From Prochlorococcus sp. scB243_495L20 (GTDB lineage: Bacteria > Cyanobacteriota > Cyanobacteriia > PCC-6307 > Cyanobiaceae), in contig JFLX01000113.1 in the NCBI GenBank assembly GCA_000634215.1, positions 899 to 64,898 of the forward strand: a DNA stretch of 64,000 nucleotides, written 5' to 3'. The notes beneath the pieces were generated by a model. That model made no database searches. It saw nothing but the letters and a program-made list of their open reading frames with translations, and was not told where the DNA came from. Each line of letters begins with the position of its first letter. Position 1 is the first letter of the stretch. Positions 1 to 64,000 of this stretch are shown here, in pieces. The translations under genes were made by a program, and so were the position numbers.

Positions 1-2
1 CA

Positions 3-620
3 AGATATTTTTCAAAAAGGTTGATTAAAGCTTGTTATGAACTTGATAAAGTCTGTGAACATTTCCATATTCCCTTCCAAAGTGGAAATGATGAAATCTT
101 AAAACAAATGTCAAGAGGGTATTCAATTAAAAAGTATAAAAATATTATTGAGAATATAAGGTCATTAATGCCAGATGCATCAATCACTGCTGACGCAATA
201 GTTGCTTTCCCAGGAGAAACCGAACAACAGTATCAAGATACATTAAAGCTAATATCAGAAATTGGTTTTGATCAAGTAAATACGGCAGCATATTCTCCAA
301 GACCAAATACACCTGCAGCAGTTTGGTCGAATCAAATTTCTGAAGAGAAAAAAAAAGCTAGATTAAAAGAAATTAATGATTTAGTCGAAAAAACTGCTAG
401 GACAAGAAATCAAAGATACATAAACAATATTGAAAGCGTTTTAATTGAGGGCTTAAATCCAAAAAATTCCTCGCAAATTATGGGTAGAACTAGAACAAAT
501 AGATTAACTTTCGCAGAGATTCCCAAAAACATTAATTTTAATTTTTCATTGGGAGATGAGATAGATGTCAAGATAAATGAAGCAAGACCTTTTTCTTTAA
601 CAGGCGAACTTTATTTATAA
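3..620 (+). CDS. miaB: tRNA-2-methylthio-N6-dimethylallyladenosine synthase MiaB, 3' part (gene runs off the left edge)
   Basis: Frame is open from base 3 ([11 protein letters not shown]...). Motifs [20 protein letters not shown] and YSPRPNTPA, plus a C-terminal TRAM-like segment (MGRTRTNRL). Confidence 0.93.
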
Positions 621-629
621 TCTTTTTAA

Positions 630-1697
630 ATGATAAGGGGGCAAAAAAAATGTATTGGTTTAATATTTGGTGGTAATTCCAATGAGCATGAAGTATCGAT
701 ATCCTCTGCAAAAACAGTTTTTCAAGCATTTAATTCAGAAATAAATAAAGAACGCTACACAATTAAAACCTTTTACATAAACAAATATGGAGATTGGCTT
801 GATAGTCATCTCTCAGAAAACATACTAATTGGAAGAATTGAAAACGATAAAACAAATCAACAAGAAATTTTTAATCAGAAAAAAATCAACTTCCTTGAGG
901 GAATTGAATTTCAAAATGTTGATGTTTGGTTTCCTCTTTTACATGGATTTAATGGTGAAGACGGATCAATTCATGGCTTACTTAGATTTACTAATAAACC
1001 TTTAGTAGGATGTGGAATTATTGGCTCTGCACTTGGAATGGATAAAATATTGATGAAAACAATTTTTTCAAATCTTAAACTTCCACAGGTTAATTATCTA
1101 GTTTTTCAAAATGAAAATCTCAACGATAAGAAAGTAAAAAATAAAATAATTAATGAAATTTTAAAAAAATTCAAATTTCCTGTTTTTGTTAAACCATCGA
1201 ACTCCGGATCATCTCTTGGCATCTCCAAAGTCAAAAATGAATCAGAAATATTACAAGCATTAGAAAAGGCTAGGGAAGTAGATTCAAGAATTTTAATAGA
1301 AGAAGGTTTAGAGGTAAGAGAAATTGAATGCGGAATAATTGGGAATTCAAAACTCCTTACCTCTGAGATAGGCGAGGTAAATTACGAAAGTGATTGGTAT
1401 GATTACGATTCAAAATATCACTCAAATAATAAAATAATCATCCCAGCACAAATAGATTCTGCAATCACAAAAGAAATTAAAAAAATTGCTATTAAAAGTT
1501 GTAGAGCACTAAATATTTTCGGTTTTGCAAGAGTAGATTTCTTTTTAGAAAAATCTTCAAATAAAATTTTGCTAAATGAAATAAATACAATTCCTGGTTT
1601 TACAAAAAACAGTATGTTTCCAATGCTTTGGAAAGCTTCAGGCTTAAAAATGGAACAACTTGTGGCTAAACTGGTAGAGATATCTTTAGATTTGTAA
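630..1697 (+). CDS. ddl: D-alanine--D-alanine ligase
   Basis: FGGNSNEHEVSISSA, FPLLHGFNGEDGSIHG, VKPSNSGSSLGIS, YDYDSKY, LNEINTIPGFT; located in a dcw-type context. Confidence 0.96.
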   Translation: MIRGQKKCIGLIFGGNSNEHEVSISSAKTVFQAFNSEINKERYTIKTFYINKYGDWLDSHLSENILIGRIENDKTNQQEIFNQKKINFLEGIEFQNVDVWFPLLHGFNGEDGSIHGLLRFTNKPLVGCGIIGSALGMDKILMKTIFSNLKLPQVNYLVFQNENLNDKKVKNKIINEILKKFKFPVFVKPSNSGSSLGISKVKNESEILQALEKAREVDSRILIEEGLEVREIECGIIGNSKLLTSEIGEVNYESDWYDYDSKYHSNNKIIIPAQIDSAITKEIKKIAIKSCRALNIFGFARVDFFLEKSSNKILLNEINTIPGFTKNSMFPMLWKASGLKMEQLVAKLVEISLDL

Positions 1698-1707
1698 TTT
1701 AAATCAA

Positions 1708-2118
1708 ATGTTGCATGGACTACTTTGGTTACCATTACTTCTAATCTTCATTTTATTAACTGCACTTGGGTGGTTAGAAAGAAGAAGGCAAAATCTTTTT
1801 AGAAGTTGGGCGAGTGATTCTGAACTATGCAAGTTAGACAGTTCAAGCGCAGCATCCTTAAAAGATGGTGAGTTAAAATGGAGCTTATTTGAAGCTGGCA
1901 AATTTGAAGAAAAAGATTGTTTTATAATAAAGAAACTGGAATTAGTTGAATTAATGGCACTAACTTCAGGAGAAGCTCCACTAACAAGTGAATCTCAAGG
2001 TAAGTGCAGGTTGAGATTAGTAGGGGATGGGAAAGAGATGGATGTACCATTTTCAGATGCAGAGCAAGCGAGAGAATGGATGGACCAACTGATGGAAAAA
2101 GCTCGCTGTGATTTGTGA
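1708..2118 (+). CDS. Conserved cyanobacterial hypothetical protein with N-terminal membrane anchor
   Basis: 136-aa ORF packed between ddl and ftsQ, overlapping ftsQ by 4 nt; hydrophobic N-terminus followed by WLERRRQ. Confidence 0.75.
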   Translation: MLHGLLWLPLLLIFILLTALGWLERRRQNLFRSWASDSELCKLDSSSAASLKDGELKWSLFEAGKFEEKDCFIIKKLELVELMALTSGEAPLTSESQGKCRLRLVGDGKEMDVPFSDAEQAREWMDQLMEKARCDL

Positions 2119-2840
2119 AAAACCAAAAAAGAATCAATAATAGAAGCTTTTTTTTTCTAATTTCATTTTTATTTTTAACGACATTATTAAATATAAAAAG
2201 TCTCAAAAAAGTTTATATACAGGATATTAGGATTTCTGGTAGTGAATTATTTTCGCAGAATGATGTGGTAAAAAATTCATCTTTAAATTTTCCAATCCGA
2301 CTAATTTTTGTTGAAACCAATCTGTTAGAAAAAGAATTAAAACAAAATTTATCCCTCAAGAATGTTTCGGTAAGCAGAGAATTATTTCCTTTTGGTTTGA
2401 AAATTATTGTTAATACAAGAATCCCAATAGCTTACGGTGAGAGAATGTTAAATGACGAAAAAATATTAGGCTTCATTGATAAAGATGGAATTTTCATAAA
2501 TAAACAAAATGTGGACGAAAAAAATTTGAATAAATTAACCATTCAAGTTTTTGGCTGGAAAGAAAAATTTAAAAAAATATTATCTGAAATTTTTATCGCT
2601 ATAGAGAATTATGAATTAGAGATAGTTAAAGTAACCTTCTCAAACGATGGATTTCTAACTGTTGAGGAAAAAGATTTAAAAACAATATTTTTAGGATTTA
2701 AGCCAAATTTAATCAACTATCAATTACAAAAAATAAATAATCTTAAAAATCAACTTAAGAAAAATAGCTTTTCAAAAAAAATAGATAATATTGATCTTAC
2801 CAACCCAGATAAACCAAAAATAAAAGTGTTCAAACCCTAA
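2115..2840 (+). CDS. ftsQ: Cell division protein FtsQ/DivIB
   Basis: N-terminal TM helix, POTRA-like segment (ISGSELF...VSRELFPFGLKI), C-terminal IDLTNPDKP; directly upstream of ftsZ. Confidence 0.88.
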   Translation: MKNQKRINNRSFFFLISFLFLTTLLNIKSLKKVYIQDIRISGSELFSQNDVVKNSSLNFPIRLIFVETNLLEKELKQNLSLKNVSVSRELFPFGLKIIVNTRIPIAYGERMLNDEKILGFIDKDGIFINKQNVDEKNLNKLTIQVFGWKEKFKKILSEIFIAIENYELEIVKVTFSNDGFLTVEEKDLKTIFLGFKPNLINYQLQKINNLKNQLKKNSFSKKIDNIDLTNPDKPKIKVFKP

Positions 2841-3018
2841 TATTTGAAAAAGGATTCTGAGTAATTTTTTTTAATTATTGTAGTGTTGATATGGGTTTTG
2901 CATTCAAAAAAAATATTTAATAAATAAATATTTTTAGGATTTTCCTCAACAAATTCCTACAGATGAGCTCAGTAAGTTCATAATGCACCCAATACTAGTA
3001 TTAGATTCCTATTAAGAG

Positions 3019-4134
3019 ATGAGCTTCGGTAACAATCCAAACTTTGATCAATCGAGAGAAATCCTTCCAAGCCAAAACGCCAAAATAGAAGTTATTGGTG
3101 TAGGTGGTGGCGGCAGTAATGCGGTAAATAGAATGATTAATAGTGATTTAGAGGGTGTTTCATTCAGAGTCCTCAATACCGATGCACAAGCCCTACTACA
3201 ATCTTCTGCAGAGAGTAGGGTGCAACTTGGACAAAACCTCACTAGAGGTTTAGGTGCAGGAGGAAATCCAAGTATTGGACAAAAAGCAGCCGAAGAATCC
3301 AAAGAAGAGCTTCAACAAGCTTTAGAAGGATCTGATCTGGTTTTTATAGCCGCTGGAATGGGTGGAGGAACTGGCACAGGTGCAGCTCCCGTTGTTGCAG
3401 AAGTAGCCAAACAAAGTGGGGCTCTAACAGTAGGTATAGTAACCAAACCATTTTCTTTTGAAGGGAAAAGAAGAATGCGTCAAGCAGAGGAGGGGATCGC
3501 AAGACTAGCTGAAAACGTCGATACTCTTATAGTTATTCCAAATGATCGATTAAAAGACGTTATAGCAGGAGCTCCTCTTCAAGAAGCATTTAGGAATGCT
3601 GATGATGTTCTAAGGATGGGCGTCAAAGGTATTAGTGACATAATTACTTGCCCAGGATTAGTTAATGTTGATTTTGCAGATGTAAGATCAGTCATGACGG
3701 AAGCTGGCACTGCTCTTCTAGGAATAGGTATAGGTTCAGGAAGATCAAGAGCTCTAGAGGCAGCACAGGCAGCAATGAATAGTCCTTTATTAGAAGCAGC
3801 TAGAATTGATGGAGCCAAAGGCTGTGTTATAAATATTACCGGTGGCAAAGACATGACTTTAGAAGACATGACCTCGGCATCCGAAATTATTTATGATGTT
3901 GTTGATCAAGAAGCAAATATTATTGTTGGTGCAGTTGTCGATGAAGCAATGGAAGGGGAGATTCAAGTTACTGTAATTGCCACAGGATTTGAAACAACCC
4001 AACCATTAAACCAGCAAAGAATAAAAAACAGACTATCTAATCAACCTATTTATAAATTTTCCGATAATAAAGAATCAGGAGCAAGTATTCCTGAGTTTTT
4101 GAAATTAAGGCAAAATAAAAAAGATATTGGTTGA
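3019..4134 (+). CDS. ftsZ: Cell division protein FtsZ
   Basis: [15 protein letters not shown], tubulin signature [18 protein letters not shown]-terminal IPEFL. Confidence 0.99.
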
Positions 4135-4148
4135 AATGTAAAATAGAG

Positions 4149-4244
4149 TGACTCGGTTATCTCGCCTGCCTCAAGCATCCCTTGTGGCTGCTACCTTCCG
4201 GTCCTGACCAGGTTTAGGCGTTAAAACCGCGAAAGGCCGAGTCA
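4149..4244 (-). ncRNA. ffs: Signal recognition particle RNA (small bacterial SRP)
   Basis: The reverse complement contains GGTCAGGACCGGAAGGTAGCAGC (SRP helix-8 consensus). Terminal segments GACTCGG (4150-4156) and CCGAGTC (4237-4243) pair to close the long stem. Confidence 0.93.
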
Positions 4245-4290
4245 AAATCATACTAGCAATTCTTGATTAAAAAAGATACATAAATTTATT

Positions 4291-5064
4291 ATGTTACCTT
4301 CAGACCTAGTTAATTATAAAAAAAAATCTCGCAAAATCATTGCACTAACAGCATGGGACTCCATATCAGGATCTATAGCAGAACAAGCAAATGTTGATCT
4401 TGTACTAGTAGGAGATTCATTAGCAATGGTGTGCTTGGGATACAAATCGACATTGCCATTAACTTTAGAAAACATAATTTATCATACCAATGCTGTTTCA
4501 AGAGGATTTATGAAGAAAATTGAGGAACAACCTCTAGTCGTTTCAGATATGCCTTTTCTGACTTACCAATGTGGTGAAAATAAAGCTGTTGAGTATGCAG
4601 GAAAAATCATTCAGAGCACTTATGCAAAAGCTGTAAAAGTAGAAGGAGCTGAACCAGAAATACAAAAAGTTATTTCTAGATTAATAAGAATGGGAATCCC
4701 TGTTATGGGTCATATAGGTCTTACACCACAAAGCTATCTAAATATTGGATTAAAAAAACAAGGAGAAAGCTTAGCAAGCCAAGAAAAAATCAAGAAAGAG
4801 GCTTCGATACTTGAAGAATTAGGATGTTTTTCAATAGTTCTTGAACATATTCCTGATTTGCTTGCTAAAGAAATACAAAATTCTTTATCAATTCCCACAA
4901 TAGGCATCGGTGCAGGTAATTATTGCGATGGACAAGTAAGAGTTACTGCAGATTTGTTAGGCCTCAATGATGATCAACCACCATTTTGCCAACCAATTAT
5001 CCAAGGCAAGAAACTATTTAAGGATAAATTAAAAGAATGGGTAGACTCTGAAAGACTTAATTAA
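4291..5064 (+). CDS. panB: 3-methyl-2-oxobutanoate hydroxymethyltransferase
   Basis: LTAWDSISG, VLVGDSLAMV, DMPFLTY, AVKVEGA, VMGHIGLTPQ, IPTIGIGAG. Confidence 0.97.
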   Translation: MLPSDLVNYKKKSRKIIALTAWDSISGSIAEQANVDLVLVGDSLAMVCLGYKSTLPLTLENIIYHTNAVSRGFMKKIEEQPLVVSDMPFLTYQCGENKAVEYAGKIIQSTYAKAVKVEGAEPEIQKVISRLIRMGIPVMGHIGLTPQSYLNIGLKKQGESLASQEKIKKEASILEELGCFSIVLEHIPDLLAKEIQNSLSIPTIGIGAGNYCDGQVRVTADLLGLNDDQPPFCQPIIQGKKLFKDKLKEWVDSERLN

Positions 5065-6280
5065 TCTCATCCCACCACTTAAACATAGAAATAAGAACTT
5101 GATTGCTTAGTTCCATGCCTTTAGGCTCACTTAAGAAGAATCTATTCCCCTTTTTTACTAATAGTCCACTTTCAAGAAACCTTTCCCATTCTTCAAGCAA
5201 TTTACTGAAGTTGCTCTCAAATTTTTCGTTTCCCCAATTTTGTTCTTTAAACACCTCTTTGATATCTACGCCCTCTTTGAGTCTTAATCCCAACATTATT
5301 TTCTCATCAAGTTCTTTATAGACAAACTCCTTATTAGTTAGGGATGAATCTAAATTATTTTCGTATTGTTTAGTTACCCATTCTTTGTATTCTTTACTAA
5401 CTCTTGGTCTAGTTAACTTTTCCCCCCAAGGTGAACTAGTGGAACCTTGACCAAAACTCCACCAGCCTAAACCACTCCAATAAACTCTATTGTGTCTCGA
5501 TTGATGTCGCGGAAGGCAATAGTTTGAGATTTCATATCTTGAATACCCTGAGTTTTTTAAAATTAAATGGGTTAATTCACTATTCCTAAAAGCTTCTTCA
5601 TCACTTGGGAGTTTTAATTTATCTAAATTAATTAATTTTTTAAAAACAGTGCCATTTTCAATATTTAAATCGTAAATAGATAGATGAGGTGGTGAAAATG
5701 TAATTGCTTTTTTTAAGTCATCTTGCCATTCTTTAAATCCACTTAGTGGCAAGTTTTGAATTAAGTCTAAACTCCAGCTTTTTATTAACCCGGAATCATA
5801 TTCTCTCTTCAACCATAAACAAGATTTTTCTGCATCTTCTTTCAAATGACGCCTTCCCGACTTTTGAAGTATCTGATTATTAAAACTTTGTACCCCAAGA
5901 CTAAATCTATTTATCCCAGCATTTATGAATCCGAAAAGATCATCTTGAGTAAAACTTGCTGGATCAACTTCCATAGTAATTTCAGCACCATAGTCAATTC
6001 CATAATTTTCTTCAAAAAGATCAACTAATTCTTTGATTTGGGCAGGATCTAAAATTGATGGTGTACCACCTCCTATATAAATTGTCGATAGAGGTGATTT
6101 ATGCTTAATTGATAATATTTCTTTATATAAAAATTGCAAATACTCTTGAACTGTTTTGCTTCCATAACCTTTTAAAGTTTCAACTTTGTTTCCTAGTGGA
6201 ATAACTGCAAAATCACAATAAAAACACCTTCTATGGCAAAAAGGAATGTGCACATAAGCACTTCTTGGAAACTTATTCAT
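5057..6280 (-). CDS. hemW: Radical SAM heme chaperone HemW (HemN-like)
   Basis: YVHIPFCHRRCFYCDF (CxxxCxxC), IYIGGGTPS, RFSLGVQSF, YEISNY. Confidence 0.88.
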   Translation of the reverse strand: MNKFPRSAYVHIPFCHRRCFYCDFAVIPLGNKVETLKGYGSKTVQEYLQFLYKEILSIKHKSPLSTIYIGGGTPSILDPAQIKELVDLFEENYGIDYGAEITMEVDPASFTQDDLFGFINAGINRFSLGVQSFNNQILQKSGRRHLKEDAEKSCLWLKREYDSGLIKSWSLDLIQNLPLSGFKEWQDDLKKAITFSPPHLSIYDLNIENGTVFKKLINLDKLKLPSDEEAFRNSELTHLILKNSGYSRYEISNYCLPRHQSRHNRVYWSGLGWWSFGQGSTSSPWGEKLTRPRVSKEYKEWVTKQYENNLDSSLTNKEFVYKELDEKIMLGLRLKEGVDIKEVFKEQNWGNEKFESNFSKLLEEWERFLESGLLVKKGNRFFLSEPKGMELSNQVLISMFKWWDEIN

Positions 6281-6377
6281 AATCTAAATTCATTTTTAAA
6301 GCTCCAAAAAAGTATTGAGGATCGAAAAAAATAAAATCCTTATTTACTCAATTAATAAATCCTAGTAGATTATAGAT

Positions 6378-7487
6378 ATGACGGATATCTTAGTACTAAT
6401 TTTATTTGTATTGTCTGGAGCTGCTTCAGGGTGGCTTGGTGTTGATTTATTGCCAGTAGACGTACTCAAACAGGTATCCAATGTAGAAGGTTTTAGAATT
6501 GTTTTAGCAATAATTGGTTTTTTTGTAGGATTAGCAGCTGGTTTTGTATTCCTTCAACTTAGAAAGACTTTTCTTGATCAAATAAGAACAATGCCTACGG
6601 ACTTACTAATAAGTAGGTCAGTTGGATTAATTTTAGGATTACTTGTTGCGAATCTCCTACTAGCTCCAATACTATTAATTCCCTTCCCTAGAGAGGTTTT
6701 TTTCGCAAAACCATTAGCAGCCATATTAAGCAACATTTTCTTTGGTGTTCTTGGTTATAAGTTAGCAGATACCCATGGAAGGACATTATTAAGATTATTC
6801 AATCCAAATAACGCTGATGCATATCTAGTCAATGAAGGAATTCTCCCTGCTGCAAGTCCAAAAATTCTAGATACTAGCGTAATTATTGATGGAAGAATCA
6901 ATGGTCTTTTAAGTTGCGGCTTATTGGAAGGGCAATTAATTGTTGCTCAAAGTGTAATTGATGAATTACAAACTTTAGCTGACTCAAGCAGTAATGAAAA
7001 AAGGTCGAAAGGCAGAAGAGGTCTCAAGTTATTAAAAGAATTAAGAGATTTATATGGGAGAAGACTTGTAATAAACCCTACAAAGTATGAAGGTAATGGG
7101 GTAGATGAAAAACTCCTTAAAATTACTGAGGATATGACAGGAACTTTAATTACTGCTGATTATAATCTTTCTCAGATCGCTGAAGTTAAGGAATTAAAAG
7201 TTATGAATTTGAGTGATTTGGTTATTGCTTTAAGGCCAGAAGTACAACCAGGAGAGTCACTGAATATAAAAATCGTAAGAGAAGGCAAAGAAAAAATGCA
7301 AGGTATTGGATATTTAGATGACGGCACAATGGTTGTTATTGATGAGGCAAAGAATTTTGTTGGAAGCAGATTAGACATTGTTATCACAGGTGCATTACAA
7401 ACTCCTACTGGAAGAATGGTCTTTGGAAAACTAATAAATAATCCTGAGTCAAACAAATCTTTTAAATCACCAGCGACACAGGGCTAA
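6378..7487 (+). CDS. Membrane-anchored PIN/TRAM domain protein (YacL-like)
   Basis: N-terminal TM helices, PIN motif ILDTSVIIDGR, LITADYNL, TRAM segment GIGYLDDGTMVV. Confidence 0.9.
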   Translation: MTDILVLILFVLSGAASGWLGVDLLPVDVLKQVSNVEGFRIVLAIIGFFVGLAAGFVFLQLRKTFLDQIRTMPTDLLISRSVGLILGLLVANLLLAPILLIPFPREVFFAKPLAAILSNIFFGVLGYKLADTHGRTLLRLFNPNNADAYLVNEGILPAASPKILDTSVIIDGRINGLLSCGLLEGQLIVAQSVIDELQTLADSSSNEKRSKGRRGLKLLKELRDLYGRRLVINPTKYEGNGVDEKLLKITEDMTGTLITADYNLSQIAEVKELKVMNLSDLVIALRPEVQPGESLNIKIVREGKEKMQGIGYLDDGTMVVIDEAKNFVGSRLDIVITGALQTPTGRMVFGKLINNPESNKSFKSPATQG

Positions 7488-7518
7488 ATCTAGCTAGAAT
7501 CAGTTCAATCTTAATTTT

Positions 7519-8190
7519 GTGATACAAATGACTGTATCTGCTCCTTATTACGGCGAAAACACCGTTATGAGGACCCCGCCACCAGATCTCCCCTCTCTTT
7601 TACTTAAAGAGCGAATTGTTTATCTCGGTTTACCATTATTTTCAGATGATGATGCAAAAAGACAATTAGGAATGGATGTTACTGAGCTTATCATTGCTCA
7701 ACTTCTTTATTTAGAGTTTGAGGATCCAGAAAAACCAATCTATTTCTATATCAATTCAACTGGTACAAGCTGGTACACTGGCGACGCAGTAGGTTTTGAA
7801 ACAGAAGCTTTCGCTATCTGCGATACAATAAGCTACATTAAGCCTCCAGTACACACAATATGTATCGGACAAGCAATGGGGACTGCTGCAGTTATTCTTT
7901 CATCTGGCACTAAGGGACAAAGAGCCGCTCTTCCACATGCTTCTATTGTTTTGCATCAACCTATAAGCGGAGCAAGAGGTCAAGCAACCGATATCCAAAT
8001 AAGAGCTGAAGAGGTTTTGAAAAATAAAAAATCAATGCTGGAGATTTTATCTCGTAATACTGGGAAGACCATCGAAGAACTCTCAAAAGACTCTGACAGG
8101 ATGAGTTATCTTAACCCACAAGAAGCCCTAGAATATGGAGTTATTGATAGAATACTCACGAGTCAAAAAGATCTACCAAATAAAATTTAA
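7519..8190 (+). CDS. clpR: Clp protease non-catalytic subunit ClpR (likely start ATG 7528)
   Basis: ClpP fold (LLKERIVYLG, YINSTG). The catalytic Ser motif reads GQAMGTA instead of GxAASMG. Confidence 0.88.
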   Translation: MIQMTVSAPYYGENTVMRTPPPDLPSLLLKERIVYLGLPLFSDDDAKRQLGMDVTELIIAQLLYLEFEDPEKPIYFYINSTGTSWYTGDAVGFETEAFAICDTISYIKPPVHTICIGQAMGTAAVILSSGTKGQRAALPHASIVLHQPISGARGQATDIQIRAEEVLKNKKSMLEILSRNTGKTIEELSKDSDRMSYLNPQEALEYGVIDRILTSQKDLPNKI

Positions 8191-8214
8191 CACTCACAAA
8201 ACTATTTTAAAATC

Positions 8215-8826
8215 ATGCCAATTGGAACTCCAAGCGTGCCTTACAGACTTCCAGGAAGTCAATATGAAAGATGGGTCGACATATACACAAGACTAGGTGT
8301 TGAAAGAATTCTTTTTCTTGGTCAAGAAGTGAATGATGGTATTGCTAATAGCCTCGTTGCACAAATGCTTTATTTAGATTCTGATGATAATTCCAAACCT
8401 ATCTATTTGTACATAAATAGCCCAGGAGGATCAGTGACTGCTGGCTTGGCAATTTATGACACAATTAAATACGTAAAAAGTGATGTAGTAACCATATGCG
8501 TAGGCCTCGCAGCCTCCATGGGCGCGTTCCTATTGGCTGCTGGTACAAAAGGTAAAAGAGTTGCTTTGCCCCACAGCAGAATAATGATACATCAACCCTT
8601 AGGAGGGACATCTCAACGCCAAGCAAGTGATATTGAAATAGAAGCTAAGGAAATTTTAAGAATTAAAGATATGTTAAACATGTCTATGGCAGATATGACA
8701 GGCCAATCATTTGAGAAAATTGAAAAGGATACTGATAGAGATTATTTTCTCAGTGCGGAAGAAGCAAAAAATTATGGATTAATTGATAGAGTAATTACAC
8801 ATCCAAGCGAAGCAAATCAGTCTTAA
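8215..8826 (+). CDS. clpP: ATP-dependent Clp protease proteolytic subunit (ClpP3 type)
   Basis: [23 protein letters not shown] (catalytic Ser), [20 protein letters not shown]. Confidence 0.96.
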
Positions 8827-8937
8827 ACTTTCTAAATTAATATTTTAATTTTAATTTTTTAAATTAATAATTTTTTTGGTTTATTGCCACCTTAATGTCT
8901 AAAATATTAAATATCAAATGCAAAGAAGCTACAACTA

Positions 8938-9927
8938 ATGACCCAACTCTTTTACGACACCGATGCAGATCTAAGTCTTTTAAATAATAAAACAATTGCG
9001 ATAATTGGATATGGATCACAAGGTCATGCACATGCCCTAAATCTTAAAGATAGCGGTATGGATGTAATTGTTGGATTATATAGAGGAAGTAAGTCTGAAA
9101 GCAAAGCTACTAGTGATGGTCTACAAGTCTTTAGCGTTTCTGAAGCTTGCGAAAAAGCAGACTGGATTATGATTCTCCTCCCCGATGAGTTTCAGAAAGA
9201 TGTTTACCTTAAAGAAATAGAACCAAACTTAAAAGAAGGCAAGATACTAAGTTTTGCTCATGGCTTCAATATAAGATTTGGACTTATCAAGCCTCCTAGT
9301 TTTGTGGATGTTGTAATGATTGCCCCAAAAGGACCTGGACACACTGTTCGTTGGGAATATCAGAATGGTCAAGGAGTTCCAGCACTGTTCGCAGTTGAGC
9401 AGGATTCTTCAGGAAGTGCAAGATCATTGGCAATGGCTTACGCTAAAGGGATTGGCGGAACGAGAGCTGGGATTCTTGAAACAAACTTTAAAGAAGAAAC
9501 AGAAACTGATTTATTTGGCGAACAAGCGGTTTTGTGCGGAGGATTATCAGAACTGGTTAAATCAGGATTCGAAACTCTTGTTGAGGCAGGTTATCAACCC
9601 GAACTTGCTTACTTCGAATGCTTACATGAAGTTAAACTTATTGTTGATTTAATGGTGAAGGGAGGCTTATCTCAAATGAGAGATTCCATTTCAAATACTG
9701 CAGAATATGGAGATTATGTAAGTGGTAAAAGACTTATCAATAGTGATACAAAGAAGGAAATGCAGAAAATTCTAAAAGATATTCAAGATGGAACTTTCGC
9801 TAAGAACTTTGTGGAAGAATGCGATAAAAACAAACCCTTAATGACAAAATTAAGAGAAGAGAACTCAAAACATGAAATTGAGAAAGTGGGTAAAGGTCTG
9901 CGCTCGATGTTCAGTTGGCTGAAATAA
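8938..9927 (+). CDS. ilvC: Ketol-acid reductoisomerase
   Basis: [50 protein letters not shown]. Confidence 0.98.
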
Positions 9928-10928
9928 ATTTATTTTTAATATTCCTTGGATCTATTGGTTTTGATTTATTGATCGGCGATCCAAGATTTTTAATCCACCC
10001 TGTTCAAGTAATTGGCTTTTACATAAAAAAAATATCTGATTACCTTATAAATAATTTTGGTAAAAATAAAAATATATTGTTTTGGGGAGGTTTAATCGTA
10101 GCCATATCAATTATTGGAATGAGTTTTGGTTTAGGTAAATTGATAGAACTCAGTTATTTTCAATCAAGAAATAATTTTTTTGGTGGATTGCTAATTTTTT
10201 TTGGACTTTCAAGTTGTATTGCGACTAAGGGACTTATTTCAAGTGTTAAAGAAATTGCAGCGCTAATAGAACGCGAAGAAATTAATGACCAATATAATAG
10301 ATTTATCAAAAAGAAGGTACAAAGGATAGTAAGTAGGGATGTAAGTTCATCTTCTTTAGAACATCTTTTGAGATCAAGTACAGAGAGTCTTACCGAAAAT
10401 TCTGTTGATGGAATATTTGGGCCATTATTTTGGATTTTTATTGGAATTTGTTTGATGAAATTTTCAATTTTTCTGCCAGGGCCTTTATCACTTGGTTTTT
10501 CTTATAAAGCCATAAGTACTTTAGATTCAATGATAGGTTACAAACATGAATATTTTAGATATTTAGGTTTTTTCAGCGCAAAAATCGAAGATATTTTTAC
10601 GTTTGTTCCTTCAAGATTAGTTTTAATCACATTACCTTTAGTTAGTCCCAAAATTAATGAGTATGGATCAATCATAAAAAAAAGCTATCTTGATGGTAAA
10701 AAATATGATTCGCCTAATGCTGGGATTTCAGAAGCTATATTTGCTTATATTTCTGGTATAAAATTGGGTGGAAAAAGTAAATATAAAAATGAGATTATTG
10801 AAAAGCCAATAATTAATGAGACTGGAGATAATTGCACCGGAGAAAACATTAAATATATTTGTCAATTAATTTTGAGATTACAATTTTTATGGACAATAAT
10901 TTTTGTCTTAATCTTTTTTATAATTTAG
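9915..10928 (+). CDS. cbiB: Adenosylcobinamide-phosphate synthase CbiB/CobD
   Basis: DLLIGDP...[38 protein letters not shown]. Confidence 0.93.
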
Positions 10929-10983
10929 ACTTTAATTTAATAATAAATTAGTTTTAAAATTACTAAAATACAATAAAAATTCT

Positions 10984-11229
10984 ATGCAAGAAAACGGCTC
11001 TTCAATAGAAAATCAAAAAGATGATTTTACTAATAAATCATCAACTGACAATGAATACTCAAAATGGGTAGATAATCAGGGGGATGAAGTAAAAAATGTT
11101 TTTGGATTTAATAGCAGCGCCGAGCTTGTGAATGGTAGAGCAGCTATGATTGGATTCTTAATGCTCATATTAACCGAGTTAGTTTTTAGCGGCAGGCCTG
11201 TAACTTCTTCAATTTTTGGTATTAATTAA
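10984..11229 (+). CDS. hli: High-light-inducible protein (Hli/SCP)
   Basis: Chlorophyll-binding motif AELVNGRAAMIGF followed by a TM helix. Confidence 0.93.
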   Translation: MQENGSSIENQKDDFTNKSSTDNEYSKWVDNQGDEVKNVFGFNSSAELVNGRAAMIGFLMLILTELVFSGRPVTSSIFGIN

Positions 11230-11231
11230 AA

Positions 11232-11444
11232 ATGGAAGCAAAAAAATCTAATCCAATAAAGGTATTCTTATACATATCTGTATGGGTAATAATTTGGGGA
11301 TCATTAGGTTCTTTGATTGATTATCCTCTTTATAAAAATAAAATTTACTTAGAAGGAAGCATATATCAGTATCTTACTTTCACAATTACAGCGATAATAT
11401 CAATAATAAGCGCAAAGTTTTTTTATAAGAAATTTGAGTTATAA
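11232..11444 (+). CDS. Small two-TM hypothetical protein
   Basis: 70-aa ORF starting 2 nt after the hli stop; two hydrophobic segments. Confidence 0.6.
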   Translation: MEAKKSNPIKVFLYISVWVIIWGSLGSLIDYPLYKNKIYLEGSIYQYLTFTITAIISIISAKFFYKKFEL

Positions 11445-11696
11445 AAATTTGTACCTAAATTTCTTAATAATTTTTGCTGGTTCTTTACTTCCATTGGACT
11501 CGTAAAGTATCCACTGATGTGTCTCAATATCATGATCACAACCATAATTTCCAGATATATTATCGAAACTTGAAAGATGCGAATGACAATTTTGGTCTGC
11601 CTCAAAAGCAGAATCATAACCTGTTAAAAAATATATCAAAAATAGAACAGCTATTAACAAAAAACATACTTGAGAAACTAAATTAACTACTTTCAT
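11439..11696 (-). CDS. Small membrane-anchored hypothetical protein
   Basis: 85 aa; N-terminal TM, then a polar domain with two Cys (NCHSH...GCDHDIETHQWIL). Confidence 0.65.
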   Translation of the reverse strand: MKVVNLVSQVCFLLIAVLFLIYFLTGYDSAFEADQNCHSHLSSFDNISGNYGCDHDIETHQWILYESNGSKEPAKIIKKFRYKFL

Positions 11697-11754
11697 AAGA
11701 TATTCTAAAATCTAAATATATCATCAAATAAAAATTTTCGATCTAAAAATATAG

Positions 11755-12000
11755 CTAACGACCAACATTAAATACAAAGTCATGAAATTCTTGATTCTTT
11801 AAATACAGAATGACTAGCAATACTAAAATAAAATTTAAGCTTATTACTATGGATCCAAAAATATTTATTTGTTTTTTGCCTGGCAAAGTGTAAGTAAATT
11901 TCTTGCCATTAAGAAAAGCTGCTAAGCCTTTTTTTTCTTTTTTTGATTCTTCTATTTCAGCATCATTTTTAACTTCATTATCAGAGAAACCTTTTACCAT
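11755..12000 (-). CDS. Small hypothetical protein with C-terminal TM helix
   Basis: 81-aa ATG ORF; charged N-terminus and one hydrophobic helix. Confidence 0.6.
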   Translation of the reverse strand: MVKGFSDNEVKNDAEIEESKKEKKGLAAFLNGKKFTYTLPGKKQINIFGSIVISLNFILVLLVILYLKNQEFHDFVFNVGR

Positions 12001-12054
12001 TAATACTTAAAATCCAAATTTATAATATTCCAAAAAAATAAAATTTTTTAATAA

Positions 12055-12366
12055 TTAACAATTTTTAATCACATATGGGATCATAAATGAAATTCTTTCA
12101 TTTGAGAAATTTTTTAAAAAATAAGCTTCTATAATTGCCGACTGCATCCCCAATAAACTTGATTGACATTTGAATCTATTTTGGTCAAATACAAATAATT
12201 GAAGTTTTTCTATTTCAGAAATTAACTCTCTACAAACTTGGGATTGAGAATCTTTAATACAATAACTTGCTTCCTTTAAAATTTTGGATTTTGTTGGTAT
12301 CGTTTCTGCCATCACAAAATTAGATAACAACAAGAACTTTATTAATAAAAAAGTTAAATATTTCAT
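12055..12366 (-). CDS. Putative secreted four-cysteine hypothetical protein
   Basis: Signal-peptide-like N-terminus (MKYLTFLL...VMA/ET) and four Cys, including the terminal residue. Confidence 0.65.
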   Translation of the reverse strand: MKYLTFLLIKFLLLSNFVMAETIPTKSKILKEASYCIKDSQSQVCRELISEIEKLQLFVFDQNRFKCQSSLLGMQSAIIEAYFLKNFSNERISFMIPYVIKNC

Positions 12367-12450
12367 TACTTTTTAAGACTTCAAAATTTGAGATTCCTTG
12401 TTAATTGTTTTGGTCATTTTTCATTTTGCTATTTTTATTTTATTAAAGTT

Positions 12451-12476
12451 AAAAAAAAAGATGCTCTAAAAGAGCA
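12451..12476 (-). terminator. Intrinsic terminator of the HU gene
   Basis: TGCTCT-N3-AGAGCA stem (12462-12476) followed on the minus strand by a T9 run; about 35 nt after the HU stop. Confidence 0.7.
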
Positions 12477-12510
12477 CCTTGGCATTAAAAGAAGAAATAG
12501 ATTAAAAAGA

Positions 12511-12786
12511 TTAACCTTGGACTCTATCCTTAAAAAGTTTACCTGCAGAAAATGTTGGAACTCTTTTAGCAGGTATTGCTATTTTTTCGCCTGTCTTAGG
12601 GTTTAATCCCTGTCTTGCAGAACGATCTCTTGGCTCGAAAGAACCAAATCCTAGTAAGGAGACTTTTTTGCCTTCCACTACTGAGTCAACAATAGTTTCA
12701 ATAGCTGCATCAACAACTAAAGAAACATCAGTTTTTGTGAGCTCTGTACGAGCAGCAACAAGGTTTACTAAATCAGCTTTGTTCAT
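12511..12786 (-). CDS. hup: DNA-binding protein HU (start placed at ATG 12786)
   Basis: MNKADLVNLVA...GFGSFEPRDRSARQGLNPKTGEKIAIPAKRVPTFSAGK; 91 aa. Confidence 0.97.
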   Translation of the reverse strand: MNKADLVNLVAARTELTKTDVSLVVDAAIETIVDSVVEGKKVSLLGFGSFEPRDRSARQGLNPKTGEKIAIPAKRVPTFSAGKLFKDRVQG

Positions 12787-13407
12787 TGAATTGTTTATAA
12801 AGCAGAGATTTAAAGACAAGTGTTTTAAGCAAGCCTAAAAACCTCGAACTTGCATATCATATGGAGCAAATACAAATACGGCAACCGAAAATGCCGGCGG
12901 CGCAAAGCTTTATACAAATCTTAGGGACATTTTTAGCTCCATTATATATTTTTATAGCCTCACTTTTTTCTAATATAAAATTAGCCCTTTTAAATATAAA
13001 ACAGCTAAAACCATTGGTAGCACTTGATTTATCCTTGAAAAATTTATTTTAATTTATCAAAGAGAAAATATCAAAGATAAATAAAGTTAAGAATTTGAGC
13101 CATTTATTATGTTTTATTAATTTTCAGATATATTTCCTTCTCATCACATGAAAAAGCATAATTTGTATTTTGAAATCAAGAAAAATCTGGTTTTCTCACA
13201 ATTAAGCTTTTCTCTAAATCTTTTTATGCATTAAAAAAATGGATAAACAAATTGTAATTAATTGGAAGTTAATATTCTCAAAGTCTAATAAAGTTGATTA
13301 GTGAAACCTTAAATTTTAGTTTTTTTCTTAATTTTGTATCTATTATTCTAATATCAGTAATTTGAATAAATTATCTCAATATTTAAATAATCAATGATAA
13401 AGAGAAA

Positions 13408-15442
13408 GTGACTCATATCAATAAAGGTAAACCATTTCCCTTAGGAAGTTCTCTAACTTCACAAGGGGTTAATTTTTCCCTAGTAGCCACAAATGCAGAA
13501 TATGTAGAAATCTTATTGTTTGAAAAAGATGACTCTATTTACCCAAAAAGTATCTTGAAATTAGACCATAATCATAATACAGGTCCCTACTGGCATGCAG
13601 AGGTAAAAAATATAAATAAAGGATGTATTTATGCTTTTAGAGTAAAACAAAAAAATAATGCGATCAACAATAACTATGAAAAAAAAGTATTACTCGATCC
13701 ATGTTCAAGGGGTATAACTGGGTGGGAAAGTTATAAAAGAGAAAATGCATTAAAAACGCAAGAAAATACTAATTCTTGTCTTAAAAGCGTTGTTTGCGAT
13801 AGAAAATTATTTAATTTTAAGGATTTTCCAAGACCTAAACATTCTTGGGAAGAAACAATTATTTATGAACTCCATATCAAATCCTTCACTGAATCAGCTG
13901 ATAAAACTGAAAGTTGTTTCAAGAAATTTTTAAAAAAAATTCCATATCTCAAAGAACTGGGAATTACCTCTATAGAATTACTTCCAATTTTTTGTTTTGA
14001 TCCAACTGATGCACCAAATGGTTTAGAGAATTTTTGGGGTTATAGTCCAATTAATTGGTTTACTCCGCATTTTGAATACCTTTCGAATGAATCAGCTGAA
14101 AAGAATAGAGAGGAATTTAGAAAATTAGTAGAGGAGTGTCATAAGGCAGGCATTGAAGTTATTTTAGATGTCGTATACAATCACACTTCTGAAGGAGATT
14201 ACAAAGGACCTGCAATATCTTGGAAAGGTATAGATGAAAACCTTTATTACTTTATTGGAAAAGACAAAAATTATCAGGACGTTTCAGGTTGTGGAAATAC
14301 CATTGCAGCAAACAGAGGATTAGTGAGAAAACTAATAATTGAATCATTAAAGTGTTGGGCAAGTGAATTTGGAGTAGATGGTTTTAGATTTGATTTAGGA
14401 ATTGCACTATCAAGAGGAGAAAATCTCTCGCCACTCGATAATCCTCCAATTTTTGAAGATATAGAATGTGAACCAGAGCTTATCGATGTCAAGTTCATAA
14501 GTGAGCCATGGGATTGTGGCGGTTTATATAAATTAGGTGATTTCCCATCAAAGAATACTTTCACTTGGAATGGTCATTTTAGAGATGATTTGAGGAGATT
14601 TTGGAAGGGGGGATAAAGATACAGCTTGGAATATGAGCGATAAAATAAAAGGGACGCCATCTATTTATAAAGAAGATAATATTTCTCCAAAGTCGATAAA
14701 TTTTATTACTTCACATGATGGATTCACTCTAAAAGACTTAGTAACTTTCAATAGAAAACATAATTTTGCCAATAGAGAACAAAATAGAGATGGAGATAAC
14801 CATAATAATTCTTGGAATCATGGTATTGAGGGACCAACTTCGAACTTATTAATCAATGATTTAAGAAAAAGACAACAAAAAAATCTTATTCTTAGTTTAT
14901 TTATCTCTAAAGGTGTTCCAATGATACTTATGGGTGATGAGATAGGAAGATCACAAGGCGGGAACAATAATTCTTGGTGCCAAAATAATTTATTGGGCTG
15001 GATGAATTGGGAACATGGGCAACAAGATTTGGAATTATTAGAATATTTTAAATACGTCATAAAAATCCGAAAAAAACTAATAAACATTTTCAATCCATCT
15101 TTCTTCCCTAATAATCAAACCAATAAAAATATTCCAACATATCATTGGCATGGAACAAAGTTAGATAGCCCTGATTGGAGTAGTTGGTCTCACACAGTTG
15201 CTTTTAGCATTAACAAAGGTATTACTAATCCGTTGATCTGGATAGGTTTAAATGCATATTCAAAAAGTATCGATTTCCCCTTGCCGAAATGTAAATATAA
15301 TTGGTTAAAAGTTATTGACACTAGCATGTCTGAGATTTTTAAACCCTTAACTATTAATGAAAAATCTGTTTCAATAAAGAGTAGAAGCTCTTTACTAATC
15401 ATTTCAGAAGAAGTATTTGGGGCAAAAAATAATTTATTCTAG
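13408..15442 (+). pseudogene. glgX: Glycogen debranching enzyme/isoamylase (GH13), split into 402-aa and 269-aa ORFs by a +1 frameshift in a G6 run at 14607-14612
   Basis: The N-terminal ORF has IELLPIF, NFWGYSP, LDVVYNH, GFRFDL and ISEPWD. The C-terminal ORF has NFITSHDGFTL and MILMGDE. Removing one G gives the continuous WKGDKDTAWNMSDK. Confidence 0.88.
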
Positions 15443-15443
15443 A

Positions 15444-15514
15444 AGCGGGCGGCGGGAATCGAACCCGCATCTTCAGCTTGGAAGGCTGAGGTTTTACCAC
15501 TAAACCACGCCCGC
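15444..15514 (-). tRNA. trnG: tRNA-Gly(TCC)
   Basis: Reverse complement GCGGGCGTGGTTTAGTGGTAAAACCTCAGCCTTCCAAGCTGAAGATGCGGGTTCGATTCCCGCCGCCCGCT folds as a cloverleaf; anticodon loop CTTCCAA. Confidence 0.97.
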
Positions 15515-15575
15515 ATTAAGTAATAGAATTACCATTGCAATAATACATTATCAAACAATAAACAAAGTAAAAAGA

Positions 15576-16973
15576 TTGGAAAATTCACACTCGAAAAAAA
15601 ATATTTCTAGATCAACAACAAGATTAATGTTCTCTTATGGGCTAGGAGATGCAGGCACAGGTTTAGTCGCGACACAATTTGGTTTTTTTCTTTTCAAATT
15701 CTTTATTTCTGCTGGTTTACCAGTAATAATTGCAGGATCATTATTAATGTTAATAAAGATATGGGATGCAATAAATGATCCGTTAATTGGATGGTTAAGT
15801 GATCGTACTAAATCAAGATGGGGGCCTAGAATCCCCTGGATGGTAGCAGCATCTGTTCCTCTTGGTTTCTCTTTAGCCGCGATATGGTGGACACCCACTG
15901 GTTCAGTGCTAACCAAGACTATTTACTATGCCATAATTTCTATAATCGTAATGACTGCTTATACAAGTATTAATCTTCCTTTTGCAGCTCTATCTACTGA
16001 AATTTCTAAAAAAACGGCAATAAGAACAAGATTAAACGCATCTAGATTTACTGGCTCAATAATCGCAGGACTAACTGGTTTAATAATTGCTGGAGTTGTA
16101 TTAAGTTCCGAAGGATCTGCAAATAATGAATATTTTTTAATGGGTAAAATAAGTGGATGTATTGCAGTTGCAGCAACATTAATTTCTTGTTGGGGATTAG
16201 CTCCATTCGCAAAAAAAGCAAGAAGGCCTTCAGGGAAAGTTGAAGCTATAACACTTCAATTCAAAAGGATCTTCAGAAATAAAAAATTTCTAAAAGTTAT
16301 TACGCTCTATATTCTTCTTTGGTGCGCCTTACAATTAATGCAAACAGTAGCCTTAATCTATGTCGAGGATGTACTGAATGTACCAACAAATATTGCGAAG
16401 TGGATCCCGATACCTTTCCAAATTAGCGCTTTAGTGGGTTTACAAATATGGACAAGAGTATCAAATAAATTGAACAGGATTTCAGCGTTAAACTATGGAG
16501 CGATTATGTGGATTATTTCATGTACAGCAGCTCTATTTTTACCTCCATTATCAAAAATTTCAGGAGTTGGAGATATTTTGTTCCTTAATACCAGCAACAT
16601 ATTTCTGTTCATTCTTTTAATTTTCATAATCTGTATAATTGGCATTGGAGCTTCAACCGCTTTTCTTATCCCTTGGTCACTACTTCCTGATGCAATAGAC
16701 GAAGACCCAGAGAAACCAGCAGGATTATATACTGCTTGGATGGTACTAATTCAGAAGATAGGTATCGCGTTTAGTGTTCAATTATTAGGATTTTTATTGT
16801 ATTTATCAGGTTATCAATCATGCTTTGTTGATAAAGGCGGTCTAAATATTATTGAACAATGCTACTCAGCACAATTAACTATAAGATTATGTATTGGTTT
16901 TATACCCTCAATATTGGTAATAATTGGTCTTTTAATCATGAGAAAATGGGATCGAAAATTAATTACAAACTAA
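15576..16973 (+). CDS. MFS/GPH (MelB-like) sugar:cation symporter
   Basis: WDAINDPLIGWLSDRTKSRWGPRIPW, about 12 TM helices, PWSLLPDAID. Confidence 0.88.
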   Translation: MENSHSKKNISRSTTRLMFSYGLGDAGTGLVATQFGFFLFKFFISAGLPVIIAGSLLMLIKIWDAINDPLIGWLSDRTKSRWGPRIPWMVAASVPLGFSLAAIWWTPTGSVLTKTIYYAIISIIVMTAYTSINLPFAALSTEISKKTAIRTRLNASRFTGSIIAGLTGLIIAGVVLSSEGSANNEYFLMGKISGCIAVAATLISCWGLAPFAKKARRPSGKVEAITLQFKRIFRNKKFLKVITLYILLWCALQLMQTVALIYVEDVLNVPTNIAKWIPIPFQISALVGLQIWTRVSNKLNRISALNYGAIMWIISCTAALFLPPLSKISGVGDILFLNTSNIFLFILLIFIICIIGIGASTAFLIPWSLLPDAIDEDPEKPAGLYTAWMVLIQKIGIAFSVQLLGFLLYLSGYQSCFVDKGGLNIIEQCYSAQLTIRLCIGFIPSILVIIGLLIMRKWDRKLITN

Positions 16974-16982
16974 TATAAGGAT

Positions 16983-17738
16983 ATGTATTACCTTAATTTT
17001 TTCAAAAGACTTCTAAGCAGCCTAGTCATTGGCGGGCAAGCAATTAATTTTATCTTTAAGGGTAAAATTTCCAAAAATGATCTCTTTGACCAACTTATGG
17101 AGTCAGGTCCTGGCAGTTTATTAATCGTATTAATTACAGGAATTGCCGCAGGTACAGTTTTTAATATTCAGGTTGCATCACAACTTACAAGTATGGGGGT
17201 TTCAAGTGAAATTGGAGGTTTATTAGCAGTAGGCATGGCAAGAGAAATGGCTCCTCTTCTAACTGCTACTTTAATGACTGGAAAGGTTGCCACTGCATAT
17301 GCTGCTCAACTGGGCACTATGAAAGTCACAGAACAAATTGAGGCAATAACTATGTTAAGGACTGAACCAGTCCAATATTTGGTAGTCCCAAGATTACTAT
17401 CGATGGTAATAATGTCTCCAATACAGTGTCTTTTGTTTTTATCTGTAGCTTTATGGAGTGGGCAAATTTGGAGCACAATTTTTTATAAAGTTCCTCCTAT
17501 AGTTTTTTGGACATCTGTAAGATCAGGTAATGTGAGTTTAACCAGTGCAGACTTAACTTCAATGTTAATAAAATCTGTAGTGTTCGGATTACTTATTTCA
17601 ATCATTGCTTGTGGATATGGACTTACAACCAAAGGGGGTCCAAAAGAAGTTGGAACAAGTACAACAGGTGCAGTTGTAATGACTCTCGTTACTGTATCTT
17701 TAATGGATGTATTACTAACGCAAATTTTATTTGGATGA
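16983..17738 (+). CDS. mlaE: MlaE-family ABC transporter permease
   Basis: REMAPLLTA...AAQLGTMKVTEQIEAI, GGPKEVGTSTT. Confidence 0.9.
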   Translation: MYYLNFFKRLLSSLVIGGQAINFIFKGKISKNDLFDQLMESGPGSLLIVLITGIAAGTVFNIQVASQLTSMGVSSEIGGLLAVGMAREMAPLLTATLMTGKVATAYAAQLGTMKVTEQIEAITMLRTEPVQYLVVPRLLSMVIMSPIQCLLFLSVALWSGQIWSTIFYKVPPIVFWTSVRSGNVSLTSADLTSMLIKSVVFGLLISIIACGYGLTTKGGPKEVGTSTTGAVVMTLVTVSLMDVLLTQILFG

Positions 17739-18147
17739 TTCTATGTCTAAAACTAAATCAAAAAAAGAGGAACCAGTAATAATATCTCCTTCATTTCAGT
17801 TGCCAATCATTCTGCTAATTTTAAGTTTTATGCTTTTGTTTTTGAATATTGGTTCTTTGCCAACAATAGTTTTTGCTTCTTTTAGCTTTTTTTTATTACT
17901 TCAGGCATTCACCTTAAGAATAAAAATAACAAATGATGATTTTATCGTTTTACAATTAGGGAAAGAGATTAGAACTTTTCCATTCAAGAACTGGATATCA
18001 TGGAAATTCTTTTTCCCTATAATCCCAGGTATTTTTTATTTTAGAGAAAAGTCCAGTCCTCATTTATTACCAATTTTATTTAATCCAAAGCAATTAAAAG
18101 ATGAGCTCATAAAAAAAGTTGACTCCCTGGAAATTAAAAATTCTTAA
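17731..18147 (+). CDS. DUF3119-like cyanobacterial membrane protein (likely start ATG 17743)
   Basis: Two N-terminal TMs and YFREKSSPHLLPILF; position in the mlaE-plsY operon matches my recollection. Confidence 0.72.
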   Translation: MDDSMSKTKSKKEEPVIISPSFQLPIILLILSFMLLFLNIGSLPTIVFASFSFFLLLQAFTLRIKITNDDFIVLQLGKEIRTFPFKNWISWKFFFPIIPGIFYFREKSSPHLLPILFNPKQLKDELIKKVDSLEIKNS

Positions 18148-18182
18148 AATTCAGACTTTGCCTAATCATCAAAATTATTTAA

Positions 18183-19193
18183 ATGACCAATACAGAAATT
18201 TCCGACAATAATCCTGAAAAGGAATTAAAAATAGATAAGTCAATTTCAGATGATAAAACCAAACAAATTAGTAAGAAAAATACAACTCAAAATAAAAAAA
18301 TTACGCCGAGAAACGATAAATCAACTAAATCTTTTGATGAAATTTCTAATGAAATTTTTAGAGATCTCTTGTCAAAAAAAGATTCTTTAGTTAAAGAAAT
18401 AAAAGTTTTAGAAACAAAAAAAAATGAAATAGAAAAAGATATTGAGTCAAATTTTAAAGGACAGTCAGATAATATTGCTAAAAGAGTTAAAGGCTTTCAA
18501 GAGTACTTAACTGGAGCGTTGCAGAATCTTTCACAAAACGTAGAGAAACTTGAATTAGTTTCTCAACCAATAATCGTAAAGCCTTCTCCCCTTGATGAGA
18601 AAAAGCAAAACAATAGCACAAATAATGTAGTTAATGTTCCTGCTCTTTCCGAGACATTTAAGCCAGATGAAAAGATTATAAAAAGTTGCTTTTCAAGCTT
18701 CACAGAACAACCCGACTTTTATGCAGAACCTTGGAAATTAAGACGGAGTCTTGATTCATCAGATATAGAAATTATGGATGATTGGTTCTTTAATATGGGT
18801 GGAAGAGGTTCTCTTGAAAGTAGAGGATCTCGACAAAAAAATGCCTTGTTATCAGCTGGCTTCATATCTATTCTTGGCGAATTATATGGAGATCAATTTC
18901 AGACTCTTATTTTAGCTTCGCAGCCTGAACGATTAGGTGAATGGAGAAGAATTCTTCAAGATTCACTTGGTCTCACAAGGGACGACTTTGGACCTAATAG
19001 TGGGATTGTTCTGTTTGAAAGGCCTGAAGGTGTCATCGAAAGAGCTGATAGATTAGAAGCCAATGAAGAATTGCCATTTATTATCATTGATGCAGCAGAA
19101 ACCTCTGTTGAAATTCCAATACTTCAATTCCCGTTATGGGTTGCATTTGCTGGTTCAGATAATGAAATTTACGATGATCTTGAACTAAACTAA
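18183..19193 (+). CDS. DUF3086-like cyanobacterial protein
   Basis: N-terminal coiled coil, [36 protein letters not shown]; upstream of plsY. Confidence 0.78.
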
Positions 19194-19198
19194 GGTTT

Positions 19199-19792
19199 AT
19201 GAATATCTTAATAATTTTTACAAGTTATCTTTTAGGATCACTTCCGACAGGTTTTTTAATTGGGAAATATCTCAAAAATATAGATCTAAGAACTATGGGT
19301 TCTGGATCTACAGGTGCCACAAATGTCTTGAGAAATGTAGGGAAATGGCCAGCACTTTTTGTGTTTATCATTGACGTTGGGAAAGGCCTTATAGCAGTAA
19401 AAATTGCTCAATATTATACAGATCAAGGCTTAATAGAGGTAATAGCAGGGATATCCTCTATCTCAGGACATATCTGGCCAATATGGCTTAGAGGTAAAGG
19501 AGGGAAAGCTGTTGCTACTGGATTAGGTATGTTTTTAGCTCTTTCTTGGAAAGTTGGGCTCGCATCTCTTGGCATTTTTTTAATAGTCCTAACAAAAACT
19601 AAATTTGTTTCTTTATCCAGTATTTCAGCTGCAATGTTACTTCCTATTTTTATGTTTTTTTACCTAGGTGAATTTATGCACTCGTACTTTTTTATAAGTT
19701 TAATTGTGGCATTATTAGTAATCTGGAAACATAGAACAAACATTACAAGATTGATTAAGGGAGAAGAATCCAAAATTAATCAGAATCAATAG
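19199..19792 (+). CDS. plsY: Glycerol-3-phosphate acyltransferase PlsY
   Basis: [37 protein letters not shown]. Confidence 0.96.
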
Positions 19793-20507
19793 ATTTAAAT
19801 ATTTCTATTAGAGCTTCATTAGGATCTATAGCTTTTGAAATTGATCTACCAATGACTAACTTAGAAGCTCCATTATCTATAGCTTCATGGGGAGTCATAA
19901 TTCTATTTTGATCATCTTTATTTTCAATATTTAATCTGATGCCTGGTGTAATGAGTTCAAAATTATCATTATAAATAGATCTCAACATATTTACCTCCCA
20001 AGGGGAACAAACACATCCATCTAATCCGGCATCAAAAGACAACTTTGCAAGTCTCAATACATTTTCTTCAATTGAATTATTTCTATCAAGATCAGTTTGA
20101 AAATCTTTAAGAGAAAAGCTCGTTAAAACAGTTATTCCAACAACCAATGGAGGTTTCACACTGACTAAGGTAGCGCCTTCTAAAGATGCTTTTTTTGAAT
20201 CTTTAAGAGCTTTTAAACCTGCTGAAGCATGAATGGAAATTATATCAACCCCTAATTTTGAAACTTGGTAACATGCTGCACGCATGGTATTTGGAATATC
20301 ATGAAATTTTAAGTCTAAAAAAATTTTTTTATTTAAACCTTTTAATATTTCAATCACTCTTGGACCTTCCCTAACAAAAAGCTCTAAACCCACTTTCACC
20401 CACTTAATATTGGGACATTTCTCCAAAAGTAATTTTGCTTGACTTAAATCTAATCCATCCATTGCCAAAATTATTTTATCTTCTGAATTAAATCTGTTAT
20501 TCATCAA
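19776..20507 (-). CDS. pyrF: Orotidine-5'-phosphate decarboxylase
   Basis: [31 protein letters not shown]. Confidence 0.97.
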
Positions 20508-20510
20508 TTT

Positions 20511-21749
20511 TCAATTTTCAAACCTCTTAAATATTTTTTTCCCAATTTGCAAAATTTTTCCTTCCAAATCATTTTTTGAATTAAAAACTAAATCAGGATT
20601 TATTACTTTCTGACTATCAATTTTTACACCCCCACCTTTAATAGATCTTTTTGATTCGCTGCTAGATTTGAAAAGTTTTAGAGAACTTAATAAGTAAAAA
20701 AACTTTACTGGAAAAACTACTTCTTTTAAAGAAATCTCTGGAATTTCTCCAACTTTTTCTTTGTGCCCAAGGAATAATTTTTCGCAGTTTGATTGAGCCT
20801 TTAATGCTTCTTCAGCTCCATGGAATAAAGTAGTAACTTCTAAAGCCATTCTTCTCTGTAATTCACGAGGATTTGAGTTTTCAAGAAAACTTAAATCTAA
20901 TTCAGTAAGTAATTCAAAATAAGTAGGTATTATATTGTCGGGTACTTTCTCTAATTTTGAATACATAGAAAGAGGATCTTCAGTCAAACCGACGGTATTA
21001 AATTCAGATTTACTCATCTTCTTAATTCCATCTAAACCTGTCAAAATTGGCAGCAGAACACCAAATTGAGGGTCTTGTTTAAAATGCCTTTGAAGGTCTC
21101 TTCCTATTGCAATATTAAATTTCTGATCTGTACCTCCAAGCTCAATATCTGATTGAACAACTACTGAATCGTAACCTTGTAATAGAGGATATAAGAATTC
21201 ATGCAAAGCAATTGGAACTTGCGAAGTGTACCTTTTATTAAATTCCTCCTTAGCTAGCATTTGACTAACTGTTGCACTGCCCATTAGTTCAATTATCGAA
21301 TTAAGATTTAACCCTTTTAACCATTCACTGTTATATCTAATTTCTATTCTATCTTTTGAATCAAAATCTAAAATAGATTCATTAGCTGGCTTTCCCATCC
21401 CTAGTTGGGTTAAGTATGTTTTTGCATTATCCTTAACTTGTTTTTCGGATAACTGAACTCTTGTTTTGTTTTTTCCGGTTGGGTCTCCAATTTGAGCAGT
21501 AAAATCACCAATAATTAAAACTGCAATATGCCCATTATCCTGGAATGCCCTAAGTTTTTTAAACAATATGCTGTGCCCAAGATGAATATCTGTTCCAGTT
21601 GGATCGATCCCTAGTTTAACCCTTAATTTTTTATTATTTTTTTTCGCATGATCAATTATTTCCGAAAAGGTTTGATCCGTTCCCTTGATTGGAAAATATT
21701 CTTCTATTCCTCTTGACAGCCATGATGGCAATATTAAATTATCTGACAT
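20511..21749 (-). CDS. tyrS: Tyrosine--tRNA ligase
   Basis: [14 protein letters not shown] (HIGH motif), [22 protein letters not shown]-terminal S4-like domain. Confidence 0.98.
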
Positions 21750-21768
21750 GAAGTTTTAACAGTTTAAT

Positions 21769-22113
21769 TTAAGAAGTTTTATCAAGTTCATCCTTCATTC
21801 TTATTAAGGTTTTATTCATTTGATCGAACATTTGATCAGGAGTGATCCCAAATTGACTTAACTGTGTCTTTAATTGTTCTACTGTCATTTTTGCTTGAAA
21901 GTCTTCAGACAATTCAAATCTCTTCATAAAAACCTTATAACGATCCATAAGTGATTCCATTTTTTTTATAAACATTTTTTTTCCTTCTCTGTCAAATTTT
22001 CCATAATCAGAACCAAGTTTCATAAGTTCTTGGTAATCCGTAAAAAGCTTTTTAGCTTCTTCTTGAACGATGTCTGACTCAAAAAATCCCATTTCTATTT
22101 TTTTACTTCGCAA
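21769..22113 (-). CDS. DUF1825-like cyanobacterial protein
   Basis: MGFFESDIVQEEAKKLF...YKVFMKRFELSEDFQAK; upstream of tyrS. Confidence 0.8.
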   Translation of the reverse strand: MRSKKIEMGFFESDIVQEEAKKLFTDYQELMKLGSDYGKFDREGKKMFIKKMESLMDRYKVFMKRFELSEDFQAKMTVEQLKTQLSQFGITPDQMFDQMNKTLIRMKDELDKTS

Positions 22114-22243
22114 GATTAAGGCTCAATTACAAGATAACAAGAATCTTTTAAATTGATTAGATCATTAATAAATTTTAGTTTATAAATAATTCTTTGATTT
22201 ATATTTTTTAAGAATTAAATTTAGTAGACATGTTTCATAAATA

Positions 22244-22855
22244 TTGGGAAAATTTAACGTAAATAATATTTCAAACCAAAATAGGCAATTTGAATTATTT
22301 GGTTCAAATGTAAATACATCAATTAATTTTCAACAATCAAATAATCTAAAAATCAAAGGCGAAATCCTAACTGAATGGAGAAATAGAATATATAACCACC
22401 AATTCAGAATTTCAAAAGATACTCACAATAAAATTTCGCACCAAACAAGTCTTCCAATCGATACAATTTCCAGTGAAAGACAAATTGATCCTTTTTCCTT
22501 GCAGCCATTGTCATTGAACTTTTGGAGAACTAATCAATATATACACAATGGTCCAGCAATGTATTTTGTAATTGACTCGATGGGGAGTTCTAAAATAATC
22601 CTTTATATAGGAGAAACAAATTCAGCAAATAAAAGATGGAAGGGAGAACATGACTGTAAAAATTACCTCATGAACTATAAAGAAGCCCTTGCTCATAACA
22701 AACTCTCAAGTCACCAAGATATTCGTTTCTTCTTAGATGTACCTAAAGAAGTAAAATTAAGACGTAAATTAGAACAGCAACTGATATATTTATGGTTACC
22801 ACCTTTTAATAAAGAAACTCGAGATCGGTGGGCAACTACTTTCACAAACAACTAA
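22244..22855 (+). CDS. GIY-YIG nuclease-like cyanobacterial protein
   Basis: AMYFV...ILYIGET...RWKGEHDCK...LEQQLI...PPFNKE pattern (Y, YIG, R, E, N). Confidence 0.72.
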   Translation: MGKFNVNNISNQNRQFELFGSNVNTSINFQQSNNLKIKGEILTEWRNRIYNHQFRISKDTHNKISHQTSLPIDTISSERQIDPFSLQPLSLNFWRTNQYIHNGPAMYFVIDSMGSSKIILYIGETNSANKRWKGEHDCKNYLMNYKEALAHNKLSSHQDIRFFLDVPKEVKLRRKLEQQLIYLWLPPFNKETRDRWATTFTNN

Positions 22856-22879
22856 AAGTTAATTAAATCCATTTAACAA

Positions 22880-24352
22880 ATGCAATTTTCCACATTCCAA
22901 AACAATCTAGATAACTGGCAAGGTGCTTCATTAATTTTTGGAGTTTTAGAGGAAGAAATTTCAAGCCAACTTGAAAAAATAAAATTTGTTATTGACCCAA
23001 AATTATTACTAAAAAAAGTTACTCAAAAAAAATTTAAAGGAGAAAAAGGAAAAACTTTAAGCTTTGAATTTTTAGATCAAAAATTAGAAACTTTAATCAT
23101 AGTTGGTCTTGGCAAATCGAAAGACCTAAATAAAAGTGATATAGAAAACTCTATAGGAAATCTAGTTAGGAAAACAATTGATAAAAATGAAAAAATCAGC
23201 ATCTTGCTACCTTGGGAATTTATAAATTCACAACTAGAAATAAATCAATTAGCAGAGTCAGCCAGATTATCTGCCTTTAAGGACAATAGATTCAATAAGA
23301 AAAGAGATGAAAAGAAAGTTCTTAGAGAAATAGAGTTTTTAAATTTAAAAGGATTTGAGAATATTAGCTTTGAAGAGACAGCACAAATATGTGAAGGTGT
23401 AGAACTAGCTAGAAGACTTGTAGCCGCCCCTCCAAATAGTCTTACGCCTCAGGAAATGTCTATACAAGCTTCTCAAATAGCTAAAGATCATGGTTTGGAA
23501 GTAAAAATTTTAGAGGCAAAAGATTGTGAAGATTTAGGAATGGGTGCATATTTAGCTGTAGCAAAAGGTTCTGATCTAGATCCTAAATTTATACATCTTA
23601 CTTTAAAGTCAGAGGGACCTATTAAAGAAAAGATTGCGCTTGTTGGGAAGGGTTTAACCTTTGATTCGGGAGGATACAATTTGAAAGTAGGAGCCTCTCA
23701 AATTGAAATGATGAAATATGATATGGGCGGAAGCGCTGCAGTTTTAGGAGCAGCAAAAGCACTTGGAGCAATAAAACCAAAGGGATTAGAAATTCATTTT
23801 ATTGTTGCATCTTGCGAAAACATGATAAATGGATCTGCAGTACATCCTGGAGATGTAGTTAAGGCATCTAATGGTAAGACAATTGAAATAAATAACACTG
23901 ATGCTGAGGGCAGACTCACATTAGCTGATGCTTTAACTTACGCATCAAATTTAAAACCAGATTCAATAATAGATCTCGCAACTTTAACAGGAGCTATTGT
24001 AGTTGCATTAGGGAATGATGTAGCTGGATTCTGGAGCAATAATGATGATTTAGCAAATGACCTAAAAGCCGCATCATCCCAGTCTGGAGAAGAATTATGG
24101 CAAATGCCTTTACAAAAATCTTATAAAGAAGGTTTAAAGTCTCATATAGCTGACATGAAAAATACAGGTCCTAGAGCAGGTGGCTCAATAACTGCTGCTT
24201 TATTTTTAGAGGAATTCTTTGATAAGGAGATTAAATGGGCTCATATTGATATTGCTGGTACTTGTTGGACTGACAAGAATAAGGGGATTAACCCATCAGG
24301 TGCAACCGGTTTTGGAGTTAAAACTCTTGTTCAATGGATTAAAAATAAATAA
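22880..24352 (+). CDS. pepA: Leucyl aminopeptidase (M17)
   Basis: [41 protein letters not shown]. Confidence 0.97.
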
Positions 24353-24363
24353 CTATATTTAAA

Positions 24364-24966
24364 TCATTCATTCCAAAGATTTGTTGATCTAGCGTTATCT
24401 CCCCATAATTTATCCAACCTCTGATCTCTACCACAGGAGAATCTATAGAACTTATATTTTAATTCATTTCTCTCAGCAAAATCCTGATGATATTCTTCAG
24501 CCAACCAAAATTGACCTTTTGATTTAAGTTCTACAGATATTTTTTCTAATGGCACACGCAATTCATTAGAGGCGGAAACAACTGCATTTATTGCATCACT
24601 TTCCTCAGTTGCATCTTTGAAAAAGATCACTGGCCTATAAGAATCTCCACGATCACAAAATTGACCCTTGCCGTCCAGAGGATCAATATTTCTGAAATAC
24701 AGCCTAAGTATCTCGGGTAAAGTTACCAATTTGGAATCATAGTTTACCAAAACCACTTCCTGATGTCCTTCATGATTTTCGTAAGTAGGATTTTGCAAAT
24801 CTCCACCTGAATAGCCACTTTGTACAAAATTTATCCCCTTTAATGACTCTAAATCATGTTCTAAACACCAAAAACAACCTCCTGCAAGAATCAATTCCTC
24901 TGCAAAAGCGTTTACAGGGTTAACAAATATTGAAAGAGCAACTATTAAAGATAAGAGGTATTTCAT
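24364..24966 (-). CDS. msrA: Peptide-methionine (S)-S-oxide reductase with signal peptide
   Basis: LAGGCFWCLE, GYSGG, GHQEVV, AEEYHQDF. Confidence 0.93.
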   Translation of the reverse strand: MKYLLSLIVALSIFVNPVNAFAEELILAGGCFWCLEHDLESLKGINFVQSGYSGGDLQNPTYENHEGHQEVVLVNYDSKLVTLPEILRLYFRNIDPLDGKGQFCDRGDSYRPVIFFKDATEESDAINAVVSASNELRVPLEKISVELKSKGQFWLAEEYHQDFAERNELKYKFYRFSCGRDQRLDKLWGDNARSTNLWNE

Positions 24967-24982
24967 TTTTTTATTATAAAGT

Positions 24983-26161
24983 TCAAATAATAGAATTAAT
25001 AATTTCTTTAGCAGCTCTCTGGACTACGCCCTCTTCTCCTAATTCTTTTTTTAAAAAAGCATAACCTTTTTTAATTTTTATTTTTTCAGACTTTCCCTCA
25101 AGAATCCTACAAGATTTGTAGAAAATTTTCTTTTCGTCAAACTCTCTTTGCACAAACTCAGGGATTATTAATTTATTAACTAATAAATTTACAGGTGAAA
25201 TGAATCTTACTTTGAAATTGAGAATTTGTTTAGCGATAAAAGCAGTTACCCTACTGACTTTATAACCAACAATCTGCGGTATGCCATATAAAGCTAATTC
25301 CATATTAACTGTCCCGGATTTGCAAAAAGCAATTTTAGTGAGCGAATAAATATAAGGTTTTAATTTTGCACTATTTTTTTGAGAAATCACATGTCCTTTA
25401 ACTTGATATTTCCTAAAAGCTTTTTTAAATATTTCATCAAAAGAACTCCTGCAGGAGGGAATATAGACAACCAAGCTTGGATATTTTTGTTGTAATTTTT
25501 TAGCCGCTTTCATAAATGTAGGTAATACATATCGTAATTCTTGAGGTCTTGATGCTGGCATCAAAAGCAGGATATTTTGATTAGAGCGAAGGTTAAGAAT
25601 AGTTCTGGCATCCTTCTTTAGAGGAAGTTTCTTTGTCAAATCAATCATTGGATGTCCCACCCACATAACATTTCCTCCCCTCTTTTTATAGAATGCTGCT
25701 TCTTTCTTGAAAATCGCGAAAATTTTATCAGAAAATTTTATTAGATTTGTTGTAGTGTTATTACCAACCCTCCAAGCCCACTCTTGAGGAGCAATATAGT
25801 AAAAAATTGGAATTTTAGTTTTCGATCTTTTTAATTTTGTTCCAATTTTTATATTGGGGCCCATATAGTCAATAAGAATTAAGCAATCTGGAGGATATTT
25901 TTTTAGTAATTTATAAAATCTTTTTTGAATTCTTATTGTTGGAAGAATAAGAGGTAAAGCCTCCCAAATTCCTATTGCACTAATTGATGTAGTATCTTGA
26001 AGAATTTTTACACCTTCTTTCTTCATCCTTTCCCCACCTAATCCGCAAATTTCTAAATCTATCGATTTTTTTTTAGATTCCTCTAATAATGCTTTTGTTA
26101 ACAAACTTCCGTGCAAATCTCCAGAGACTTCTCCAGTGCTTATAAATATCTTTTTATTCAT
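24983..26161 (-). CDS. lpxB: Lipid-A-disaccharide synthase
   Basis: GEVSGDLHG, YYIAPQEWAW, VGHPM, PASR, SGTVNMELAL. Confidence 0.96.
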   Translation of the reverse strand: MNKKIFISTGEVSGDLHGSLLTKALLEESKKKSIDLEICGLGGERMKKEGVKILQDTTSISAIGIWEALPLILPTIRIQKRFYKLLKKYPPDCLILIDYMGPNIKIGTKLKRSKTKIPIFYYIAPQEWAWRVGNNTTTNLIKFSDKIFAIFKKEAAFYKKRGGNVMWVGHPMIDLTKKLPLKKDARTILNLRSNQNILLLMPASRPQELRYVLPTFMKAAKKLQQKYPSLVVYIPSCRSSFDEIFKKAFRKYQVKGHVISQKNSAKLKPYIYSLTKIAFCKSGTVNMELALYGIPQIVGYKVSRVTAFIAKQILNFKVRFISPVNLLVNKLIIPEFVQREFDEKKIFYKSCRILEGKSEKIKIKKGYAFLKKELGEEGVVQRAAKEIINSII

Positions 26162-27012
26162 AAATTCACTATAGGCATTGGTCCTCGTCTTTCTTTAGAT
26201 ATTGAATCTTTTAAGAAATTACATAATTTTGAAGATGAAATATCTAATTCTCCTTGCATCACTTTTTCTAATGAATTTGAAATCGCATCATTAGATTTAA
26301 AAAGGAAATTCCAAGTAGTTTGCAAAAGTTTTAAATCAAAATCTTTATTTTCCATTAAACCACTTCTCTTAATTCCAATCCTATTTAAACCTCTCAATCT
26401 TCCTGGATGCCCTTCGGCCAAGCAGAAAGGAGGTACATCTCTATCTACTCTAGTCATCCCTCCAATCATTGCTAAATATCCAATATGTACAAACTGATGA
26501 ATACCTAAACAACCGCCAATAATAGCTTTATCTTCAATCTTTACATGGCCTGCAACTTGAACACTATTTGATAAAACTATCCTATTACCAAGTTCACAAT
26601 TATGGCCGATATGAGTATAAGCCATTAACAAATTATTATTTCCAATAATTGTTTTTTCGCCTTCATCTGTTGCCTTATTAATAGTTACACATTCTCTGAA
26701 AGTATTATTATCTCCAATAATTACTTCAGTATGGGCCCCTTTATATTTAAGGTCCTGGGGATCAAGACCAATAAAAACACTTGGGTAAACTTTATTGTTA
26801 ATACCAATTTGAGTTCTTCCTGAAATAACAGCATTCGGACCTATTTCGGTTCCTTTCCCAATAGTCACATCAGGACCGATAATAGCTCCTTGAGAGACAA
26901 CAACCCCATCATGTAATTCGGCACTTCGATCAACAAAAGCATTTGGGTGCACTTTTACGCCAATAAATTTTGAGTTAAATTCATTATTTTTATGATCCAT
27001 ATCCCTAATCAA
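26158..27012 (-). CDS. lpxA: UDP-N-acetylglucosamine acyltransferase (likely start ATG 27000)
   Basis: Hexapeptide repeats, [36 protein letters not shown]. Confidence 0.96.
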
Positions 27013-27463
27013 CCAATGAAAACATTAATTCCCCAGCACAAACCAACTTCCCATCAACATGCGCCTCACCTTTAACCTTCCCAAATCTTTGTCTTTTAAT
27101 AGACAATAACTCACAAGAAATTATCAATTGGTCTCCTGGCACAACTGGTTTTCTGAATTTAACATTATTGATTCCAGCAAAGACGAAAAGTCCTTTAGGA
27201 AAATCAGGCATTTGCGTTACAATTATTCCACCTACTTGAGCCATTGATTCAACAATAAGAACCCCAGGCATCAAGGGCCTCTCAGGAAAATGTCCCTGAA
27301 ATTGAGGCTCATTTATAGTTACATTTTTTACTGCAACTGCTTTCTCCCCAGGGATATGCTCTATGACTTTGTCCACAAGTGCGAAAGGATATCTGTGAGG
27401 TAACAAACCTAGTATGTGCTCAGAGGAAAGTTGATTATTTTCACTGGATAATTTCTTTTCCAA
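27005..27463 (-). CDS. fabZ: 3-hydroxyacyl-ACP dehydratase
   Basis: [33 protein letters not shown]. Confidence 0.97.
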
Positions 27464-27480
27464 AACAATTAAAGATAAAT

Positions 27481-28317
27481 TTAGTTTTTTAGCGATGAGG
27501 CCAATAAAGCATTTAAAGAATGTGATCCTTTATAAACTAAAATTTGAGCCTTAGGTAACCCTACCAAAGCCAAGTCCCCAATAAGGTCTAAAATTTTATG
27601 TCTTATTGGTTCATTATCAAATCTTAATGGTGGATTAACCCATTTATCACCGTCACAAACAAGGGCATTTTCCAAACTTCCACCTTTTATTAATCCAAGT
27701 TCACTTAACTCTTGAAATTGATCTTTAAAACCAAAAGTTCTAGCAGGAGCAATCATTTCAACAAAATTTCTTGGATTTAAGTCAATCACAAAAGTTTGAT
27801 TCCCAATTGCTTTATAGTCAAAATTTATTGTGGATATAATTGTAGTTTTTTTAGAAGGGGTTGCTGCTATTACTGAACCTTCTTTATTTAAAATTATTGA
27901 TTTATTAATCTCTTGAAAGTAATTATCTGGTCTAGGTGCCTTTTTTATACCTACTTCTTCAAAATCTTTAACCCACTGGATTGCTGATCCATCTAAAAGA
28001 GGAATCTCTTTCCCATCAACCTCAATATGAATATAACTTAACCCACACCCAGCCATTGATGATAGTAGATGCTCAATAGTATATAAATTTCTCCCCCCTA
28101 ATTTAACCGCCGTACAAAGCATCGTACTTCCAATTAAATCCTGAGTTAATTTAAAAATCTCGCCAGGTTTATCCCTAAAAGAAACATAGTATCCTTCTTT
28201 CTCGTAGGGAGAAATTGTAACTCTTGTTTTTTCTCCACTGTGTAGGCCTATACCCTCTCTGGAGATAACACCAGCTAAGGTATAACAAGAATCATAATTA
28301 GCAGGCCAAGAAAACAC
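27481..28317 (-). CDS. lpxC: UDP-3-O-acyl-N-acetylglucosamine deacetylase
   Basis: [34 protein letters not shown]. Confidence 0.97.
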
Positions 28318-30480
28318 TTAAAACTTCCATCCAACTCCAAGTGTATATCTCCAATCTCCACTTAGGTCCTTGCTAGCGACATCTAATCTTAATGGACCAA
28401 TTGGTGTTTTAACCCCAACTCCACCTCCAAGGGAAAAGCCAGAACCTGATTTCTGCAATAATTTACCAGGTTTTCCTGGGACATCATTTTGAGAGCCTAA
28501 ATCACTTCCGGCGTCAACAAATAAAGCTCCCGATATCATTCTCCAAACAGGGAACCTATATTCTGCAGTACCTTCTACAAAACTTTTACTTACAGCCAAA
28601 TCACATGATCCCCATCCTCTAATAGATGATGTCCCTCCCATACAAAATGCTTCGTAAGGAGGCAGTTCCCCAAGAATAGTCCCAGCCTTAAATTGAAACC
28701 CAATAGCTTGAGGACAGTCTTCACTAGAAGCATTGCTAGACTTACATTCTTTCGTTAAATTTATTAATTTTGTTGGTATAAAAAATGAATATGAGGCTCT
28801 CATTCTATTAAAAGTTGGAGAATTTTTTCCCATTGAGACAAACTGTTCAGTACCAAAGCTTAATTTGTTTCCTGAAGTTGGGTTTATGGAATTATTCAAA
28901 TTATTTCTAGATGCAGTTGCAATAACACTCACTAATGTATTTTCATCGGGACATGAACCATCACTTGGAGTAAATCCAATACAAATAATATCGCTTATAT
29001 TATTTTTGGTTGTGGTTGGAGTTTTATCACCATAAGGTTTTTTGTTTCCATCACCATCAATCATCTTTACTCTCTTAAAGTTCATTCCTGCAAGAACCTT
29101 CCATTTAGCAACCTTAAATGGATCTCCGCCATTTAATGGCCTTGAGAAAGAAAATCCACCACCTGTTTTTTCTAAAACTATTGATGAAAAAGTATCAGAG
29201 CTAGTTGGTGTTTGATCATCTACTGCATATATTCTCCCATTTTTTTCACTTTTAAATTCTTGTGGATAATCTCTGCTTAAAAAAAGATTTGTTCTAAAAG
29301 ATGTTTTATGTTTATCTCCTTTAATCCATGGATCAGATAATGAAAAATTGTAAGTGGTTGAATATTCTCCGAAATTAAGGTTTAAATTTGTTGACCATGC
29401 TCTTCCTAATGTATTTGTTTCCTGCAAACCAATTGAGGCAAAGATACCTGAACCATTGCTATAACCAAGTCCCCCAGTTAACGATCCTGTTCTTTGCTCA
29501 CTCAAATCTAAAAAAATTATGACTTGACCAGGATTTAAATTATCAGGGCCAAGAGAAACCTTTACATCATCAAATAATGATGTGGCATAGAGTCTACCGA
29601 TATCAGCTTCTAAAATTTTTCTATTAAAAATGGTGCCAGGTTGTGTTTTTAATTCTCTTTTTATAACCCAGTCTTTTGTTTTCCCTTTTCTAGGTTTTCC
29701 ATCAATAATAAATTCACCATCAGAATTTGGGAATCTTATTTTTACGTCAGATATAATGCCCTCAGAAACTTTTAGTATTATTACTCCGTTCTCAGAGATT
29801 CTCTCGGGGCCACTAACTCTAGCTAAAGAATAACCCGCGTTTTCATAACGTTTTTTTATTATTTCTATCTTATTTTGAAATTCCTTTAGGTTAAGAGTTG
29901 TCCCATAATAGTTTTTAAAAATATCATCTAAGTATTCATTAGGAATTAAAGAGTTTTTTGGTTTAAGTTCAACTTTTTTTAAAATTGGATTAGGCACTAC
30001 ATTTACTATTAGCCTCACACCTAGTGGCCCATCTTGAGACTTAATTTTAACTCCTGAAAACCAACCACTAGCATAAATTGCATTGAGGTCTTTGTTTAAA
30101 ATTTGATTATCAACAATACTTCCAGGCTTTATGCTCATGGAATCATATGCAGCCAATTCAAGTTTTCTACCTTCAGGATGATTTTCCCAACCTTCGATAA
30201 TTATTTCTGAGACAAGAACACTTTCTTCACTAATATCATTATTATTTTCTGCAAGAAGAATTTTTTTCTCTTTTTTAATATCAATCCCTTGAAATAAAAC
30301 ATTATTAATATTTTGTATTTCCAAGGTTTTTATTGATTGATCAACATCATTTGGCAAATCCTTAGCAGCCAGTTCAGAATTATTTGATATAAACATCAAT
30401 GGAGTGAAGGCAACATTTATGAAAACCTTTCCAAATTTTAAAAAATGTTTTTGCATAATACTTGTTATTAAGATTAACAC
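28318..30480 (-). CDS. bamA: Omp85/BamA outer-membrane assembly factor
   Basis: POTRA repeats, GGTSSIRGW, AEYRFP, terminal YTLGVGWKF; co-located with lpxC. Confidence 0.93.
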   Translation of the reverse strand: MLILITSIMQKHFLKFGKVFINVAFTPLMFISNNSELAAKDLPNDVDQSIKTLEIQNINNVLFQGIDIKKEKKILLAENNNDISEESVLVSEIIIEGWENHPEGRKLELAAYDSMSIKPGSIVDNQILNKDLNAIYASGWFSGVKIKSQDGPLGVRLIVNVVPNPILKKVELKPKNSLIPNEYLDDIFKNYYGTTLNLKEFQNKIEIIKKRYENAGYSLARVSGPERISENGVIILKVSEGIISDVKIRFPNSDGEFIIDGKPRKGKTKDWVIKRELKTQPGTIFNRKILEADIGRLYATSLFDDVKVSLGPDNLNPGQVIIFLDLSEQRTGSLTGGLGYSNGSGIFASIGLQETNTLGRAWSTNLNLNFGEYSTTYNFSLSDPWIKGDKHKTSFRTNLFLSRDYPQEFKSEKNGRIYAVDDQTPTSSDTFSSIVLEKTGGGFSFSRPLNGGDPFKVAKWKVLAGMNFKRVKMIDGDGNKKPYGDKTPTTTKNNISDIICIGFTPSDGSCPDENTLVSVIATASRNNLNNSINPTSGNKLSFGTEQFVSMGKNSPTFNRMRASYSFFIPTKLINLTKECKSSNASSEDCPQAIGFQFKAGTILGELPPYEAFCMGGTSSIRGWGSCDLAVSKSFVEGTAEYRFPVWRMISGALFVDAGSDLGSQNDVPGKPGKLLQKSGSGFSLGGGVGVKTPIGPLRLDVASKDLSGDWRYTLGVGWKF

Positions 30481-30492
30481 CTCATTATTTAA

Positions 30493-31230
30493 TCAATCAG
30501 GTTTAAGAAAATCGTTAATTCTTCGGTGGATTTCACTATAAGCTTCAATTAAACCACCTAAATCATTTCTAAATCTATCTTTATCAAGACTTACAATCAT
30601 ATCATTTTTTTGATTTAGATCCCACAATCTACAATTATCAGGACTTATTTCATCTCCTAGAATAATATTGTTTCTAATATCAAAACCGAATTCCAACTTG
30701 AAATCTACAAGTTGAAGTTGAATATTTTTAAAAAAACTTTTCAAGATTAAATTAATTTTTAAGGTTAAATTTATTATTAACTCTAGATCATCAGAGCTTA
30801 ATATATTCATTAATTCAATCCTATCTTTTGTAATAAGGGGATCATTAAGTTCATCATTTTTAAGATAGATATCAATTAATGGCTTAGATAACAAAGTTCC
30901 AGGTTTAATAGTAGTTTGTTTGCACAAAGAACCATAAGCAGTATTTCTTAGAACAATTTCTAATGGAATTACTTTTATTTTTTTTGCAATCATTGTATTT
31001 TCATTTTCAAGTTCAATAAAATGAGTTGGAATATTTTTCTTAATCAGGATCTCAAAAATTCTTGCACTTATTAAGCAATTAAGTTTGCCTTTACCTTCAA
31101 ATTTTTCTTTTTTCAACGCATTAAACGCTGTAGCTTCATCTTTAAATTCAATTTTGACTTTATTTGCATCATCATGAGTAAATACTTTTTTTGCCTTGCC
31201 TTCATAAATTAACTCATATTTTTTATTCAT
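30493..31230 (-). CDS. purC: SAICAR synthetase
   Basis: YEGKAKKV, PLEIVLRN, LVDFKLEFG, DEISPDNCRLWD, DKDRFR. Confidence 0.97.
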   Translation of the reverse strand: MNKKYELIYEGKAKKVFTHDDANKVKIEFKDEATAFNALKKEKFEGKGKLNCLISARIFEILIKKNIPTHFIELENENTMIAKKIKVIPLEIVLRNTAYGSLCKQTTIKPGTLLSKPLIDIYLKNDELNDPLITKDRIELMNILSSDDLELIINLTLKINLILKSFFKNIQLQLVDFKLEFGFDIRNNIILGDEISPDNCRLWDLNQKNDMIVSLDKDRFRNDLGGLIEAYSEIHRRINDFLKPD

Positions 31231-31364
31231 TAACTTAAGACCTCATTATTATAAGTAAAGTACTTTCTATGATTAACATAATTATTAAAGATCAACGTCA
31301 AATGACTTTATTTTCATTTTAACCGATTATTGATCGAAACCTCATAACCTTAAAAAACAAATAT

Positions 31365-32696
31365 ATGGAAATTCATTCACCTAGTTCTGGGTCATACATT
31401 AGATTAGAGAATATTTTAATAATTGGAAATGGCGGGAGAGAAAACTCTTTAGCTTGGGCTATTCAAAAAAATGAATTAGTTAAAAAAGTTTATTTAATAC
31501 CTGGTAACGCTGGTTCAGAAAGAATAAATAAATGTGAAAGAATAAATATTGATATAAATAATAAAAGTGAACTAGTCGAAAAGCTTGATTTTTTTAAGAT
31601 AGATTTAGTAGTTATTGGACCAGAAATAGCTTTGGCAAATGGATTAGCTGATTTTCTTCGAAAAAAAGATTTTAAAGTGTTTGGTCCGAATAAAGATGGA
31701 GCAAAACTAGAATTTAGCAAATCTTGGGCGAAGGAATTTATGCAAGATGCAAACATTCCAACTGCAAAATTTTGGAAAGTCAATTCTCTTGAAGAAGCAA
31801 AAAAAATTATTAATTCATCATCAATTCCACTTGTAGTAAAAGCTGATGGTCTTGCTTCAGGTAAAGGTGTTTTTATTCCTAATTCCAAAGATGAATGCTT
31901 TAAAGCAGCAGAGACAATTTTTAATGGAAGATTTGGCAACTCTGGGAATGTAGTTGTTTTAGAAGAAAAAATTCAAGGGCCAGAAGTTTCAGTTTTTGCT
32001 TTATGCGATGGGAAGAGATATACATTACTTCCAACGGCCCAAGATCACAAACGACTTAATGAAAACGATGAAGGTCCAAATACAGGAGGTATGGGGGCTT
32101 ATTCTCCTGCCCCATTATTAACAAAAGATTACCTCGATAGAATCATCAAAGAGATAATTGAACCTACTATAAATGAGCTTAATAAAAGACATATTGACTA
32201 TAGAGGCGTAATTTATTTTGGTTTAATGATCACAAAATCTGGGCCCAAGGTTATAGAATATAACTGCAGGTTTGGTGATCCAGAATGTCAAACAATAATG
32301 CCCTTGATGGATCAAAATTTTGTATTTCTTCTAGAAAAATGCTCGATGGGTAGTTTAACTGGTGATGAAAAAATTAATACTTCTGAAAAAGTTAGTGGTT
32401 GTGTAATAGCGACCTCCAAAGGTTACCCTCACGAATATAAAACTGGCTACCAAATAAAAATAGGCAAGATTGATGCAAATGATTGTCAAATTTTTGACTC
32501 AGGAACTTCTTTTAGTGAAAGTGGTAAATTATTAACTGCTGGAGGAAGAGTCTTAAGTATTGTCTGTCAAGATAAAGACTTCGACACGGTTTTTGAAAAA
32601 GCATACAAAAATTTAAAAGAAATACATTTTGAGGGTATTTACTTTAGAAATGACATAGGTCATCAAGTTAGAAAAAACTTTTCTAAGGAGAATTAA
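31365..32696 (+). CDS. purD: Phosphoribosylamine--glycine ligase
   Basis: IGNGGRENSL, VKADGLASGKGV, QDHKRL..GPNTGGMGAYSP, EYNCRFGDPE. Confidence 0.97.
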   Translation: MEIHSPSSGSYIRLENILIIGNGGRENSLAWAIQKNELVKKVYLIPGNAGSERINKCERINIDINNKSELVEKLDFFKIDLVVIGPEIALANGLADFLRKKDFKVFGPNKDGAKLEFSKSWAKEFMQDANIPTAKFWKVNSLEEAKKIINSSSIPLVVKADGLASGKGVFIPNSKDECFKAAETIFNGRFGNSGNVVVLEEKIQGPEVSVFALCDGKRYTLLPTAQDHKRLNENDEGPNTGGMGAYSPAPLLTKDYLDRIIKEIIEPTINELNKRHIDYRGVIYFGLMITKSGPKVIEYNCRFGDPECQTIMPLMDQNFVFLLEKCSMGSLTGDEKINTSEKVSGCVIATSKGYPHEYKTGYQIKIGKIDANDCQIFDSGTSFSESGKLLTAGGRVLSIVCQDKDFDTVFEKAYKNLKEIHFEGIYFRNDIGHQVRKNFSKEN

Positions 32697-32700
32697 TCAT

Positions 32701-34767
32701 ATGGTGGATACCAATAATCGAGAAAGTAGAAAATATAACATCACTGATAATGAAAATATCAGTACTAACTATTGGATTAATGGACTTCTCACTTGGTGGA
32801 GTGGATTCAGCTTAAGAACAAAGTTATTAGCGATAGCAACTCTTGTCGTAAGCCTCCTAATGACAGGAATAACTTTTTTTGCATTAAATAGCATTCAAAG
32901 AGATGCGGGTATGAATGATACTAGATATGCTCGAGATCTTGGCTTATTGTTATCTGGGAATGTTACAGAATTAGTCGCTAATAATCAAAAAAAAGAAATT
33001 TCAAATGTAGCCGAGAAATTTTGGAGATCAAGCAGAAACTTGCGTTATATATTCTTTACTGATGCTGAAGATATTGTTCAACTTGGGATACCGATCAGTG
33101 CAACACCAACAAGCTCGGACAGTCAATTTCAGCTTACTCGAAAATTAAAACTACCTTCAGAATTGAAGAAGAGACCACAGTTTCCTTTAGTTAGGCAGCA
33201 TGCGACACCTCAAGGTCAAGTAACAGATGTATTTGTCCCAATGTTGTGGAAAGGCAAATATCTTGGAACTTTAGCTCTGGGAGTCACTCCTAATAAAAAA
33301 GCACTAGCTAGTGCTGCCCTAACTAGAGAAGTAACCATTGCAGTTTTTATCTCTATTTGGGTTTTAGTAATACTTGGAGCTGTATTTAATGCACTGACAA
33401 TTACAAGACCAGTCAGAGAATTAGTAAGAGGTGTTAGAGAAATTTCAAGAGGAAATTTTAAATCTAGAATTTCTTTACCCATGACAGGTGATCTAGGAGA
33501 ACTCTTAAATGGATTTAACAGAATGGCAACACAGTTAGAAAATTATGACGAAGCTAATATAGAAGAACTAAAAGCGGCACAAATCAAGCAGCAATCATTA
33601 ATAGCTACAATGGCTGATGGTGCAATATTATTGGACTCTCAAGGCAATATTGTACTTACTAATCCTACAGCAAAAAGATTATTTCGTTGGGAAGGAAGAT
33701 TTCTAGAAGGCAAACATTTTTTAAATGAAATTCCCGAAATTTTATCAAACGACTTACATACAAATATAGAATCTATTTTAAACAGGGAAAAGGAGAAGGA
33801 CGATTTAAGGTTCAGTTTAGGAGAACCAGCAAGAACCTTAAGAGTTGTATTGCAAGCAGTTTTAGATACAAACAAAATTGAATTAAAAGGAATTGCTGTA
33901 ACAATCCAAGACTTAACCAGAGAAGTTGAACTTAATGCGGCGCAAAATAGATTCATAAGCAATGTTTCTCATGAATTAAGGACTCCACTTTTTAATATCA
34001 AAAGTTATGTTGAGACCTTACATGATTTAAAAGATCAGCTTTCTGATGAAGAACAAATAGAATTTTTGGGAATTGCAAATTCAGAGACTGATAGGTTAAC
34101 AAGACTTGTAAATGATGTATTAGATTTATCTAGATTAGAATCTGGGAAAATTGTTCAGCTAGAGCAAATGGATATTAAACCAGCAATAGAACAGACTCTT
34201 AGAAATTATAGACTTAATGCTTCAGAAAAAAATGTTTCATTAGCTCATGACATAGAGGAAACTATTCCTCCAATACTTGGAAATTTTGATTTGCTTTTGC
34301 AGGTTTTTGATAATTTACTAGGAAATGGATTGAAATTTAGTCCAAAAAACAGCGCTCTTATTATAAGAGCTTATACTTGGCCAGATTCCTGTCCTGCTTT
34401 TCCTCCAAGTATTCAAAATGATGGGGCCCCTCAATGTGAATTAGTTTCACCACTCCCAAAAGTAAGAATTGAGATTGCTGATACTGGATCTGGAATATCT
34501 CAGACTGATCAAGAAAAGATATTTGATCGTTTTTATAGAGTAGAGAATTCTGTTCATACTGAGCAAGGCACAGGTTTAGGTTTATCTATAGTGCGAGGAA
34601 TAATCGAAAAACACGGTGGGGAGATTCGTATGGCCAGTGAATTAGGAGTTGGAACAACGTTTTGGTTTGATTTAGCCTTGGCACAATCTGATAAAGATGA
34701 ATTATTGGCAAAAGCCATTAATAACTCAGATTCCTTTTCAGGTTCTGAAATTAAAGAAGTTATCTAA
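32701..34767 (+). CDS. nblS: Sensor histidine kinase NblS/Hik33 (TM-HAMP-PAS-HisKA-HATPase)
   Basis: Two TMs, HAMP, PAS (ADGAILLD), H-box SHELRTPL, N/G boxes (NGLKF, DTGSGI, GTGLGLSI). Confidence 0.92.
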   Translation: MVDTNNRESRKYNITDNENISTNYWINGLLTWWSGFSLRTKLLAIATLVVSLLMTGITFFALNSIQRDAGMNDTRYARDLGLLLSGNVTELVANNQKKEISNVAEKFWRSSRNLRYIFFTDAEDIVQLGIPISATPTSSDSQFQLTRKLKLPSELKKRPQFPLVRQHATPQGQVTDVFVPMLWKGKYLGTLALGVTPNKKALASAALTREVTIAVFISIWVLVILGAVFNALTITRPVRELVRGVREISRGNFKSRISLPMTGDLGELLNGFNRMATQLENYDEANIEELKAAQIKQQSLIATMADGAILLDSQGNIVLTNPTAKRLFRWEGRFLEGKHFLNEIPEILSNDLHTNIESILNREKEKDDLRFSLGEPARTLRVVLQAVLDTNKIELKGIAVTIQDLTREVELNAAQNRFISNVSHELRTPLFNIKSYVETLHDLKDQLSDEEQIEFLGIANSETDRLTRLVNDVLDLSRLESGKIVQLEQMDIKPAIEQTLRNYRLNASEKNVSLAHDIEETIPPILGNFDLLLQVFDNLLGNGLKFSPKNSALIIRAYTWPDSCPAFPPSIQNDGAPQCELVSPLPKVRIEIADTGSGISQTDQEKIFDRFYRVENSVHTEQGTGLGLSIVRGIIEKHGGEIRMASELGVGTTFWFDLALAQSDKDELLAKAINNSDSFSGSEIKEVI

Positions 34768-36293
34768 TTATTATCTATTCCTCTAAAAACATTTTGAACA
34801 TTTTGATCAGGCATTACTCTATGAGGGGCACCACTAAATATTTGTTCAAAATTAGAAAAAGAATCCCTTATTTCTGGGCCACTATTCGTAATGATAAATT
34901 CTCTTATTCGTTTATCATGCCATGAACCCCGCATTTTAAAAACATTTAAAGCTCGTGCCATCTCTCCTTTTATTTCTACATATTGAAGCAACAATATGGT
35001 ATCTGTAATTGTTGAGATATGAGAATCAGTTATAGAATGGCTTCCCATAAATTCTTCTGCAGTATTAGTAAAAAATCCTGCTATTTCCTCTTGTTTTGTA
35101 TAACCAGTCACAGCAATTACAAACTGTCTAAAAGCATTCAAACTTACACCTCTTGCTAATGCAGAGAGAGAATCTATTGCCATTCTTTTAGGTTTAAATT
35201 GATTAATTTGCGTTTTTATAATTTGTAAGTGATCCTCTAAACCAGTTGATTCAGGATATGCACAAATAATTTTTAATAACCCATCACTTTCCATTTTTTC
35301 AAAATCTATGCCCCAGCTGGTAGCATTCCTAAGCAATTGAGCCCTAGATTCTTCATACGCAAAAAGTATTGCTCTTTCATTATTGTTATAAGCATCTTCA
35401 ACAAATTTTGATACAAGCATTGTTTTGCCGGTACCAGTTGCTCCGGTGGCGAGAATAATGGAATCTTGAAAATATCCTCCACCACACATATCATCAAGAT
35501 CTTTAACTCCAGAGCTAATCCTAATATTTGAGGATCTCTGCGTTAATCTCATTGCTCCTAAGGCAAACACACTTATTCCATCCATTCCCATAGTAAATGG
35601 ATATTCACCTTTCATGTGTACAGTACCCCTTAACTTCAGAACTTCTAGAGTTCTTCTTCTCTTTTCTGACTCAAGAACATTTCTTAATAAAACAACATTA
35701 TCAGATACAAATTCTTCTACACCATATCTTGCAATTGGTCCGTAATCATCCACCCTTTCTGTAGTCATAACTGTCGTCACACCTATTTCTTTTAATCTTG
35801 CTATTAATCTAAATATTTCTCTTCTAACAACGTAAATAGCATCATACTGTTGAAAGACAGCAGTTATTGAATCTATTGCAACTCTTTTAGCTTTATATTT
35901 TCTAATTGCATAACTAATTCTTTCAATAAGACCGGACAAGTCAAAGTTACCCGCCACATCCTGACCATCAGGATCAGGAGATGCGTCCAAAATAAAAAGT
36001 TTATTTTGATCAATTAACTCTTGTAAATCCCAACCAAAACTTGCGGCATTTCTAATAATATCCAGAGGTGACTCTTCAAATGTTACAAAGATTCCAGGCT
36101 CATCAAAATTACAAATTCCATGGTGTAAATATTGCAGAGAAAAAACAGTTTTACCAGTTCCTGAGGTGCCACTAACGAGTGTACTTCTAGATACAGGCAA
36201 CCCACCCCTACAAACATCATCAAAACCTTCTATTCCAGTTGGTAATTTTTGTACTTGCATTTTATTTGATTTGCCAAATTTCTTATCATTCAT
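34764..36293 (-). CDS. kaiC: Circadian clock kinase KaiC
   Basis: Two Walker A motifs (GTSGTGKT, GATGTGKT) and the phosphosite region HISTITDTI. Confidence 0.98.
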   Translation of the reverse strand: MNDKKFGKSNKMQVQKLPTGIEGFDDVCRGGLPVSRSTLVSGTSGTGKTVFSLQYLHHGICNFDEPGIFVTFEESPLDIIRNAASFGWDLQELIDQNKLFILDASPDPDGQDVAGNFDLSGLIERISYAIRKYKAKRVAIDSITAVFQQYDAIYVVRREIFRLIARLKEIGVTTVMTTERVDDYGPIARYGVEEFVSDNVVLLRNVLESEKRRRTLEVLKLRGTVHMKGEYPFTMGMDGISVFALGAMRLTQRSSNIRISSGVKDLDDMCGGGYFQDSIILATGATGTGKTMLVSKFVEDAYNNNERAILFAYEESRAQLLRNATSWGIDFEKMESDGLLKIICAYPESTGLEDHLQIIKTQINQFKPKRMAIDSLSALARGVSLNAFRQFVIAVTGYTKQEEIAGFFTNTAEEFMGSHSITDSHISTITDTILLLQYVEIKGEMARALNVFKMRGSWHDKRIREFIITNSGPEIRDSFSNFEQIFSGAPHRVMPDQNVQNVFRGIDNN

Positions 36294-36362
36294 AGTTTTT
36301 GTACTAATTAAACAAAAATAAAATAAATTTTGAAATTATTTTAAATTTAAAATTTTTACATA

Positions 36363-36680
36363 TTATTTATCTCCACTATATTCAGTTTCAGTTAATTCAT
36401 CAAAAAGTAGATCTAAACCAATTAAAACTTTTTCTCTATCTGAAAGATCACCTATTATTTTTCTAACTGGTGGCGGTAAAATTTTAGCTAACGTTGGAGT
36501 GGCTAAAATTTTATCTTCTTCTGCAAGTTGTGGTTGCTTAAGTACATCGATAACTTTCAAAGCATAAACTCCTTTGAATTCATTATCTAAAATTTCTCTT
36601 AAGGTATTTAAAGCTCTCATCGAATTAGGAGTATTTCCAGCAACATAGAGTTTTAAAATATATGTTTTCCTTGCTGCCAT
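36363..36680 (-). CDS. kaiB: Circadian clock protein KaiB
   Basis: [14 protein letters not shown]...ILATPTL...RKIIGDLS. Confidence 0.98.
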
Positions 36681-36823
36681 CGTTATAGTTCCTGAATTGA
36701 TATAAAAGATTTAAAACAACCCTTGACTTATTACACTACAAAATAAGAAAATAAACAAACTATTATGATAGCTTTTTGGGCTAAATCAAATTATTAATTT
36801 GAGCCTAGTAGCGTCTTTAAAAT

Positions 36824-37264
36824 ATGACAAATTCTAAAAACTCCTCAAACAATTCTTCAGAAAATAATGAATTGTATGCAATAGCAGAAACTTCAGGTCA
36901 ACAATTTTGGTTCGAAGTTGATAGATACTATGACATAGACAGGTTAAATGCAAAAGAAAAAGACAAGATAACACTGGAAAAAGTTTTAGTTTTAAAAGAC
37001 AAAGAGTCCATAACTATTGGTAAACCTTACGTTAAAGATGCAAAAATTGAATTAGAGGTAGTCTCTCATAAAAGAGATAAGAAGATTCTCGTATACAAGA
37101 TGCGTCCCAAAAAAAAGACAAGAAGAAAGATGGGACACAGACAAGAACTTACAAGAGTTATGGTAAAATCTATTACAATAGGGAAAAGCGTTCCTAAGTC
37201 TTCTTCTAAAAAGGAAACTGTAAAAAAGGAAACTAAACCAAAATCCGAAAAATCTACAAATTAA
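36824..37264 (+). CDS. rplU: 50S ribosomal protein L21
   Basis: YAIAETSGQQF...YKMRPKKKTRRKMGHRQELTR. Confidence 0.97.
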   Translation: MTNSKNSSNNSSENNELYAIAETSGQQFWFEVDRYYDIDRLNAKEKDKITLEKVLVLKDKESITIGKPYVKDAKIELEVVSHKRDKKILVYKMRPKKKTRRKMGHRQELTRVMVKSITIGKSVPKSSSKKETVKKETKPKSEKSTN

Positions 37265-37273
37265 ACACTTCTA

Positions 37274-37534
37274 ATGGCACATAAAAAAGGAACAGGTTCT
37301 ACTAGAAACGGAAGAGATTCAAATTCCAAAAGATTGGGCGTGAAAGCTTATGGAGGAGAAAAAGTAACTGCTGGATCAATTTTAATTCGCCAAAGAGGTA
37401 CATCCTTTTTGCCCGGGACCAATGTCGGAAAAGGTAAAGATGACACACTTTTTGCACTCAAAGAAGGAATAGTAAGTTTCGAAAGCATTAAAAGAAATTT
37501 AAGAAATAGAAAAAGAGTTAATATAGTTATCTAA
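37274..37534 (+). CDS. rpmA: 50S ribosomal protein L27
   Basis: [24 protein letters not shown]. Confidence 0.98.
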
Positions 37535-38324
37535 TTTTCTTATAAGCTCTTGTAGTTATAAGAATAGGATGAAATACTTCTAAAAAATTTGATTGAAGAG
37601 TTTCAAAAAATTTTTCAACAATCTCAATATCGTCAATATGAAAAGGATACTCATTCTGATCACCTTTGTAAAAATACCAATTAAATAAAGCGATAGAATT
37701 AGGATCCATAAACTCATTGAAAATCTCAATTTGTGAAGCTGGATCAGCAAGATGTTCCAAAACATCAAGGCAAACTATAGTATCAAATTTAGATATTTGT
37801 ATATCTTGAATTGTCTTGCAAAAAGTAAGTTTTTTTTCGACTCCTAATTTCTTTGCCCTGTATTCAACAAAATTTCTATTTGTTTGATTTATATCTACAA
37901 AAAAAACATGCTCAACTTTTGAAGACATAGCGTTAGCTAAGGCATGCGTTCCAATTCCTCCTCCAAAATCTAAAACCAAATCTTTAGAAAATCTCTGCTG
38001 AAGTTTTAAAGTATCAGCGATGTATTCCCTACTCGTGAGATGCCAAGCAGCTAAATCAGCTACATGCCGATCTCCAACTATTTCAGTATAAAAATCCGAA
38101 ACATCATTCAAAGCATCTCCAGGATGTGAATTTGCCAAATTCATCTTTGCATTTGCAAGGAATCCATCTAAATCACATTCTCTAATAGATAAGTATTCCA
38201 TTAAATGTGATTTCAAATTAAAAGCATTGTCTAAAAACTCTTTTAAAATAAAATTATTGTCTTTCAATTTCTTTCTCATAATTTCCAATATCAAAATCAT
38301 AGGATGGTTATAAATCTTTCTCAA
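37527..38324 (-). CDS. Class I SAM-dependent methyltransferase, substrate unknown
   Basis: [10 protein letters not shown] motif [19 protein letters not shown]. Confidence 0.85.
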
Positions 38325-38343
38325 AGTATTCTTAATATTAAAA

Positions 38344-39261
38344 ATGGAAACTAAAGATGGATTCTTAGTAATTAATAAAGATAAAGGATGTACTTCACAT
38401 GATTGTGTTAAACAAATAAGAAAGTTACTAAATACAAAAAAGGTCGGTCACACAGGAACTCTTGACCCAGAAGTTATAGGAATACTACCAATCGCGATAG
38501 GCAGTGCAACAAGATTTATTCAATATCTACCTCAGGGTAAAAGTTACATAGGACAAATTAAATTAGGGATAAGAACTAACACTGATGATATTCACGGAGA
38601 AATAATTAATCAAAAAAGTTGGCCTAAAATCAGTGATGAAAAATTAGATCAATACTTAAATAGATTTAGAGGAATTATTAAACAAATCCCGCCGAAAGTA
38701 TCTAGTGTGCATGTTAATGGAGAGAGAGCTTATAAAAAATCTTTCAGGAATGAAGTTTTTGAATTAGCACCAAGAGAAGTAAAAATAGACGAACTTACTT
38801 TAATGAAATGGGACCAAATAAACGGAATAATAGAAATAAAAGTTAAATGTTCAGCTGGCACATACATAAGAGCAATTGCAAGAGATTTAGGAGAAATTCT
38901 TAATTCCGAGGGTTGCCTTCTACAGCTAAAAAGAATTTCAGCTTGTGGCTTTGATGAACAAAACTCGATAAAAATATCTGATATCGAAAAAGATAAAAAA
39001 AACTCGAAAAATTTCATTATTCCCACAATTTCTGCTCTTAATCACATTTCATCATTTGTCTTAAGTACCGAAGAACAAATCAATTTTTGGCAAACAGGAA
39101 GAGCAATTAGAGTTGATATTAATTACTTCCAGGAAAACAAATCTTTTGATTACAAAAAACCCATAAAAGTAATAGATAAAAAACAAATACTACTTGGGAT
39201 AGGTTTCTTAAATGAAGAGCAATCTAATATAAATCCAAAATTAGTCCTTAATGCTAAATAA
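38344..39261 (+). CDS. truB: tRNA pseudouridine(55) synthase
   Basis: [41 protein letters not shown]. Confidence 0.96.
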
Positions 39262-39264
39262 CTT

Positions 39265-40455
39265 CTATAGGTAATCTTTTCTAAAAGGTTTAACCTGCAC
39301 ACCCTTATAAAAATGCTTTAATATTCTTTCAGCTTTTTGGCCTCTAGACGCCAGATATTTAGCCCCCCACTGACTCATTCCGACTCCATGACCTGATCCT
39401 TGTCCAAAAACTATCAACCCTTTCTGTTGAGGAGTATTGTTGTTTAATTCTTCCTCAAAAAATTTAAATCTGATAAAATTACTGTTCAGGCCTAATCTTT
39501 TTCTAAAATCTACCCCAGATATTTGATCAGAACCATAAGCCCCAATAAGTTTTAAATTTTTTACCCTCCCTGTACTAGTAATATCTAAAATCTCTATATT
39601 TTTTAAACCTCCAATCTTTGGAAATAAATTTATTAATTCATTACTCGAAATTTTTTTTTGCCATCTAAATTTTGGATTATTTTTATCAAAATCTTTCACA
39701 CTTGATAAATATGGATATTTATTTTTCCATACATCTTGACTATTTTCCGTCATTCCACCTGAGCTGCTATGAAACAAAGCATTAATTAATTTATTTTTAT
39801 ACGTTAAAACCAAAGATCTTGTACTTTTAACGGCTCTGATAGTTTTATAAGTTCTTGATTCCAAGCCATTATAGACTTGATTTTTCTGGGTTGAATCTAT
39901 ATCAAATAAATTATTTCCCTTTTGCTTTAAAGCATAAGTTCTTGAAGCAATTGCTTGTGCCTTTAATGCTTCAATAGGCCATTTCGTTGGCATTTCTGAA
40001 CCCACTACGCTATTAAGGTATTTTTCTATTCCTAAAACATTTACTACCAATATTTCGGAGTCGAGTACAAAGAGATTAAGCTTACCAGCAAATCTCTTCT
40101 GACCTACCCAAATACCTCTTCCATCGGAAGAACTCACTCGAAATTTTTGATTACTTTTTAAGTCATATTTTTTTTGTTTATTCTTATCAAAATATAAAAT
40201 TTTTCTATTTTTCTCATTTTTCAAAGTTAGACCTTTTATTCTTTTGCGTGAAAAAAATTTACCCTCTATTGTTAAAGGAATTGATCTATCTGATCTGATC
40301 CTTAAATTGTTATTTTTTGATATCAAAACTCTAATGATTGGTTCTCTGGATGCAAAAACACTTTCACTCTGAAAAATAGAAATAAATAAAATACTTATCA
40401 GGCAAAATTTTCTATAGTTATTTTTAAATTTAAGTATCACTTTGTTTAAAAACAA
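39265..40455 (-). CDS. SpoIID/LytB domain protein
   Basis: YLNSVVGSEMP, EALKAQAIASRTYA, QVYNG, GSGHGVGMSQWGA. Confidence 0.92.
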   Translation of the reverse strand: MFLNKVILKFKNNYRKFCLISILFISIFQSESVFASREPIIRVLISKNNNLRIRSDRSIPLTIEGKFFSRKRIKGLTLKNEKNRKILYFDKNKQKKYDLKSNQKFRVSSSDGRGIWVGQKRFAGKLNLFVLDSEILVVNVLGIEKYLNSVVGSEMPTKWPIEALKAQAIASRTYALKQKGNNLFDIDSTQKNQVYNGLESRTYKTIRAVKSTRSLVLTYKNKLINALFHSSSGGMTENSQDVWKNKYPYLSSVKDFDKNNPKFRWQKKISSNELINLFPKIGGLKNIEILDITSTGRVKNLKLIGAYGSDQISGVDFRKRLGLNSNFIRFKFFEEELNNNTPQQKGLIVFGQGSGHGVGMSQWGAKYLASRGQKAERILKHFYKGVQVKPFRKDYL

Positions 40456-40528
40456 ATGCTTAATTTGCCTAAGTTTGACTAAAAGTCTAAATTTAATCCA
40501 GATATAACAATAAAAATATCATAAATAA

Positions 40529-41467
40529 GTGAATATCACCTTCTTAGGAACAAGCTCAGGTGTCCCATCCTTAACGAGAAATGTTTCTTCCCTAGCACTT
40601 AAATTATCACAGTCATCAGAAGTTTGGCTTTTTGATTGCGGAGAAGGAACGCAACATCAAATAATGAAAAGCAATATTAAATCTTCACAAATCAAGAAAA
40701 TATTTATTACTCATATGCATGGTGATCATATTTATGGTTTGCCTGGACTTTTAGCTACCTTAGGTTTATCAGGAAATAGTGAGGGTATTCAAATTTACGG
40801 TCCTTCAGGGTTGCGAAGTTTTATAAATTCATCACTTAAAAGTAGTTTTTGCAAATTGTCTTTTCCATTAAATTTTGTGGAAGTTGAAAATTTTGCATCA
40901 GAAAATAAAATCCTATTTGAAAACAACAAAATTAAAGTAAACTGCGCCTGTCTTAAACATAAAATACCTGCTTATGGTTATAGGGTGAGTGAAAAAGACA
41001 AACCAGGTATATTTGATATCAAAAAAGCAGAGTCTCTAAAAATTGCACCTGGACCAATTTATTCAGAATTGCAACAAGGTAAAAAAGTCGTATTAGCGGA
41101 TGGCAGGACATTCGATGGGAAAGAATTCTGTGGACCTCCTAGAAAAGGTGAAAGTTTTGTTTATTGCACAGATACGGTGTTTAGCGAATCAGCTGTTTCA
41201 CTATCAAAAAATGCCGATTTACTCGTACATGAATCGACTTTTTCAGTGGAGGATGAAAGCATGGCATACGAAAAATTACATTCCACAACAATCATGGCTG
41301 CCAAAACAGCATTATTATCTAACACAAAAAAATTAATTATTACTCATTTAAGTCCAAGATATACTAATAAAAACGCAATTACTCCAAGCGATTTGCTTAA
41401 AGAGGCTCAAAAAGTTTTTCCAAATACTCAGCTTGCAAAAGATTTTCTAACGGCAGAAATAAAATAA
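40529..41467 (+). CDS. rnz: Ribonuclease Z
   Basis: FLGTSSG, FDCGEGTQ, THMHGDHIYGLPG, CTDT, LVHESTF, LIITHLSPRY. Confidence 0.97.
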   Translation: MNITFLGTSSGVPSLTRNVSSLALKLSQSSEVWLFDCGEGTQHQIMKSNIKSSQIKKIFITHMHGDHIYGLPGLLATLGLSGNSEGIQIYGPSGLRSFINSSLKSSFCKLSFPLNFVEVENFASENKILFENNKIKVNCACLKHKIPAYGYRVSEKDKPGIFDIKKAESLKIAPGPIYSELQQGKKVVLADGRTFDGKEFCGPPRKGESFVYCTDTVFSESAVSLSKNADLLVHESTFSVEDESMAYEKLHSTTIMAAKTALLSNTKKLIITHLSPRYTNKNAITPSDLLKEAQKVFPNTQLAKDFLTAEIK

Positions 41468-41538
41468 ACTGCAACAGTTCGTTAGCAGGAGCGTTGTAAA
41501 TGACCAACCCATGAAATAATAGTCTTAGGTTTTTCTAT

Positions 41539-42102
41539 TTGATGTCGATCGAAATGGTCTCTATTTTTTCATCACTACATAAGTCTTGTAAAAGACTATT
41601 TATTTTTCTTTCATTAATTATTGGGTTACTTATTAATCCAATATCTGCAAATGCACTCTATCCTAGTGATCCTTCATCAGTTGACGTTCTAAAAGATGAT
41701 CTTCACGGTGCTGACCTTCATAATACTGAATATGTTAAATATGATTTATCTAATCAAGATTTAGGAGAAGCTAATCTTCAAGGTGCATATATGAGTGTGA
41801 CGACTGCAAAAAACTCTAGTTTTAAAGGAGCCAATATGACGGACCTTATTGCATATGCAACACGCTTTGATAATGCCGATTTTACAGATGCAAATCTTAC
41901 CAATGGCGAGCTAATGAAAAGTGTTTTTGATGGAGCAATTATTGATGGGGCAGATTTTACTGATGCAAATCTTGATCTTTCTCAAAGAAAATCATTATGT
42001 GAAAGAGCTAGTGGAACTAACTCACAAACTGGAGTTAATACAATTGATAGTCTTGAATGCACTGGCTTAAAAGGTTACATGCCTCCAAAGCCAAAAGCAT
42101 AA
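41539..42102 (+). CDS. Pentapeptide-repeat protein with signal peptide (probably lumenal/periplasmic)
   Basis: A(D/N)LxxA repeats (ADLHN, ANLQG, ADFTDANLT), an N-terminal signal segment and a C-terminal Cys pair. Confidence 0.9.
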   Translation: MMSIEMVSIFSSLHKSCKRLFIFLSLIIGLLINPISANALYPSDPSSVDVLKDDLHGADLHNTEYVKYDLSNQDLGEANLQGAYMSVTTAKNSSFKGANMTDLIAYATRFDNADFTDANLTNGELMKSVFDGAIIDGADFTDANLDLSQRKSLCERASGTNSQTGVNTIDSLECTGLKGYMPPKPKA

Positions 42103-42111
42103 TATTTAAAG

Positions 42112-42480
42112 CTAACCAATTTCAGAAGGGAAGATATTACCAGGTTCTTTTGAGCCTGGTTTTTTGCTGTACCACCATTCTTGTATATCAGAAGAAAATT
42201 TCTTTGAAAAAAGAGTTATAACTGTCTCAACAGGTTTTGATCCAGGCTCCAAAATCTGAACTGAGTAAGATGGACATTTTCTTGAGGCCATATCAGCAAC
42301 GAACCTAGACCCTATTCTTCTCCAACTAGGCTCCTTACTTCTCCAAGCAAGCCTTGAGCAGGGCCAAGGTAACTCTTCCCTATCATAGAGTCTGCAACAT
42401 GGGCCAATTACCTTATAACTGTACTGACCACCATAACTTGATTGAACACTGTCAGTCTTGAAAAATTCAAATTTATCCAT
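42112..42480 (-). CDS. Conserved cyanobacterial hypothetical protein
   Basis: 122-aa ATG ORF, Trp/Cys-rich (IGPCCRLYDREELPWPCSRL). Confidence 0.75.
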   Translation of the reverse strand: MDKFEFFKTDSVQSSYGGQYSYKVIGPCCRLYDREELPWPCSRLAWRSKEPSWRRIGSRFVADMASRKCPSYSVQILEPGSKPVETVITLFSKKFSSDIQEWWYSKKPGSKEPGNIFPSEIG

Positions 42481-42484
42481 TTAC

Positions 42485-42514
42485 AAAAAAAAAGCCACCT
42501 TCATAGAGGGTGGC
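42485..42514 (-). terminator. Intrinsic terminator of petF
   Basis: GCCACC-N9-GGTGGC stem (42494-42514) followed on the minus strand by T9. Confidence 0.85.
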
Positions 42515-42559
42515 AGAGAAATAATCAATAATCAACTTAGAAAAGTTAAATTTTTATAA

Positions 42560-42859
42560 TTAGTACAATTCTTCCTCAGCATGAGTTGTAATTGTTACAT
42601 CAGATGTTGGATAAGCAACACAAGTAAGAACAAAACCAGCTTCTAGTTGGTCGTCATCCAAGAAACTTTGATCAGACTGATCAACACTACCTGAAGTAAC
42701 TTTTCCAGCACATGTTGAACATGCACCAGCTCTGCAGGAATAAGGAAGGTCGATACCTTGTTCTTCAGCTGCATCGAGGATGTATTGGTCATCAGGTACT
42801 TCAATAGTTGAATTGAGGCCTTCACCTTCGCTGATGAGAGTAACTTTGTAAGAAGCCAT
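42560..42859 (-). CDS. petF: Plant-type [2Fe-2S] ferredoxin
   Basis: [13 protein letters not shown]...VLTCVAYP. Confidence 0.98.
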
Positions 42860-42993
42860 TTAAATAAAAAATTGTTGGTAATTAATACCTATCAAATACA
42901 TTTTTAACATCGATTAGGTCGATATGTGAGATTTTGAAGTAAAAAATGACACAATAAAATGTATGAAAGAGTATCTATAAGAAAAACTTATAC

Positions 42994-43905
42994 TTAGGTT
43001 GGATCGCTGGCTTTTTGCGCAGAAACGCATGCCCAATCTTTTCTAGTTGATACATCCAATAATTTCAAGTCATGCTGAATTAATATTTTTATAATTTCAT
43101 CCTTTTGTGAATTCAGAATTCCACTGAAAATTACTTCCCCATTGCTTCTCAAGCACTTATAGATATTTGGAATCATTCCTTTTATTACTTCAGCAAGAAT
43201 ATTGCATAAAACAAAATCAAATTGTTCGAGTTGATTTTTTAAAATTACCTCATTAAAAGATCCCAAATATGTATTTAATTTGTTTAAATTACCGAAATTC
43301 AGTTGGAAATTAGATTTTGTTGAATTTATAGCTAAATAATCATTATCCACTGCACAAACCTCTTTAGCGCCAAGTAATCTTGCGGCGACACTCAAAATCC
43401 CGCTACCGCTCCCAATATCTAATACTTTTTTATCAGAAAATAAAATATTCTCCATTTTTTCCAAGCAAAGATAAGTTGAAGGATGACTTCCTGTACCAAA
43501 AGCTGCTCCAGGATCAATTTTTATGATTTGTTTATCTTTAAATTTTTTATTTAGATTTATCCAACAAGGTAATATTAAAAAATGATTTCCTACTAATTCA
43601 GGAGCCCAATATTTCTTCCAACTTGTTAACCAATCCTCCTCTTTGATAATACTCCATTCAAAAAATTGATTCTTAAGGGGATTAATGTTTAAAAGTTTGC
43701 TAATTATTTTTTCAAAACCACTTCTAGAACTCTCATCCCAATCATCAATTGGAAGCCATATATTAACTTCTTTTTTATTTTCATTTTTAATTAAATATTC
43801 AAATGAAAAACTAAATATTCCCAGCTCATTTAATTTCCAAATAATAATTTCTTCAGAATCACTTTCTATCAGAAAAGTTAGTTTATACCAATCTTTAATT
43901 GCCAT
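42994..43905 (-). CDS. prmA: Ribosomal protein L11 methyltransferase
   Basis: [37 protein letters not shown]. Confidence 0.95.
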
Positions 43906-43922
43906 TAATAGAGCTGGCCTCT

Positions 43923-45509
43923 TTATAGAGTAACTGGATTAGCGTTGGTAATCCCATCTACTTCAATAATGGTATCAAGCAACTTATTAGGTATTGGATC
44001 ATCAATACTTAGAACCATAACAGCTTCCCCTCTAACAATTTTGCGCCCAACTTGCATTGAGGCAATATTTACATTGTTGCTACCTAATAAAGACCCCAGC
44101 TTGCCAATAATGCCAGGCATATCTCTGTGCCTAGTAACCAACATATATCTGCTCGGTGATACATTAACTGGGTATTGATCAATACTAATAATTCTTAATT
44201 CCCCATCAGCAAAAATGCTTCCCGCTACGCTATGGTCACCGTTATCTCCATAAGTGGTTAGCTGAAGCGACCCACTAGCAAATTCAGGTCTCGCCTCATC
44301 TTTATTCTCGACTACCGAAATACCTCTTGAATCTGCTTCTAGAGAAGCATTCACATAATTAATCCTATCCCCCAAAGCTTTACTTAGAAGGCCTTTTAGA
44401 CTAGCTATTATTAATGGCTGAGAAGGATGTTGAACAAATTCACCTTGAAGCTTTACTTCTAGTTTTTGGATCTGCCCACCTGAAAGCTGGCTTATAAGTA
44501 GACCCATTGTTTCAGCCAACTGCAAATGAGGTTTTAGACTATCCATAATGTCAGGGCTCAAACCTGGAATATTTACTGCAGTTCTAGCAGATAAACCTAG
44601 CAACACATCTCTTATTTGTTCTGCAACATCAACAGCTACATTTTCTTGTGCTTCCCGTGTAGATGCTCCTAAATGTGGGGTAAGTATAAGATTCTTTTCA
44701 ACCTTCAAAAGTGGTGAATTAGATTCCAAAGGTTCTTTAGAAAAGACATCTATTGCAGCACCTGCAATCAATGATTGATTTAAAGCTTGTGCCAATGCCT
44801 CTTCATCAATTAAGCCTCCTCGAGCACAATTAATCAATTTTGCGCTACTTTTCATATTTTTAAGTACATCTATATTTACTAAATTCTCTGTCTCTGGTGT
44901 GCGAGGTAAATGCAAAGTTACATAATCAGATTGTTTGAATAAATCCTCTAGTTCTGAAAGTTTAACTTGTATTTGTTGAGCTCTTTCAGTTGATACAAAG
45001 GGATCGTATCCGTAAACTTCCATTCCTAATGCATTAGCAACTTTCGCTACATGTGCACCAATTTTCCCTAAACCTACTACACCTAATTTTTTCTCATAAA
45101 GCTCATTCCCAACGAATTTCTTTCTTTCCCATTTACCTGACAAAGTACTACTATTAGCAATTGGAATATGTCTAGATAAGGCTAACATCATAGCTATAGT
45201 ATGTTCAGCCGCAGCTATTGTGTTACCCCCTGGAGAATTAACAACAAGGACTCCTTTTTGCGTAGCAGCCTTAACATCTACATTATCGACTCCAACTCCC
45301 GCTCTCCCAATGATTCTCAGTTTACTTGAAGAGTTAATAATCTCTTCAGTCACTTGAGTACCAGAGCGAATCATTAAAGCATCATAATCTTTAATAATGG
45401 AAGCTAGCTCAGAGTCTGATATTCCTATCTTCTGATCAACCTGAGCAACTTGCGAAAGAATATCGATTCCTGTTTGATCAATTGGATCTGTAATGAGAAC
45501 TTTTGTCAT
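43923..45509 (-). CDS. serA: D-3-phosphoglycerate dehydrogenase
   Basis: [37 protein letters not shown]-terminal ACT domain. Confidence 0.97.
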
Positions 45510-45608
45510 TTAAGATTGGTTCTTTAATCTTTTACTTTAACTTAATCTATAGTGTATGTATCTTATTTTATTAATTTGAATAACACACAAACATTTGAGG
45601 ATTGAAAT

Positions 45609-46175
45609 TTGACTAAAAGTATTGTGATATTTGAAGACATTGATAAATGTATCCAACTTTTTGAAGTTTTCAAAGAAAAATCAGTAATGCTTTCTGAAGC
45701 TATTTTGATCCCACCAAAAAGTGAGAAAATATCATCAGATGAAACAGAATTGCTAAATGCGAAAGCAAATATCCTATTCAAATCTCTGAATTTTGAAGAT
45801 ATAAGAATTTTAAATCCAAAACTTGATAGAGAGATTAGACAAAAAGAAATGAGTATATGGCTAATGCCATTTGGTTTTATAGCTGGAATAGCTTTTTCTA
45901 ATATGACAAATTTATCTACTTTCAGTTTTCTTGGTTTGAATAACATCGGTGAATCCCTCATTGGAGGACTTTTAGGAATGGGTTCAGGCTATTTAGGTAG
46001 TGTTGTTTCTTCTGCGAGTATCAACATTAATAGAAATAAAGAGTTGCGATCAATTATTAATTTTAATAAAGAGGGTAAATGGCTTGTTCTGCTTGAAAAT
46101 CAAATTGGGACTGAATTACCTTGGGGTTTAATAAAACAATCAGAAGCAAAAGATGTAATTTTTTTAGAAGGATAA
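45609..46175 (+). CDS. Conserved cyanobacterial hypothetical membrane protein
   Basis: 188 aa with two Gly-rich hydrophobic helices; abuts the downstream S4 gene. Confidence 0.72.
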   Translation: MTKSIVIFEDIDKCIQLFEVFKEKSVMLSEAILIPPKSEKISSDETELLNAKANILFKSLNFEDIRILNPKLDREIRQKEMSIWLMPFGFIAGIAFSNMTNLSTFSFLGLNNIGESLIGGLLGMGSGYLGSVVSSASININRNKELRSIINFNKEGKWLVLLENQIGTELPWGLIKQSEAKDVIFLEG

Positions 46176-46967
46176 ATGATTGACTTAAAAGAAATCTTAA
46201 TAAATTCAAACTACAAAAAAGAAACTGAGGAATTAATAAATGTTGCTAACTTAGCTTACAAACACTGGGAAACTTATTGGACTAGTTTTAATTCAACTTA
46301 TGTTTGCGAGGAGATTTTAAAAGATTTTGAAAATTTAAATGATTTCAAGTTTCTTATTTATGGAGGATTCTCCTCTTCTCAAAGATCTAGGATAGCTTGC
46401 TTTAGAGGAGATAGCATTCCTGAAGAGGATACGCTAAAAAGTAATTTTCCAGCTCAAGGAATAAAAATTAATGGTAATTTTTTATTTGATAATGCTACAC
46501 AAGATGACTTTAGATCCCTCTTAATTGAAAATGGGGTAAATCAAAGCAAAGTAGGAGATATATGGACCATTGGCGATAGGGGAGCTCAAGGGATAATTGA
46601 TAATTTAGATATTGAGCATCTAGATGAAAAGATTTTTTATTTAAGAGACGTAAAAGTAAAAATTAATTTAGTAGGTAGAGATGAATTACAAATACCTTCT
46701 GGAAGAACAAAAAAACTTGTCAATACAGTAGAAGCTTCAACAAGATTAGATGCTATAGCTTCAGCTGGCTTTAGGGTATCACGAACCAAAATCATTGAAA
46801 GGATAGAAAATGGAATGCTCAGATTAAATGGAAGCAAAGTTAATAAACCAACTATTAATCTAAAAATTGGCGACAAACTAGAACTTGAAAATAAAGGATT
46901 TATCGAAATTCTAAATTTAGAAATAACCAAAAGAGAACGATGGAAAGTTAAATTACTTAGAAAATGA
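46176..46967 (+). CDS. Photosystem II S4-domain protein (YlmH/Sll1252 family)
   Basis: GGFSSSQRSR, ASTRLDAIASAGFRVSR (S4 domain), ITKRERW. Confidence 0.88.
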   Translation: MIDLKEILINSNYKKETEELINVANLAYKHWETYWTSFNSTYVCEEILKDFENLNDFKFLIYGGFSSSQRSRIACFRGDSIPEEDTLKSNFPAQGIKINGNFLFDNATQDDFRSLLIENGVNQSKVGDIWTIGDRGAQGIIDNLDIEHLDEKIFYLRDVKVKINLVGRDELQIPSGRTKKLVNTVEASTRLDAIASAGFRVSRTKIIERIENGMLRLNGSKVNKPTINLKIGDKLELENKGFIEILNLEITKRERWKVKLLRK

Positions 46968-47017
46968 AACGCAACCTGCTATTTTCTTATAAGGGGAATA
47001 AAAAATTTCTTCAATTT

Positions 47018-47089
47018 GGGCGATTAGCTCAGTGGTAGAGCACTACCTCGACACGGTAGTGGCCACTGGTTCGAATCCAGTATCGCCCA
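47018..47089 (+). tRNA. trnV: tRNA-Val(GAC)
   Basis: GGGCGATTAGCTCAGTGGTAGAGCACTACCTCGACACGGTAGTGGCCACTGGTTCGAATCCAGTATCGCCCA; CTACC/GGTAG anticodon stem with GAC. Confidence 0.97.
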
Positions 47090-47156
47090 TCAAAACTTTT
47101 GACGACTTAGGTTAGATCCACAGAAAATAATTTCATTTTTTAGATTATTAAAAAAG

Positions 47157-47774
47157 ATGAAACTTAATCAAATAATTAATCTTCACAAGGGGCTCACTGC
47201 ATTTGTTGTGATAGGCCTAATGATTTTTTTTGATAATTTTACAATCGCTCCCTACGTTTATTTAGCTCTGCACGGTACTTATGGATTACTTTGGCTTTTA
47301 AAAGAAAAGATATTCCCAGATCCTTACTTTAGAGAAAAAATCAATTTTTTAACTTCAGTTACTGGTTTTATTTTCCTTGGAAGTTACTGGGTAGCTCCCT
47401 ACATTCTTATCTCATCTCAGAAATCTGTTCCAAATATCGTAATAGCTGCATCTGTATCTATAAATATAATTGGTGTGTTTCTACACTTTGCTAGTGATGC
47501 CCAAAAATATTTTTCTCTTAAATTAAAAAAAAATCTAATTAAAGAAGGATTTTTCAAAAATATAAGGAATACAAATTATCTAGGAGAAATACTGATTTAT
47601 CTATCATTCGCCATACTTTCAATGAGTTTCATACCATTAGTAATTCTTGCGATATTTTTCTCTATAGTTTTTGTGCCAAGAATGATAAAAAAAGATAAAT
47701 CGCTCTCAAAATATGATTCGTTCGAAGAATACAAAAAGAAAAGTGGTCTAATTTTGCCTAAATTAAATGCCTGA
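47157..47774 (+). CDS. DUF1295 / steroid 5-alpha-reductase-like membrane protein
   Basis: Multiple TMs; SDAQK...GFFKNIRNTNYLGEILIY; ends YKKKSGLILP. Confidence 0.75.
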   Translation: MKLNQIINLHKGLTAFVVIGLMIFFDNFTIAPYVYLALHGTYGLLWLLKEKIFPDPYFREKINFLTSVTGFIFLGSYWVAPYILISSQKSVPNIVIAASVSINIIGVFLHFASDAQKYFSLKLKKNLIKEGFFKNIRNTNYLGEILIYLSFAILSMSFIPLVILAIFFSIVFVPRMIKKDKSLSKYDSFEEYKKKSGLILPKLNA

Positions 47775-48318
47775 TAACAACTTACCCAGTTGGAGGCAAG
47801 ATTTAAAATCTTCTAGAAAAAAAGAGGGCAAATCAACCTCTAATAGATGGATACAGCTTGCAACAGTCAGCGAAGAAAATCAGCCAAGATTAAGAACAGT
47901 CGTTTTTAGAGGATGGCATAAAGATAGTTCAATGATTATTTTTACAGATAGAAGAAGTGAAAAAATTGGGCATTTAAAATCTAACCCTAATGCAGAAATA
48001 TTATGGTTCTTTTTGAAAACCAAATCACAATATAGATTCAAAGGAAAAATACATGAATTAAGTGATAACAAAAATTATTGGGATTTATTATCAGAAAAAT
48101 CAAAATCTTCTTGGTTTTGGGGATCTCCTGGAGAGAAAATAAACCCAGAAGTCCAATCTACTTGTGAAATATTAACCAATCTTCCCAAGTCAGAAAATTT
48201 TGTAGTTCTAAATTTTGAAATCGATTCAGTAGATCTTCTTAAATTAGAACAACCTGTTCATAAACGATATCTTTGGGAAAAGGTTAAGAAATGGGAAAAA
48301 GTTGAAATTAATCCTTAA
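47767..48318 (+). CDS. Pyridoxamine 5'-phosphate oxidase-like FMN-binding protein
   Basis: IQLATV...PRLRTVVFRG...TDRRSEKI...QYRFKG. Confidence 0.85.
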   Translation: MPDNNLPSWRQDLKSSRKKEGKSTSNRWIQLATVSEENQPRLRTVVFRGWHKDSSMIIFTDRRSEKIGHLKSNPNAEILWFFLKTKSQYRFKGKIHELSDNKNYWDLLSEKSKSSWFWGSPGEKINPEVQSTCEILTNLPKSENFVVLNFEIDSVDLLKLEQPVHKRYLWEKVKKWEKVEINP

Positions 48319-48392
48319 ATATTTCTAAATTGTATATTTAGGTTGAAAATCATATAGTGATCAGTCAGTTTTAAAAAAGAAGTATTATTCAT

Positions 48393-48566
48393 ATGAATTT
48401 CTCAGAAATTCCAGAAAACCCTTTTATTTTTTTATCTTGGGTGACCGCTATAGGGCTTTTTTTAAGTCTTTCCGAAGCAACAATTAAGATAAAACTTGAG
48501 AAGAGGAACAGTTATAGAAAAAGGTTAGAACTAATCAATAACCTTTATCCTAAAAAGTTAGCTTGA
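48393..48566 (+). CDS. 57-aa single-TM microprotein (below the ORF-track cutoff)
   Basis: Translated by hand: MNFSEIPENPFIFLSWVTAIGLFLSLSEATIKIKLEKRNSYRKRLELINNLYPKKLA; fills the gap between the PPOX and DoxX genes. Confidence 0.55.
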   Translation: MNFSEIPENPFIFLSWVTAIGLFLSLSEATIKIKLEKRNSYRKRLELINNLYPKKLA

Positions 48567-49109
48567 AGTATCTGAGAGAATGTTCGCTTGCAAAAATTGA
48601 AATAAACCACCTTTGCTTGATTCTTCTTTTACTTCAACTTGCTTGGAAGATTTTACATTTGCTGATGAAACAATTTCCTCTTCATCCTCTGATTTCAAAA
48701 TTCTGATAATTACTTCGTCTAAGGAGAAATTACCAGGCCCTGTTAATGCAATTGAAGTTGCTGAAGCGAAATATAAAAGTAAAAGCTCTAGTAAGAAAAT
48801 ATTAAAACCTGAAGTAACAAGTGCATGGTATATAGCCACAGAAATTGTTCCAACAATTGCCAGAGCTCCGAATCTTGTAGCCAAGCCGATAATTAGTAAC
48901 CAACTACCACCTATTTCTGAGAAAGCCGCTATGTATGATAAAAATATTGGAAATGGAAGATGTAATGGTCTGACAAAAGCATCAGCGAAATTTTCTATAT
49001 TTGCTAATTTCTCATAACCGTGGTGAATAAGAACAGTTCCAGTAATAACTCTAAGAATTAATAAAGCAGTATCTTTGCTAAACGACTTGGTAAGAATTGT
49101 TGAAAGCAC
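48558..49109 (-). CDS. DoxX family membrane protein
   Basis: ILRVITGTVLIHHGYEKL...EIGGSWLLIIGLATRFGA...GPGNFSLD. Confidence 0.9.
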   Translation of the reverse strand: MLSTILTKSFSKDTALLILRVITGTVLIHHGYEKLANIENFADAFVRPLHLPFPIFLSYIAAFSEIGGSWLLIIGLATRFGALAIVGTISVAIYHALVTSGFNIFLLELLLLYFASATSIALTGPGNFSLDEVIIRILKSEDEEEIVSSANVKSSKQVEVKEESSKGGLFQFLQANILSDTSS

Positions 49110-49251
49110 TATTAAAAATTTGTCCTTAAGTAAAAATAACTAGTCACAGTATCCATCGTGGGTCAAAGAGCAAAAGTCGCACCTAAATAAGTATTTATAC
49201 TTACTAACCAAGGAGGTTATTTTCTGATTAGGAATTCAACTAAGCAAAAAA

Positions 49252-50400
49252 TTATTTTTTAGAAAAATTTTCTAAAATTCTCTGATTTATTTTTGGAATA
49301 TTTTCTTTAAATTTAAAAAACCCTCTTTTAGCAAATTTCCAAGCAAATAAATCTTCATCCCTCACAAGATTATAAATTTTTTTATGGTGTAAATTTTTAA
49401 ACTCAGTTATGAAATCATAATTTTCTCCCACTCCAGGATAAATAATGTCTATTTCGTTAGTATTTTTAAAAGTATTTTCTAACGAATAAGGATCAATCTG
49501 TTCAACATTATCAAATTGCTCTAAAAATTCAGAGACCAAATCTTGTTTAAATTTCAATACAGATTCAGACAATGTAATTTGTCTTAGTTCATTTTTTAAA
49601 AGGATAATAAATACTTTTTTATAGCTTGGAAGTAAATTTTTAAGGGTTGCAAGGTGTAGATCATTTTCAAACATAATCAGATTATCTGATTTAGGATCCA
49701 TATCATTTTTATAAATCTCATCTTCAAATGGTATTTGATTAGATTCTTCAAGAAAAATTTGTTGATTACTTATTTTTTCTACATTAAATCTATTATTTGA
49801 AAACTTTCTGAGGTTTGACGATGAAAAAAGATATTGTTTTCCCTTCGTTTGCAATCCTCCGACCCATCTCCAGCTAAGGAGATTAGATGAAGCATCTCCA
49901 TCAAAAAGATACTTAAAGAAAAACTTTGCTCCCAATTGCCATGGGAGGCCTAAATTAAATATCCAAGTACTCGCAAACCACATTCTTGTATGGTTATGCA
50001 AATAATTGTACTGCTTTAATTCATGTACCCAAGAATTAAAAAAATCTAATTCTGTATTGCCATTAATTGCACTTTCATATAACTCATAATCAAAGTCGAG
50101 ATTGTTTTCTGAAATAAAATTTCTCCAAACTTTAGGTCTATTTTCCATCCACCCTTTCCAGTAAACTCTCCAAAAAATTTCTTCAACAAATTTAGTTGAA
50201 TTTTTGATTTTGTACTTACTTTTAATATCATGGATCAGATCATATTCCGATAATATTCTATGAGTAATGAAAGGCGATAATTTTGAAACTGAACTTTCAT
50301 TATTTGGCCCAAAATCAAAATTTCTTAATTTTGCATAATCATTGATTTTGTATTTCGCAAAATTTTCCCAGGTATTTTGAGCTTTTAATAAAAAAGACAT
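49252..50400 (-). CDS. Photolyase/cryptochrome-family protein with N-terminal FAD-binding domain (inverted domain order)
   Basis: YAKLRN...SKLSPFIT...EEIFWRVYW...YLHNHTRMWFAS...LFDGDASSN...WRWVGG all lie in the N-terminal half. Confidence 0.85.
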   Translation of the reverse strand: MSFLLKAQNTWENFAKYKINDYAKLRNFDFGPNNESSVSKLSPFITHRILSEYDLIHDIKSKYKIKNSTKFVEEIFWRVYWKGWMENRPKVWRNFISENNLDFDYELYESAINGNTELDFFNSWVHELKQYNYLHNHTRMWFASTWIFNLGLPWQLGAKFFFKYLFDGDASSNLLSWRWVGGLQTKGKQYLFSSSNLRKFSNNRFNVEKISNQQIFLEESNQIPFEDEIYKNDMDPKSDNLIMFENDLHLATLKNLLPSYKKVFIILLKNELRQITLSESVLKFKQDLVSEFLEQFDNVEQIDPYSLENTFKNTNEIDIIYPGVGENYDFITEFKNLHHKKIYNLVRDEDLFAWKFAKRGFFKFKENIPKINQRILENFSKK

Positions 50401-50677
50401 TTTCTTATAACTTTAAAAAATTTTTTTTTGTATTGATAGAAATTTCAAAAATTTGCCTTTAAATTGATCCTTAAAATTTACTATTTAACTTTTAAGAAAA
50501 TATGTTTGATTGAAGTATTTAATTTAAACGTCTCATAAGTACATTTTATACTCTTAAATCGCTCACTGCGTAGGAGGATATTGAGTGGTCAATTACTTTT
50601 TAGATCAAATTTTAATTTTCAAATCTTTATTTAAATGATTTTTTCTAAAAGATTTTTAAATATTTATCAAAATTATT

Positions 50678-51427
50678 ATGAATAATTTATTAGTGAGAGA
50701 TGTTAAGTATCTAGATGAACAATACAGAATTGGTGAAGGCATAATTACGGATGATGCATTTAAGCAACTTGAAAAGCTCTTTATACCTGTTGATCGAGAG
50801 CCTGACTACTTTAATCAAAAAAATAATAAACTTTTGCCAAAATTAGCCAAAGAAAACTATAAAGAATTTTTGGAAAGTTTATTAACAAAAACAAGATTAA
50901 GCATTCAACCAAAAATTGATGGCTGTGCTATTGCAATTAGATATCTAGATGGCAAGTTTAATAAAGCTATTACAAAAAAAGGATTTGATGTCTCAAGCAA
51001 AATTAAACAAATTAAAAATGTCCCCGATTGTATTCCTATCAAACGAGATTTTCAAATTAGAGGTGAACTATACGCTACAAACCAAGTTGCCGGCATTTCC
51101 CAAAGAATTACAAGAAAATACCTCAATGATAAGAAAGGGATTGGAGAAAGTCTCCGCTTTTGCTGTTTCCAAATACTTAATGGAAGACTTAATCAATACG
51201 AAACCCTTAACTATCTTAAAAAATGTGGCTTCAGCACCCCTGACAGTTACTTCACAAATCATACAAGCGAAATCCAAATATTTAAAAAAAATTGGTTAGA
51301 GAAAAAAATATTCGCGAAATATCCAACTAATGGGATAGTTGTAAAAATAAATAGTAGGAAATTACAGTTACTTAGAGAGAAAAGTTTATCTCAAAATAAC
51401 GAATGGCAATATGCAATTGAAAAATAA
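50678..51427 (+). CDS. Stand-alone NAD-dependent DNA ligase adenylation (Ia + NTase) domain
   Basis: QPKIDG (motif I), IRGELY (III), FCCFQI (IIIa), TNGIVVK (IV), WQYAIEK (V), then stop; no OB/HhH/BRCT. Confidence 0.8.
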   Translation: MNNLLVRDVKYLDEQYRIGEGIITDDAFKQLEKLFIPVDREPDYFNQKNNKLLPKLAKENYKEFLESLLTKTRLSIQPKIDGCAIAIRYLDGKFNKAITKKGFDVSSKIKQIKNVPDCIPIKRDFQIRGELYATNQVAGISQRITRKYLNDKKGIGESLRFCCFQILNGRLNQYETLNYLKKCGFSTPDSYFTNHTSEIQIFKKNWLEKKIFAKYPTNGIVVKINSRKLQLLREKSLSQNNEWQYAIEK

Positions 51428-51535
51428 TATTAAATAGTACCTTCAATAAGAGCTCACGATACTGACTTCCAGTATTTACAGTGGAAAAGTAATTAAATTT
51501 TGGTTAAATTCCAAAGCAATTTCCAGGATTACTAA

Positions 51536-52465
51536 ATGACTGCCACCATTTCAAGACCTAAAATCTCTAACTGGGAAACATCTAATATTCCAATCCTTAC
51601 AGGCAAAACAGCACTAATTACTGGTGCGAATAGTGGTCTTGGATACTACACTGCAAAGGCCTTAGCAGAAAAAAATGCTCATGTTGTTATAGCTTGTAGA
51701 TCACTTGAAAAAGCTAATCAAACTATCAAAAAACTTAAAGGTCTTAATCCTGAAGGATTATTTACACCTTTAGAATTAGATTTGTCAGATTTGAAAAATA
51801 TTGTTGAAGTTCAGTCCAAAATTCTTGATAATTTTGAAAATTTGGATTTACTAATCAATAATGCTGGCATTATGCATCCGCCTAAAACTCTTAGTGCCCA
51901 AGGATATGAAATACAATTTGCAGTTAATCATCTAGCTCATATGCTTTTGACTCTAAAGCTACTTCCAATTATTGAAAAAAAAGAAGAATCTAGAATAGTG
52001 ACTGTGACTTCAGGAGCACAATTTTTTGGCAAAGTTGGTTGGAAAAATCTGAAAGCCGAGAACTACTACAACAAATGGGAATCTTACTCCAATAGTAAAT
52101 TGGCAAATGTAATGTTTGCTTTGGAACTAAATGAGAACTTAAAGCACAAAAATATACTTTCTTTAGCTGCTCATCCAGGAATTGCAAAAACAAATCTCTT
52201 TACTGCTCAAAAACCTAACCCTGGTCCATTAGAAACATTCTCATTGGAATTATTTAGTCCTATTTTTCAAACTGCTGAGATGGGTGCTTTACCTCAGCTT
52301 TTTGCAGCTACTTCACCAGACGCAAGAGGCGGTGATCATTATGGTCCTAGATTTAATTTCAGAGGTCATCCAAAACTATCCCCTACTTCTCCTTTCGCCA
52401 TGAATAAAAAAGAAAGAAAAAATTTATGGGAAAAAAGCCTCGAAATACTTAATAACTTCTTATAA
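51536..52465 (+). CDS. Short-chain dehydrogenase/reductase (retinol-DH / WWOX-like)
   Basis: TGANSGLG, LINNAGIM, YSNSK (YxxxK), HPG. Confidence 0.92.
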   Translation: MTATISRPKISNWETSNIPILTGKTALITGANSGLGYYTAKALAEKNAHVVIACRSLEKANQTIKKLKGLNPEGLFTPLELDLSDLKNIVEVQSKILDNFENLDLLINNAGIMHPPKTLSAQGYEIQFAVNHLAHMLLTLKLLPIIEKKEESRIVTVTSGAQFFGKVGWKNLKAENYYNKWESYSNSKLANVMFALELNENLKHKNILSLAAHPGIAKTNLFTAQKPNPGPLETFSLELFSPIFQTAEMGALPQLFAATSPDARGGDHYGPRFNFRGHPKLSPTSPFAMNKKERKNLWEKSLEILNNFL

Positions 52466-52726
52466 ATTTTTCATTTTTACTAACTTTAGAAAATACTTCA
52501 AGATATGTAATTCACTCTCTGAGAGTTTCATAAATTCTGTTAAGGCATCATAATTTTTTTCATCAATTTTTTTTGACAATTGAATAAAACTATCATGGTT
52601 TTCATTAACAAAGCGCTCAGCAATCTGAGACGGAGTTAAACCCTGTTCAATTAATTCACCTGGAGCATTTTTCTCCCAATTTTCATAAAACCAAGAGAAC
52701 CAATATTTTGCAGTATTATCTTCCAT
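52460..52726 (-). CDS. 88-aa acidic hypothetical protein, paralog of 63190..63507
   Basis: ATG ORF; aligns without gaps to the 63190..63507 product. Confidence 0.75.
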   Translation of the reverse strand: MEDNTAKYWFSWFYENWEKNAPGELIEQGLTPSQIAERFVNENHDSFIQLSKKIDEKNYDALTEFMKLSESELHILKYFLKLVKMKNL

Positions 52727-52778
52727 TAATTAACTTTTCTTGGGCGAATACTATTAATAATGAAGAAAAATTTCATGA

Positions 52779-54227
52779 TTGAATTACCCTTTAAACACAA
52801 TTAATATAAATGCAATTATAAATTTAATGATAGATAATCATTCAAGTAAAAGAAATATTAATCTTGTAGTTGGATTAGGTAAATCTGGATTTTGGGCTGC
52901 AAAGTATTTGAGAAGCATCAATAAGAGAGTAATTGTTTGGGAAAGTAAAGATGGGATAGAATTCTTAGAAAGAAAAACAGCATTAGAAGAGCTTAATATC
53001 ATAGTTTCTCTAAATAAAGAATTTGTATTTGAAGAAATTCAACCTTTTTTGAAAGAGATCGAATCTGTAGTTGTTAGTCCATCAATACCTTATGACCATA
53101 TAACTATTAATGAATTAAAAAAAAAGGGAATTAAAGTAATTGGAGAAATTAATGTTGCATGGGAAATTTTAAAAGACACAAATTGGATAGGTATTACTGG
53201 CACTAATGGCAAGACTACTGTTACTCATCTACTAAGCCATATACTCTGTGATACTGGATTATATGCTCCTTTTGCTGGAAATATTGGTACACCTTTATGT
53301 AAGTATGCTCACTCCAAAAAATATGAAAAAATTGATTGGGTTGTAGCTGAATTAAGCAGTTATCAGATAGAAATATCTCCAGAAGTAAAACCTAATATTG
53401 GAATATGGACAACCTTCACAGAAGATCATCTTGAAAGACATAAAACGCTTGAAAACTATTTCAACATAAAAAAAAGCTTGTTAGAAAAATCTGATTTTAG
53501 AATTTATAATTATGAAGATAAAAACCTAAGAAATCACTACAGTTCGCTATCAAGAGGGGTTTGGATAACAACTAGTTTCGATAAATCAAATTTTATTCAT
53601 TGCGATTATTGGATAGATGAACAAGCGTACATTATTGAGAGAGGGAAGAAATTATTCAAACTTGAACATTTTGCTTTAAAAGGAATGCATAATCTTCAAA
53701 ATCTTTTATTGGTAATTGCAGCAGCAAGAAAAGTTGGATTATCTGGCAAGAAGATTAAAGATTCTTTATCTAATTACAAACAATTACCCCATAGGATGGA
53801 AACAATTTATAAAAATAATGATCTGGAAATCATCAATGATAGTAAAGCTACAAATTTTGACTCATCTATTGCGGGAATAAATTCAATTGAAGGTCAAATA
53901 ATAATCATTGCTGGGGGTAGATTAAAAGGTAATAAATATAGTGAGTGGATAAAAGTTTTAAAGAAAAAAGTTAAATGTGTTTTTCTTTTTGGAGAAAGCT
54001 CAAAAGTCCTAAAAATGGCGCTTATTAATGAAGGATTTAAAAAAAATGTTTTTGAATTTTCAGAACTAAAAGAGCTTTTAAATTTTGTTTTTCATTATTT
54101 ACAAAATAATAGGGTTGGAACATTATTATTCTCACCTTCATGCTCTAGTTTTGATCAATTTAAAAATTATGAAGAGCGTGGAGATTATTTCAAGAAACTA
54201 ATAAGTGAAAAATTAAAGGTTAATTAA
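52779..54227 (+). CDS. murD: UDP-N-acetylmuramoyl-L-alanine--D-glutamate ligase (likely start ATG 52827)
   Basis: [59 protein letters not shown]. Confidence 0.96.
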
Positions 54228-54343
54228 TCCATTTTTTGTTCAAGTATCATTTCGTAATTTTCAGGTCGGTCATCACAACCGTTTACCCTCTGGCAAATAT
54301 TCACTTAATTAGTTAGATTCTGACTATAAATTAACCACTAGCA

Positions 54344-54658
54344 ATGAGTGAATCTAACAATTTACCTCAAGCAATAAGTCATAAAAAATTAAGTTACTTG
54401 ATGCATAAGGCACAAAAGGATTCTCATTTTTCTGATGAATTAGCAGAAATAGAAAGCTCTGAAAAAAGAGAATTTGAAGAGTTAATCAATAATTGGGAAG
54501 CTTCAACTAAAAAGGTAGTTAATGAGTTATCAAAAAGAAAAGAGAATTTACTAAAAGATAAATCACCAAATTCTCTAATTGCACTTGGTGCTATGGAAGT
54601 TCACCTTAATATGGCTTTGCAAGCCTTAAATGCATTTAATAAAGGAATTGATGGGTAA
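54344..54658 (+). CDS. Helical hypothetical protein (104 aa)
   Basis: ATG ORF with normal codon usage; C-terminal LIALGAMEVHLNMALQAL. Confidence 0.7.
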   Translation: MSESNNLPQAISHKKLSYLMHKAQKDSHFSDELAEIESSEKREFEELINNWEASTKKVVNELSKRKENLLKDKSPNSLIALGAMEVHLNMALQALNAFNKGIDG

Positions 54659-54671
54659 AATAACAGATATA

Positions 54672-55406
54672 TTATATGGAAGGCATCGAAAATAAGAGAA
54701 AATCTAAGTTTTTTTCAGTATCTATAGAAACATCATCATAATAATTAACCTCAAAACCCAAGCCATCTCCAGATTCGAGAAATATATTTGAATTAGAGTC
54801 TTTACTTTTTAATAAAAGATTACCTTCTATTATTTGTATCCAATTATATTTATCGATTTTTAATGGCAATTTTTTTTCTTTAATTGGCTTATATTTACAA
54901 CGCCATAAAGAGATACTTTGATTTAGAAAAAGCTTATTATTTTTACTGTCTTTGTAATTAAAAATAAGATTGTCCCACAACTTTTCATTTAATGAAATTT
55001 GATCATATCGAGGTTTGATATTTTCTTTTTGAGGGTATATCCAAATCTGGAACAACTTACAGTTCTCATTTTCTTCATTCTTCTCGCTATGAGATATTCC
55101 AGTACCTGCAGACATAACTTGTACTTCATCTTTGCGAATTTTCCCAAGATTGTTTAAAGAATCTCTGTGAGTTATTGCTCCTTCTGTTACGACAGTAATT
55201 ATTTCCATATTTGCATGAGAATGTGTATTAAATCCTGCATTAGGAGAAATAATATCTTCGTTGATAACTCTAATTTTCCCAAAATTATCCCATTTTGGAT
55301 CTCTATGCTCTGCGAAAGAAAATGAATGCATCGAATTTAGCCATTCTCTAGTAGATTTAAATCTTTCGTGAGATTTTCTTATTTTAATAATATTAAAAAC
55401 CATCAA
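54672..55406 (-). CDS. Pirin family protein (YhhW-like bicupin)
   Basis: HSFSF...RVINED...GFNTHSHANMEIIT...MSAGTGISHSE...QIWI. Confidence 0.93.
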   Translation of the reverse strand: MMVFNIIKIRKSHERFKSTREWLNSMHSFSFAEHRDPKWDNFGKIRVINEDIISPNAGFNTHSHANMEIITVVTEGAITHRDSLNNLGKIRKDEVQVMSAGTGISHSEKNEENENCKLFQIWIYPQKENIKPRYDQISLNEKLWDNLIFNYKDSKNNKLFLNQSISLWRCKYKPIKEKKLPLKIDKYNWIQIIEGNLLLKSKDSNSNIFLESGDGLGFEVNYYDDVSIDTEKNLDFLLFSMPSI

Positions 55407-55498
55407 TAGTAAATAGATTAAAAAAATTCTAAATAATTAGAAAAATATTTGTAAGATTTTTTTGATAAATTATTTCTAAAAAAAAGCAAAGATCAAAT

Positions 55499-55627
55499 TT
55501 AAAAATTTATTTTACTCTGAGCCTTATTAGCCTTTATCAATATTTTTTGTGCTTCATCTCTTGTAAGGCATTTTTCTGCTTTTACATTTAAGTTTTTTAG
55601 TTTTTGCAGTTGCTTTGTGTTACTCAT
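55499..55627 (-). CDS. 42-aa basic helical microprotein (below the ORF-track cutoff)
   Basis: Translated by hand: MSNTKQLQKLKNLNVKAEKCLTRDEAQKILIKANKAQSKINF. Confidence 0.6.
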   Translation of the reverse strand: MSNTKQLQKLKNLNVKAEKCLTRDEAQKILIKANKAQSKINF

Positions 55628-55692
55628 AATTTAACCCGTTCTTAAAGTTATATTAACATAAGTTTAAATTAATTGCCCCTTAAACCTTTGCA

Positions 55693-56235
55693 TCAAAGTT
55701 TTTTTACAGCTTTGAGAATGGAATTATCAGAACAGTATAGTGGATGTATTGGATTATCTTTGATTGTTTTCTTAATTAAAAGCGGTCCAAGAGGATTATC
55801 AAAATTATTTTTTCTGATTGAGTTATATTGCATTATTTTTTTTAATATTCTTTTATTTCTATTTAGAAATTTCCCTTTGTTACCCCAACCTAACCATAAA
55901 TCACAATTTTTATTTTCAGACCAGTGTTTTAAGTTTTTATAAATATGATTATTGTTTAAATACCCAACAGGATTTTTGTGATTAAAGAGTCTCTCTGGAT
56001 TACTTGAAATAAGAGCAAATAAATTGATTAATTTAACTTTGCCATAATTATTATTTTTCGAGATTTTAATTATCTTTTTTGTTGTATTATCCAAGAAAAC
56101 TTCATCAGATAATGAGGGATTTAAACCAATAAAGATAATCTCTTTTTTAGATTTAGAAATCTTATAACTTAAACTCCATCTATATAGTTTGTTTGCACTT
56201 ATTAAACAATTCCTTTCTAGAAATGAATTGTTCAA
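55693..56235 (-). CDS. DUF1643 domain protein
   Basis: YRWSL...FIGLNPS...DNTT...NLFA...WLGWGN...HPLY. Confidence 0.88.
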   Translation of the reverse strand: MNNSFLERNCLISANKLYRWSLSYKISKSKKEIIFIGLNPSLSDEVFLDNTTKKIIKISKNNNYGKVKLINLFALISSNPERLFNHKNPVGYLNNNHIYKNLKHWSENKNCDLWLGWGNKGKFLNRNKRILKKIMQYNSIRKNNFDNPLGPLLIKKTIKDNPIHPLYCSDNSILKAVKKL

Positions 56236-56717
56236 CCTAAACCTACACCTCTAGCCATGAGAGTGGCAAACAAAGGTATTGTTGCAAAGCCCACTAATTC
56301 AGTAGTAATGATTAGTCTGAACCTCTTGACTAGATTTTCAGATATTTCAGGTAATTTATTCTTACTTAATGGAATGGCCCATAAGATATAGGTTGTTGTT
56401 GGATATAAAGAAAGTAATCCCACAAGAATATAAAGAGAAACCTTTATCCAAAACACAGGATTACCTGTATAGAAATCACCTCCTTGACCAAAATACTTAA
56501 CACGCAAAATCCCAGTAACTAATATCGCAACTCCTGCTAAACCATAAACCACATCTGCAATTATCATTGAGATCGTCTGATTTCTATTAAGACCTACTTT
56601 GAGAGTCAATCTTTCAAACAAAAGAGAACCGAAACACAATATTATTCCTAAATAATGAATATATGCTACTAATGCACTTTTCGCAATTTCACCTGTCAAT
56701 AAAGTTCCAAATAACAT
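56232..56717 (-). CDS. DUF2214 family membrane protein
   Basis: AYIHYLG...ADVVYG...YTGNPVFWIK...PLFATLMARGVG. Confidence 0.88.
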   Translation of the reverse strand: MLFGTLLTGEIAKSALVAYIHYLGIILCFGSLLFERLTLKVGLNRNQTISMIIADVVYGLAGVAILVTGILRVKYFGQGGDFYTGNPVFWIKVSLYILVGLLSLYPTTTYILWAIPLSKNKLPEISENLVKRFRLIITTELVGFATIPLFATLMARGVGLG

Positions 56718-56805
56718 TTTCTAGTCAAAATTTATACAATACTAACCACCAATTAAAGAATTTGTTTAGAAAATAAATTAAACAATAAAAAGTCAGCTAT
56801 TGAAT

Positions 56806-57555
56806 CTAGGACTCTAAAAACCTTTTTTGACCATCTTCAAAGAAATCCTTTTTATTCCAAACTTCGATTACATCTGGGAAATGTTTTTCCATACAATTAT
56901 CACAAACCCCATGACTGAATCTTATATCACTAATTTTCGAAAGATATTTTTCTAAATGCATCCAATCGCCCTCCTTATTTTTCACTTCTCTGCAATATGA
57001 ACACACAGATAAAATACCTTCCTGTTTGTGCAAGTTAGACAAAGCATCTAGCAAGTTCAATGACTTTTTTCTAAGCTCTAAAAATGAAACTATTTGCTTG
57101 GATAATAATTCCATAATATTGAATTGTTGTGTAGTTAGATTTCCTGGCTTTCTGTCTATTACACAAAGAGTTCCAAGTTTATTACCATCACTATTTCTGA
57201 GGGGAAAACCTGCATAAAAACGAATCTTGGGGTCTCCTGTTACCAATGGATTATTTAAAAACCTTTCATCTTGAAAAGCATCATGAATAATTAATGGACT
57301 ATTTTCTTTTATTGCATGGGTACAAAAAGACCAATCTCTTCTAGTTTCTGATATTTGAAGTCCTATTTTAGATTTAAACCATTGTTTATCTTTGTCTACC
57401 AATGTCATTAAAGAAATAGGCACATTACAGGTTGTAGCAGCAATTTTTGTAATATCGTCATAACATGATTCCGGCTTGGTTCCCAAAATCCTATATTCTG
57501 CTAAAGCTTTTAATCTTCTTTCCTCTTCTTCTTTTTTTGATACAAGATTCTGCAT
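56806..57555 (-). CDS. GAF-domain protein with C-terminal CxxC...HxxCxxC module
   Basis: GAF (YDDITKIAA...QWFKS...SFCTHA...RFYAGFPL..GTLCVID), followed by CSYC...W...YL...FSHGVCDNC. Confidence 0.88.
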   Translation of the reverse strand: MQNLVSKKEEEERRLKALAEYRILGTKPESCYDDITKIAATTCNVPISLMTLVDKDKQWFKSKIGLQISETRRDWSFCTHAIKENSPLIIHDAFQDERFLNNPLVTGDPKIRFYAGFPLRNSDGNKLGTLCVIDRKPGNLTTQQFNIMELLSKQIVSFLELRKKSLNLLDALSNLHKQEGILSVCSYCREVKNKEGDWMHLEKYLSKISDIRFSHGVCDNCMEKHFPDVIEVWNKKDFFEDGQKRFLES

Positions 57556-57674
57556 TAATCTTCACCAATAATTAAAACTTTAAAATTAAAGTTTCTCCAA
57601 AAAACTTTTTCCTTCTAATACTTAATAAAAAAAAGATAAACTTATTGAATTGTTACTTACTGATTTATTACTTA

Positions 57675-58919
57675 TTAATTTAATATTGATTGATTTAACT
57701 TTGAGACTGCCATCCCAGCGATCCATCCACTTGTCCAACAATGTTGAAAATTAAATCCACCAGTGATCCCATCAACATCCAAAACTTCTCCAGAAAAAAA
57801 TAATCCTGGACAAATTAAGCTCTCCATACTTTTAAAATTAACCTCATTAATTTTTACGCCTCCGGCAGTAACAAATTCCTCTCCAAATGGACCTTTTCCC
57901 GAAATTATATATTTATCCCTCATAAGAGTATTTATCATTTTCTCTCTTTCATCCGCCAGTAAATCAGCCCATTTTTTCTCTTTATCAATACCTATTTTCT
58001 TTAATAAAAAAATCCATAATCTTTTTGTTAATAGTGGCACAGGTCTACTATTAATAAGATTCACCTTGCCTTTATTTAATCTTAAATAATTAATTTTTTC
58101 TTTTAACTCCTCATAACTTAAAGAAGTCCATTTAATGATTAAATTAAATTTATATTTTTGGCTATAAAGTTCCCTCGCTGCAATTGATGAAAGTTTTAAT
58201 ACTGCTGGCCCACTAAACCCCCAATGCGTTATTAGTAAATCGCCTCTATTTTGAAAATTCTTATTATTTAAATTAATTTCTATATCTATGCCCCTTATCG
58301 ATACCCCACTACATTCATCCAAATTTGGTTCTTTTGTGGAAAAAGTAAAAAGCGATGGTAAAGGTTTAACAATGGTGTGTCCAAGATTTTGAGCTAATTT
58401 ATATCCGCTTGGATTACCTCCAGTTGAAAGAATAATATTTTTTGAAGTTACCTTTGCTTTTTTAAGACTAAAAATATTGAATAAATTATCTGGAGTTTTT
58501 GCAATTTCTTTTACAAAAAATTTTGTTAGTATCTCTACGTTTTTTGATAAAGCACTTTTTCTCAAACAATCAATAACATCTGAAGAAGAATTAGACACTG
58601 GGAATACCCTTAGATCTTCCTCAATTTTTAATTTTAAACCTTTTTTCTCAAACCAATCGTATACATCTCCAGCAGCAAAACGATTAAATGATTCCAAGAG
58701 CTGAATTCCACCTCTGGGGTAATTCTCAATTAGCTCATTCGGTATCCATGTCGCATTAGTGACGTTACATCTTCCCCCTCCACTAATCCTTACTTTCTCC
58801 ATAAGTTTTGAAGTTCCTTCAAGTATTATTATTCTTTTTACTCCATTTTCAGCAGCAGTTATTGCTGTCATAAAACCGGCTGCACCGCCTCCAACAACTG
58901 CTAAATCAAAAGGTTCCAA
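57675..58919 (-). CDS. HI0933/YhiN (BaiN-like) flavoprotein oxidoreductase
   Basis: VVGGGAAGFM, KVRISGGGRCNVTN, LLITHWGFSGPAVL, VTAGGV, GEVLDVDGITGGFNFQ. Confidence 0.93.
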   Translation of the reverse strand: MEPFDLAVVGGGAAGFMTAITAAENGVKRIIILEGTSKLMEKVRISGGGRCNVTNATWIPNELIENYPRGGIQLLESFNRFAAGDVYDWFEKKGLKLKIEEDLRVFPVSNSSSDVIDCLRKSALSKNVEILTKFFVKEIAKTPDNLFNIFSLKKAKVTSKNIILSTGGNPSGYKLAQNLGHTIVKPLPSLFTFSTKEPNLDECSGVSIRGIDIEINLNNKNFQNRGDLLITHWGFSGPAVLKLSSIAARELYSQKYKFNLIIKWTSLSYEELKEKINYLRLNKGKVNLINSRPVPLLTKRLWIFLLKKIGIDKEKKWADLLADEREKMINTLMRDKYIISGKGPFGEEFVTAGGVKINEVNFKSMESLICPGLFFSGEVLDVDGITGGFNFQHCWTSGWIAGMAVSKLNQSILN

Positions 58920-59104
58920 AAACTTATTATTTAATGTACTTCAATCTGATAATAGCAAGTAGTTATAAAGAAAAATTAGTCCAAAAACCATAAAAAAATA
59001 AATATAAAACTTTAAAGCTACATAATAAATAGCTACGATTCACTAATTTTAAAATTTCTAGAAAAATCAACACAGTCGTTATTTTTATGCTTTAAGTTAA
59101 TTAA

Positions 59105-59341
59105 ATGAGTATGTTATTTTCTTACGTTAAATATTCTGAGGCCAGTTTCCCTATGACTGGTCAATATACTGCTCTTCTTTTAATAACTTTTGTTATTTGG
59201 GTTCTACTTTGGTTTGGATATAGACAAAATAAGATAAATGATGAGATCAAGAAAAAAGAAAAAGAAGAAAGAATTAATGCGAAAGTTCAAAGAAGAAAGA
59301 AGTTAGAGAGTTTGTACCCTACTAATAAAAAAACTGTTTAA
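59105..59341 (+). CDS. Single-TM small protein with basic coiled tail
   Basis: TM ALLLITFVIWVLLWFG, then a K/E/R-rich tail ending LESLYPTNKKTV. Confidence 0.65.
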   Translation: MSMLFSYVKYSEASFPMTGQYTALLLITFVIWVLLWFGYRQNKINDEIKKKEKEERINAKVQRRKKLESLYPTNKKTV

Positions 59342-59360
59342 AATTGACTACTTTAGAAAC

Positions 59361-59459
59361 ATGAAAAAAAATAATTTCAAATCACTAATTCAGTACTTAC
59401 CGGGGATTTTGATTCTTATTTATGTATTCTTTTTAGCATTTACTCAATTCATAAAATAA
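59361..59459 (+). CDS. 32-aa single-TM microprotein
   Basis: Translated by hand: MKKNNFKSLIQYLPGILILIYVFFLAFTQFIK. Confidence 0.45.
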   Translation: MKKNNFKSLIQYLPGILILIYVFFLAFTQFIK

Positions 59460-59480
59460 AATTTTTAAAAATTATTCGTT

Positions 59481-60353
59481 TTGATTGGAATCCTTTCTGC
59501 TTTTGGAGCTGCTACATCTTGGACATATGCGTGCTTTATTTGGCGCTCGCAAACTCAAAAATATAAATCAATAGATATTAATTTAATAAAAAATATAATA
59601 GCTTTTTTAATTTTTATACCTGCTTTTATCAATCTAAATTCTACAACTGAATTAAAAAACATATTTATCCTACTAATTAGTGGAATAATAGGTATTGGTT
59701 TAGGTGATACTTTCTATTTAAAGTCACTTCAAACAATTGGCACAAGAAAAACTTTATCTATAGAAACTCTTTCTCCGTTAATGGCAGCTTTATCAGGGGA
59801 ATTTTTTATTAATGAAAATTTAACAACTAAATCATGGGTTGGAATAACTATAGTAACGATTTCGCTATTCATAATTCTCAGAAAAGGTAACGATTTTAAA
59901 GAGGAAAACTTCTCTTTCTCAGAAAAAAATAACTTTAAGATTTTTGCTTTTCCTTTTTTATCAGTTTTATGTGCTGTTCTTGGAGGTCTTTTATCAAGGA
60001 TGGTTTTCCTTCAAAGCAATTTATCTCCTTTCCTTACAACTGAAATAAGATTATTAGGTTCAATAATTTTTTTAATTAGTCTAAAAGGATTTAAGATTAA
60101 TTTTTTCTTAAAAAAAATAGACAAAAAACAACAAAAAAGATTTTTTATTTCAATACTTCTTGGAACAAATGTAGGAATATTTCTACAACAAGTTGTGTTT
60201 AAGACCCTTCCCATAGGAGTAGGATGGGCTTTATTAAGCATATCTCCAATAATTTCTTTATTTTTTGCTAAGACTGAGGAAAGAGAAATTACCAAAAAAA
60301 TAATATTTTTTACTTGTTTTTTATTTTTTGGCTTGACATTAATAATTCTTTAA
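59481..60353 (+). CDS. EamA/DMT family transporter
   Basis: Ten hydrophobic segments in two repeats; GIIGIGLGDTFYLKSL..IG. Confidence 0.88.
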   Translation: MIGILSAFGAATSWTYACFIWRSQTQKYKSIDINLIKNIIAFLIFIPAFINLNSTTELKNIFILLISGIIGIGLGDTFYLKSLQTIGTRKTLSIETLSPLMAALSGEFFINENLTTKSWVGITIVTISLFIILRKGNDFKEENFSFSEKNNFKIFAFPFLSVLCAVLGGLLSRMVFLQSNLSPFLTTEIRLLGSIIFLISLKGFKINFFLKKIDKKQQKRFFISILLGTNVGIFLQQVVFKTLPIGVGWALLSISPIISLFFAKTEEREITKKIIFFTCFLFFGLTLIIL

Positions 60354-60430
60354 TCTCTGAGTTAATGTAAAAAATACTCATGTTAATAATAATCAAATTA
60401 AATAGAATTACCCTATAAACACTCAAAACA

Positions 60431-60553
60431 ATGAAAATATTAAAGAAAAAAAGACTCGGCACATTGGAAGTTTATGTTGTTTTTTTAAGCTGCATTTATG
60501 CAGGCTTTATAGGTTATAAATCTCTCTTAAATATTTTATTTACTTGGAATTAA
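60431..60553 (+). CDS. 40-aa single-TM microprotein
   Basis: Translated by hand: MKILKKKRLGTLEVYVVFLSCIYAGFIGYKSLLNILFTWN; its stop overlaps the convergent 60550 ORF. Confidence 0.45.
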   Translation: MKILKKKRLGTLEVYVVFLSCIYAGFIGYKSLLNILFTWN

Positions 60554-60684
60554 TTAATTTTTTCTAATGATTTAATCAACTTACCTCCATCTTGGTCATC
60601 ATCATCGTTTGAAGCGAAAAATAAAAAAAATATTCCTAAAGAAGCTATAGATAGCGAAATTGACAATACAGAAAGCTCATCCAT
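60550..60684 (-). CDS. 44-aa single-TM microprotein with acidic DDDDQDGGKLI tail
   Basis: Translated by hand: MDELSVLSISLSIASLGIFFLFFASNDDDDQDGGKLIKSLEKIN; motif shared with 61819..62001. Confidence 0.72.
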   Translation of the reverse strand: MDELSVLSISLSIASLGIFFLFFASNDDDDQDGGKLIKSLEKIN

Positions 60685-60776
60685 AAATTAGAATTTCTTT
60701 TATGTTAAACGAAAAAAAATAAAAGACAGTAAAGAAATACACATTCTCGAAAATAAATATTTCTTTTATTTGTAAA

Positions 60777-61076
60777 ATGAAAACACATCCGAACTATTTC
60801 GTGAAAGTTCTAATAACTTCCCCCTGTAGTGCAAGCGTAATAATTCAGTATGGAATAAAAAGTTGGCCTATTTGGGAATGTGAGCCAAGCAAATTTCAAT
60901 GGAATTACGATGATAAGGAAATTTGCTTAATTATTGAAGGTCAAGCGAAAATAAGTACCCAAAACGGTGACATTTACGTGATTAAAGCTGGAGATCTAGT
61001 TGAGTTTCCTGCTGGACTTAACTGCGAATGGGAAGTAACCAAAAGTATTAAAAAACATTATCGATTGGGTAGCTAA
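60777..61076 (+). CDS. DUF861/EutQ-like cupin (likely start GTG 60801)
   Basis: WPIWECEPSKFQWNYDDKEICLIIEGQA...GDLVEFPAG...WEV. Confidence 0.88.
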   Translation: MKTHPNYFVKVLITSPCSASVIIQYGIKSWPIWECEPSKFQWNYDDKEICLIIEGQAKISTQNGDIYVIKAGDLVEFPAGLNCEWEVTKSIKKHYRLGS

Positions 61077-61167
61077 ATTTAAGAAAAAAGATTTTTTCTT
61101 CTTTACTGTTAAGTCAATGAAGATAAAATATGGTTAATAAATAATTTTCAAGAAGGAAACTAATATT

Positions 61168-61338
61168 ATGCCTTTTACTGATCAAGAATATTTTGAGGTT
61201 ATTGAAAAAAACGAAATAGTAAAAAAGGCCTTTGAAAAAATTAAGCAAATTTGCATTGATTTACAAAAACAAACAAATTGTCCTGAAGAGGATCTAAAAG
61301 ATTTTCTTGAATTTATATCTAAACAATGGAATAAGTAA
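61168..61338 (+). CDS. 56-aa soluble helical microprotein
   Basis: Translated by hand: MPFTDQEYFEVIEKNEIVKKAFEKIKQICIDLQKQTNCPEEDLKDFLEFISKQWNK; AAGGA lies upstream. Confidence 0.65.
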   Translation: MPFTDQEYFEVIEKNEIVKKAFEKIKQICIDLQKQTNCPEEDLKDFLEFISKQWNK

Positions 61339-61402
61339 TAATTAAAAAGCCTTTTAAATGCAAAATTTAAAATTTTTATTTAGTTTTCTGAGACAATAAG
61401 TT

Positions 61403-61534
61403 CTAATCTAATTCCTTTTTTGGTTTTGTATTGATACTGGAAGTTCCCTTAGCAGCAGAAACGAAGAAAAAGAAGCCTACAATTCCTGATATACCAAATA
61501 TCGCAGCCAAAGGATCAAAAGTGAAAGAAAACAT
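61403..61534 (-). CDS. 43-aa single-TM microprotein
   Basis: Translated by hand: MFSFTFDPLAAIFGISGIVGFFFFVSAAKGTSSINTKPKKELD. Confidence 0.6.
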   Translation of the reverse strand: MFSFTFDPLAAIFGISGIVGFFFFVSAAKGTSSINTKPKKELD

Positions 61535-61818
61535 AGAATTTATAAAATCAAGATAAATAATAGTTTTTGAATCAAAATTGTATAATTATTGTTAAGTATA
61601 AAAAATAACAATCGCGCGATTCATTATGTCATTATTAGTTTCTCAGTAGGTTCAAAAAAATTATTATTCAAATTGATTTTAAGAACAAAAATATCAAAAC
61701 ATACCAAAGATCTATTCGTGCTAAAGAGAAAAGTTTTTAAAAAATATTTATAGAAATATTGAATAAAAAACGACCCAGAGCATCCACATTTGTTGTTTCT
61801 TTAGATTAATATCAATTT

Positions 61819-62001
61819 ATGACAGAATTTTACTCAACTTCTTCCTCAGTAGGTCCTTTTACAGCGATATTATGGTGCCTTTATCCAGTAGCTTTACTTT
61901 TAATTATTGAATTACTTCTGGGGGGTGGGTTTGATGATGACAATAATGACGATCAAGATGGTGGAATGCTAATACCCGCTTACTCTAGATCAGACGTTTG
62001 A
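61819..62001 (+). CDS. 60-aa single-TM microprotein with acidic DDDNNDDQDGGMLIP tail
   Basis: ORF-track protein; TM ILWCLYPVALLLIIELLL; motif shared with 60550..60684. Confidence 0.75.
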   Translation: MTEFYSTSSSVGPFTAILWCLYPVALLLIIELLLGGGFDDDNNDDQDGGMLIPAYSRSDV

Positions 62002-62047
62002 AATTTTGAATTTTTTTAATTAAAGACTCATAAGGAATTTAATTAAA

Positions 62048-62188
62048 TTGGAGAACAACATTGATACAACTCATATTTCTCTGATTACACTTACCATCCT
62101 AATGATTTCCTCTCTAACCTGGCTCGTCTTTAGAACCCTTAAGGAAGGTAGAAAAGCTCTAACAGAAATAAATAAGGATAAATCGTGA
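62048..62188 (+). CDS. 46-aa single-TM microprotein (TTG start)
   Basis: Translated by hand: MENNIDTTHISLITLTILMISSLTWLVFRTLKEGRKALTEINKDKS; AAGGA lies upstream. Confidence 0.5.
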   Translation: MENNIDTTHISLITLTILMISSLTWLVFRTLKEGRKALTEINKDKS

Positions 62189-62435
62189 AATACAATAACA
62201 ATTCAAAAATGTAGAATTTGATTAGATTTATAAAACTCCTAGATTTATAAGTTTTACTAACTAAATAGATATATTCCAAAAAATTTAAAAACTTTTCCTT
62301 TTCAAAGTTTGGGAAAAGCATAAAAAACTTAAATAAATACTAGAATTTGTTTGATCGCTAAGTCAAAAAATTACCAATCTGTTGAAATCCCATTTTTATG
62401 AAAGGACTTCTTTGTTATTACTTTAATAAATAAAA

Positions 62436-62531
62436 ATGCATCTAAATTCTTTACTTTATATTTGTTCTATATCTTTATTCATTTATATAATGGCGCTGTT
62501 TTGGCGAGACTTGCCAAATCAAAAAAAATAA
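62436..62531 (+). CDS. 31-aa single-TM microprotein
   Basis: Translated by hand: MHLNSLLYICSISLFIYIMALFWRDLPNQKK. Confidence 0.45.
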   Translation: MHLNSLLYICSISLFIYIMALFWRDLPNQKK

Positions 62532-62609
62532 ATAATTAATATTAATTTTGTTGCTTATAAAAATTAATTGAGTTATTAATTTAATATTGGATTTAATTTT
62601 TTTATATAA

Positions 62610-62774
62610 ATGCTGAAAGAATCTTCAAATAACAATAACAAAAACATATTCTCAAAAACTAACGGTATTGCAAAAGAAAAAATGATTTGCAAAGACGGAT
62701 TCTGTTCATTACCAAATCAAGATGAGATTTCAAAACAAGATTCAAATGATATGAATTTATTTGATCCTATTTAG
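62610..62774 (+). CDS. 54-aa polar microprotein with a CKDGFC motif
   Basis: Translated by hand: MLKESSNNNNKNIFSKTNGIAKEKMICKDGFCSLPNQDEISKQDSNDMNLFDPI. Confidence 0.55.
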   Translation: MLKESSNNNNKNIFSKTNGIAKEKMICKDGFCSLPNQDEISKQDSNDMNLFDPI

Positions 62775-62842
62775 TGAATAAATAATATTTTGATAAATTA
62801 AAGATTAAATTGATAATGTTAGATTCTTTAGATTTTTAATTT

Positions 62843-63178
62843 ATGTTTAATGACTTTTTAAACGCATATAAAGAGTTTTGGATTAAAGCTACAGACTTCA
62901 AAGGATTCACATCTCGATTGGACTGGTGGTTAGTTCAACTAGCGAATCTTATAATTTCTTTCCTAACTATCCCAATATTTTTAAAAGCGTTTGGTTTCAA
63001 TGTTTATGGCTTAGTTTGTATCATTCCTCAAATAGCTATTGATGTCAGAAGAATCAAAGATTTTGGAAAAGATTGGAAATGGATCTTTATTAATTTAATA
63101 CCTATCTTAGGATGGCTCTTGTGGTTCATCTGGCTAGGCTTTGGTAAGACTGGTAATGGGAAAAATAAACTTATATAG
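62843..63178 (+). CDS. DUF805 family membrane protein
   Basis: DFKGFTSR..WW...PQIAIDVRRIKDFGKDWKWI..NLIPILGW. Confidence 0.88.
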   Translation: MFNDFLNAYKEFWIKATDFKGFTSRLDWWLVQLANLIISFLTIPIFLKAFGFNVYGLVCIIPQIAIDVRRIKDFGKDWKWIFINLIPILGWLLWFIWLGFGKTGNGKNKLI

Positions 63179-63189
63179 AAATTAACTCC

Positions 63190-63507
63190 TCAATTTTTTC
63201 TTTTTTTAAAATTTACAAATCTTACCTTTTTTCTTAACTCTATTTGTTTTTCAATAATTCTAAACACATGCATCTCGCATTCGGTTAATTTAAGAAACTG
63301 ATGGAGTATATCTTTATCTTCTTCATCAAAATTCTCGAAAACTTCTGAAATAGCAGTACTATTTATAGAAATAAAATTCTCTGCTACATCACGTGGATTC
63401 TTGCCTGATTCGAAATCCTGAAAAGCTTCATAAGAATTAAGTTCTCTCGTTAACCATTTAAACCATGGTTCATTTGTATTATTTTTTTTATTTATGATTT
63501 TCTTCAT
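63190..63507 (-). CDS. 105-aa hypothetical protein, paralog of 52460..52726
   Basis: ATG ORF; aligns without gaps to the 52460..52726 product. Confidence 0.75.
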   Translation of the reverse strand: MKKIINKKNNTNEPWFKWLTRELNSYEAFQDFESGKNPRDVAENFISINSTAISEVFENFDEEDKDILHQFLKLTECEMHVFRIIEKQIELRKKVRFVNFKKRKN

Positions 63508-63714
63508 GAAAAAATTTTTACTAGTTTAATCATTATTAGTTATTTATTCTTTGACACCTGTACAAATACTTATTTTAAAAAACCAATTAAAGATTAAACT
63601 TATTTTTTTTAAAAAAAACTAACATAATTACAATAAAGTTTTTTTTAAGAATAAGTATTTATTACTCATTTTTTTGTTTATAAGATAGCTAGAATTTATT
63701 TTTAGTAAAATACA

Positions 63715-63933
63715 TTGTCAATTCCATTTTACGACTTTCCTTCATCTCCAATTTTAATAATTGGTGCTCTTGGCATTGCAGTAGCGATAGCAGTTTTTTT
63801 TGTCTCTTACCAAAAATATTTCAATTCTCCTTTGAACAAAGAGCTTTCAGAAAAGAAAAAAGCCTTAATTAAGGAACAAAAAGAATTAAATGAAAGATTA
63901 GAAAAAATAGAACAAGATTTAAAAAATTTATAA
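63715..63933 (+). CDS. 72-aa single-TM protein with C-terminal coiled coil
   Basis: TM ILIIGALGIAVAIAVFFV, then heptad-like LIKEQKELNERLEKIEQDL; TTG start. Confidence 0.65.
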   Translation: MSIPFYDFPSSPILIIGALGIAVAIAVFFVSYQKYFNSPLNKELSEKKKALIKEQKELNERLEKIEQDLKNL

Positions 63934-64000
63934 AAAATTACTTTTAAATAGAGATGAGTTAATGATCTCGAATTCAAGACCTTAATTTTTTTAACAGGAA

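Follow-up and report, generated by a model that had tools for sequence, protein, structure and literature searches.

What is the role of a frozen ligase fold in one of the ocean's most abundant phototrophs? Replacement of the replicative NAD+ ligase by an ATP-dependent enzyme is reported for no bacterium other than high-light Prochlorococcus, in which a short NAD-type gene is the unexplained leftover. Hjerde, Maguren, Rzoska-Smith, Kirby and Williamson described these organisms as devoid of full-length LigA, with an ATP-dependent ligase occupying the former ligA locus, and gave the name 'ND-Lig tr' to genes kept in high-light strains, whose products are under 260 aa long and contain only the Ia and NT domains (bioRxiv 10.1101/2020.05.11.089284, hereafter Hjerde et al.). 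A soluble form of the protein was not obtained, and it was presumed inactive; the genes were placed in genomic islands with no shared synteny and formed a clade apart from full-length LigA (Hjerde et al.). The window, i.e., the whole 64-kb stretch of DNA analysed here, comes from a genome of high-light clade II (HLII) and carries a short NAD-type gene, hereafter called mini-LigA.

The mini-LigA gene is an intact ORF encoding 249 aa, with an ATG start and a TAA stop codon (51425-51427); of an NAD-dependent DNA ligase, it specifies just the half that binds the cofactor. The protein matches PF01653 (E = 2.6e-18) and, in phmmer, solved LigA adenylation domains at about 1e-7. Its AlphaFold2 model, built from 43 homologues, has a mean pLDDT of 84 and a pTM of 0.82, with low confidence in residues 1-20 only, and the top Foldseek matches of this model are again LigA adenylation domains (E = 2.5e-14, TM about 0.7). 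The assignment to this LigA domain is far beyond chance. The LigA equivalog models TIGR00575 and NF005932 give 60.1 bits (cutoff 444) and 58.3 bits (cutoff 369), respectively, hence scores below both cutoffs. Domain Ia is shortened to about two helices, and downstream of the nucleotidyltransferase domain the stop codon is followed by a spacer of 108 nt and then by a gene encoding a short-chain dehydrogenase/reductase (SDR). The initial annotation of this DNA had seen no OB, Zn, HhH or BRCT coding after the gene, and this is borne out window-wide: a tblastn search whose eleven queries were C-terminal halves of LigA (E. coli, two metagenomic, the T5 subunits and six viral full-length proteins), and in which the positive control worked, detected none in the 64-kb window and none within about 6 kb of the orthologues. 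The GC content of the gene (0.304, compared with 0.313 for the window) corresponds to a native base composition, and no Rfam match to a structured RNA was found between positions 48000 and 55000.

The gene and its elements are listed below, type 1 designating the class formed by the window gene and its counterparts at the murD locus, and E. coli LigA numbering being used for the corresponding residues.

50523..50552 (+): promoter-like TTTAAA-18-TATACT, with a core CATTTTATAC invariant in orthologous intergenic regions of distant clades
50570..50579 (+): GTAGGAGGAT block, lying 3' of the -10 box and shared in part (TAGGA) between clades
50678..51427 (+): mini-LigA coding sequence (shortened domain Ia and nucleotidyltransferase domain), stop included, identified by Pfam, phmmer, AlphaFold2 and Foldseek
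50708..50779 (+): Ia-like segment YLDEQYRIGEGIITDDAFKQLEKL; Y16, R17, D25 and F28 (E. coli Y22, H23, D32 and Y35) are invariant in type 1; K29 replaces D36
50912..50923 (+): motif I, KIDG; K79 is the adenylylation lysine, and K79 and G82 are invariant in type 1
50972..50983 (+): TKKG, corresponding to the TRGDG loop of LigA but shorter by a deletion of 4 residues; K100 replaces R136
51053..51073 (+): motif III, QIRGELY; E130 is the counterpart of E173
51155..51175 (+): motif IIIa, RFCCFQI; start of the near-invariant residue block 161-185
51323..51352 (+): motif IV, PTNGIVVKIN; N218 replaces D285, and K223 is the counterpart of K290
51404..51427 (+): motif V remnant WQYAIEK and stop; E248 occupies the K314 column, and K249 is the last residue

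The Ia-like segment, KxDG, RGE and motif IIIa reported in the initial annotation are thus all present at these coordinates, and its reading of NG for DG in motif IV is confirmed. The protein also ends at motif V, the stop lying one residue past the motif V column, with the refinement that, when aligned in register with E. coli LigA and the other family members, the K314 column is occupied by a glutamate and the terminal lysine is one residue off. Upstream of the gene, the core CATTTTATAC is invariant although the surrounding intergenic regions of distant clades no longer align. A LexA-box-like reading of the upstream block AGTACATTTTATACT was also considered and dropped by eye, its spacing and one half-site misfitting the cyanobacterial consensus; AGTACATTTTATACT reads better as a -10 element.

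The window gene has the same position in all genomes and contigs examined, down to 57% identity. Copies with 94-99% protein identity occur in 80 genomes representing species, among them the complete chromosomes of MIT 9314, MIT 9322, MIT 9201 and SB. In all 80 HLII loci, as far as the contigs reach, the gene order is PNPOx, DoxX, a photolyase-like FAD_binding_7 gene, mini-LigA, SDR, an ORF of 88 aa, murD and pirin, the photolyase-like gene and the 88-aa ORF being on the opposite strand. In other clades, where the homologues are 57-67% identical, this order is unchanged. Elsewhere, the window contains housekeeping genes (encoding a glycogen debranching-type enzyme, tyrS, pepA, lpxB, bamA, purD, a histidine kinase, kaiC and a SpoIID-like protein). 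Full-length copies at 55-99% identity from genomes, single-cell genomes and metagenome assemblies encode 248-252 aa, with no stop, frameshift or indel. Among HLII copies, the dN/dS ratio (pairwise Nei-Gojobori) is 0.31, indicating purifying selection, compared with 0.07-0.25 for six neighbouring genes. Protein identity across clades amounts to 58-69% for mini-LigA, 55-64% for murD and 56-71% for the photolyase-like gene.

The C-terminal boundary is conserved as well: among 276 family members, 187 Prochlorococcus sequences end 0-4 residues past the motif V column (181 of them at 0-1), and 32 viral sequences end 0-11 residues past it. Since synteny is fixed, indels are absent and selection is detectable, type 1 belongs to the core genes of high-light Prochlorococcus, is inherited vertically and evolves under purifying selection. 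The suggestion of the initial annotation that the clean boundary and intact frame do not belong to a decaying pseudogene therefore stands, with a divergence similar to that of murD. For a slow-evolving core gene of this kind, which is not island cargo, and with the intact phage relatives and the HLII-specific losses described below, 'presumably inactive' becomes a testable question.

The genes of this group in Prochlorococcus fall into at least three paralogue classes, which differ in genomic behaviour. Type 2 proteins (P0120/P0121-like) are about 50% identical to type 1; their genes have small ORFs as neighbours, the context varies, and rsuA is about 4 kb away in one locus. Four of these loci have an intact gene and three a broken one (L134-L136). 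The two types can coexist: in the single-cell genome AG-402-L18, L035 is a type 1 locus and L131 a type 2 locus. Type 3 proteins (P0132-like) are 33-42% identical and come from genomes of about 1.9 Mb, e.g., those of MIT 1012 and MIT 0916; their genes have conserved neighbours of their own and a second copy about 3 kb away, and domain Ia is shortened in them too. Across this subgroup (P0126, P0132, P0138, P0141 and P0146), motif I is degenerate, reading KIIG, KICG, KIKG, SIYG and QFIG. The variable, island-borne genes described by Hjerde et al. match types 2 and 3.

Marine metatranscriptome assemblies contain 60-67% of the 31-mers of the region, with a depth over mini-LigA like that over murD and the SDR gene; since their contigs cross intergenic DNA and genes on both strands, this coverage may include DNA carry-over. 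Another member of the group has a published expression profile. PMM0659, a truncated NAD-type gene of MED4, cycles together with the replication genes of S phase, rising from about 0.6 to about 2.5 in the time course, and shares its peak with dnaG, dnaB and ssb, the ATP-ligase genes PMM0729 and PMM1679 being undetected and aperiodic, respectively (PMC2663038). PMM0659 adjoins rsuA (PMM0658) and lies near nrdJ; its place beside rsuA makes it probably a type 2 gene and not an orthologue of the window gene. This profile indicates that a truncated family member is regulated together with replication.

How much of the ligase active site is left in the window protein? The residues needed by E. coli LigA were mapped onto the 276 family members through an alignment with the E. 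coli protein. According to mutational work from the Shuman laboratory, these are Y22, H23, D32, Y35 and D36 of domain Ia, which are needed for NMN binding, and K115, D117, G118, E173, R200, R208, D285, K290 and K314 of the transferase domain. The HLII lineage shows the replacements D36K, R136K, R208N, D285N and K314E: among its 126 sequences, K is found in the D36 column in 113 and in the R136 column in 119, N in the R208 column in 118 and in the D285 column in 110 (D in 16), and E in the K314 column in 115, followed by a terminal K. Written as the residues at D36/R136/R208/D285/K314, the commonest HLII haplotype is KKNNE plus this K, type 1 proteins outside HLII mostly read DR(N/E/S)DK, and DRRDK is common in viral proteins; intermediates occur at 73-78% identity. 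All 32 viral proteins are intact at Y22, D32, K115, D117, G118, E173, D285 and K314. In domain Ia of the window protein, Y16, D25 and F28 are kept, with R17 in place of H23 and K29 in place of D36 (residues 1-20 being those modelled with low confidence), and both the motif IV Asp and the motif V Lys are absent from the window protein and most HLII sequences.

Conservation of the Asp-to-Asn change in motif IV, proposed as a check in the initial annotation, does not extend beyond this lineage. As Asp is present in 32 of 32 viral proteins and in 57 of 61 sequences from other Prochlorococcus clades, and Asn only in HLII, the motif IV Asp is ancestral and its replacement lineage-specific rather than a family trait. 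Per-site entropy over 100 thinned type 1 sequences places the positions of D36, D117, R136, R200, R208, D285 and K314 between the 59th and 92nd percentiles of variability; in the phage-like set, the same seven positions lie between the 12th and 31st percentiles, save R200 at the 58th, where the alignment is off by one column. The change in motif IV is thus one of five HLII replacements at sites that seem to have come under relaxed constraint. Other positions have remained invariant in type 1, namely those of Y22, H23 (as R), D32, Y35 (as F), K115, G118 and K290, and residues 161-185 (FC.F.ILN..LN.YE....L.KCGF) form a near-invariant block that has no counterpart among LigA motifs. With five catalytic residues replaced, the window protein probably does not function as a ligase by itself. 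D36K and K314E might possibly represent a compensatory charge swap.

Some features would speak against such a loss of ligase chemistry. Asn is isosteric with Asp in motif IV and may be tolerated there, and K249, beside E248, could partly replace the motif V lysine. The invariant motif I lysine and Ia residues would also fit an active enzyme with altered cofactor contacts.

Outside Prochlorococcus, the relatives of the window protein point to phages. When 1.8 billion representatives were searched exhaustively with phmmer, 618 matches were obtained, of which about the top 100 are short proteins or fragments, the first full-length LigA appearing only after them at E = 4.8e-13. The full-length short proteins are about 220-290 aa long, down to 28% identity, and all stop at or just past motif V. 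Because these short proteins outrank every full-length LigA, mini-LigA belongs to a separate short family, found mainly in uncultured marine phages, and is no cut-down host ligA. A profile search recovered at least 730 metagenomic protein clusters, mostly marine, with lengths of 247-283 aa among those listed and with this short architecture and C-terminal boundary. The short family is ancient and widespread. Using a profile of distant members, we identified 40 IMG/VR viral loci. The short form (240-289 aa) is encoded in 32 of them, whose contigs range in GC content from 30 to 63%. In 31 of these 32 contigs, mini-LigA lies directly 3' of a conserved viral gene, C0, on the same strand and with a median gap of 35 nt. 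The C0 product is about 250 aa long and very basic (pI 9.8-10.8); it has no Pfam match and no PDB sequence match, its sole label being the PHROG 'minor tail protein'. The two genes are surrounded by a replication and recombination module encoding VapE-type/Zn-ribbon primase/helicases, SNF2/DEAD helicases, a VRR-NUC nuclease and PD-(D/E)XK exonucleases. Pseudomonas phages encode a remote homologue of C0, flanked there by the genes for lysis and terminase in a neighbourhood free of ligase genes. No C0 homologue was found in the window or in the Prochlorococcus loci, and no type 1 form was found on viral contigs. For the short form in cultured phages, the best matches listed in the phage collection are only 26-30% identical, and those examined or annotated correspond to a T5-like subunit A or a 'DNA ligase'. 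A split ligase with an adjacent partner was considered and rejected: the tblastn search with the eleven LigA C-terminal halves, extended to 436 kb of viral loci, returned nothing there either.

To adenylylate itself with NAD+, LigA requires no more than its domain Ia and its transferase domain. DNA binding and sealing depend on the OB and HhH domains, which clamp the duplex; the E. coli LigA-DNA structure is summarised in PMC10504179. Ancestrally, members of the mini-LigA family would most probably use NAD+ to adenylylate their own motif I lysine and transfer the AMP at DNA ends, with DNA binding supplied in trans by another protein. The HLII protein would retain the fold and the adenine pocket residues; the lysine nucleophile, G118, E173, K290, the Ia Y, D and F residues and the long surface block (residues 161-185) are frozen in it, whereas it carries charge reversals at two cofactor-contacting positions (D36K and K314E) and has lost R208 and D285. 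These reversals and losses lead us to favour, tentatively and at somewhat below an even chance, a domesticated phage-type mini-LigA that binds a nucleotide and a partner and in which ligase chemistry has been lost or altered, i.e., an accessory or regulatory 'pseudo-ligase'. Such a protein would be unable to seal DNA by itself; we infer that it offers a nucleotide pocket and a partner-binding surface, plausibly with a role in DNA replication or repair.

Alternatively, the window protein could be the catalytic subunit of a two-part NAD+ ligase that self-adenylylates and seals nicks, DNA binding being provided by a protein encoded elsewhere. Split NAD ligases with adjacent genes for subunits A and B are known in T5-like phages, and the PR1 structures 9hu3 and 9i5i are among the fold matches of the window model. 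The phage mini-LigAs keep their core catalytic residues and are encoded in replication modules beside a protein whose pI of 9.8-10.8 is basic, type 1 shows no variation at the motif I lysine, G118, E173, K290 and the Ia Y, D and F residues, and PMM0659 of MED4 peaks with dnaG, dnaB and ssb, both ATP-ligase genes being undetected or aperiodic. However, T5 subunit A (323 aa) includes the OB domain that the window protein lacks, neither OB, Zn or HhH coding nor a C0 homologue occurs in the window or near the Prochlorococcus copies, and five essential positions are replaced and variable in HLII, so that we regard this reading as rather unlikely for the window gene. About as unlikely is a broader scenario in which mini-LigA and C0 of marine phages would form a previously unrecognised two-gene NAD+ ligase with C0 as the DNA-binding half, Prochlorococcus would have domesticated mini-LigA three times (types 1-3), and the HLII copy would act as a non-sealing pseudo-ligase alongside the ATP-dependent replicative ligase. 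If an OB-less NAD+ ligase can act with a partner is a question raised by the catalytically intact, C0-paired phage relatives.

The initial annotation itself preferred a repurposed nucleotidyltransferase or an enzyme that consumes NAD+, with AMPylation, modification of RNA ends or defence against phages as its possible task. The intact frame and conserved boundary would suit such an enzyme, as would the invariance of the Ia residues that bind the NMN moiety in LigA and the occurrence of the family in both phages and hosts, which is frequent for phage-host conflict genes. Nevertheless, a search of PADLOC-DB returned no family at E <= 0.1, and the gene lies at a fixed core locus surrounded by housekeeping genes rather than in a defence island, with no typical defence partner genes nearby and a native base composition; the idea of a defence effector thus found no support. 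A ligase-type transferase turns over NAD+ once per acceptor, charge is reversed at the cofactor-contacting D36 and K314 positions, and four further replacements at required, now variable, positions argue against an efficient NAD-consuming enzyme. Taken as a whole, this proposal is improbable. Even less credible, indeed very nearly dismissible, is a remnant without function that persists only by chance or because it overlaps a regulatory element: the dN/dS of mini-LigA is the highest among the seven genes compared, its catalytic positions have drifted and a related island-borne paralogue decays in some genomes, but copies diverging down to 55% identity are free of stops, frameshifts and indels, conservation across clades is similar to that of murD, with 54 residues invariant across 43 diverse sequences, the promoter-like element upstream is conserved, and mini-LigA is intact in a lineage in which the photolyase-like neighbour is broken. 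A domesticated, non-sealing mini-LigA thus remains the reading that we tentatively prefer.

Compared with known systems, the window protein shares with LigA (EC 6.5.1.2; E. coli, PDB 2OWO and 5TT5) the NTase fold, motifs I, III, IIIa and IV, and the Ia pattern Y..D..F. In contrast to LigA, it has no OB, Zn-finger, HhH or BRCT domain, its domain Ia and TRGDG loop are shortened, and it is only 19% identical to the E. coli enzyme, with five essential residues replaced; by domain content, score and residues, it is not a LigA member. In the T5-like heterodimeric NAD+ ligase (PR1 structures 9hu3 and 9i5i), the catalytic and DNA-binding parts are likewise separate polypeptides, and tblastn identity to the window protein reaches 28% over the whole query. 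The T5 enzyme is split after the OB domain, its adjacent genes encoding subunit A (Ia, NTase and OB) and subunit B (Zn, HhH and BRCT; 259 aa), whereas the window protein ends before the OB domain and has no B-type gene nearby. The uncultured marine phage mini-LigAs (IMG/VR contigs L082-L112 and L114; metagenomic clusters such as P0144 and P0159) have the same architecture and C-terminal boundary as the window protein, which falls within the limits of this family (220-290 aa, ending 0-11 residues past the motif V lysine column). They are 24-32% identical to it, intermediates at 41-51% linking the two groups, and differ in keeping the core catalytic residues and in being encoded directly behind C0 within a replication module, a neighbour that the Prochlorococcus gene lacks.

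The gene class itself is already known: the window gene is a member of ND-Lig tr, having the size and the Ia and NT domain content described for that class, and its nearest genomes are those of HLII strains such as MIT 9314, MIT 9322, MIT 9201 and SB. The island location without shared synteny reported for ND-Lig tr is contradicted by the fixed core locus of the window gene, seen in 80 HLII loci and in deeper clades; with this synteny and purifying selection, the description of Hjerde et al. does not apply to type 1. The phage gene pair and the residue drift are absent from their preprint. As far as the literature searched shows, the core synteny with a murD-like rate of divergence, the three paralogue classes, the pairing of C0 and mini-LigA in phages and the HLII-specific drift of catalytic residues are new.

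Among the copies of mini-LigA (the 249-aa protein encoded at window 50678-51427) in the HLII lineage, the mean dS is 0.064, a value lower than those of all six neighbouring genes (0.086-0.30), while dN is similar to that of the neighbours; the low dS pushes the dN/dS of mini-LigA upwards. This low synonymous divergence could reflect a recent sweep or constrained synonymous positions, or it could be an artefact of the method when codons are AT-rich. The core paralogue of Prochlorococcus shows little or no variation at four cysteines of the protein (C83, C162, C163 and C183, in DGC, FCC and KKCGF), and the equivalents of C83 and C162 are retained by many phage relatives (PKIDGC, FCAF).

Three features border the gene or lie in its vicinity:

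Window 49252-50400, minus strand: photolyase/cryptochrome-like protein of 382 aa, FAD_binding_7 part only, divergent neighbour of mini-LigA.
Window 50523-50579, intergenic, upstream of mini-LigA: promoter-like element TTTAAA-18-TATACT and downstream block.
Window 52460-52726, minus strand: 88-aa ORF, overlapping by 6 nt the stop of the SDR gene on the opposite strand.

The promoter-like element has the invariant core CATTTTATAC and is followed, about 20 nt downstream, by the block GTAGGAGGAT, in which TAGGA is kept; across distant clades, nothing else in the 277-nt intergenic region can be aligned. In the distant lineage represented by locus L123, the photolyase-like neighbour is split into two ORFs of 137 and 174 aa (L123:5736-6847), and the ligase-like gene beside it is intact. 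For the 88-aa ORF, which has no recorded Pfam hit, conservation is 90-100% within HLII and 58-72% in other clades.

Two further paralogue classes of short LigA-like genes are present in Prochlorococcus. Type 2, found in single-cell genomes (L130-L136), is about 50% identical to the core paralogue and has lost none of the catalytic residues. Its surroundings vary and contain many small ORFs; the gene is disrupted in three of these loci (L134-L136). Both type 2 (L131) and the core paralogue (L035) are present in the AG-402-L18 genome. Type 3 (L137-L153) is carried by Prochlorococcus genomes about 1.9 Mb in size, including the MIT 1012 and MIT 0916 chromosomes, as two copies of 228 aa and about 200-210 aa, separated by about 3 kb and with their own set of conserved neighbours. 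Type 3 has a shortened Ia, and across this subgroup motif I is degenerate (KIIG, KICG, SIYG, QFIG).

On 31 of the 32 viral contigs (IMG/VR loci L082-L112 and L114), the short LigA-like gene is immediately preceded by a gene that we call C0, as in this example:

L083:7212-7967 and 8001-8777 (IMG/VR): C0 and short LigA-like gene.

The C0 product (phrog_1924) is conserved, strongly basic and about 250 aa long, and searches for Pfam and PDB matches to it found none. The module surrounding the pair includes genes for a primase/helicase, a SNF2 helicase, a VRR-NUC protein and a PD-(D/E)XK exonuclease. C0 and the short LigA-like protein may form a two-gene ligase.

In the diel transcriptome of strain MED4, the truncated NAD-type ligase gene PMM0659, probably of type 2, cycles with S-phase replication genes, whereas the two ATP-dependent ligase genes are either undetected (PMM0729) or aperiodic (PMM1679) (PMC2663038, supplementary tables), a pattern that would be unexpected if the replicative enzyme were an ATP-dependent ligase.

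Follow-up and report, generated by a model that had tools for sequence, protein, structure and literature searches.

The window, a stretch of 64,000 nucleotides from Prochlorococcus sp. scB243_495L20 whose sequence is HLII-like, carries two small minus-strand genes, A and B, which lie 10.46 kb apart and are genuine paralogous protein-coding genes. Together with a third branch, C, which surfaced in a profile search, they make up what we regard with great confidence as a real, undescribed, three-branch protein family. The features of the pair are as follows.

52460..52726, minus strand: gene A (branch A), open reading frame of 88 aa
52505..52726, minus strand: A residues 1-74, common helical domain, delimited by column conservation, charge and hhalign against branch C
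52460..52504, minus strand: A residues 75-88 and stop codon, last part of the long helix, specific to this branch, ILKYFLKLVKMKNL
63190..63507, minus strand: gene B (branch B), open reading frame of 105 aa
63268..63468, minus strand: B residues 14-80, common helical domain, delimited by BLASTP, charge and column conservation
63202..63225, minus strand: B residues 95-102 (VRFVNFKK), central part of the basic tail motif that is specific to this branch

Both reading frames are present exactly as an earlier note on this DNA had described them, and its hand count of 20 identities in an ungapped alignment of 66 residues was reproduced on recount (20/66). BLASTP lengthens this alignment to 84 residues with 27% identity, 54% positives and 0 gaps (E 2e-14). 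Spurious ORFs and skewed composition are frequent in AT-rich genomes, and chance or composition might on that account explain the likeness of A and B, or else the two ORFs might not be genes; we consider this vanishingly unlikely. The Smith-Waterman score of the pair is 132, against 30.3 +/- 5.6 (maximum 66) for 5000 composition-preserving shuffles, none of which reaches 132 (z = 18), so that the comparison with shuffled controls, named in the earlier note as a way to overturn the paralogy, bore it out instead. Selection, measured on A, is purifying, with dN/dS of 0.05-0.14, well below 1; orthologues number in the thousands, and the AlphaFold models of both proteins are confident. Searching all six-frame ORFs of the window with tblastn and a family HMM returned no further copy.

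Each gene converges tail-to-tail on a plus-strand gene, as previously noted: A on an SDR gene (51536-52465, PF00106), with a palindrome, TTATAA, common to both stop codons, and B on a DUF805 gene (62843-63178, PF05656). On the other side, A is divergent from murD, and B from a conserved gene for a 72-aa single-pass membrane protein; fatty-acid desaturase genes are also among the neighbours of B. Synteny is kept across A and B orthologues down to 41-58% identity, and B keeps its association with the DUF805 and 72-aa membrane protein genes both in HLII and at the locus of an orthologue with 43% identity. In the locus L082, two genes sit between A and murD, and those upstream of A encode a DUF3721 protein and a membrane protein. 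B adjoins a variable region, in which HNH/HEPN genes or phage-like cassettes are found in some lineages. A and B are monocistronic and have no conserved functional neighbour; no Rfam RNAs were found near either gene, and no LexA-box-like motif (RGTACNNNDGTWCB) upstream of A, B or C.

Branch A comprises 444 homologue clusters at 90% identity and branch B 1297, and a family profile search gave 54 matches among 1.84 billion representatives. In a GTDB scan for A and B, the best 80 of 322 loci all come from single-cell or isolate genomes of Prochlorococcus or Synechococcaceae; these 80 are all HLII-like A loci, with A identities of 97-100%. Phages were covered by tblastn of A, B and C against 50,697 GenBank phage records, which contain no copy, and by A/B and C profile searches of IMG/VR, where the single match is a host-like fragment with a psbA/hli phage-like cassette. 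Among the databases searched, AT-rich Prochlorococcus-type sequence is the only kind in which the family was found, in keeping with the lineage-expanded domain proposed earlier. Marine metatranscriptome contigs cover the A and B loci, these contigs being unstranded, assembled and possibly inclusive of DNA, and the literature searched held neither locus tags nor expression data for the family.

The family extends beyond the pair seen in the earlier note, which missed a third branch. Branch C, of 132-136 aa, is homologous to A and B (hhalign 97.7%, E 1.3e-12, over the region of A residues 1-74) and consists of the domain, a linker and a near-invariant transmembrane tail anchor, WSNxFVI..LI..S..SLTKQAWA. 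The anchor is the single hydrophobic segment of the protein, and Kyte-Doolittle hydropathy averaged over 19 residues peaks there at 1.81-1.88 (residues 113/117-131/135 of 132/136); if a tail anchor is defined as one transmembrane segment no more than about 30 residues from the C-terminus, C has one, and A and B, with maxima of 0.55-0.69, have none. C counts 1858 clusters, on contigs of 25-28% GC; its 90% clusters are small, and they are numerous because it evolves fast. We dropped the idea that C marks a rare, unusually AT-rich lineage in view of this fast evolution, the number of clusters, the presence of C in a Prochlorococcus single-cell genome and a GC content of 27.6% at the HLII B locus as well.

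In 27/27 loci examined (26 metagenome loci and one Prochlorococcus single-cell genome), C lies directly upstream of an exonuclease-LigB-Lhr-phosphoesterase cluster, on the same strand and at a distance of 39-60 nt, and C itself is closely preceded by a -10-like box that is conserved. This cluster corresponds to the LigB/Lhr/MPE/exonuclease repair cluster (PMC7470946), and ATP-dependent ligases have been reported solely in high-light Prochlorococcus (bioRxiv 10.1101/2020.05.11.089284). The fixed gene neighbourhood of C is the one observation that suggests a connection with DNA-damage or high-light repair. Genes for FtsH, ClpP and Thf1 are also found a few kb from C, those for FtsH and Thf1 at 7-8 kb with many genes between. 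Since Prochlorococcus genomes generally conserve their gene order, C may owe its position to inherited synteny instead of a functional link.

AlphaFold models of A (pLDDT 87) and B (pLDDT 81) are helical throughout, as the earlier note had expected. A is predicted to form helices at residues 5-19, 22-27, 32-42, 44-53 and 56-86, and B repeats this order with its long helix at 62-94; in the common domain of about 75 residues, four short helices are accordingly predicted to pack against one long helix, along its first half. Columns over 366 family members reveal five residues invariant family-wide, G29, F39, N43, L62 and E72 (A numbering). The description of the proteins as acidic holds for the cores of A and B (net charge -8 and -9, pI 4.4-4.5) but not for the core of C, which is neutral, nor for B as a whole, which is basic (pI 8.7).

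Beyond the domain, the branches diverge, and their C-termini are their best-conserved parts. Residues 75-88 of A form an amphipathic end with net charge +4 and a heptad-like hydrophobic spacing (L73, L76, L80, V83), more than 90% conserved inside the branch, while B ends in a tail of net charge +8 whose motif, [KR]-x-R-F-V-D-F-K-K, keeps a conservation above 90% even among B orthologues with an overall identity of 36-48%. In C, the frequency of the top residue is 0.84 in the transmembrane region, 0.64 in the domain and 0.43 in the linker.

No recognised family accommodates these proteins. Pfam, NCBIfam, PHROGs and PADLOC gave nothing significant for A, B, divergent orthologues and 19 family members, and the scattered sub-threshold matches (AcrF3, PEARLI-4, Csx1, ChpS, FosB) do not recur; single-sequence and profile searches of PDB sequences retrieved designed repeat proteins and noise alone. 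Foldseek comparison of the A and B models with the PDB, and of A with BFVD, gave no match at E < 1, a weak test for small helical proteins. The earlier note had recognised no family and had held that a match to a characterized one would overturn its view; none of significance emerged. One NCBI orthologue of B, MDA9700330.1, is labelled a type I restriction subunit S, and the likeness stops at the label: B has 105 aa against about 400 aa for HsdS, Methylase_S (PF01420) is absent, neither B nor the labelled orthologue (P0126) has any Pfam or NCBIfam match even at E up to 10, and the genes beside B, described above, include neither hsdM nor hsdR. The label is apparently a mistake of annotation.

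Several readings of the family's role had been put forward or came up in the analysis, and they fare differently against these observations. The earlier note proposed that an invariant E-x-E-x-H might bind metal, and inside branches A and B the conservation of E70, E72 and H74 is indeed 94% or more; family-wide, however, E72 alone is kept, and E70 and H74 are not conserved outside HLII-like A and B. The divergent A orthologues P0243, P0245 and P0250 have Y, L and L in place of H74, and C has K or N there and I, Y or N in place of E70. The i, i+2, i+4 spacing moreover falls in a confidently predicted helix, so that the three side chains would point different ways. Judged from the alignment, conservation largely refutes a metal site, and we find metal-binding proteins highly improbable. 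It is very unlikely that the family consists of DNA mimics, as the same note suggested, acting as anti-restriction or anti-defence proteins: the acidity of the A and B cores, a sub-threshold Pfam match to AcrF3 (E 0.15, 12.9 bits vs a cutoff of 27) and the variable region bordering B fit such a role, but the genes are core, single-copy, syntenic and chromosomal, off mobile elements, phage genomes hold no homologue and the lone IMG/VR match is host-like, the core of C carries no net acidity, the AcrF3 match occurs in just 1/19 members, PADLOC gives nothing above noise, and no fold match was obtained in the PDB or BFVD. The third suggestion, that the proteins are antitoxins of toxin-antitoxin pairs, draws on their small size and on a sub-threshold NCBIfam ChpS match in one orthologue (E 0.098; 12.9 bits vs a cutoff of 101). 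It is already contradicted by gene context, since no toxin-sized same-strand gene adjoins A or B, the flanks being unrelated convergent and divergent genes, and the L082 genes upstream of A offer no partner either; the genes are core, conserved and not patchy, without a significant PADLOC match, which makes antitoxins exceedingly unlikely.

A more serious candidate, in our view still distinctly unlikely, is that these are small HTH-like DNA-binding regulators in which the H3-turn-H4 segment (G-x-x-P-x-x-I-A-E-x-F-V-x-x-N) reads DNA and the long helix dimerises, A acting on murD, B on the 72-aa membrane protein gene and C on the repair cluster, with the B tail, through its strong positive charge, adding DNA affinity. 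The invariant G29, F39 and N43 bracket this segment, A and B each have a divergently oriented neighbour, the sole Foldseek matches with a local fit are of the MarR family (TcaR 3kp7, E 1.9, 44 columns; 7kua, E 9.2), and residues 23-38 weakly match a PHROG 'transcriptional regulator' (E 0.37). The MarR and PHROG matches are nevertheless non-significant, 0/19 members match any Pfam HTH model even at E up to 10, and the helix that would have to recognise DNA (HDSFIQLSKK in A, STAISEVFEN in B) is acidic or neutral and sits in domains of net negative charge; the genes intervening between A and murD in L082 and the membrane anchor of C, unusual for a DNA binder, also speak against it. An alternative that leaves DNA repair aside takes the proteins for assembly or stability factors of membrane complexes in the thylakoid or envelope, C being anchored and A and B peripheral. 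The near-invariant transmembrane segment of C implies a specific intramembrane partner, the C-termini of A and B are amphipathic or basic, the conserved divergent neighbour of B is itself a single-pass membrane protein, and C has FtsH, ClpP and Thf1 in its wider surroundings; set against this are the low hydropathy maxima of A and B and the distance of FtsH and Thf1 from C. We rate this reading as unlikely.

The reading we prefer, and hold tentatively as a possibility, is that a common protein-binding domain is directed by the C-terminus of each branch to a different partner or location. The shared domain would be an adaptor or regulatory module; the C end would place it at the membrane, the basic tail of B would direct it to a docking site or to an anionic surface, for example nucleic acid, and the end of A would drive self- or hetero-oligomerisation via its exposed hydrophobic face. 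Prochlorococcus HL genomes are extremely streamlined, and that they keep paralogues with conserved, distinct C-termini argues for a function that the cell needs. A bolder version, which we consider a long shot, has the family as a new fold and an innovation of high-light Prochlorococcus that organises or regulates the clade-specific ATP-ligase/Lhr repair pathway: C, through its tail anchor, would hold the exonuclease-LigB-Lhr-MPE machinery at the membrane or gate it there, and soluble A and B with its basic tail would serve as adaptors, either competing or complementary (e.g., at the nucleoid), the three paralogues constituting a localisation switch for the repair of DNA damage in a free-living phototroph that is among the most streamlined. 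Prochlorococcus has many clade-specific conserved hypothetical genes; a family without sequence or structural relatives represents protein space that is still unclassified in Earth's most abundant phototroph, and the place of C beside the LigB/Lhr cluster offers a testable lead into how the cell copes with UV and high-light DNA damage.

Compared with known systems, the family shares with the MarR/TcaR winged-helix regulators a local Foldseek superposition of 42-44 residues at 3.9-4.9 Å, which at E 1.9-9.2 and a Foldseek probability of at most 0.2 is non-significant; it differs from them in having neither a wing nor a Pfam HTH and in its acidic putative recognition helix. The accessory genes of the repair cluster (Ejaz & Shuman 2018, reviewed in PMC7470946) provide a second comparison: C invariably adjoins the cluster upstream in Prochlorococcus, whereas no such small protein is described as a member in other bacteria, and A and B sit elsewhere. 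Tail-anchored membrane proteins, an architecture and not a homologous family, are matched by C, which likewise has a cytoplasmic N-terminal domain, a single transmembrane segment at the extreme C-terminus followed by about 5 residues, and no signal sequence at the N-terminus; the anchor is missing from A and B, the two members encoded in the window. ECF-type anti-sigma factors were rejected as an identity, HxxxCxxC being absent from all alignments, with no Pfam match and no sigma gene nearby; single-pass anti-sigma factors differ from the family in these features, in sequence and fold, and in their extracytoplasmic domain, which is essentially absent here. By analogy, single-pass anti-sigma factors and their soluble paralogues nonetheless offer a parallel for the arrangement we propose, in which a cytoplasmic binding domain, helical and about 80 residues long, would be tethered to the membrane in one protein and free in the others.

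The earlier note had proposed that two small genes of the window (GC about 31%), called A and B here, are paralogues of no recognised family:

52460-52726, minus strand: A, an 88-aa ORF
63190-63507, minus strand: B, a 105-aa ORF

A recount of its ungapped 66-residue alignment gave exactly the 20 identities reported, and BLASTP aligns 84 residues without gaps (27% identity, 54% positives, E 2e-14). The Smith-Waterman score of the pair is 132, while 5000 shuffles of B score 30.3 ± 5.6 with a maximum of 66; the alignment thus passes the shuffled control at z = 18, a likeness far beyond chance and composition. The described convergence was likewise confirmed, A running into an SDR gene and B into a DUF805 gene. 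A and the SDR gene overlap by 6 nt (52460-52465) at the palindrome TTATAA, from which each gene takes its stop codon and its final Leu codon. No third copy was found in the window by tblastn and family HMMs over all six-frame ORFs.

Homologue clusters at 90% identity number 444 for A and 1297 for B, with marine metagenomes and Prochlorococcus genomes as nearly the only sources. A GTDB scan returned 322 loci with relatives, and the best 80, from which the distribution is described, all belong to Prochlorococcus single-cell or isolate genomes (one labelled Synechococcaceae), among them strains SB, MIT 9314, MIT 9302, MIT 9322 and SS51. Because the A proteins are 97-100% identical across these best 80 of 322 loci, the window is, judged by sequence, Prochlorococcus like that of the high-light clade HLII. 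The dN/dS of A is 0.05-0.14 (Nei-Gojobori). A 58%-identical A lies between the SDR gene and murD on contig L082, and a 41%-identical A on contig L119 keeps the convergence on the SDR gene; HLII B retains its DUF805 neighbour, and a 43%-identical B on contig L117 retains a divergent membrane-protein neighbour of 72/73 aa. Marine metatranscriptome contigs span both loci at a depth similar to that of adjacent genes and, being unstranded and possibly containing DNA, are only supporting evidence for working genes. These observations are evidence that A and B are working genes, and an artefact appears next to impossible.

A HMMER profile of A and B, searched against 1.84 billion representatives at E ≤ 1e-3, retrieved 54 proteins, all of AT-rich-type composition and many fragmentary; the view that the family is restricted to high-light clades rests on this search and on composition. 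Prochlorococcus has many conserved hypothetical genes that are specific to a clade. The search also yielded proteins of about 130 aa with the same N-terminal domain, then a linker and a hydrophobic C-terminus. This third branch, C, aligns with the A/B alignment over 75 columns in hhalign (probability 97.7%, E 1.3e-12), comprises up to 1858 clusters, a figure including any A/B-branch matches, and occurs in the Prochlorococcus single-cell genome GCA_902624785.1. The window itself carries no C gene. The Kyte-Doolittle 19-residue maximum of C, 1.8-1.9, falls at the very end of the protein, consistent with a tail anchor, whereas the maxima of A and B are only 0.55 and 0.69.

The position of C is the same at 26 of 26 metagenome loci and in the single-cell genome: between a small IF2_N-like gene and an exonuclease-ATP-ligase (LigB)-Lhr-phosphoesterase cluster, on the strand of the cluster and 39-60 nt upstream of it, with a conserved -10-like box just upstream of C. 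The four genes are the LigB/Lhr-Core/MPE/exonuclease repair cluster (PMC7470946), and ATP-dependent ligases are reported in high-light Prochlorococcus only (bioRxiv 10.1101/2020.05.11.089284). Upstream of C, contigs L099 (7696-9893) and L116 (9629-9916) carry conserved genes on the strand of the repair cluster:

ribbon-helix-helix-like gene, 122 aa, in this set
DUF2130 gene, about 435 aa, in the L099 set, missing in L116
IF2_N-like gene, about 96 aa, in this set

Across 366 sequences, G29, F39, N43, L62 and E72 (A numbering) are invariant family-wide. At position 71, A has Ser where B and C have Cys, a substitution that fits a small buried residue better than a reactive thiol. The C-termini rank among the best-conserved parts of each branch, with the consensus ESELHILKYFLKL.K.K in A, HVF.ILEKQI..R.K.RFVDFKK in B and WSN.FVI..LI..S..SLTKQAWA in C; in C, top-residue frequency is 0.84 in the C-terminal segment, 0.64 in the domain and 0.43 in the linker. 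The core carries a charge of -8 in A, -9 in B and 0 in C, and the tails of A and B carry +4 and +8. AlphaFold2 gives confident predicted models for A (pLDDT 87; helices 5-19, 22-27, 32-42 and 44-53, then a long helix 56-86) and B (pLDDT 81; the same helix order, long helix 62-94, disordered ends). The exposed half of the long helix in A presents a continuous hydrophobic face (L73, I75, L76, Y78, F79, L80, L82, V83); either oligomerisation or a partner should cover this face.

The family joins a common helical domain to three distinct, strongly constrained C-terminal modules, one a membrane anchor. We tentatively propose that the shared domain would be a protein-binding module, adaptor or regulatory, which the C-terminus of each branch would steer to differing partners or locations. 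Only the invariant neighbourhood of C hints at a tie to DNA-damage or high-light repair; gene order is generally conserved in Prochlorococcus, so it serves as a lead but proves nothing. That the proteins are assembly factors for membrane complexes is a doubtful reading. The top Foldseek matches are MarR-family regulators, as local fits of 42-44 residues at E 1.9-9.2; an HTH-like DNA-binding regulator is nonetheless unlikely, as the would-be recognition helix is acidic and no HTH match was found.

The metal-binding, DNA-mimic and antitoxin-like roles raised in the earlier note fare worse. A metal site at E-x-E-x-H is highly improbable, the proposed ligands not being conserved: H74 is replaced by Y or L in divergent A and by K or N in branch C, where E70 is variable as well. 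For core chromosomal genes missing from the phages searched, a role as DNA mimic or in anti-defence is very unlikely, and an antitoxin is scarcely credible where no partner gene was found.

Divergent from B lies a small gene that keeps about 75% identity beside the B orthologue of only 43% and has no Pfam family:

63715-63933, plus strand: single-pass membrane protein, 72 aa, with a charged coiled-coil-like tail

In L081 (1-3340; IMG/VR UViG_3300006334_001484), equivalent to the stretch immediately to the right of window position 63761, this gene breaks off after codon 15 in a fusion with an Hli-like ORF; psbA (359 aa) and then a 2OG-Fe(II)-oxygenase-like ORF come next. Either a cyanophage-type cassette was inserted beside B or the assembly is chimeric, hence the host locus in a viral catalogue. 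In L111 (1-5841), the neighbours of the divergent B orthologue P0252 are an HNH protein, a HEPN_Swt1 protein of 1083 aa and a gene of 652 aa; L111 and L081 taken together suggest a hotspot in the B flank for DNA that is variable, defence-like or phage-derived. Directly upstream of the 58%-identical A, L082 (5477-5990) carries on the same strand a DUF3721 gene (80 aa) and an 86-aa membrane-protein gene, 10 nt apart and absent from the window, which possibly form an operon. Elsewhere the window holds:

49252-50400, minus strand: photolyase FAD-binding-domain-only protein, 382 aa, adjoining the next gene
50678-51427, plus strand: NAD-ligase adenylation-domain-only protein, 249 aa
4147-4243, minus strand: SRP RNA, ordinary housekeeping RNA
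15444-15514, minus strand: tRNA-Gly(TCC), ordinary housekeeping RNA
47017-47091, plus strand: tRNA-Val(GAC), ordinary housekeeping RNA

The 249-aa protein matches "ND-Lig tr", a truncated form described from high-light Prochlorococcus and reported to lack conserved synteny (bioRxiv 10.1101/2020.05.11.089284); unlike in that report, the gene is syntenic with the 70%-identical contig L082.

One B orthologue, MDA9700330.1 (P0126), is alone in bearing the NCBI label "restriction endonuclease subunit S", which domain, length and neighbourhood do not support; the label is probably an annotation error in the database and could spread to other entries. Pfam, NCBIfam, PHROGs and PADLOC gave isolated sub-threshold matches, none recurring among 19 members, PDB sequence searches (single sequence and profile) gave noise only, and Foldseek returned no match at E < 1 for either model in PDB or for A in BFVD, in keeping with the earlier failure to recognise a family. 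As no known family accommodates the members, generic architecture of C aside, the family is unclassified at the level of sequence and predicted fold; its newness, reached by elimination, concerns these two levels and not mechanism. Of the known kinds compared, only the generic architecture of a tail-anchored protein fits, and this for C.

Follow-up and report, generated by a model that had tools for sequence, protein, structure and literature searches.

Very small membrane proteins with a single transmembrane (TM) helix have been described in several settings that bear on the locus discussed here. Small thylakoid subunits and regulators are reviewed in PMC5126843 and PMC12648545. The Hlips, which belong to the CAB/LHC superfamily (PF00504) and have only one helix, are multi-copy in high-light Prochlorococcus and shared with cyanophages. 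KdpF, AcrZ and MgtS are characterised small membrane proteins of E. coli, and type I toxin loci, in which a small hydrophobic toxin is accompanied by a cis- or trans-antisense RNA, are patchily distributed and often multi-copy. The block considered here spans positions 59105-63933 of the window, the whole 64,000-nt stretch of Prochlorococcus DNA that was analysed, and holds nine single-helix ORFs of 31-78 aa (c1-c9, Table 1). With a probability of roughly 0.55, we read it as a vertically inherited block of microprotein genes in which c6, c9 and possibly c4 would function in an Hlip/photosystem II photoprotection module.

Table 1. Genes of the block in order of position; full-length counts refer to syntenic genomes, and for c9 to loci holding the gene
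Feature	Position	Strand	Length	Characteristics	Full-length	dN/dS
c1	59105..59341	+	78 aa	short N-terminal segment, TM at about residues 21-39, K/E-rich tail to ...LYP	80/80	0.25
c2	59361..59459	+	32 aa	basic N-terminus MKKNNFK, then TM helix	80/80	0.07
EamA/DMT-family permease	59481..60353	+	290 aa	PF00892, E=1e-22		0.34
c3	60431..60553	+	40 aa	basic N-terminus, then TM helix	79/79	0.30
c4	60550..60684	-	44 aa	TM helix, then acidic tail SNDDDDQDGGKLIK	79/79	0.13
Cupin_3 protein	60777..61076	+	99 aa from ATG at 60777	PF05899, E=1.9e-23		
Small soluble protein	61168..61338	+	56 aa		79/79	0.12
c5	61403..61534	-	43 aa	N-terminal TM helix, then basic tail KPKKELD	78/79	0.07
c6	61819..62001	+	60 aa	TM helix with AILWC(L/F)YP...E, then acidic tail DDDNNDDQDGGMLIP	79/79	0.20
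c7	62048..62188	+	46 aa	TTG start; TM helix, then basic tail RTLKEGRKAL...	78/79	0.23
c8	62436..62531	+	31 aa	TM helix, then nearly invariant LFWRD(L/I)PNQKK	79/79	0.04
Small soluble protein	62610..62774	+	54 aa	contains CKDGFC	78/79	0.31
DUF805 membrane protein	62843..63178	+	111 aa	PF05656, E=1.6e-14		
Small soluble protein	63190..63507	-	105 aa		72/77	0.46
c9	63715..63933	+	72 aa	TTG start; IPFYDFPSSP, TM helix, YFNSPLN, K/E-rich helix	57/72	0.25

All nine ORFs are present at the positions and on the strands given by the first-pass annotation, with a 19-residue Kyte-Doolittle maximum of 1.98-2.84 for eight of them and 1.82 for c3. Coding sequence occupies 72% of the block, and the description of its genes as tiling the gaps with little overlap was borne out, the sole overlap being the 4 nt shared by the 3' ends of the convergent c3 and c4. 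The EamA, cupin and DUF805 genes that had been named are confirmed at scores well past the Pfam gathering thresholds (81.3 bits against 28.2, 82.4 against 23.5, and 54.7 against 25.7, respectively), as are the three small soluble ORFs. The conserved start of the cupin gene is probably a GTG at 60801; just 8 of 79 genomes keep the ATG at 60777 in frame, and the gene itself was detected in just about 11 of 34 divergent contigs.

T-rich DNA is prone to generate hydrophobic ORFs, a concern raised along with the original claim. The region holds 10 TM-like ORFs of 30-80 aa against 1.6 +/- 1.2 (maximum 6) in 200 mononucleotide shuffles, which make a generous null, and this density, about 6-fold that of shuffled sequence, exceeds what chance would supply. 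Counted per 4 kb, such ORFs number 8 in the block, and nowhere else in the window do they exceed 4. The statement that these genes were mostly missed by the ORF track is true of the track then in use but not of public protein collections, where sequences identical to c1, c2, c4, c5, c6 and c9 exist; c3-, c7- and c8-like proteins are in the representative library too. Among named public entries, c4 and c5 are each an NCBI "hypothetical protein" (c5 is WP_275040512.1, on 214 contigs), and c9 is mislabelled "M protein".

Coding status was assessed in 80 syntenic high-light Prochlorococcus genomes, an ORF being scored as full-length when within 3 aa, and dN/dS being computed against the window sequence. 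Eight of the nine ORFs are full-length in 78-80 of 80 genomes. The exception is c9, whose shortfall is mostly a matter of start-finding, because the alignment shows its TTG start to be conserved. Values of dN/dS across the nine run from 0.04 to 0.30 and most of the variable sites are third positions, while non-candidate ORFs in the spacers are usually broken, with dN/dS of about 0.4-1.4. Almost all indels fall in spacers and at ORF 3' ends, and most ORFs have lower nucleotide diversity and rarer indels than the spacers flanking them. In 23 genomes c3 is 38 aa long. The fastest-evolving of the nine is c7, with a dS of 0.40 and divergent homologues on L151 and L152. This codon-level comparison, a check that the first-pass annotation had proposed, shows that each of the nine is a protein-coding gene on which purifying selection acts; together with their deep conservation, it makes the proposed repertoire of membrane microproteins a real one.

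Contigs from four field metatranscriptome runs cover the region. These contigs are unstranded; their depth is uneven in X14, an oligo-dT run, with peaks at c6 and c9, and c6 is the highest contig-depth bin in both X14 and X6. No conspicuous high-light promoter motif of the HLR1 type was seen.

The order of genes in the block is identical in 80 of 80 close genomes and is kept in 51 metagenome contigs in which EamA is no more than 65% identical; the block persists on low-GC Prochlorococcus contigs of far greater divergence, whose EamA is 54-63% identical (about 58%). In divergent contigs, median identity is 70% for c1, 70% for c4, 75% for c5 and 78% for c8 (range 68-90%), all of which outdo the neighbouring EamA at 58%; c6 and HI0933 each stand at 63%, and c3, in the spanning contigs, at 52%. 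Of the divergent contigs that span the respective gene, 45 of 45 hold c1, 47 of 51 c2, 40 of 41 c3 and 35 of 35 c4. The c2 family profile has matches in 67 metagenome loci, and in the c1 family alignment, where identity in other lineages reaches about 40%, W..GY..N...D and LYP are invariant. The GC content of the block is no different from that of its surroundings and its composition is not unusual. The order shared by 80 genomes and the divergent contigs, along with ordinary GC, therefore points to an old, vertically inherited block, contrary to the earlier proposal that its genes were acquired one by one.

A search of cyanophage genomes, likewise suggested at the outset, was positive for c6 and c9, whose families also occur in T4-like cyanomyophages. 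The first belongs in phrog_7843 (T4-GC 273/437; full-length match, E=8.9e-18, residues 4-57 against profile positions 3-56 of 59), a profile for which PSSM7_220 of P-SSM7 gives a benchmark score of 1e-28, and the second in phrog_14199 (T4-GC 272; E=8.3e-18, residues 1-42 against positions 2-43 of 43). Phage homologues were found by tblastn in 32 records for c6 and 30 for c9, and matches of the family profiles came at 1e-21 to 1e-28. Members of phrog_7843 (P-SSM2 PSSM2_278, P-SSM7 PSSM7_220, P-HM2 PHM2_202) are 42-50% identical to c6 and have in common with it the AILWCFYP...E helix, a poly-Asp stretch and a GG-x-M-x-P tail, although the tail reads GGGFDDDN(N)DDQDGGMLIPAY in host copies and LRA-x-NDDDDDD in phage proteins. 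Those of phrog_14199 (P-SSM2 PSSM2_277, P-RSM4 PRSM4_069, S-SSM7 SSSM7_054) share (I/V)P(F/T)YDFP-x-SPIL, the TM helix and YFNSP-x-N with c9; the phage proteins are 42-49 aa long, whereas host c9 has an additional 30-residue K/E-rich C-terminal helix. AlphaFold2 predicts helices at residues 12-36 and 39-71 of c9 (pLDDT 78.8). An acidic tail motif, DDDDQDGG-x-LI, is common to c4 and c6; hhalign relates c4 to the c6 family with 95.9% probability, over just 19 motif columns that are partly low-complexity, and c4 has a weak match to phrog_7843 (E=0.0056).

In the gene maps of eight cultured cyanomyophages, the c6-like gene without exception comes first or second behind the hli array, and psbA is often close by. 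The order in P-SSM2 and P-SSM7 is five hli genes, a c9-like gene directly after hli05, a 39-aa TM gene and the c6-like gene; in P-HM2, MED4-213, P-TIM68, P-RSM6, S-SSM7 and MbCM1, the first annotated gene past the array is c6-like. The phrog_14199 gene lies elsewhere in P-RSM4 and S-SSM7. Judging from match position, the c6-like gene also adjoins an annotated hli in P-SSM3, P-SSM4, P-RSM3, P-HM1 and P-RSM1, and on metagenomic phage contigs a c6-like ATG directly follows an hli stop codon. In the light, PHM2_202 of P-HM2 shares transcription class Mid(B) with the hli genes PHM2_198-201 (PMC5082946 supplementary file 3). Host c6 and c9 are not beside hli, the nearest hli genes in related genomes being about 6 kb downstream; a 284-nt spacer separates c6 from c5, which lies upstream of it on the opposite strand. 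Database proteins that appear to be Hlip::c6 fusions are mostly gene-calling artefacts, with a sense codon at the junction in one 623-bp contig only, and an AlphaFold2 model of that fusion was of low confidence (pLDDT 65.6, pTM 0.29) and uninformative on helix packing. The phage adjacency to hli hints at a photosynthetic-membrane role for the c6 and c9 families, and to this extent the earlier idea of photosystem regulators has gained circumstantial backing, for these two proteins, from the position of their phage homologues and the hli-like class of the P-HM2 copy.

Other functions have to be weighed against this one. The microproteins could be accessory or regulatory subunits of neighbouring transporters, c1-c2-EamA-c3 forming one operon and c8, the 54-aa soluble protein and DUF805 another unit, and would then act much as KdpF, AcrZ or MgtS do in enterobacteria. 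We regard this as possible, if rather doubtful. The four genes of the putative operon lie on the same strand with gaps of 19, 21 and 77 nt, so that EamA has microprotein genes on both sides; their arrangement is kept at every divergence tier (45/45, 47/51, 40/41), and metatranscriptome contigs bridge the 3' end of c1, c2 and the 5' end of EamA. A transporter regulator is compatible with such tight, conserved co-orientation, but EamA itself is less conserved than c1, c4, c5 and c8, no transporter lies near the phage homologues of c6 and c9, and a distant c1 homologue (L094, on a 1-kb contig that stops at c1) is preceded by a different gene.

It is very unlikely that the block is an island assembled horizontally, gene by gene, from factors that came from phages or that act against them at entry or by exclusion. 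The cyanophage homologues of c6 and c9 would fit such an origin, as would small indel polymorphisms and the diversity of the c6-c7 segment, the highest in the block (pi 0.11-0.27; dS 0.28-0.40 against 0.05-0.15 nearby). Against it stand not only the constant gene order and ordinary composition but also the lack of island features in the block, of any tRNA or other Rfam family in 56000-64000, of any match among all nine ORFs to the PADLOC-DB defence-protein models, and of phage or IMG/VR relatives for seven of the nine families, c1 among them. Moreover, the phage copies sit in a photosynthesis (auxiliary gene) module and not in superinfection-exclusion contexts. The phage-shared genes thus look like auxiliary, host-like genes and not defences, and the suggestion of phage-entry or exclusion factors is not sustained. 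We give hardly any credence to the notion that some of the ORFs encode membrane peptides resembling type I toxins, or that some go untranslated, having arisen by chance in AT-rich DNA or belonging to non-coding RNAs. T-rich DNA does readily yield small hydrophobic ORFs, and c3 and c4 do converge with overlapping 3' ends, yet frame-preserving variation, conserved start codons, codon-level purifying selection and deep conservation speak against a non-coding nature, no Rfam family matches, and the core, single-copy, syntenic distribution is unlike that of type I toxin loci.

The reading we favour remains that of an old vertical block of the high-light Prochlorococcus chromosome, in which nine microproteins are interleaved with EamA, cupin, DUF805 and three soluble proteins. 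On this reading c6, c9 and perhaps c4, which has the same acidic tail as c6, would be inserted in the thylakoid membrane and take part, alongside Hlips and photosystem II, in photoprotection or repair, where their acidic or coiled-coil tails would provide docking sites or bind cations. Those microproteins that are confined to the host may assist or regulate membrane complexes as small subunits, and c1, c2 and c3 might plausibly serve the co-oriented EamA transporter between them.

None of the nine ORFs has a significant match in Pfam, NCBIfam or PADLOC, the best sub-threshold matches, both of c9 (NCBIfam E=0.0012, Pfam E=0.0065), being far below curated cut-offs. Among Pfam models of small photosystem and cytochrome b6f subunits (PsbT, PsbN, PsbM, PetN, PetL, PsaM and others), there is no match at E<=1 for c2, c3, c4, c5, c7 and c8, nor at E<=0.01 for c1, c6 and c9. 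The Hlips are, like the nine ORFs, small single-pass membrane proteins, and in phages their genes lie next to those of the c6 and c9 type. However, the chlorophyll-binding Hlip motif E-x-x-NGR-x-AM-x-GF is absent from all nine, its core NGR-x-AM occurring nowhere but in an ORF at 10984-11229 that is unrelated to them, and with neither this motif nor a significant Pfam match they were rejected as Hlips themselves. Though they have no sequence relationship to any characterised small accessory membrane protein, the nine ORFs resemble KdpF, AcrZ and MgtS in size, in the combination of a single TM helix with a charged tail, and in having genes for membrane proteins as neighbours.

All nine single-helix microprotein ORFs (31-78 aa) that the first-pass annotation had placed between 59105 and 63933 are present in the sequence as described, and Pfam agrees with its EamA, cupin and DUF805 calls (EamA, Cupin_3 and DUF805). 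This block holds 10 ORFs that are 30-80 aa long and contain a hydrophobic 19-mer, against 1.6 ± 1.2 in 200 mononucleotide shuffles, and the density of TM-like small ORFs reaches 8 per 4 kb, compared with at most 4 elsewhere in the window. The cupin ATG lies within a poly-A tract of variable length (60777-60803), and just 8 of the 79 genomes have it in frame; the GTG at 60801 is probably the start of the conserved cupin ORF.

Positions and strands of the nine microprotein ORFs in the window
ORF	Position	Strand	Remark
c1	59105	+	
c2	59361	+	
c3	60431	+	
c4	60550	-	
c5	61403	-	
c6	61819	+	
c7	62048	+	
c8	62436	+	
c9	63715	+	TTG start

A search seeded with EamA recovered 80 syntenic loci, almost all from Prochlorococcus, the closest being scB243_495D8 (98%) and the set including the cultured SS51, MIT 9314 and SB. 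By BLASTN, all 80 loci align collinearly with 58901-64000 (85-97% identity, short indels only), so the block lies in a stable chromosomal region of high-light-type Prochlorococcus and not in a hypervariable island; an island reading is poorly supported. The ~121 bp between c7 and c8 (62194-62314), which contain one non-conserved antisense ORF and nothing else, are missing from ~13 of these 80 genomes, and the closest relative is one of those that lack them.

EamA proved unsuitable as an anchor for distant clades, its match list being saturated by matches of at least 85% identity. Scanning metagenomes from a c1-family alignment yielded 80 further contigs, nearly all of them low-GC (26-28%), of Prochlorococcus type and identical to the block in gene order. 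These contigs were sorted by EamA identity into three tiers (80% or more, 66-79%, and 65% or less), and the 51 in the most divergent tier retain the order HI0933-c1-c2-EamA-c3-c4-(cupin)-sol56-c5-c6-(c7)-c8, in which HI0933 is a flavoprotein gene and sol56 encodes a soluble protein of 56 aa. The cupin is often absent from divergent contigs, being detected in only about a third of the syntenic ones, while its tiny neighbours c4 and sol56 are retained; c7 is very divergent, and c9 was seen in the close and intermediate tiers only. Acquisition gene by gene had been proposed, and the gene order shared by these 51 contigs rules out recent acquisition of that kind; the block is ancient and vertically inherited. 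Median identities across the 51 contigs are 70% for c1, 52% for c2, 52% for c3, 70% for c4, 75% for c5, 63% for c6 and 78% for c8, against 58% for EamA and 63% for the HI0933 flavoprotein, so that four microproteins (c1, c4, c5 and c8) are more conserved than the EamA transporter they surround.

A distant paralogue (24-35% identity) of the block's 105-aa soluble protein (63190-63507) recurs upstream of the block in metagenome contigs (L095, L106, L117, L137, L140, L149 and others), at a distance of ~5.5 kb from the HI0933-like gene. The small-gene-rich region extends past the 3' end of the window, where one locus (L019, 14549-20870) carries an ORF of 51 aa, a pair of genes resembling fatty-acid desaturases (368 and 392 aa), a 205-aa ORF, two tandem hli genes, whose products are the high-light-inducible proteins (Hlips), and several more small ORFs, including TM ones of 43, 54 and 42 aa. 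Desaturases and hli are known cyanophage auxiliary genes (PMC5776448).

The coding status of the nine ORFs was judged from an alignment of the block region from 81 genomes. Nei-Gojobori dN/dS relative to the window is 0.25 for c1, 0.07 for c2, 0.30 for c3, 0.13 for c4, 0.07 for c5, 0.20 for c6, 0.23 for c7, 0.04 for c8 and 0.25 for c9 (0.34 for EamA), and third codon positions hold most of the variable sites. Spacer ORFs outside the candidate set are usually broken, with dN/dS of ~0.4-1.4, and where non-candidate ORFs lie antisense to real genes their constraint mirrors that of the partner. With each tblastn match extended to its own ORF in each genome, full-length copies (within 3 aa) were found in 78-80 genomes for c1 to c8; c9 is present at 72 loci and full-length at 57 of them, with its TTG start conserved. 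This extension also resolved what had looked like frameshifts in c7, c8 and c9, which were artefacts of the alignment at stop codons. Among close genomes, nucleotide diversity is below that of the flanking spacers in most of the ORFs, and most indels fall in spacers. Purifying selection, for which the first-pass annotation had proposed a codon-level check, is thus borne out (dN/dS 0.04-0.30, third-position variation, full-length copies). Taken as a whole, these patterns indicate that the nine ORFs are genuine microprotein genes, and a non-coding reading is poorly supported. The interval 61819-62435 (c6, c7 and spacers) stands out as a local hotspot of diversity in genomes that are otherwise 95% identical, with pi of 0.11-0.27 and dS of 0.28-0.40 against 0.03-0.07 and 0.05-0.15 in most neighbouring genes; a possible cause is recombination at the phage-shared gene with divergent alleles, which phages perhaps carried.

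Public protein collections already contain the exact c1, c2, c4, c5, c6 and c9 sequences, the largest cluster having 1371 members, and c5 was found on 214 contigs. The databases name c4 and c5 'hypothetical protein', mislabel c9 'M protein' and record no name for c1 and c2; none of the nine ORFs has a significant match in Pfam or NCBIfam. When concatenated and searched against 1.84 billion 50%-identity representatives, all nine recovered homologues: c2, c3, c5, c7 and c8 form narrow families with no distant members in that library, the c1 family extends to about 40% identity, and c6 and c9 have many divergent members. In a word-indexed search, the concatenated query matched nothing but a chimeric contig protein from a non-cyanobacterial context (P0001). 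A 172-aa protein of locus L081 (ENA k141_251285) fuses the N-terminal 47 residues of a c1 homologue with the C-terminus of a citrate synthase; the rest of the contig is full of non-cyanobacterial genes, and the protein is most likely an assembly chimera. The tail DDDDQDGG-x-LI is common to c4 and c6 (hhalign probability 95.9%, over 19 columns only), and AlphaFold2 predicts a TM helix at residues 12-36 of c9 and a second helix at 39-71. The nine ORFs represent uncharacterised families of small single-pass membrane proteins, databased as hypothetical proteins; new here are their validation at codon level, the demonstration of how deeply they are conserved, and an explicit link from host c6 and c9 to the phage hli module.

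That link emerged from cyanophage genomes, where a search for relatives had been suggested and succeeded for c6 and c9. By tblastn against 50,697 phage records, c9 gave weak matches to cyanomyophage genes annotated as cluster T4-GC 272 (42-49 aa), which occur in 30 records and have in common with c9 an unmistakable motif (IPFYDFP-x-SPIL, a helix, then YFNSP-x-N). When divergent relatives of c6 were made into a profile, it matched 6506 protein clusters, and the long contigs examined from these matches were all phage, three T4-like (gp23, UvsW/UvsY, gp44/45 or psbA) and a fourth type with a primase-polymerase gene; the c6 family is T4-GC 273/437, present in 32 records. Independent support comes from PHROGs, where c6 falls in phrog_7843 (E=8.9e-18) and c9 in phrog_14199 (E=8.3e-18), neither of which carries functional annotation, and the T4-GC papers give these genes as hypothetical proteins only (PMC3037559, PMC1079782). 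The phage match of c4 is weak and at the level of a motif. With window sequences and the most divergent representatives as queries, no phage relatives were found for c1, c2, c3, c5, c7 or c8, nor for c1 in IMG/VR; a c1-like ORF of one phage contig (L088, E=0.006) is conserved in no phage record and was rejected.

P-SSM2 and P-SSM7 have the order hli03 (three copies), hli04, hli05, c9-like gene, 39-aa TM gene, c6-like gene, with petF or psbA nearby. In P-HM2, MED4-213, P-TIM68, P-RSM6, S-SSM7 and MbCM1, no other annotated gene separates the c6-like gene from the end of the hli array, which it follows on the same strand after a gap of 0-390 nt, and in P-SSM3, P-SSM4, P-RSM3, P-HM1 and P-RSM1 the c6-like match adjoins an hli-annotated gene, as read from the match table. 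The P-HM2 gene, PHM2_202, has the same transcription class in the light, Mid(B), as four upstream hli genes (PMC5082946). Public gene calls read an in-frame stop between phage hli and the c6-like gene as Q (L174 757-1047, L175, L176), creating several clusters of spurious 96-aa 'Hlip fusion' proteins. Hlip::c6 fusions were mostly rejected as Rosetta-stone evidence, since the Q-linker versions have this stop in the DNA; the only junction with a genuine sense codon (TAT) is on a 623-bp contig (L177), and an AlphaFold2 model of the fused form was of low confidence and not usable as packing evidence. The robust fact is zero-spacing adjacency of hli and c6-like genes, not fusion.

Two further tiny TM families, T4-GC 719 (39 aa) and T4-GC 594 (37-38 aa), accompany the c6-like and c9-like genes where these occur in hli clusters of phages (L084 2715-2834 and 3248-3361; L178 1736-1852), and the c6-type acidic tail also occurs in phrog_905 and phrog_17393; no host counterpart was found among the nine ORFs. 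The sole hli-like gene within the window is an 81-aa ORF at 10984-11229 with the Hlip motif core VNGRAAMIGF.

The whole region is covered by contigs of four marine metatranscriptomes. Depth varies strongly along the region in run X14 (oligo-dT) and peaks at c6, c9 and a stretch within EamA, and c6 is the highest depth bin in run X6; the contigs are unstranded and depth is a poor measure, so that these data demonstrate transcription of the region and nothing more. An X14 bin of ~4200 in the 3' part of EamA (60097-60267) is probably due to internal priming on A-rich sequence, with an abundant 3' fragment or small RNA a lesser possibility. A scan for the HLR1 (RpaB) motif gave 90 matches against 115 expected, hence no signal, and Rfam (56000-64000) and promoter and terminator scans returned nothing informative.

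A role in defence is poorly supported, PADLOC giving no matches to the nine ORFs, and so is a toxin reading. For c1-c2-EamA-c3 it is plausible that the small proteins are putative accessory subunits. The best-supported model for c6, c9 and possibly c4 has them acting in the thylakoid together with Hlips and PSII, a model drawn from guilt by association in phages and not from host evidence; the host c6 and c9 have no hli genes beside them, nor does any HLR1-like promoter motif stand out. In a bolder reading, c6 and c9, perhaps with the c4 paralogue, would be unrecognised partner subunits of Hlips and would form a small-protein module for photoprotection and PSII repair that cyanomyophages have in common with high-light Prochlorococcus; the poly-Asp tail in c6 would be a docking or cation-binding element, and the remainder of the block would encode further lineage-specific thylakoid microproteins that contributed to high-light adaptation. 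This reading as a whole is tentative, with a probability of roughly 0.3.

Prochlorococcus is the ocean's most abundant phototroph and has a streamlined genome, which nonetheless retains this microprotein-dense block. That several proteins of 31-78 aa are conserved more tightly than the surrounding enzymes and transporters implies real, so far unassigned functions, and the block offers a clean case in which comparative genomics alone validates ORFs down to 31 codons in AT-rich DNA. The cyanophage link to hli and psbA turns two 'hypothetical protein' families into a concrete, testable hypothesis: the c6 and c9 families may be missing components of Hlip photoprotection, copied by phages to sustain host photosynthesis during infection.

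Follow-up and report, generated by a model that had tools for sequence, protein, structure and literature searches.

Two small genes and their neighbours

The window, i.e., the whole 64-kb stretch of DNA that was analysed, contains two microprotein genes in opposite orientation. ORF A (60550..60684, minus strand) encodes a 44-aa product, in which MDELS is followed by a transmembrane (TM) helix, VLSISLSIASLGIFFLFFA, and a tail, SNDDDDQDGGKLIKSLEKIN. The 60-aa product of ORF B (61819..62001, plus strand) consists of MTEFYSTSSSVGPFT, the TM segment AILWCLYPVALLLIIELLL and the tail GGGFDDDNNDDQDGGMLIPAYSRSDV. Their orthologs in MED4 are PMED4_15451 and PMED4_15491, respectively. The two tails share a motif: DDQDGGKLI in ORF A (codons at 60574..60600, minus strand) and DDQDGGMLI in ORF B (61948..61974, plus strand). 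A six-frame scan of the 64 kb found DDQDGG[KM]LI only in these two ORFs, and looser forms, for example DxDGG after an acidic run, likewise. An earlier note on this DNA had reported both ORFs with their positions and sequences, which are confirmed.

The same note placed three genes between them, and all three are there: a Cupin_3 (EutQ-like) gene of 99 aa (60777..61076, plus strand; PF05899, E = 1.9e-23), present in most, not all, high-light genomes; a 56-aa soluble ORF (61168..61338, plus strand; ortholog of MED4 PMED4_15471), which is also found near family members at low-light-I loci; and a 43-aa single-TM ORF (61403..61534, minus strand; ortholog of PMED4_15481), highly conserved (66-88% aa identity) and devoid of the acidic motif. 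Directly downstream of ORF B lies a 46-aa single-TM ORF (62048..62188, plus strand), conserved in many high-light genomes. On the other side, an EamA/DMT transporter gene (59481..60353, plus strand; PF00892, E = 1e-22) is the conserved left neighbour of ORF A in the high-light clade. A conserved hydrophobic ORF of 40 aa (60431..60553, plus strand; 49-87% aa identity across high-light lineages) converges with ORF A, the two stop codons overlapping by 4 nt. The mRNA of its MED4 ortholog, PMED4_15442 (1319590..1319831), covers 108 nt of the 135-nt PMED4_15451 in antisense, and is about 3-fold down in light and 2.5-fold up with DCMU (PMC2518516, Tables S2 and S4).

The segment between the two ORFs had been regarded as a 1.1-kb unit. 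It amounts to a gene order that is conserved in the high-light clade, absent from low-light clades and phages, and no repeats bounding it were found apart from the motif-coding stretch itself. Rfam gave no matches between 58.5 and 64 kb; promoter and terminator scans of this AT-rich DNA stayed at or below the shuffled expectation, and a scan for HLR1-like elements was below chance overall.

The two genes are genuine, and strong purifying selection acts on them, in ORF A also on the acidic tail. Each is retained in more than 100 Prochlorococcus genomes, where the motif has changed often in its synonymous codons and hardly at all in its amino acids. Their MED4 orthologs are listed among the expressed new ORFs (PMC2518516), with transcripts detected for PMED4_15491 as well as PMED4_15451 (Tables S2 and S4); on the arrays, PMED4_15451 was unresponsive to light, to phage and to phosphate stress. 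A connection between PMED4_15491 and two phage genes was made by Steglich et al. (2008), who described this ORF as confined to Prochlorococcus.

The agreement between the two motifs is well past chance level. As had been remarked before, it is written in different synonymous codons (GAC CAA GAT GGA GGT in ORF A, GAT CAA GAT GGT GGA in ORF B). At the DNA level, the motif stretches form an inverted repeat of 34 nt with 74% complementarity, and nothing longer is shared; this is therefore neither a mobile unit nor a recent DNA duplication, the latter also discounted in the earlier note. Its proposal that selection acts on the peptide is borne out across about 100 loci, where no motif residue varies and most positions are encoded by 2-5 synonymous codons. 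The search for further carriers of the motif, using a degenerate DNA pattern on 185,579 species genomes, returned more than 119 loci, all in Prochlorococcus save one chance-like match. As a rule there are two copies, one on each strand, separated by about 1.37 kb.

A family of single-pass membrane microproteins

Neither product has a significant match in Pfam, NCBIfam or the PDB sequences, and a direct BLASTP alignment of ORF A with ORF B is not significant after composition correction. Their homology rests on profiles and intermediate sequences. Aligned as profiles, the two reach an hhalign probability of 95.8% (E = 8e-9) over 29 columns, a score somewhat raised by the low complexity of the Asp run; the aligned region comprises the C-terminal half of the helix and the tail. 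Moreover, both products start with M-x-E-[LF]. Judging from these comparisons, ORF A and ORF B are old paralogs that have diverged within one family of single-pass membrane microproteins. The TM sequences, previously taken as unrelated, are thus similar over half of the helix, and common ancestry replaces the idea of unrelated proteins with the same motif.

Similar D-rich GG tails had been suggested for picocyanobacteria, and a wider family with a TM segment, a D-rich stretch and GG does exist there: an exhaustive phmmer search recovered 79 representatives. All follow one plan: M-x-E-[LIF]-x leads into one hydrophobic helix, then come 4-7 Asp, 0-2 variable residues, a nearly invariant Gly-Gly and a short hydrophobic patch, which in the B type reads x-[ML]-[ITS]-P-[AV]-Y. 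The AF2 model of ORF B consists of one confident helix (residues 13-36, pLDDT 86-90) with disordered tails. Low-light Prochlorococcus possess extra subtypes, T3 and T4, within 6.4 kb of B. Cellular members were found in Prochlorococcus only; the family is also carried by T4-like cyanophages of Prochlorococcus and marine Synechococcus. Patterns of the form W[CV][FL]YP...DDDDD, searched in marine Synechococcus and other cells, gave only Prochlorococcus and two chance-like MAG matches. Tails of this kind also occur on another backbone: phrog_275, an unrelated membrane-anchored phage protein of roughly 100 aa, ends in DDDDDDGGALVPA.

ORF B matches the PHROG 7843 profile over residues 4-57 (E = 8.9e-18, 64.8 bits) and, as a phmmer query, recovers phage-type proteins at E of about 1e-7. 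It is the widely conserved type, common to host and phages. ORF A is a single-copy, syntenic core gene of the high-light clade, for which blastp recovered a low-light-I counterpart; no homologs were found in viral contigs. Its match to PHROG 7843 is weak (E = 0.0056 over 18 residues); with this and the hhalign result, it is assigned to a related subfamily and is not a clear member of PHROG 7843. ORF A is a host-only offshoot with a Ser-rich helix, a high-light-clade paralog within the family.

Cyanophage copies and their linkage to hli genes

The phage members of the ORF B family (PHROG 7843) include PSSM4_181, PSSM2_278 and PHM2_202 and correspond to the T4-like cyanophage gene clusters T4-GC 437 and 273. 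They were located at 67 loci in IMG/VR and in at least 16 cultured cyanomyophages; the cyanophage homologs that the earlier note had mentioned are therefore real for ORF B. The strict motif pattern had 0 matches in the DNA of viral contigs, because the phage copies read GGKMI or GGGVM and not GG[KM]LI. Cultured phages likewise gave no match to ORF B or the low-light T3 type in direct tblastn; the link required profiles or intermediate sequences. With these, host and phage proteins are shown to be homologous.

The position of the phage gene is nearly constant. In the maps of P-SSM4, P-HM2, P-TIM68, P-SSM2 and S-SSM7 (5/5), hli03/hli04 are followed by the family gene and then by psbA. An hli gene lies at most 1.2 kb away in 70 of 72 viral loci (median distance 183 nt), and the phage gene often overlaps hli04 by its start and stop codons (TAATG). 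Half of the low-light host loci (22/44) show the same linkage. It is found in none of the 115 loci of the high-light clade, to which the window belongs: the sole hli gene found in the window (10936-11226) is far from ORF A and ORF B. During infection in the light, PHM2_202 falls in the same middle expression cluster as hli03/hli04 (PMC5082946, supplement). The phage gene is a co-located and co-expressed part of the hli-psbA-psbD photosynthesis module. This neighbourhood suggests a role at the photosynthetic membrane and does not amount to proof.

Apparent fusions of an HLIP with a B-type protein, which would have been strong Rosetta-stone evidence, were rejected as artefacts of gene calling or assembly. 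Over 50 database clusters, 95-104 aa in length, span both parts. An in-frame TAA or TAG between the two genes is read by gene callers as Q or Y. In L254 and L255, both long-read contigs, the frames are fused by a T-run that is shorter, or by a deletion of 1-2 nt, when compared with the Illumina-based loci L185-L187. AF2, run on these false fusions as a pseudo-paired alignment, did not pack the helices with confidence (pLDDT 59, pTM 0.22) and was uninformative.

The earlier note had seen in this locus a candidate for an undescribed system. The family as a whole, its motif and the hli linkage do appear to be undescribed; the ORFs and the phage homologs of ORF B, on the other hand, were noted in 2008, and ORF B falls in PHROG 7843.

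Proposed role and comparison with known systems

In the family, the N-terminal tail has a mean of 0.1-0.4 Lys and Arg residues, compared with 1.5-2.5 in the C-terminal tail. From the positive-inside rule and an N-tail without basic residues, as in the Pf3 coat protein, an N-out/C-in insertion is predicted. The highly negative tail could, in principle, be translocated, in which case this topology would be reversed.

The most plausible reading of the shared tail is a candidate docking motif for a common partner. The proteins would insert N-out/C-in in the thylakoid membrane and work beside HLIPs in the protection or repair of photosystem II (PSII). Their disordered acidic tail, at the cytoplasmic face of the membrane, would act as a short docking motif that recruits or occupies a basic surface of its partner; with different helices and the same tail, ORF A and ORF B might draw the same partner to two membrane neighbourhoods. 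That these microproteins sit in the thylakoid and dock a partner in HLIP/PSII maintenance, an inferred function, has a probability slightly below one half. A more specific form, in which they are HLIP partners peculiar to Prochlorococcus and its phages, is given about one chance in four. Their helix would then pair, as a second helix, with hli04-type HLIPs, and the tail would bring a stromal factor, such as FtsH, a chlorophyll-recycling enzyme or a ferredoxin-dependent protein, to damaged or assembling PSII. The phage copy may steer the repair of host PSII during infection, and the host may have placed copies of the tail on several helices (A, B, T3, T4) so as to serve different complexes.

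Among the other explanations, all of them unlikely, the least so is a putative divalent-cation site (Ca2+, Mg2+ or Mn2+) in the tail, by which metal would be buffered at the membrane or delivered there, for instance for the Mn4Ca cluster of PSII. Such a site could be a loop of the EF-hand or Excalibur kind formed by the DxDxDG-like stretch, or else a poly-Asp sink of low affinity. Runs of 4-7 consecutive Asp are present throughout the family, the phage context is that of PSII, and D-D-D-Q-D-G in ORF A and N-D-D-Q-D-G in ORF B fit D/N-x-D-x-D-G, in line with the metal loop of the earlier note. That register, however, is lost in most members, in which the first Gly is preceded by Q, E, F or FQ (DDDDDQGGG, DDDDDDEGGG, DDDDDDFQGGK). 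Furthermore, no Pfam metal-binding domain was detected, AF2 predicts the tail to be disordered, and its predicted cytoplasmic location is the wrong side for the oxygen-evolving cluster. Many bacterial single-TM microproteins act as small regulators of membrane transporters or enzymes, and a role in the style of AcrZ, KdpF or MgtS with no specific tie to photosynthesis, e.g., of ORF A on the EamA exporter, is marginally less probable than a metal site. In high-light genomes, ORF A and the EamA gene stand tail-to-tail in every case. This neighbour is nevertheless absent beside the low-light A-type ortholog and beside all phage copies; the only neighbourhood that recurs across low-light hosts and phages is that of hli.

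Two further possibilities are very improbable. Double-glycine-leader peptides, the prochlorosins, are a known feature of Prochlorococcus, and the almost invariant Gly-Gly might be a site of processing or sorting, as in a double-glycine leader or some other protease tag, at which a short C-terminal peptide is freed. The GG nonetheless comes after the membrane helix, with only 8-12 poorly conserved residues beyond it in ORF A; in the B type, conservation continues past it (MIPAYQG), which is easier to reconcile with recognition than with cleavage. Pfam and NCBIfam yielded no match to a Nif11/NHLP or bacteriocin leader, nor was a C39-peptidase transporter found among the neighbours. The sorting or protease tag suggested before is thus without support, and this reading is the least probable of all. 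Hardly more credible is a type-I-toxin-like membrane peptide encoded by ORF A and controlled by the convergent transcript of the 40-aa ORF. In type I toxins, the tail is usually basic or aromatic, and the distribution tends to be patchy and multicopy. The product of ORF A is short and hydrophobic, and the antisense overlap is known from MED4 only (PMC2518516). Against this, the gene belongs to the core of the high-light clade, where it is syntenic and present in one copy, selection on it is strongly purifying, tail included, it is paralogous to a gene that phages carry with hli, and the transcript level of PMED4_15451 itself is unchanged (PMC2518516).

No photosynthetic organism known is more abundant than Prochlorococcus, whose phages reprogram its photosynthesis with a short list of borrowed genes (psbA, psbD, hli, PTOX, petE, petF). 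A gene that resides inside the photosynthesis module of many cyanomyophages, with paralogs that are core in every high-light Prochlorococcus, has neither a name nor a Pfam family. If it encodes a class of HLIP partners, it would be a new, unnoticed member of the small cyanophage photosynthesis gene set. As an HLIP/PSII accessory, it would bear on the organisation of one-helix light-stress proteins where hli genes are very numerous in the cell, and on how phages sustain PSII. The family illustrates the reuse of a membrane-tethered short linear motif on different helices, and its false fusion proteins draw attention to database artefacts, i.e., stops read as amino acids and long-read indels.

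The closest known relatives are the members of PHROG 7843, whose annotations read 'hypothetical protein' or 'unknown function' throughout. They have the length of ORF B, a single helix with an LW[CV]FYP...E motif and a poly-Asp-GG tail. Unlike these phage copies, the high-light host copy is not beside hli, and ORF A is without a phage counterpart. HLIPs (one-helix LHC-like proteins, PF00504) resemble ORF A and ORF B in size, single helix and sharing between host and phage; their genes are adjacent to and co-expressed with the family genes in cyanophages, and adjacent in low-light Prochlorococcus. HLIPs have no acidic tail, and their N-terminus is stromal, opposite to ORF A and ORF B with their predicted stromal C-terminus. 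The chlorophyll-binding motif ExxNGRxAMxG is absent from both ORFs, as is a match to PF00504.

Psb34, Psb35 and PsbN are small single-helix thylakoid proteins that act with HLIPs and PSII intermediates. Psb34 and Psb35 are accessory proteins of PSII assembly that modulate HLIP binding. All three offer a functional analogy only, with no sequence similarity to ORF A or ORF B. PsbN also has an acidic C-terminal tail; its profile (PF02468) did not match either ORF at E up to 10. A profile search of all PDB chains, including PSII assembly intermediates, gave nothing significant. YidC substrates of the Pf3 coat type are, like ORF A and ORF B, about 44-60 aa long, with an acidic, non-basic N-tail and basic residues after the helix; the Pf3 coat is a virion protein without a poly-Asp tail, and the likeness concerns membrane insertion only. 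For the tail itself, the tip of E. coli SSB (DDDIPF) and the tail of the ribosomal stalk proteins P1/P2/L12 combine a disordered acidic run with a hydrophobic tip. Such acidic tails are a classic means of docking many partners on basic or hydrophobic pockets. They belong to soluble proteins and are unrelated in sequence, whereas the motif of ORF A and ORF B is tethered to the membrane.

Two microprotein genes under selection

ORF A (60550-60684, minus strand) and ORF B (61819-62001, plus strand) encode membrane microproteins of 44 and 60 residues, MDELSVLSISLSIASLGIFFLFFASNDDDDQDGGKLIKSLEKIN and MTEFYSTSSSVGPFTAILWCLYPVALLLIIELLLGGGFDDDNNDDQDGGMLIPAYSRSDV. The window is AT-rich (31% G+C) and resembles high-light Prochlorococcus genomes. 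In all six frames of the 64-kb window, the acidic motif DDQDGG[KM]LI and looser versions of it occur in these two ORFs only, which confirms the earlier note's observation of a shared motif on opposite strands. DNA likeness between the loci is limited to the 34-nt stretch coding for the motif (74% complementarity), and the synonymous codon differences are those that the earlier note described. The two genes indeed flank a Cupin_3 gene, a 56-aa ORF and a 43-aa membrane ORF.

The order EamA(+), 40-aa ORF(+), A(-), cupin(+), 56-aa ORF(+), 43-aa ORF(-), B(+), 46-aa ORF(+) is held throughout the high-light clade, even in lineages with just 55-75% protein identity; the cupin is absent from some loci. 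Small membrane ORFs are densely packed in the A-B region. The conserved, hydrophobic 40-aa ORF (60431-60553, plus; MKILKKKRLGTLEVYVVFLSCIYAGFIGYKSLLNILFTWN) converges on A, their stop codons overlapping by 4 nt. The 43-aa (61403-61534, minus) and 46-aa (62048-62188, plus) genes encode single-helix microproteins without the acidic motif; the former protein keeps 66-88% identity between high-light lineages, and its MED4 ortholog, PMED4_15481, is expressed. HLR1 is a high-light regulatory element; the sole one-mismatch match to an HLR1-like direct repeat in the 64-kb window, TTTGCATTGATTTACAAA (61250-61267, plus), lies within the 56-aa ORF, ~550 nt upstream of B, and HLR1-like matches overall are below chance.

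Near-identical relatives of A and of B number hundreds to thousands in marine metagenomes, and their conserved part begins and ends exactly at the start and stop of the window ORFs. Many database relatives carry false extensions: a TGA following ...SRSDV is translated as W, or a variable upstream start is added. In a set of 185,579 species, each represented by a single genome, a degenerate DNA version of the motif matched more than 119 loci, all Prochlorococcus except one chance-like Rheinheimera match; most have two copies on opposite strands, ~1.37 kb apart. Across ~100 loci, the motif amino acids are invariant while 2-5 synonymous codons are in use (in B, four for G48, five for L51 and four for P53), and both the start and the stop codon are kept. 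Such a pattern is the hallmark of translation under purifying selection, and the proposal of selection on the peptide stands: judged by codon usage, A and B are translated genes under such selection.

One family with a constant tail

An exhaustive phmmer search of 1.84 billion representative proteins gave 79 matches to B. Their aligned plan consists of an N-terminus M-x-[ED]-L..., a helix A-I-L-W-[CV]-F-Y-P-x3-L-V-x2-E-L-x-L-R-A and a tail of 5-7 Asp, 0-2 variable residues, G-G and [KVM]-[MG]-[ITSV]-[PR]-[VA]-Y-Q-G. In some members, DDDDDQDGGKMIPAY joins the Lys of A with the IPAY of B. The helices of A and B had been considered unrelated; this view was not upheld, as the family profiles align over the second helix half and the tail (probability 95.8%, E 8e-9) and the N-termini are alike (M-x-E-[LF]). 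Plain BLASTP between A and B is not significant after composition correction; hence, the case for homology depends on profiles and intermediate sequences. Low-light-I genomes contain three family members inside 6.4 kb: a B type, a subtype with a different helix (T3, MGEIQ...FLFVLIIVGTYLLYEVGKAIMDNNDDDDMDGGMTMRV...) and the equivalent of A (T4, ...ELQALTLSGALAVFAITWLFFGFGDDDDDGGGMMRPV), which blastp aligns with A at 42% across 36 residues (within-locus E 9e-8). The profile match and these subtypes identify the common motif, at the sequence level, as the product of an old gene duplication, with the tail kept constant and the helices diverged.

Residues 16-31 of B (window ~61864-61911; LW-x-x-YP-x3-L-x3-E) weakly match helix F of microbial rhodopsins, the retinal-pocket helix (LWxxYPxxWLxGxE; E 0.09-0.15 against all PDB chains). 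This likeness is probably due to chance.

Cyanophage homologs and the hli neighbourhood

The cyanophage proteins with D-rich-GG tails that the earlier note mentions do exist. A family-profile scan of IMG/VR gave 67 viral loci with B-type proteins, and B matches PHROG 7843 (E 8.9e-18); its tail additionally matches two small phage families, phrog_905 and phrog_17393. By tblastn with two phage-type queries, the gene was found in the cultured T4-like cyanophages P-SSM2, P-SSM3, P-SSM4, P-SSM5, P-SSM7, P-HM1, P-HM2, P-RSM1, P-RSM3, P-RSM6, MED4-213, P-TIM68, S-SSM7, S-SSM6a and metaG-MbCM1, annotated every time as 'hypothetical protein'. No A-type proteins were found in viral contigs. Among cells, the family is apparently confined to Prochlorococcus, in agreement with Steglich et al. 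2008. One 189-kb contig filed under a Prochlorococcus single-cell genome (AG-418-C09, QCLS01000003.1, locus L163) carries a phage-type hli cluster and B gene and is as long as a T4-like cyanophage genome. Its source is probably a phage in an infected cell, not the host chromosome.

In P-SSM4, P-HM2, P-TIM68, P-SSM2 and S-SSM7, the gene lies directly 3' of the hli03/hli04 cluster. Annotated psbA follows ~1.2-3 kb downstream in P-SSM4, P-HM2 and S-SSM7, then psbD in the first two. An hli motif occurs within 1.2 kb at 70 of 72 viral loci (median 183 nt), at half of the low-light host loci (22/44) and at none of 115 high-light host loci; the sole HLIP gene found in the window (10936-11226) is ~50 kb distant from A and B. 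In many phages, the hli04 stop and the B-type start overlap as TAATG, or one in-frame stop separates the genes. This arrangement implies co-transcription and, probably, coupled translation. In low-light-I hosts, a putative plastoquinol terminal oxidase (PTOX) gene and two hli genes lie between family members. At the locus of strain MIT 0916 (L144, 4291-4803 and 6770-7320), a PTOX-like frame, identified by eye, and two HLIP-motif frames alternate with the members; these are the same stress genes as carried by phages. On L255, a phage-like long-read contig of 26 kb that encodes a Prim-Pol/D5 primase, a psbN-like gene (PF02468; 5443-5673, minus) directly adjoins the hli and B-type genes; the contig may represent a cyanophage lineage other than T4-like.

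The published transcriptomes fit this hli-linked picture. During infection in light, the B-type gene of P-HM2, PHM2_202, shares a middle-expression cluster with hli03 and hli04 (PMC5082946 supplement). In MED4, transcripts were detected for the orthologs of B (PMED4_15491), A (PMED4_15451) and the 40-aa ORF (PMED4_15442), and for PMED4_15471 and PMED4_15481; that of A stays at about the same level through light shifts, phage infection and phosphate stress (PMC2518516). The convergent PMED4_15442 mRNA runs antisense over most of the A ortholog and is light-repressed (~3-fold lower in light, 2.5-fold higher with DCMU) (PMC2518516).

More than 50 database clusters contain 95-104-aa 'HLIP-B fusion' proteins which, had they been real, would have been strong evidence for physical partnership and topology. 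All were rejected as artefacts. At short-read loci, TAA or TAG stands between the genes, and callers with other genetic codes read Q or Y; of the long-read cases, L254 results from a T-run two bases shorter than in L185-L187 and L255 from a small deletion. AlphaFold2 on these artefacts as a pseudo-paired alignment was uninformative. Such wrong calls, together with TGA as W, spurious N-terminal extensions and long-read homopolymer errors, affect many public gene calls for these small genes (database proteins P0001-P0120, P0262 and P0394-P0445; loci L254, L255 and L256); combined, they yield false long or fused proteins.

Topology, tail and relation to known systems

Given the family alignment, AlphaFold2 predicts a single confident helix at residues 13-36 (pLDDT 86-90), with disordered ends. 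Acidic residues number about two in the N-tails, where basic ones are nearly absent; C-tails have 1.5-2.5 Lys/Arg in addition to the Asp run. By the positive-inside rule and analogy with the Pf3 coat protein, the N-terminus should lie outside (lumen or periplasm), with the acidic tail toward the cytoplasm. The tail, conserved while the helices change, behaves by sequence as a module: a closely similar ending, DDDDDDGGALVPA, is found on an unrelated ~100-aa membrane-anchored protein, phrog_275, a few kb off in the same phages. Its N-terminal part holds a membrane helix, and its last residues, DDPWDDEDDDDDGGALVPAIRK or DDDDDGDGDVPAKLIRT, are much like those of B (L190 7994-8296; L237 6218-6544; also L221, L229 and L238), with homologs in P-RSM6, S-SSM7, S-SSM4 and S-SSM6a/b. 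One member weakly matches DUF2973 (24.2 bits; Pfam cut-off 22.2 bits).

The best-supported reading, put slightly below an even chance as a whole, is that A and B would be one-helix thylakoid microproteins working beside HLIPs to protect or repair photosystem II, with the tail, tethered to the membrane, serving as a short docking motif. In this reading, the family, the paralogy and the phage link are close to certain; confidence in the HLIP/PSII role is moderate and in the docking mechanism weak. The metal-binding loop offered in the earlier note is an unlikely rival: its register is not conserved and the predicted membrane side is wrong. Processing at the Gly-Gly would call for another architecture, and no processing machinery is present nearby. 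The gene neighbourhood could suggest a regulator of the EamA transporter, but it is kept in the high-light clade alone. A further rival would have A as a type I toxin controlled by the antisense transcript; A is, however, core, single-copy and acidic.

Assignments of A and B as HLIP, PsbN, EF-hand protein or double-glycine precursor were each rejected. The sole mention of these locus tags in the searchable literature is that of Steglich et al. 2008, as newly detected ORFs with phage homologs; no description was found there of how A and B are related, the conservation of the tail, the additional low-light subtypes or the near-universal phage placement after hli. B belongs to PHROG 7843 / T4-GC 437 and 273 and is orthologous to PMED4_15491, and A forms a related, host-only subfamily. 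The family, with its proposed function, falls among the small membrane proteins of host origin in the cyanophage photosynthesis module and offers a well-studied system a named candidate that can be tested.
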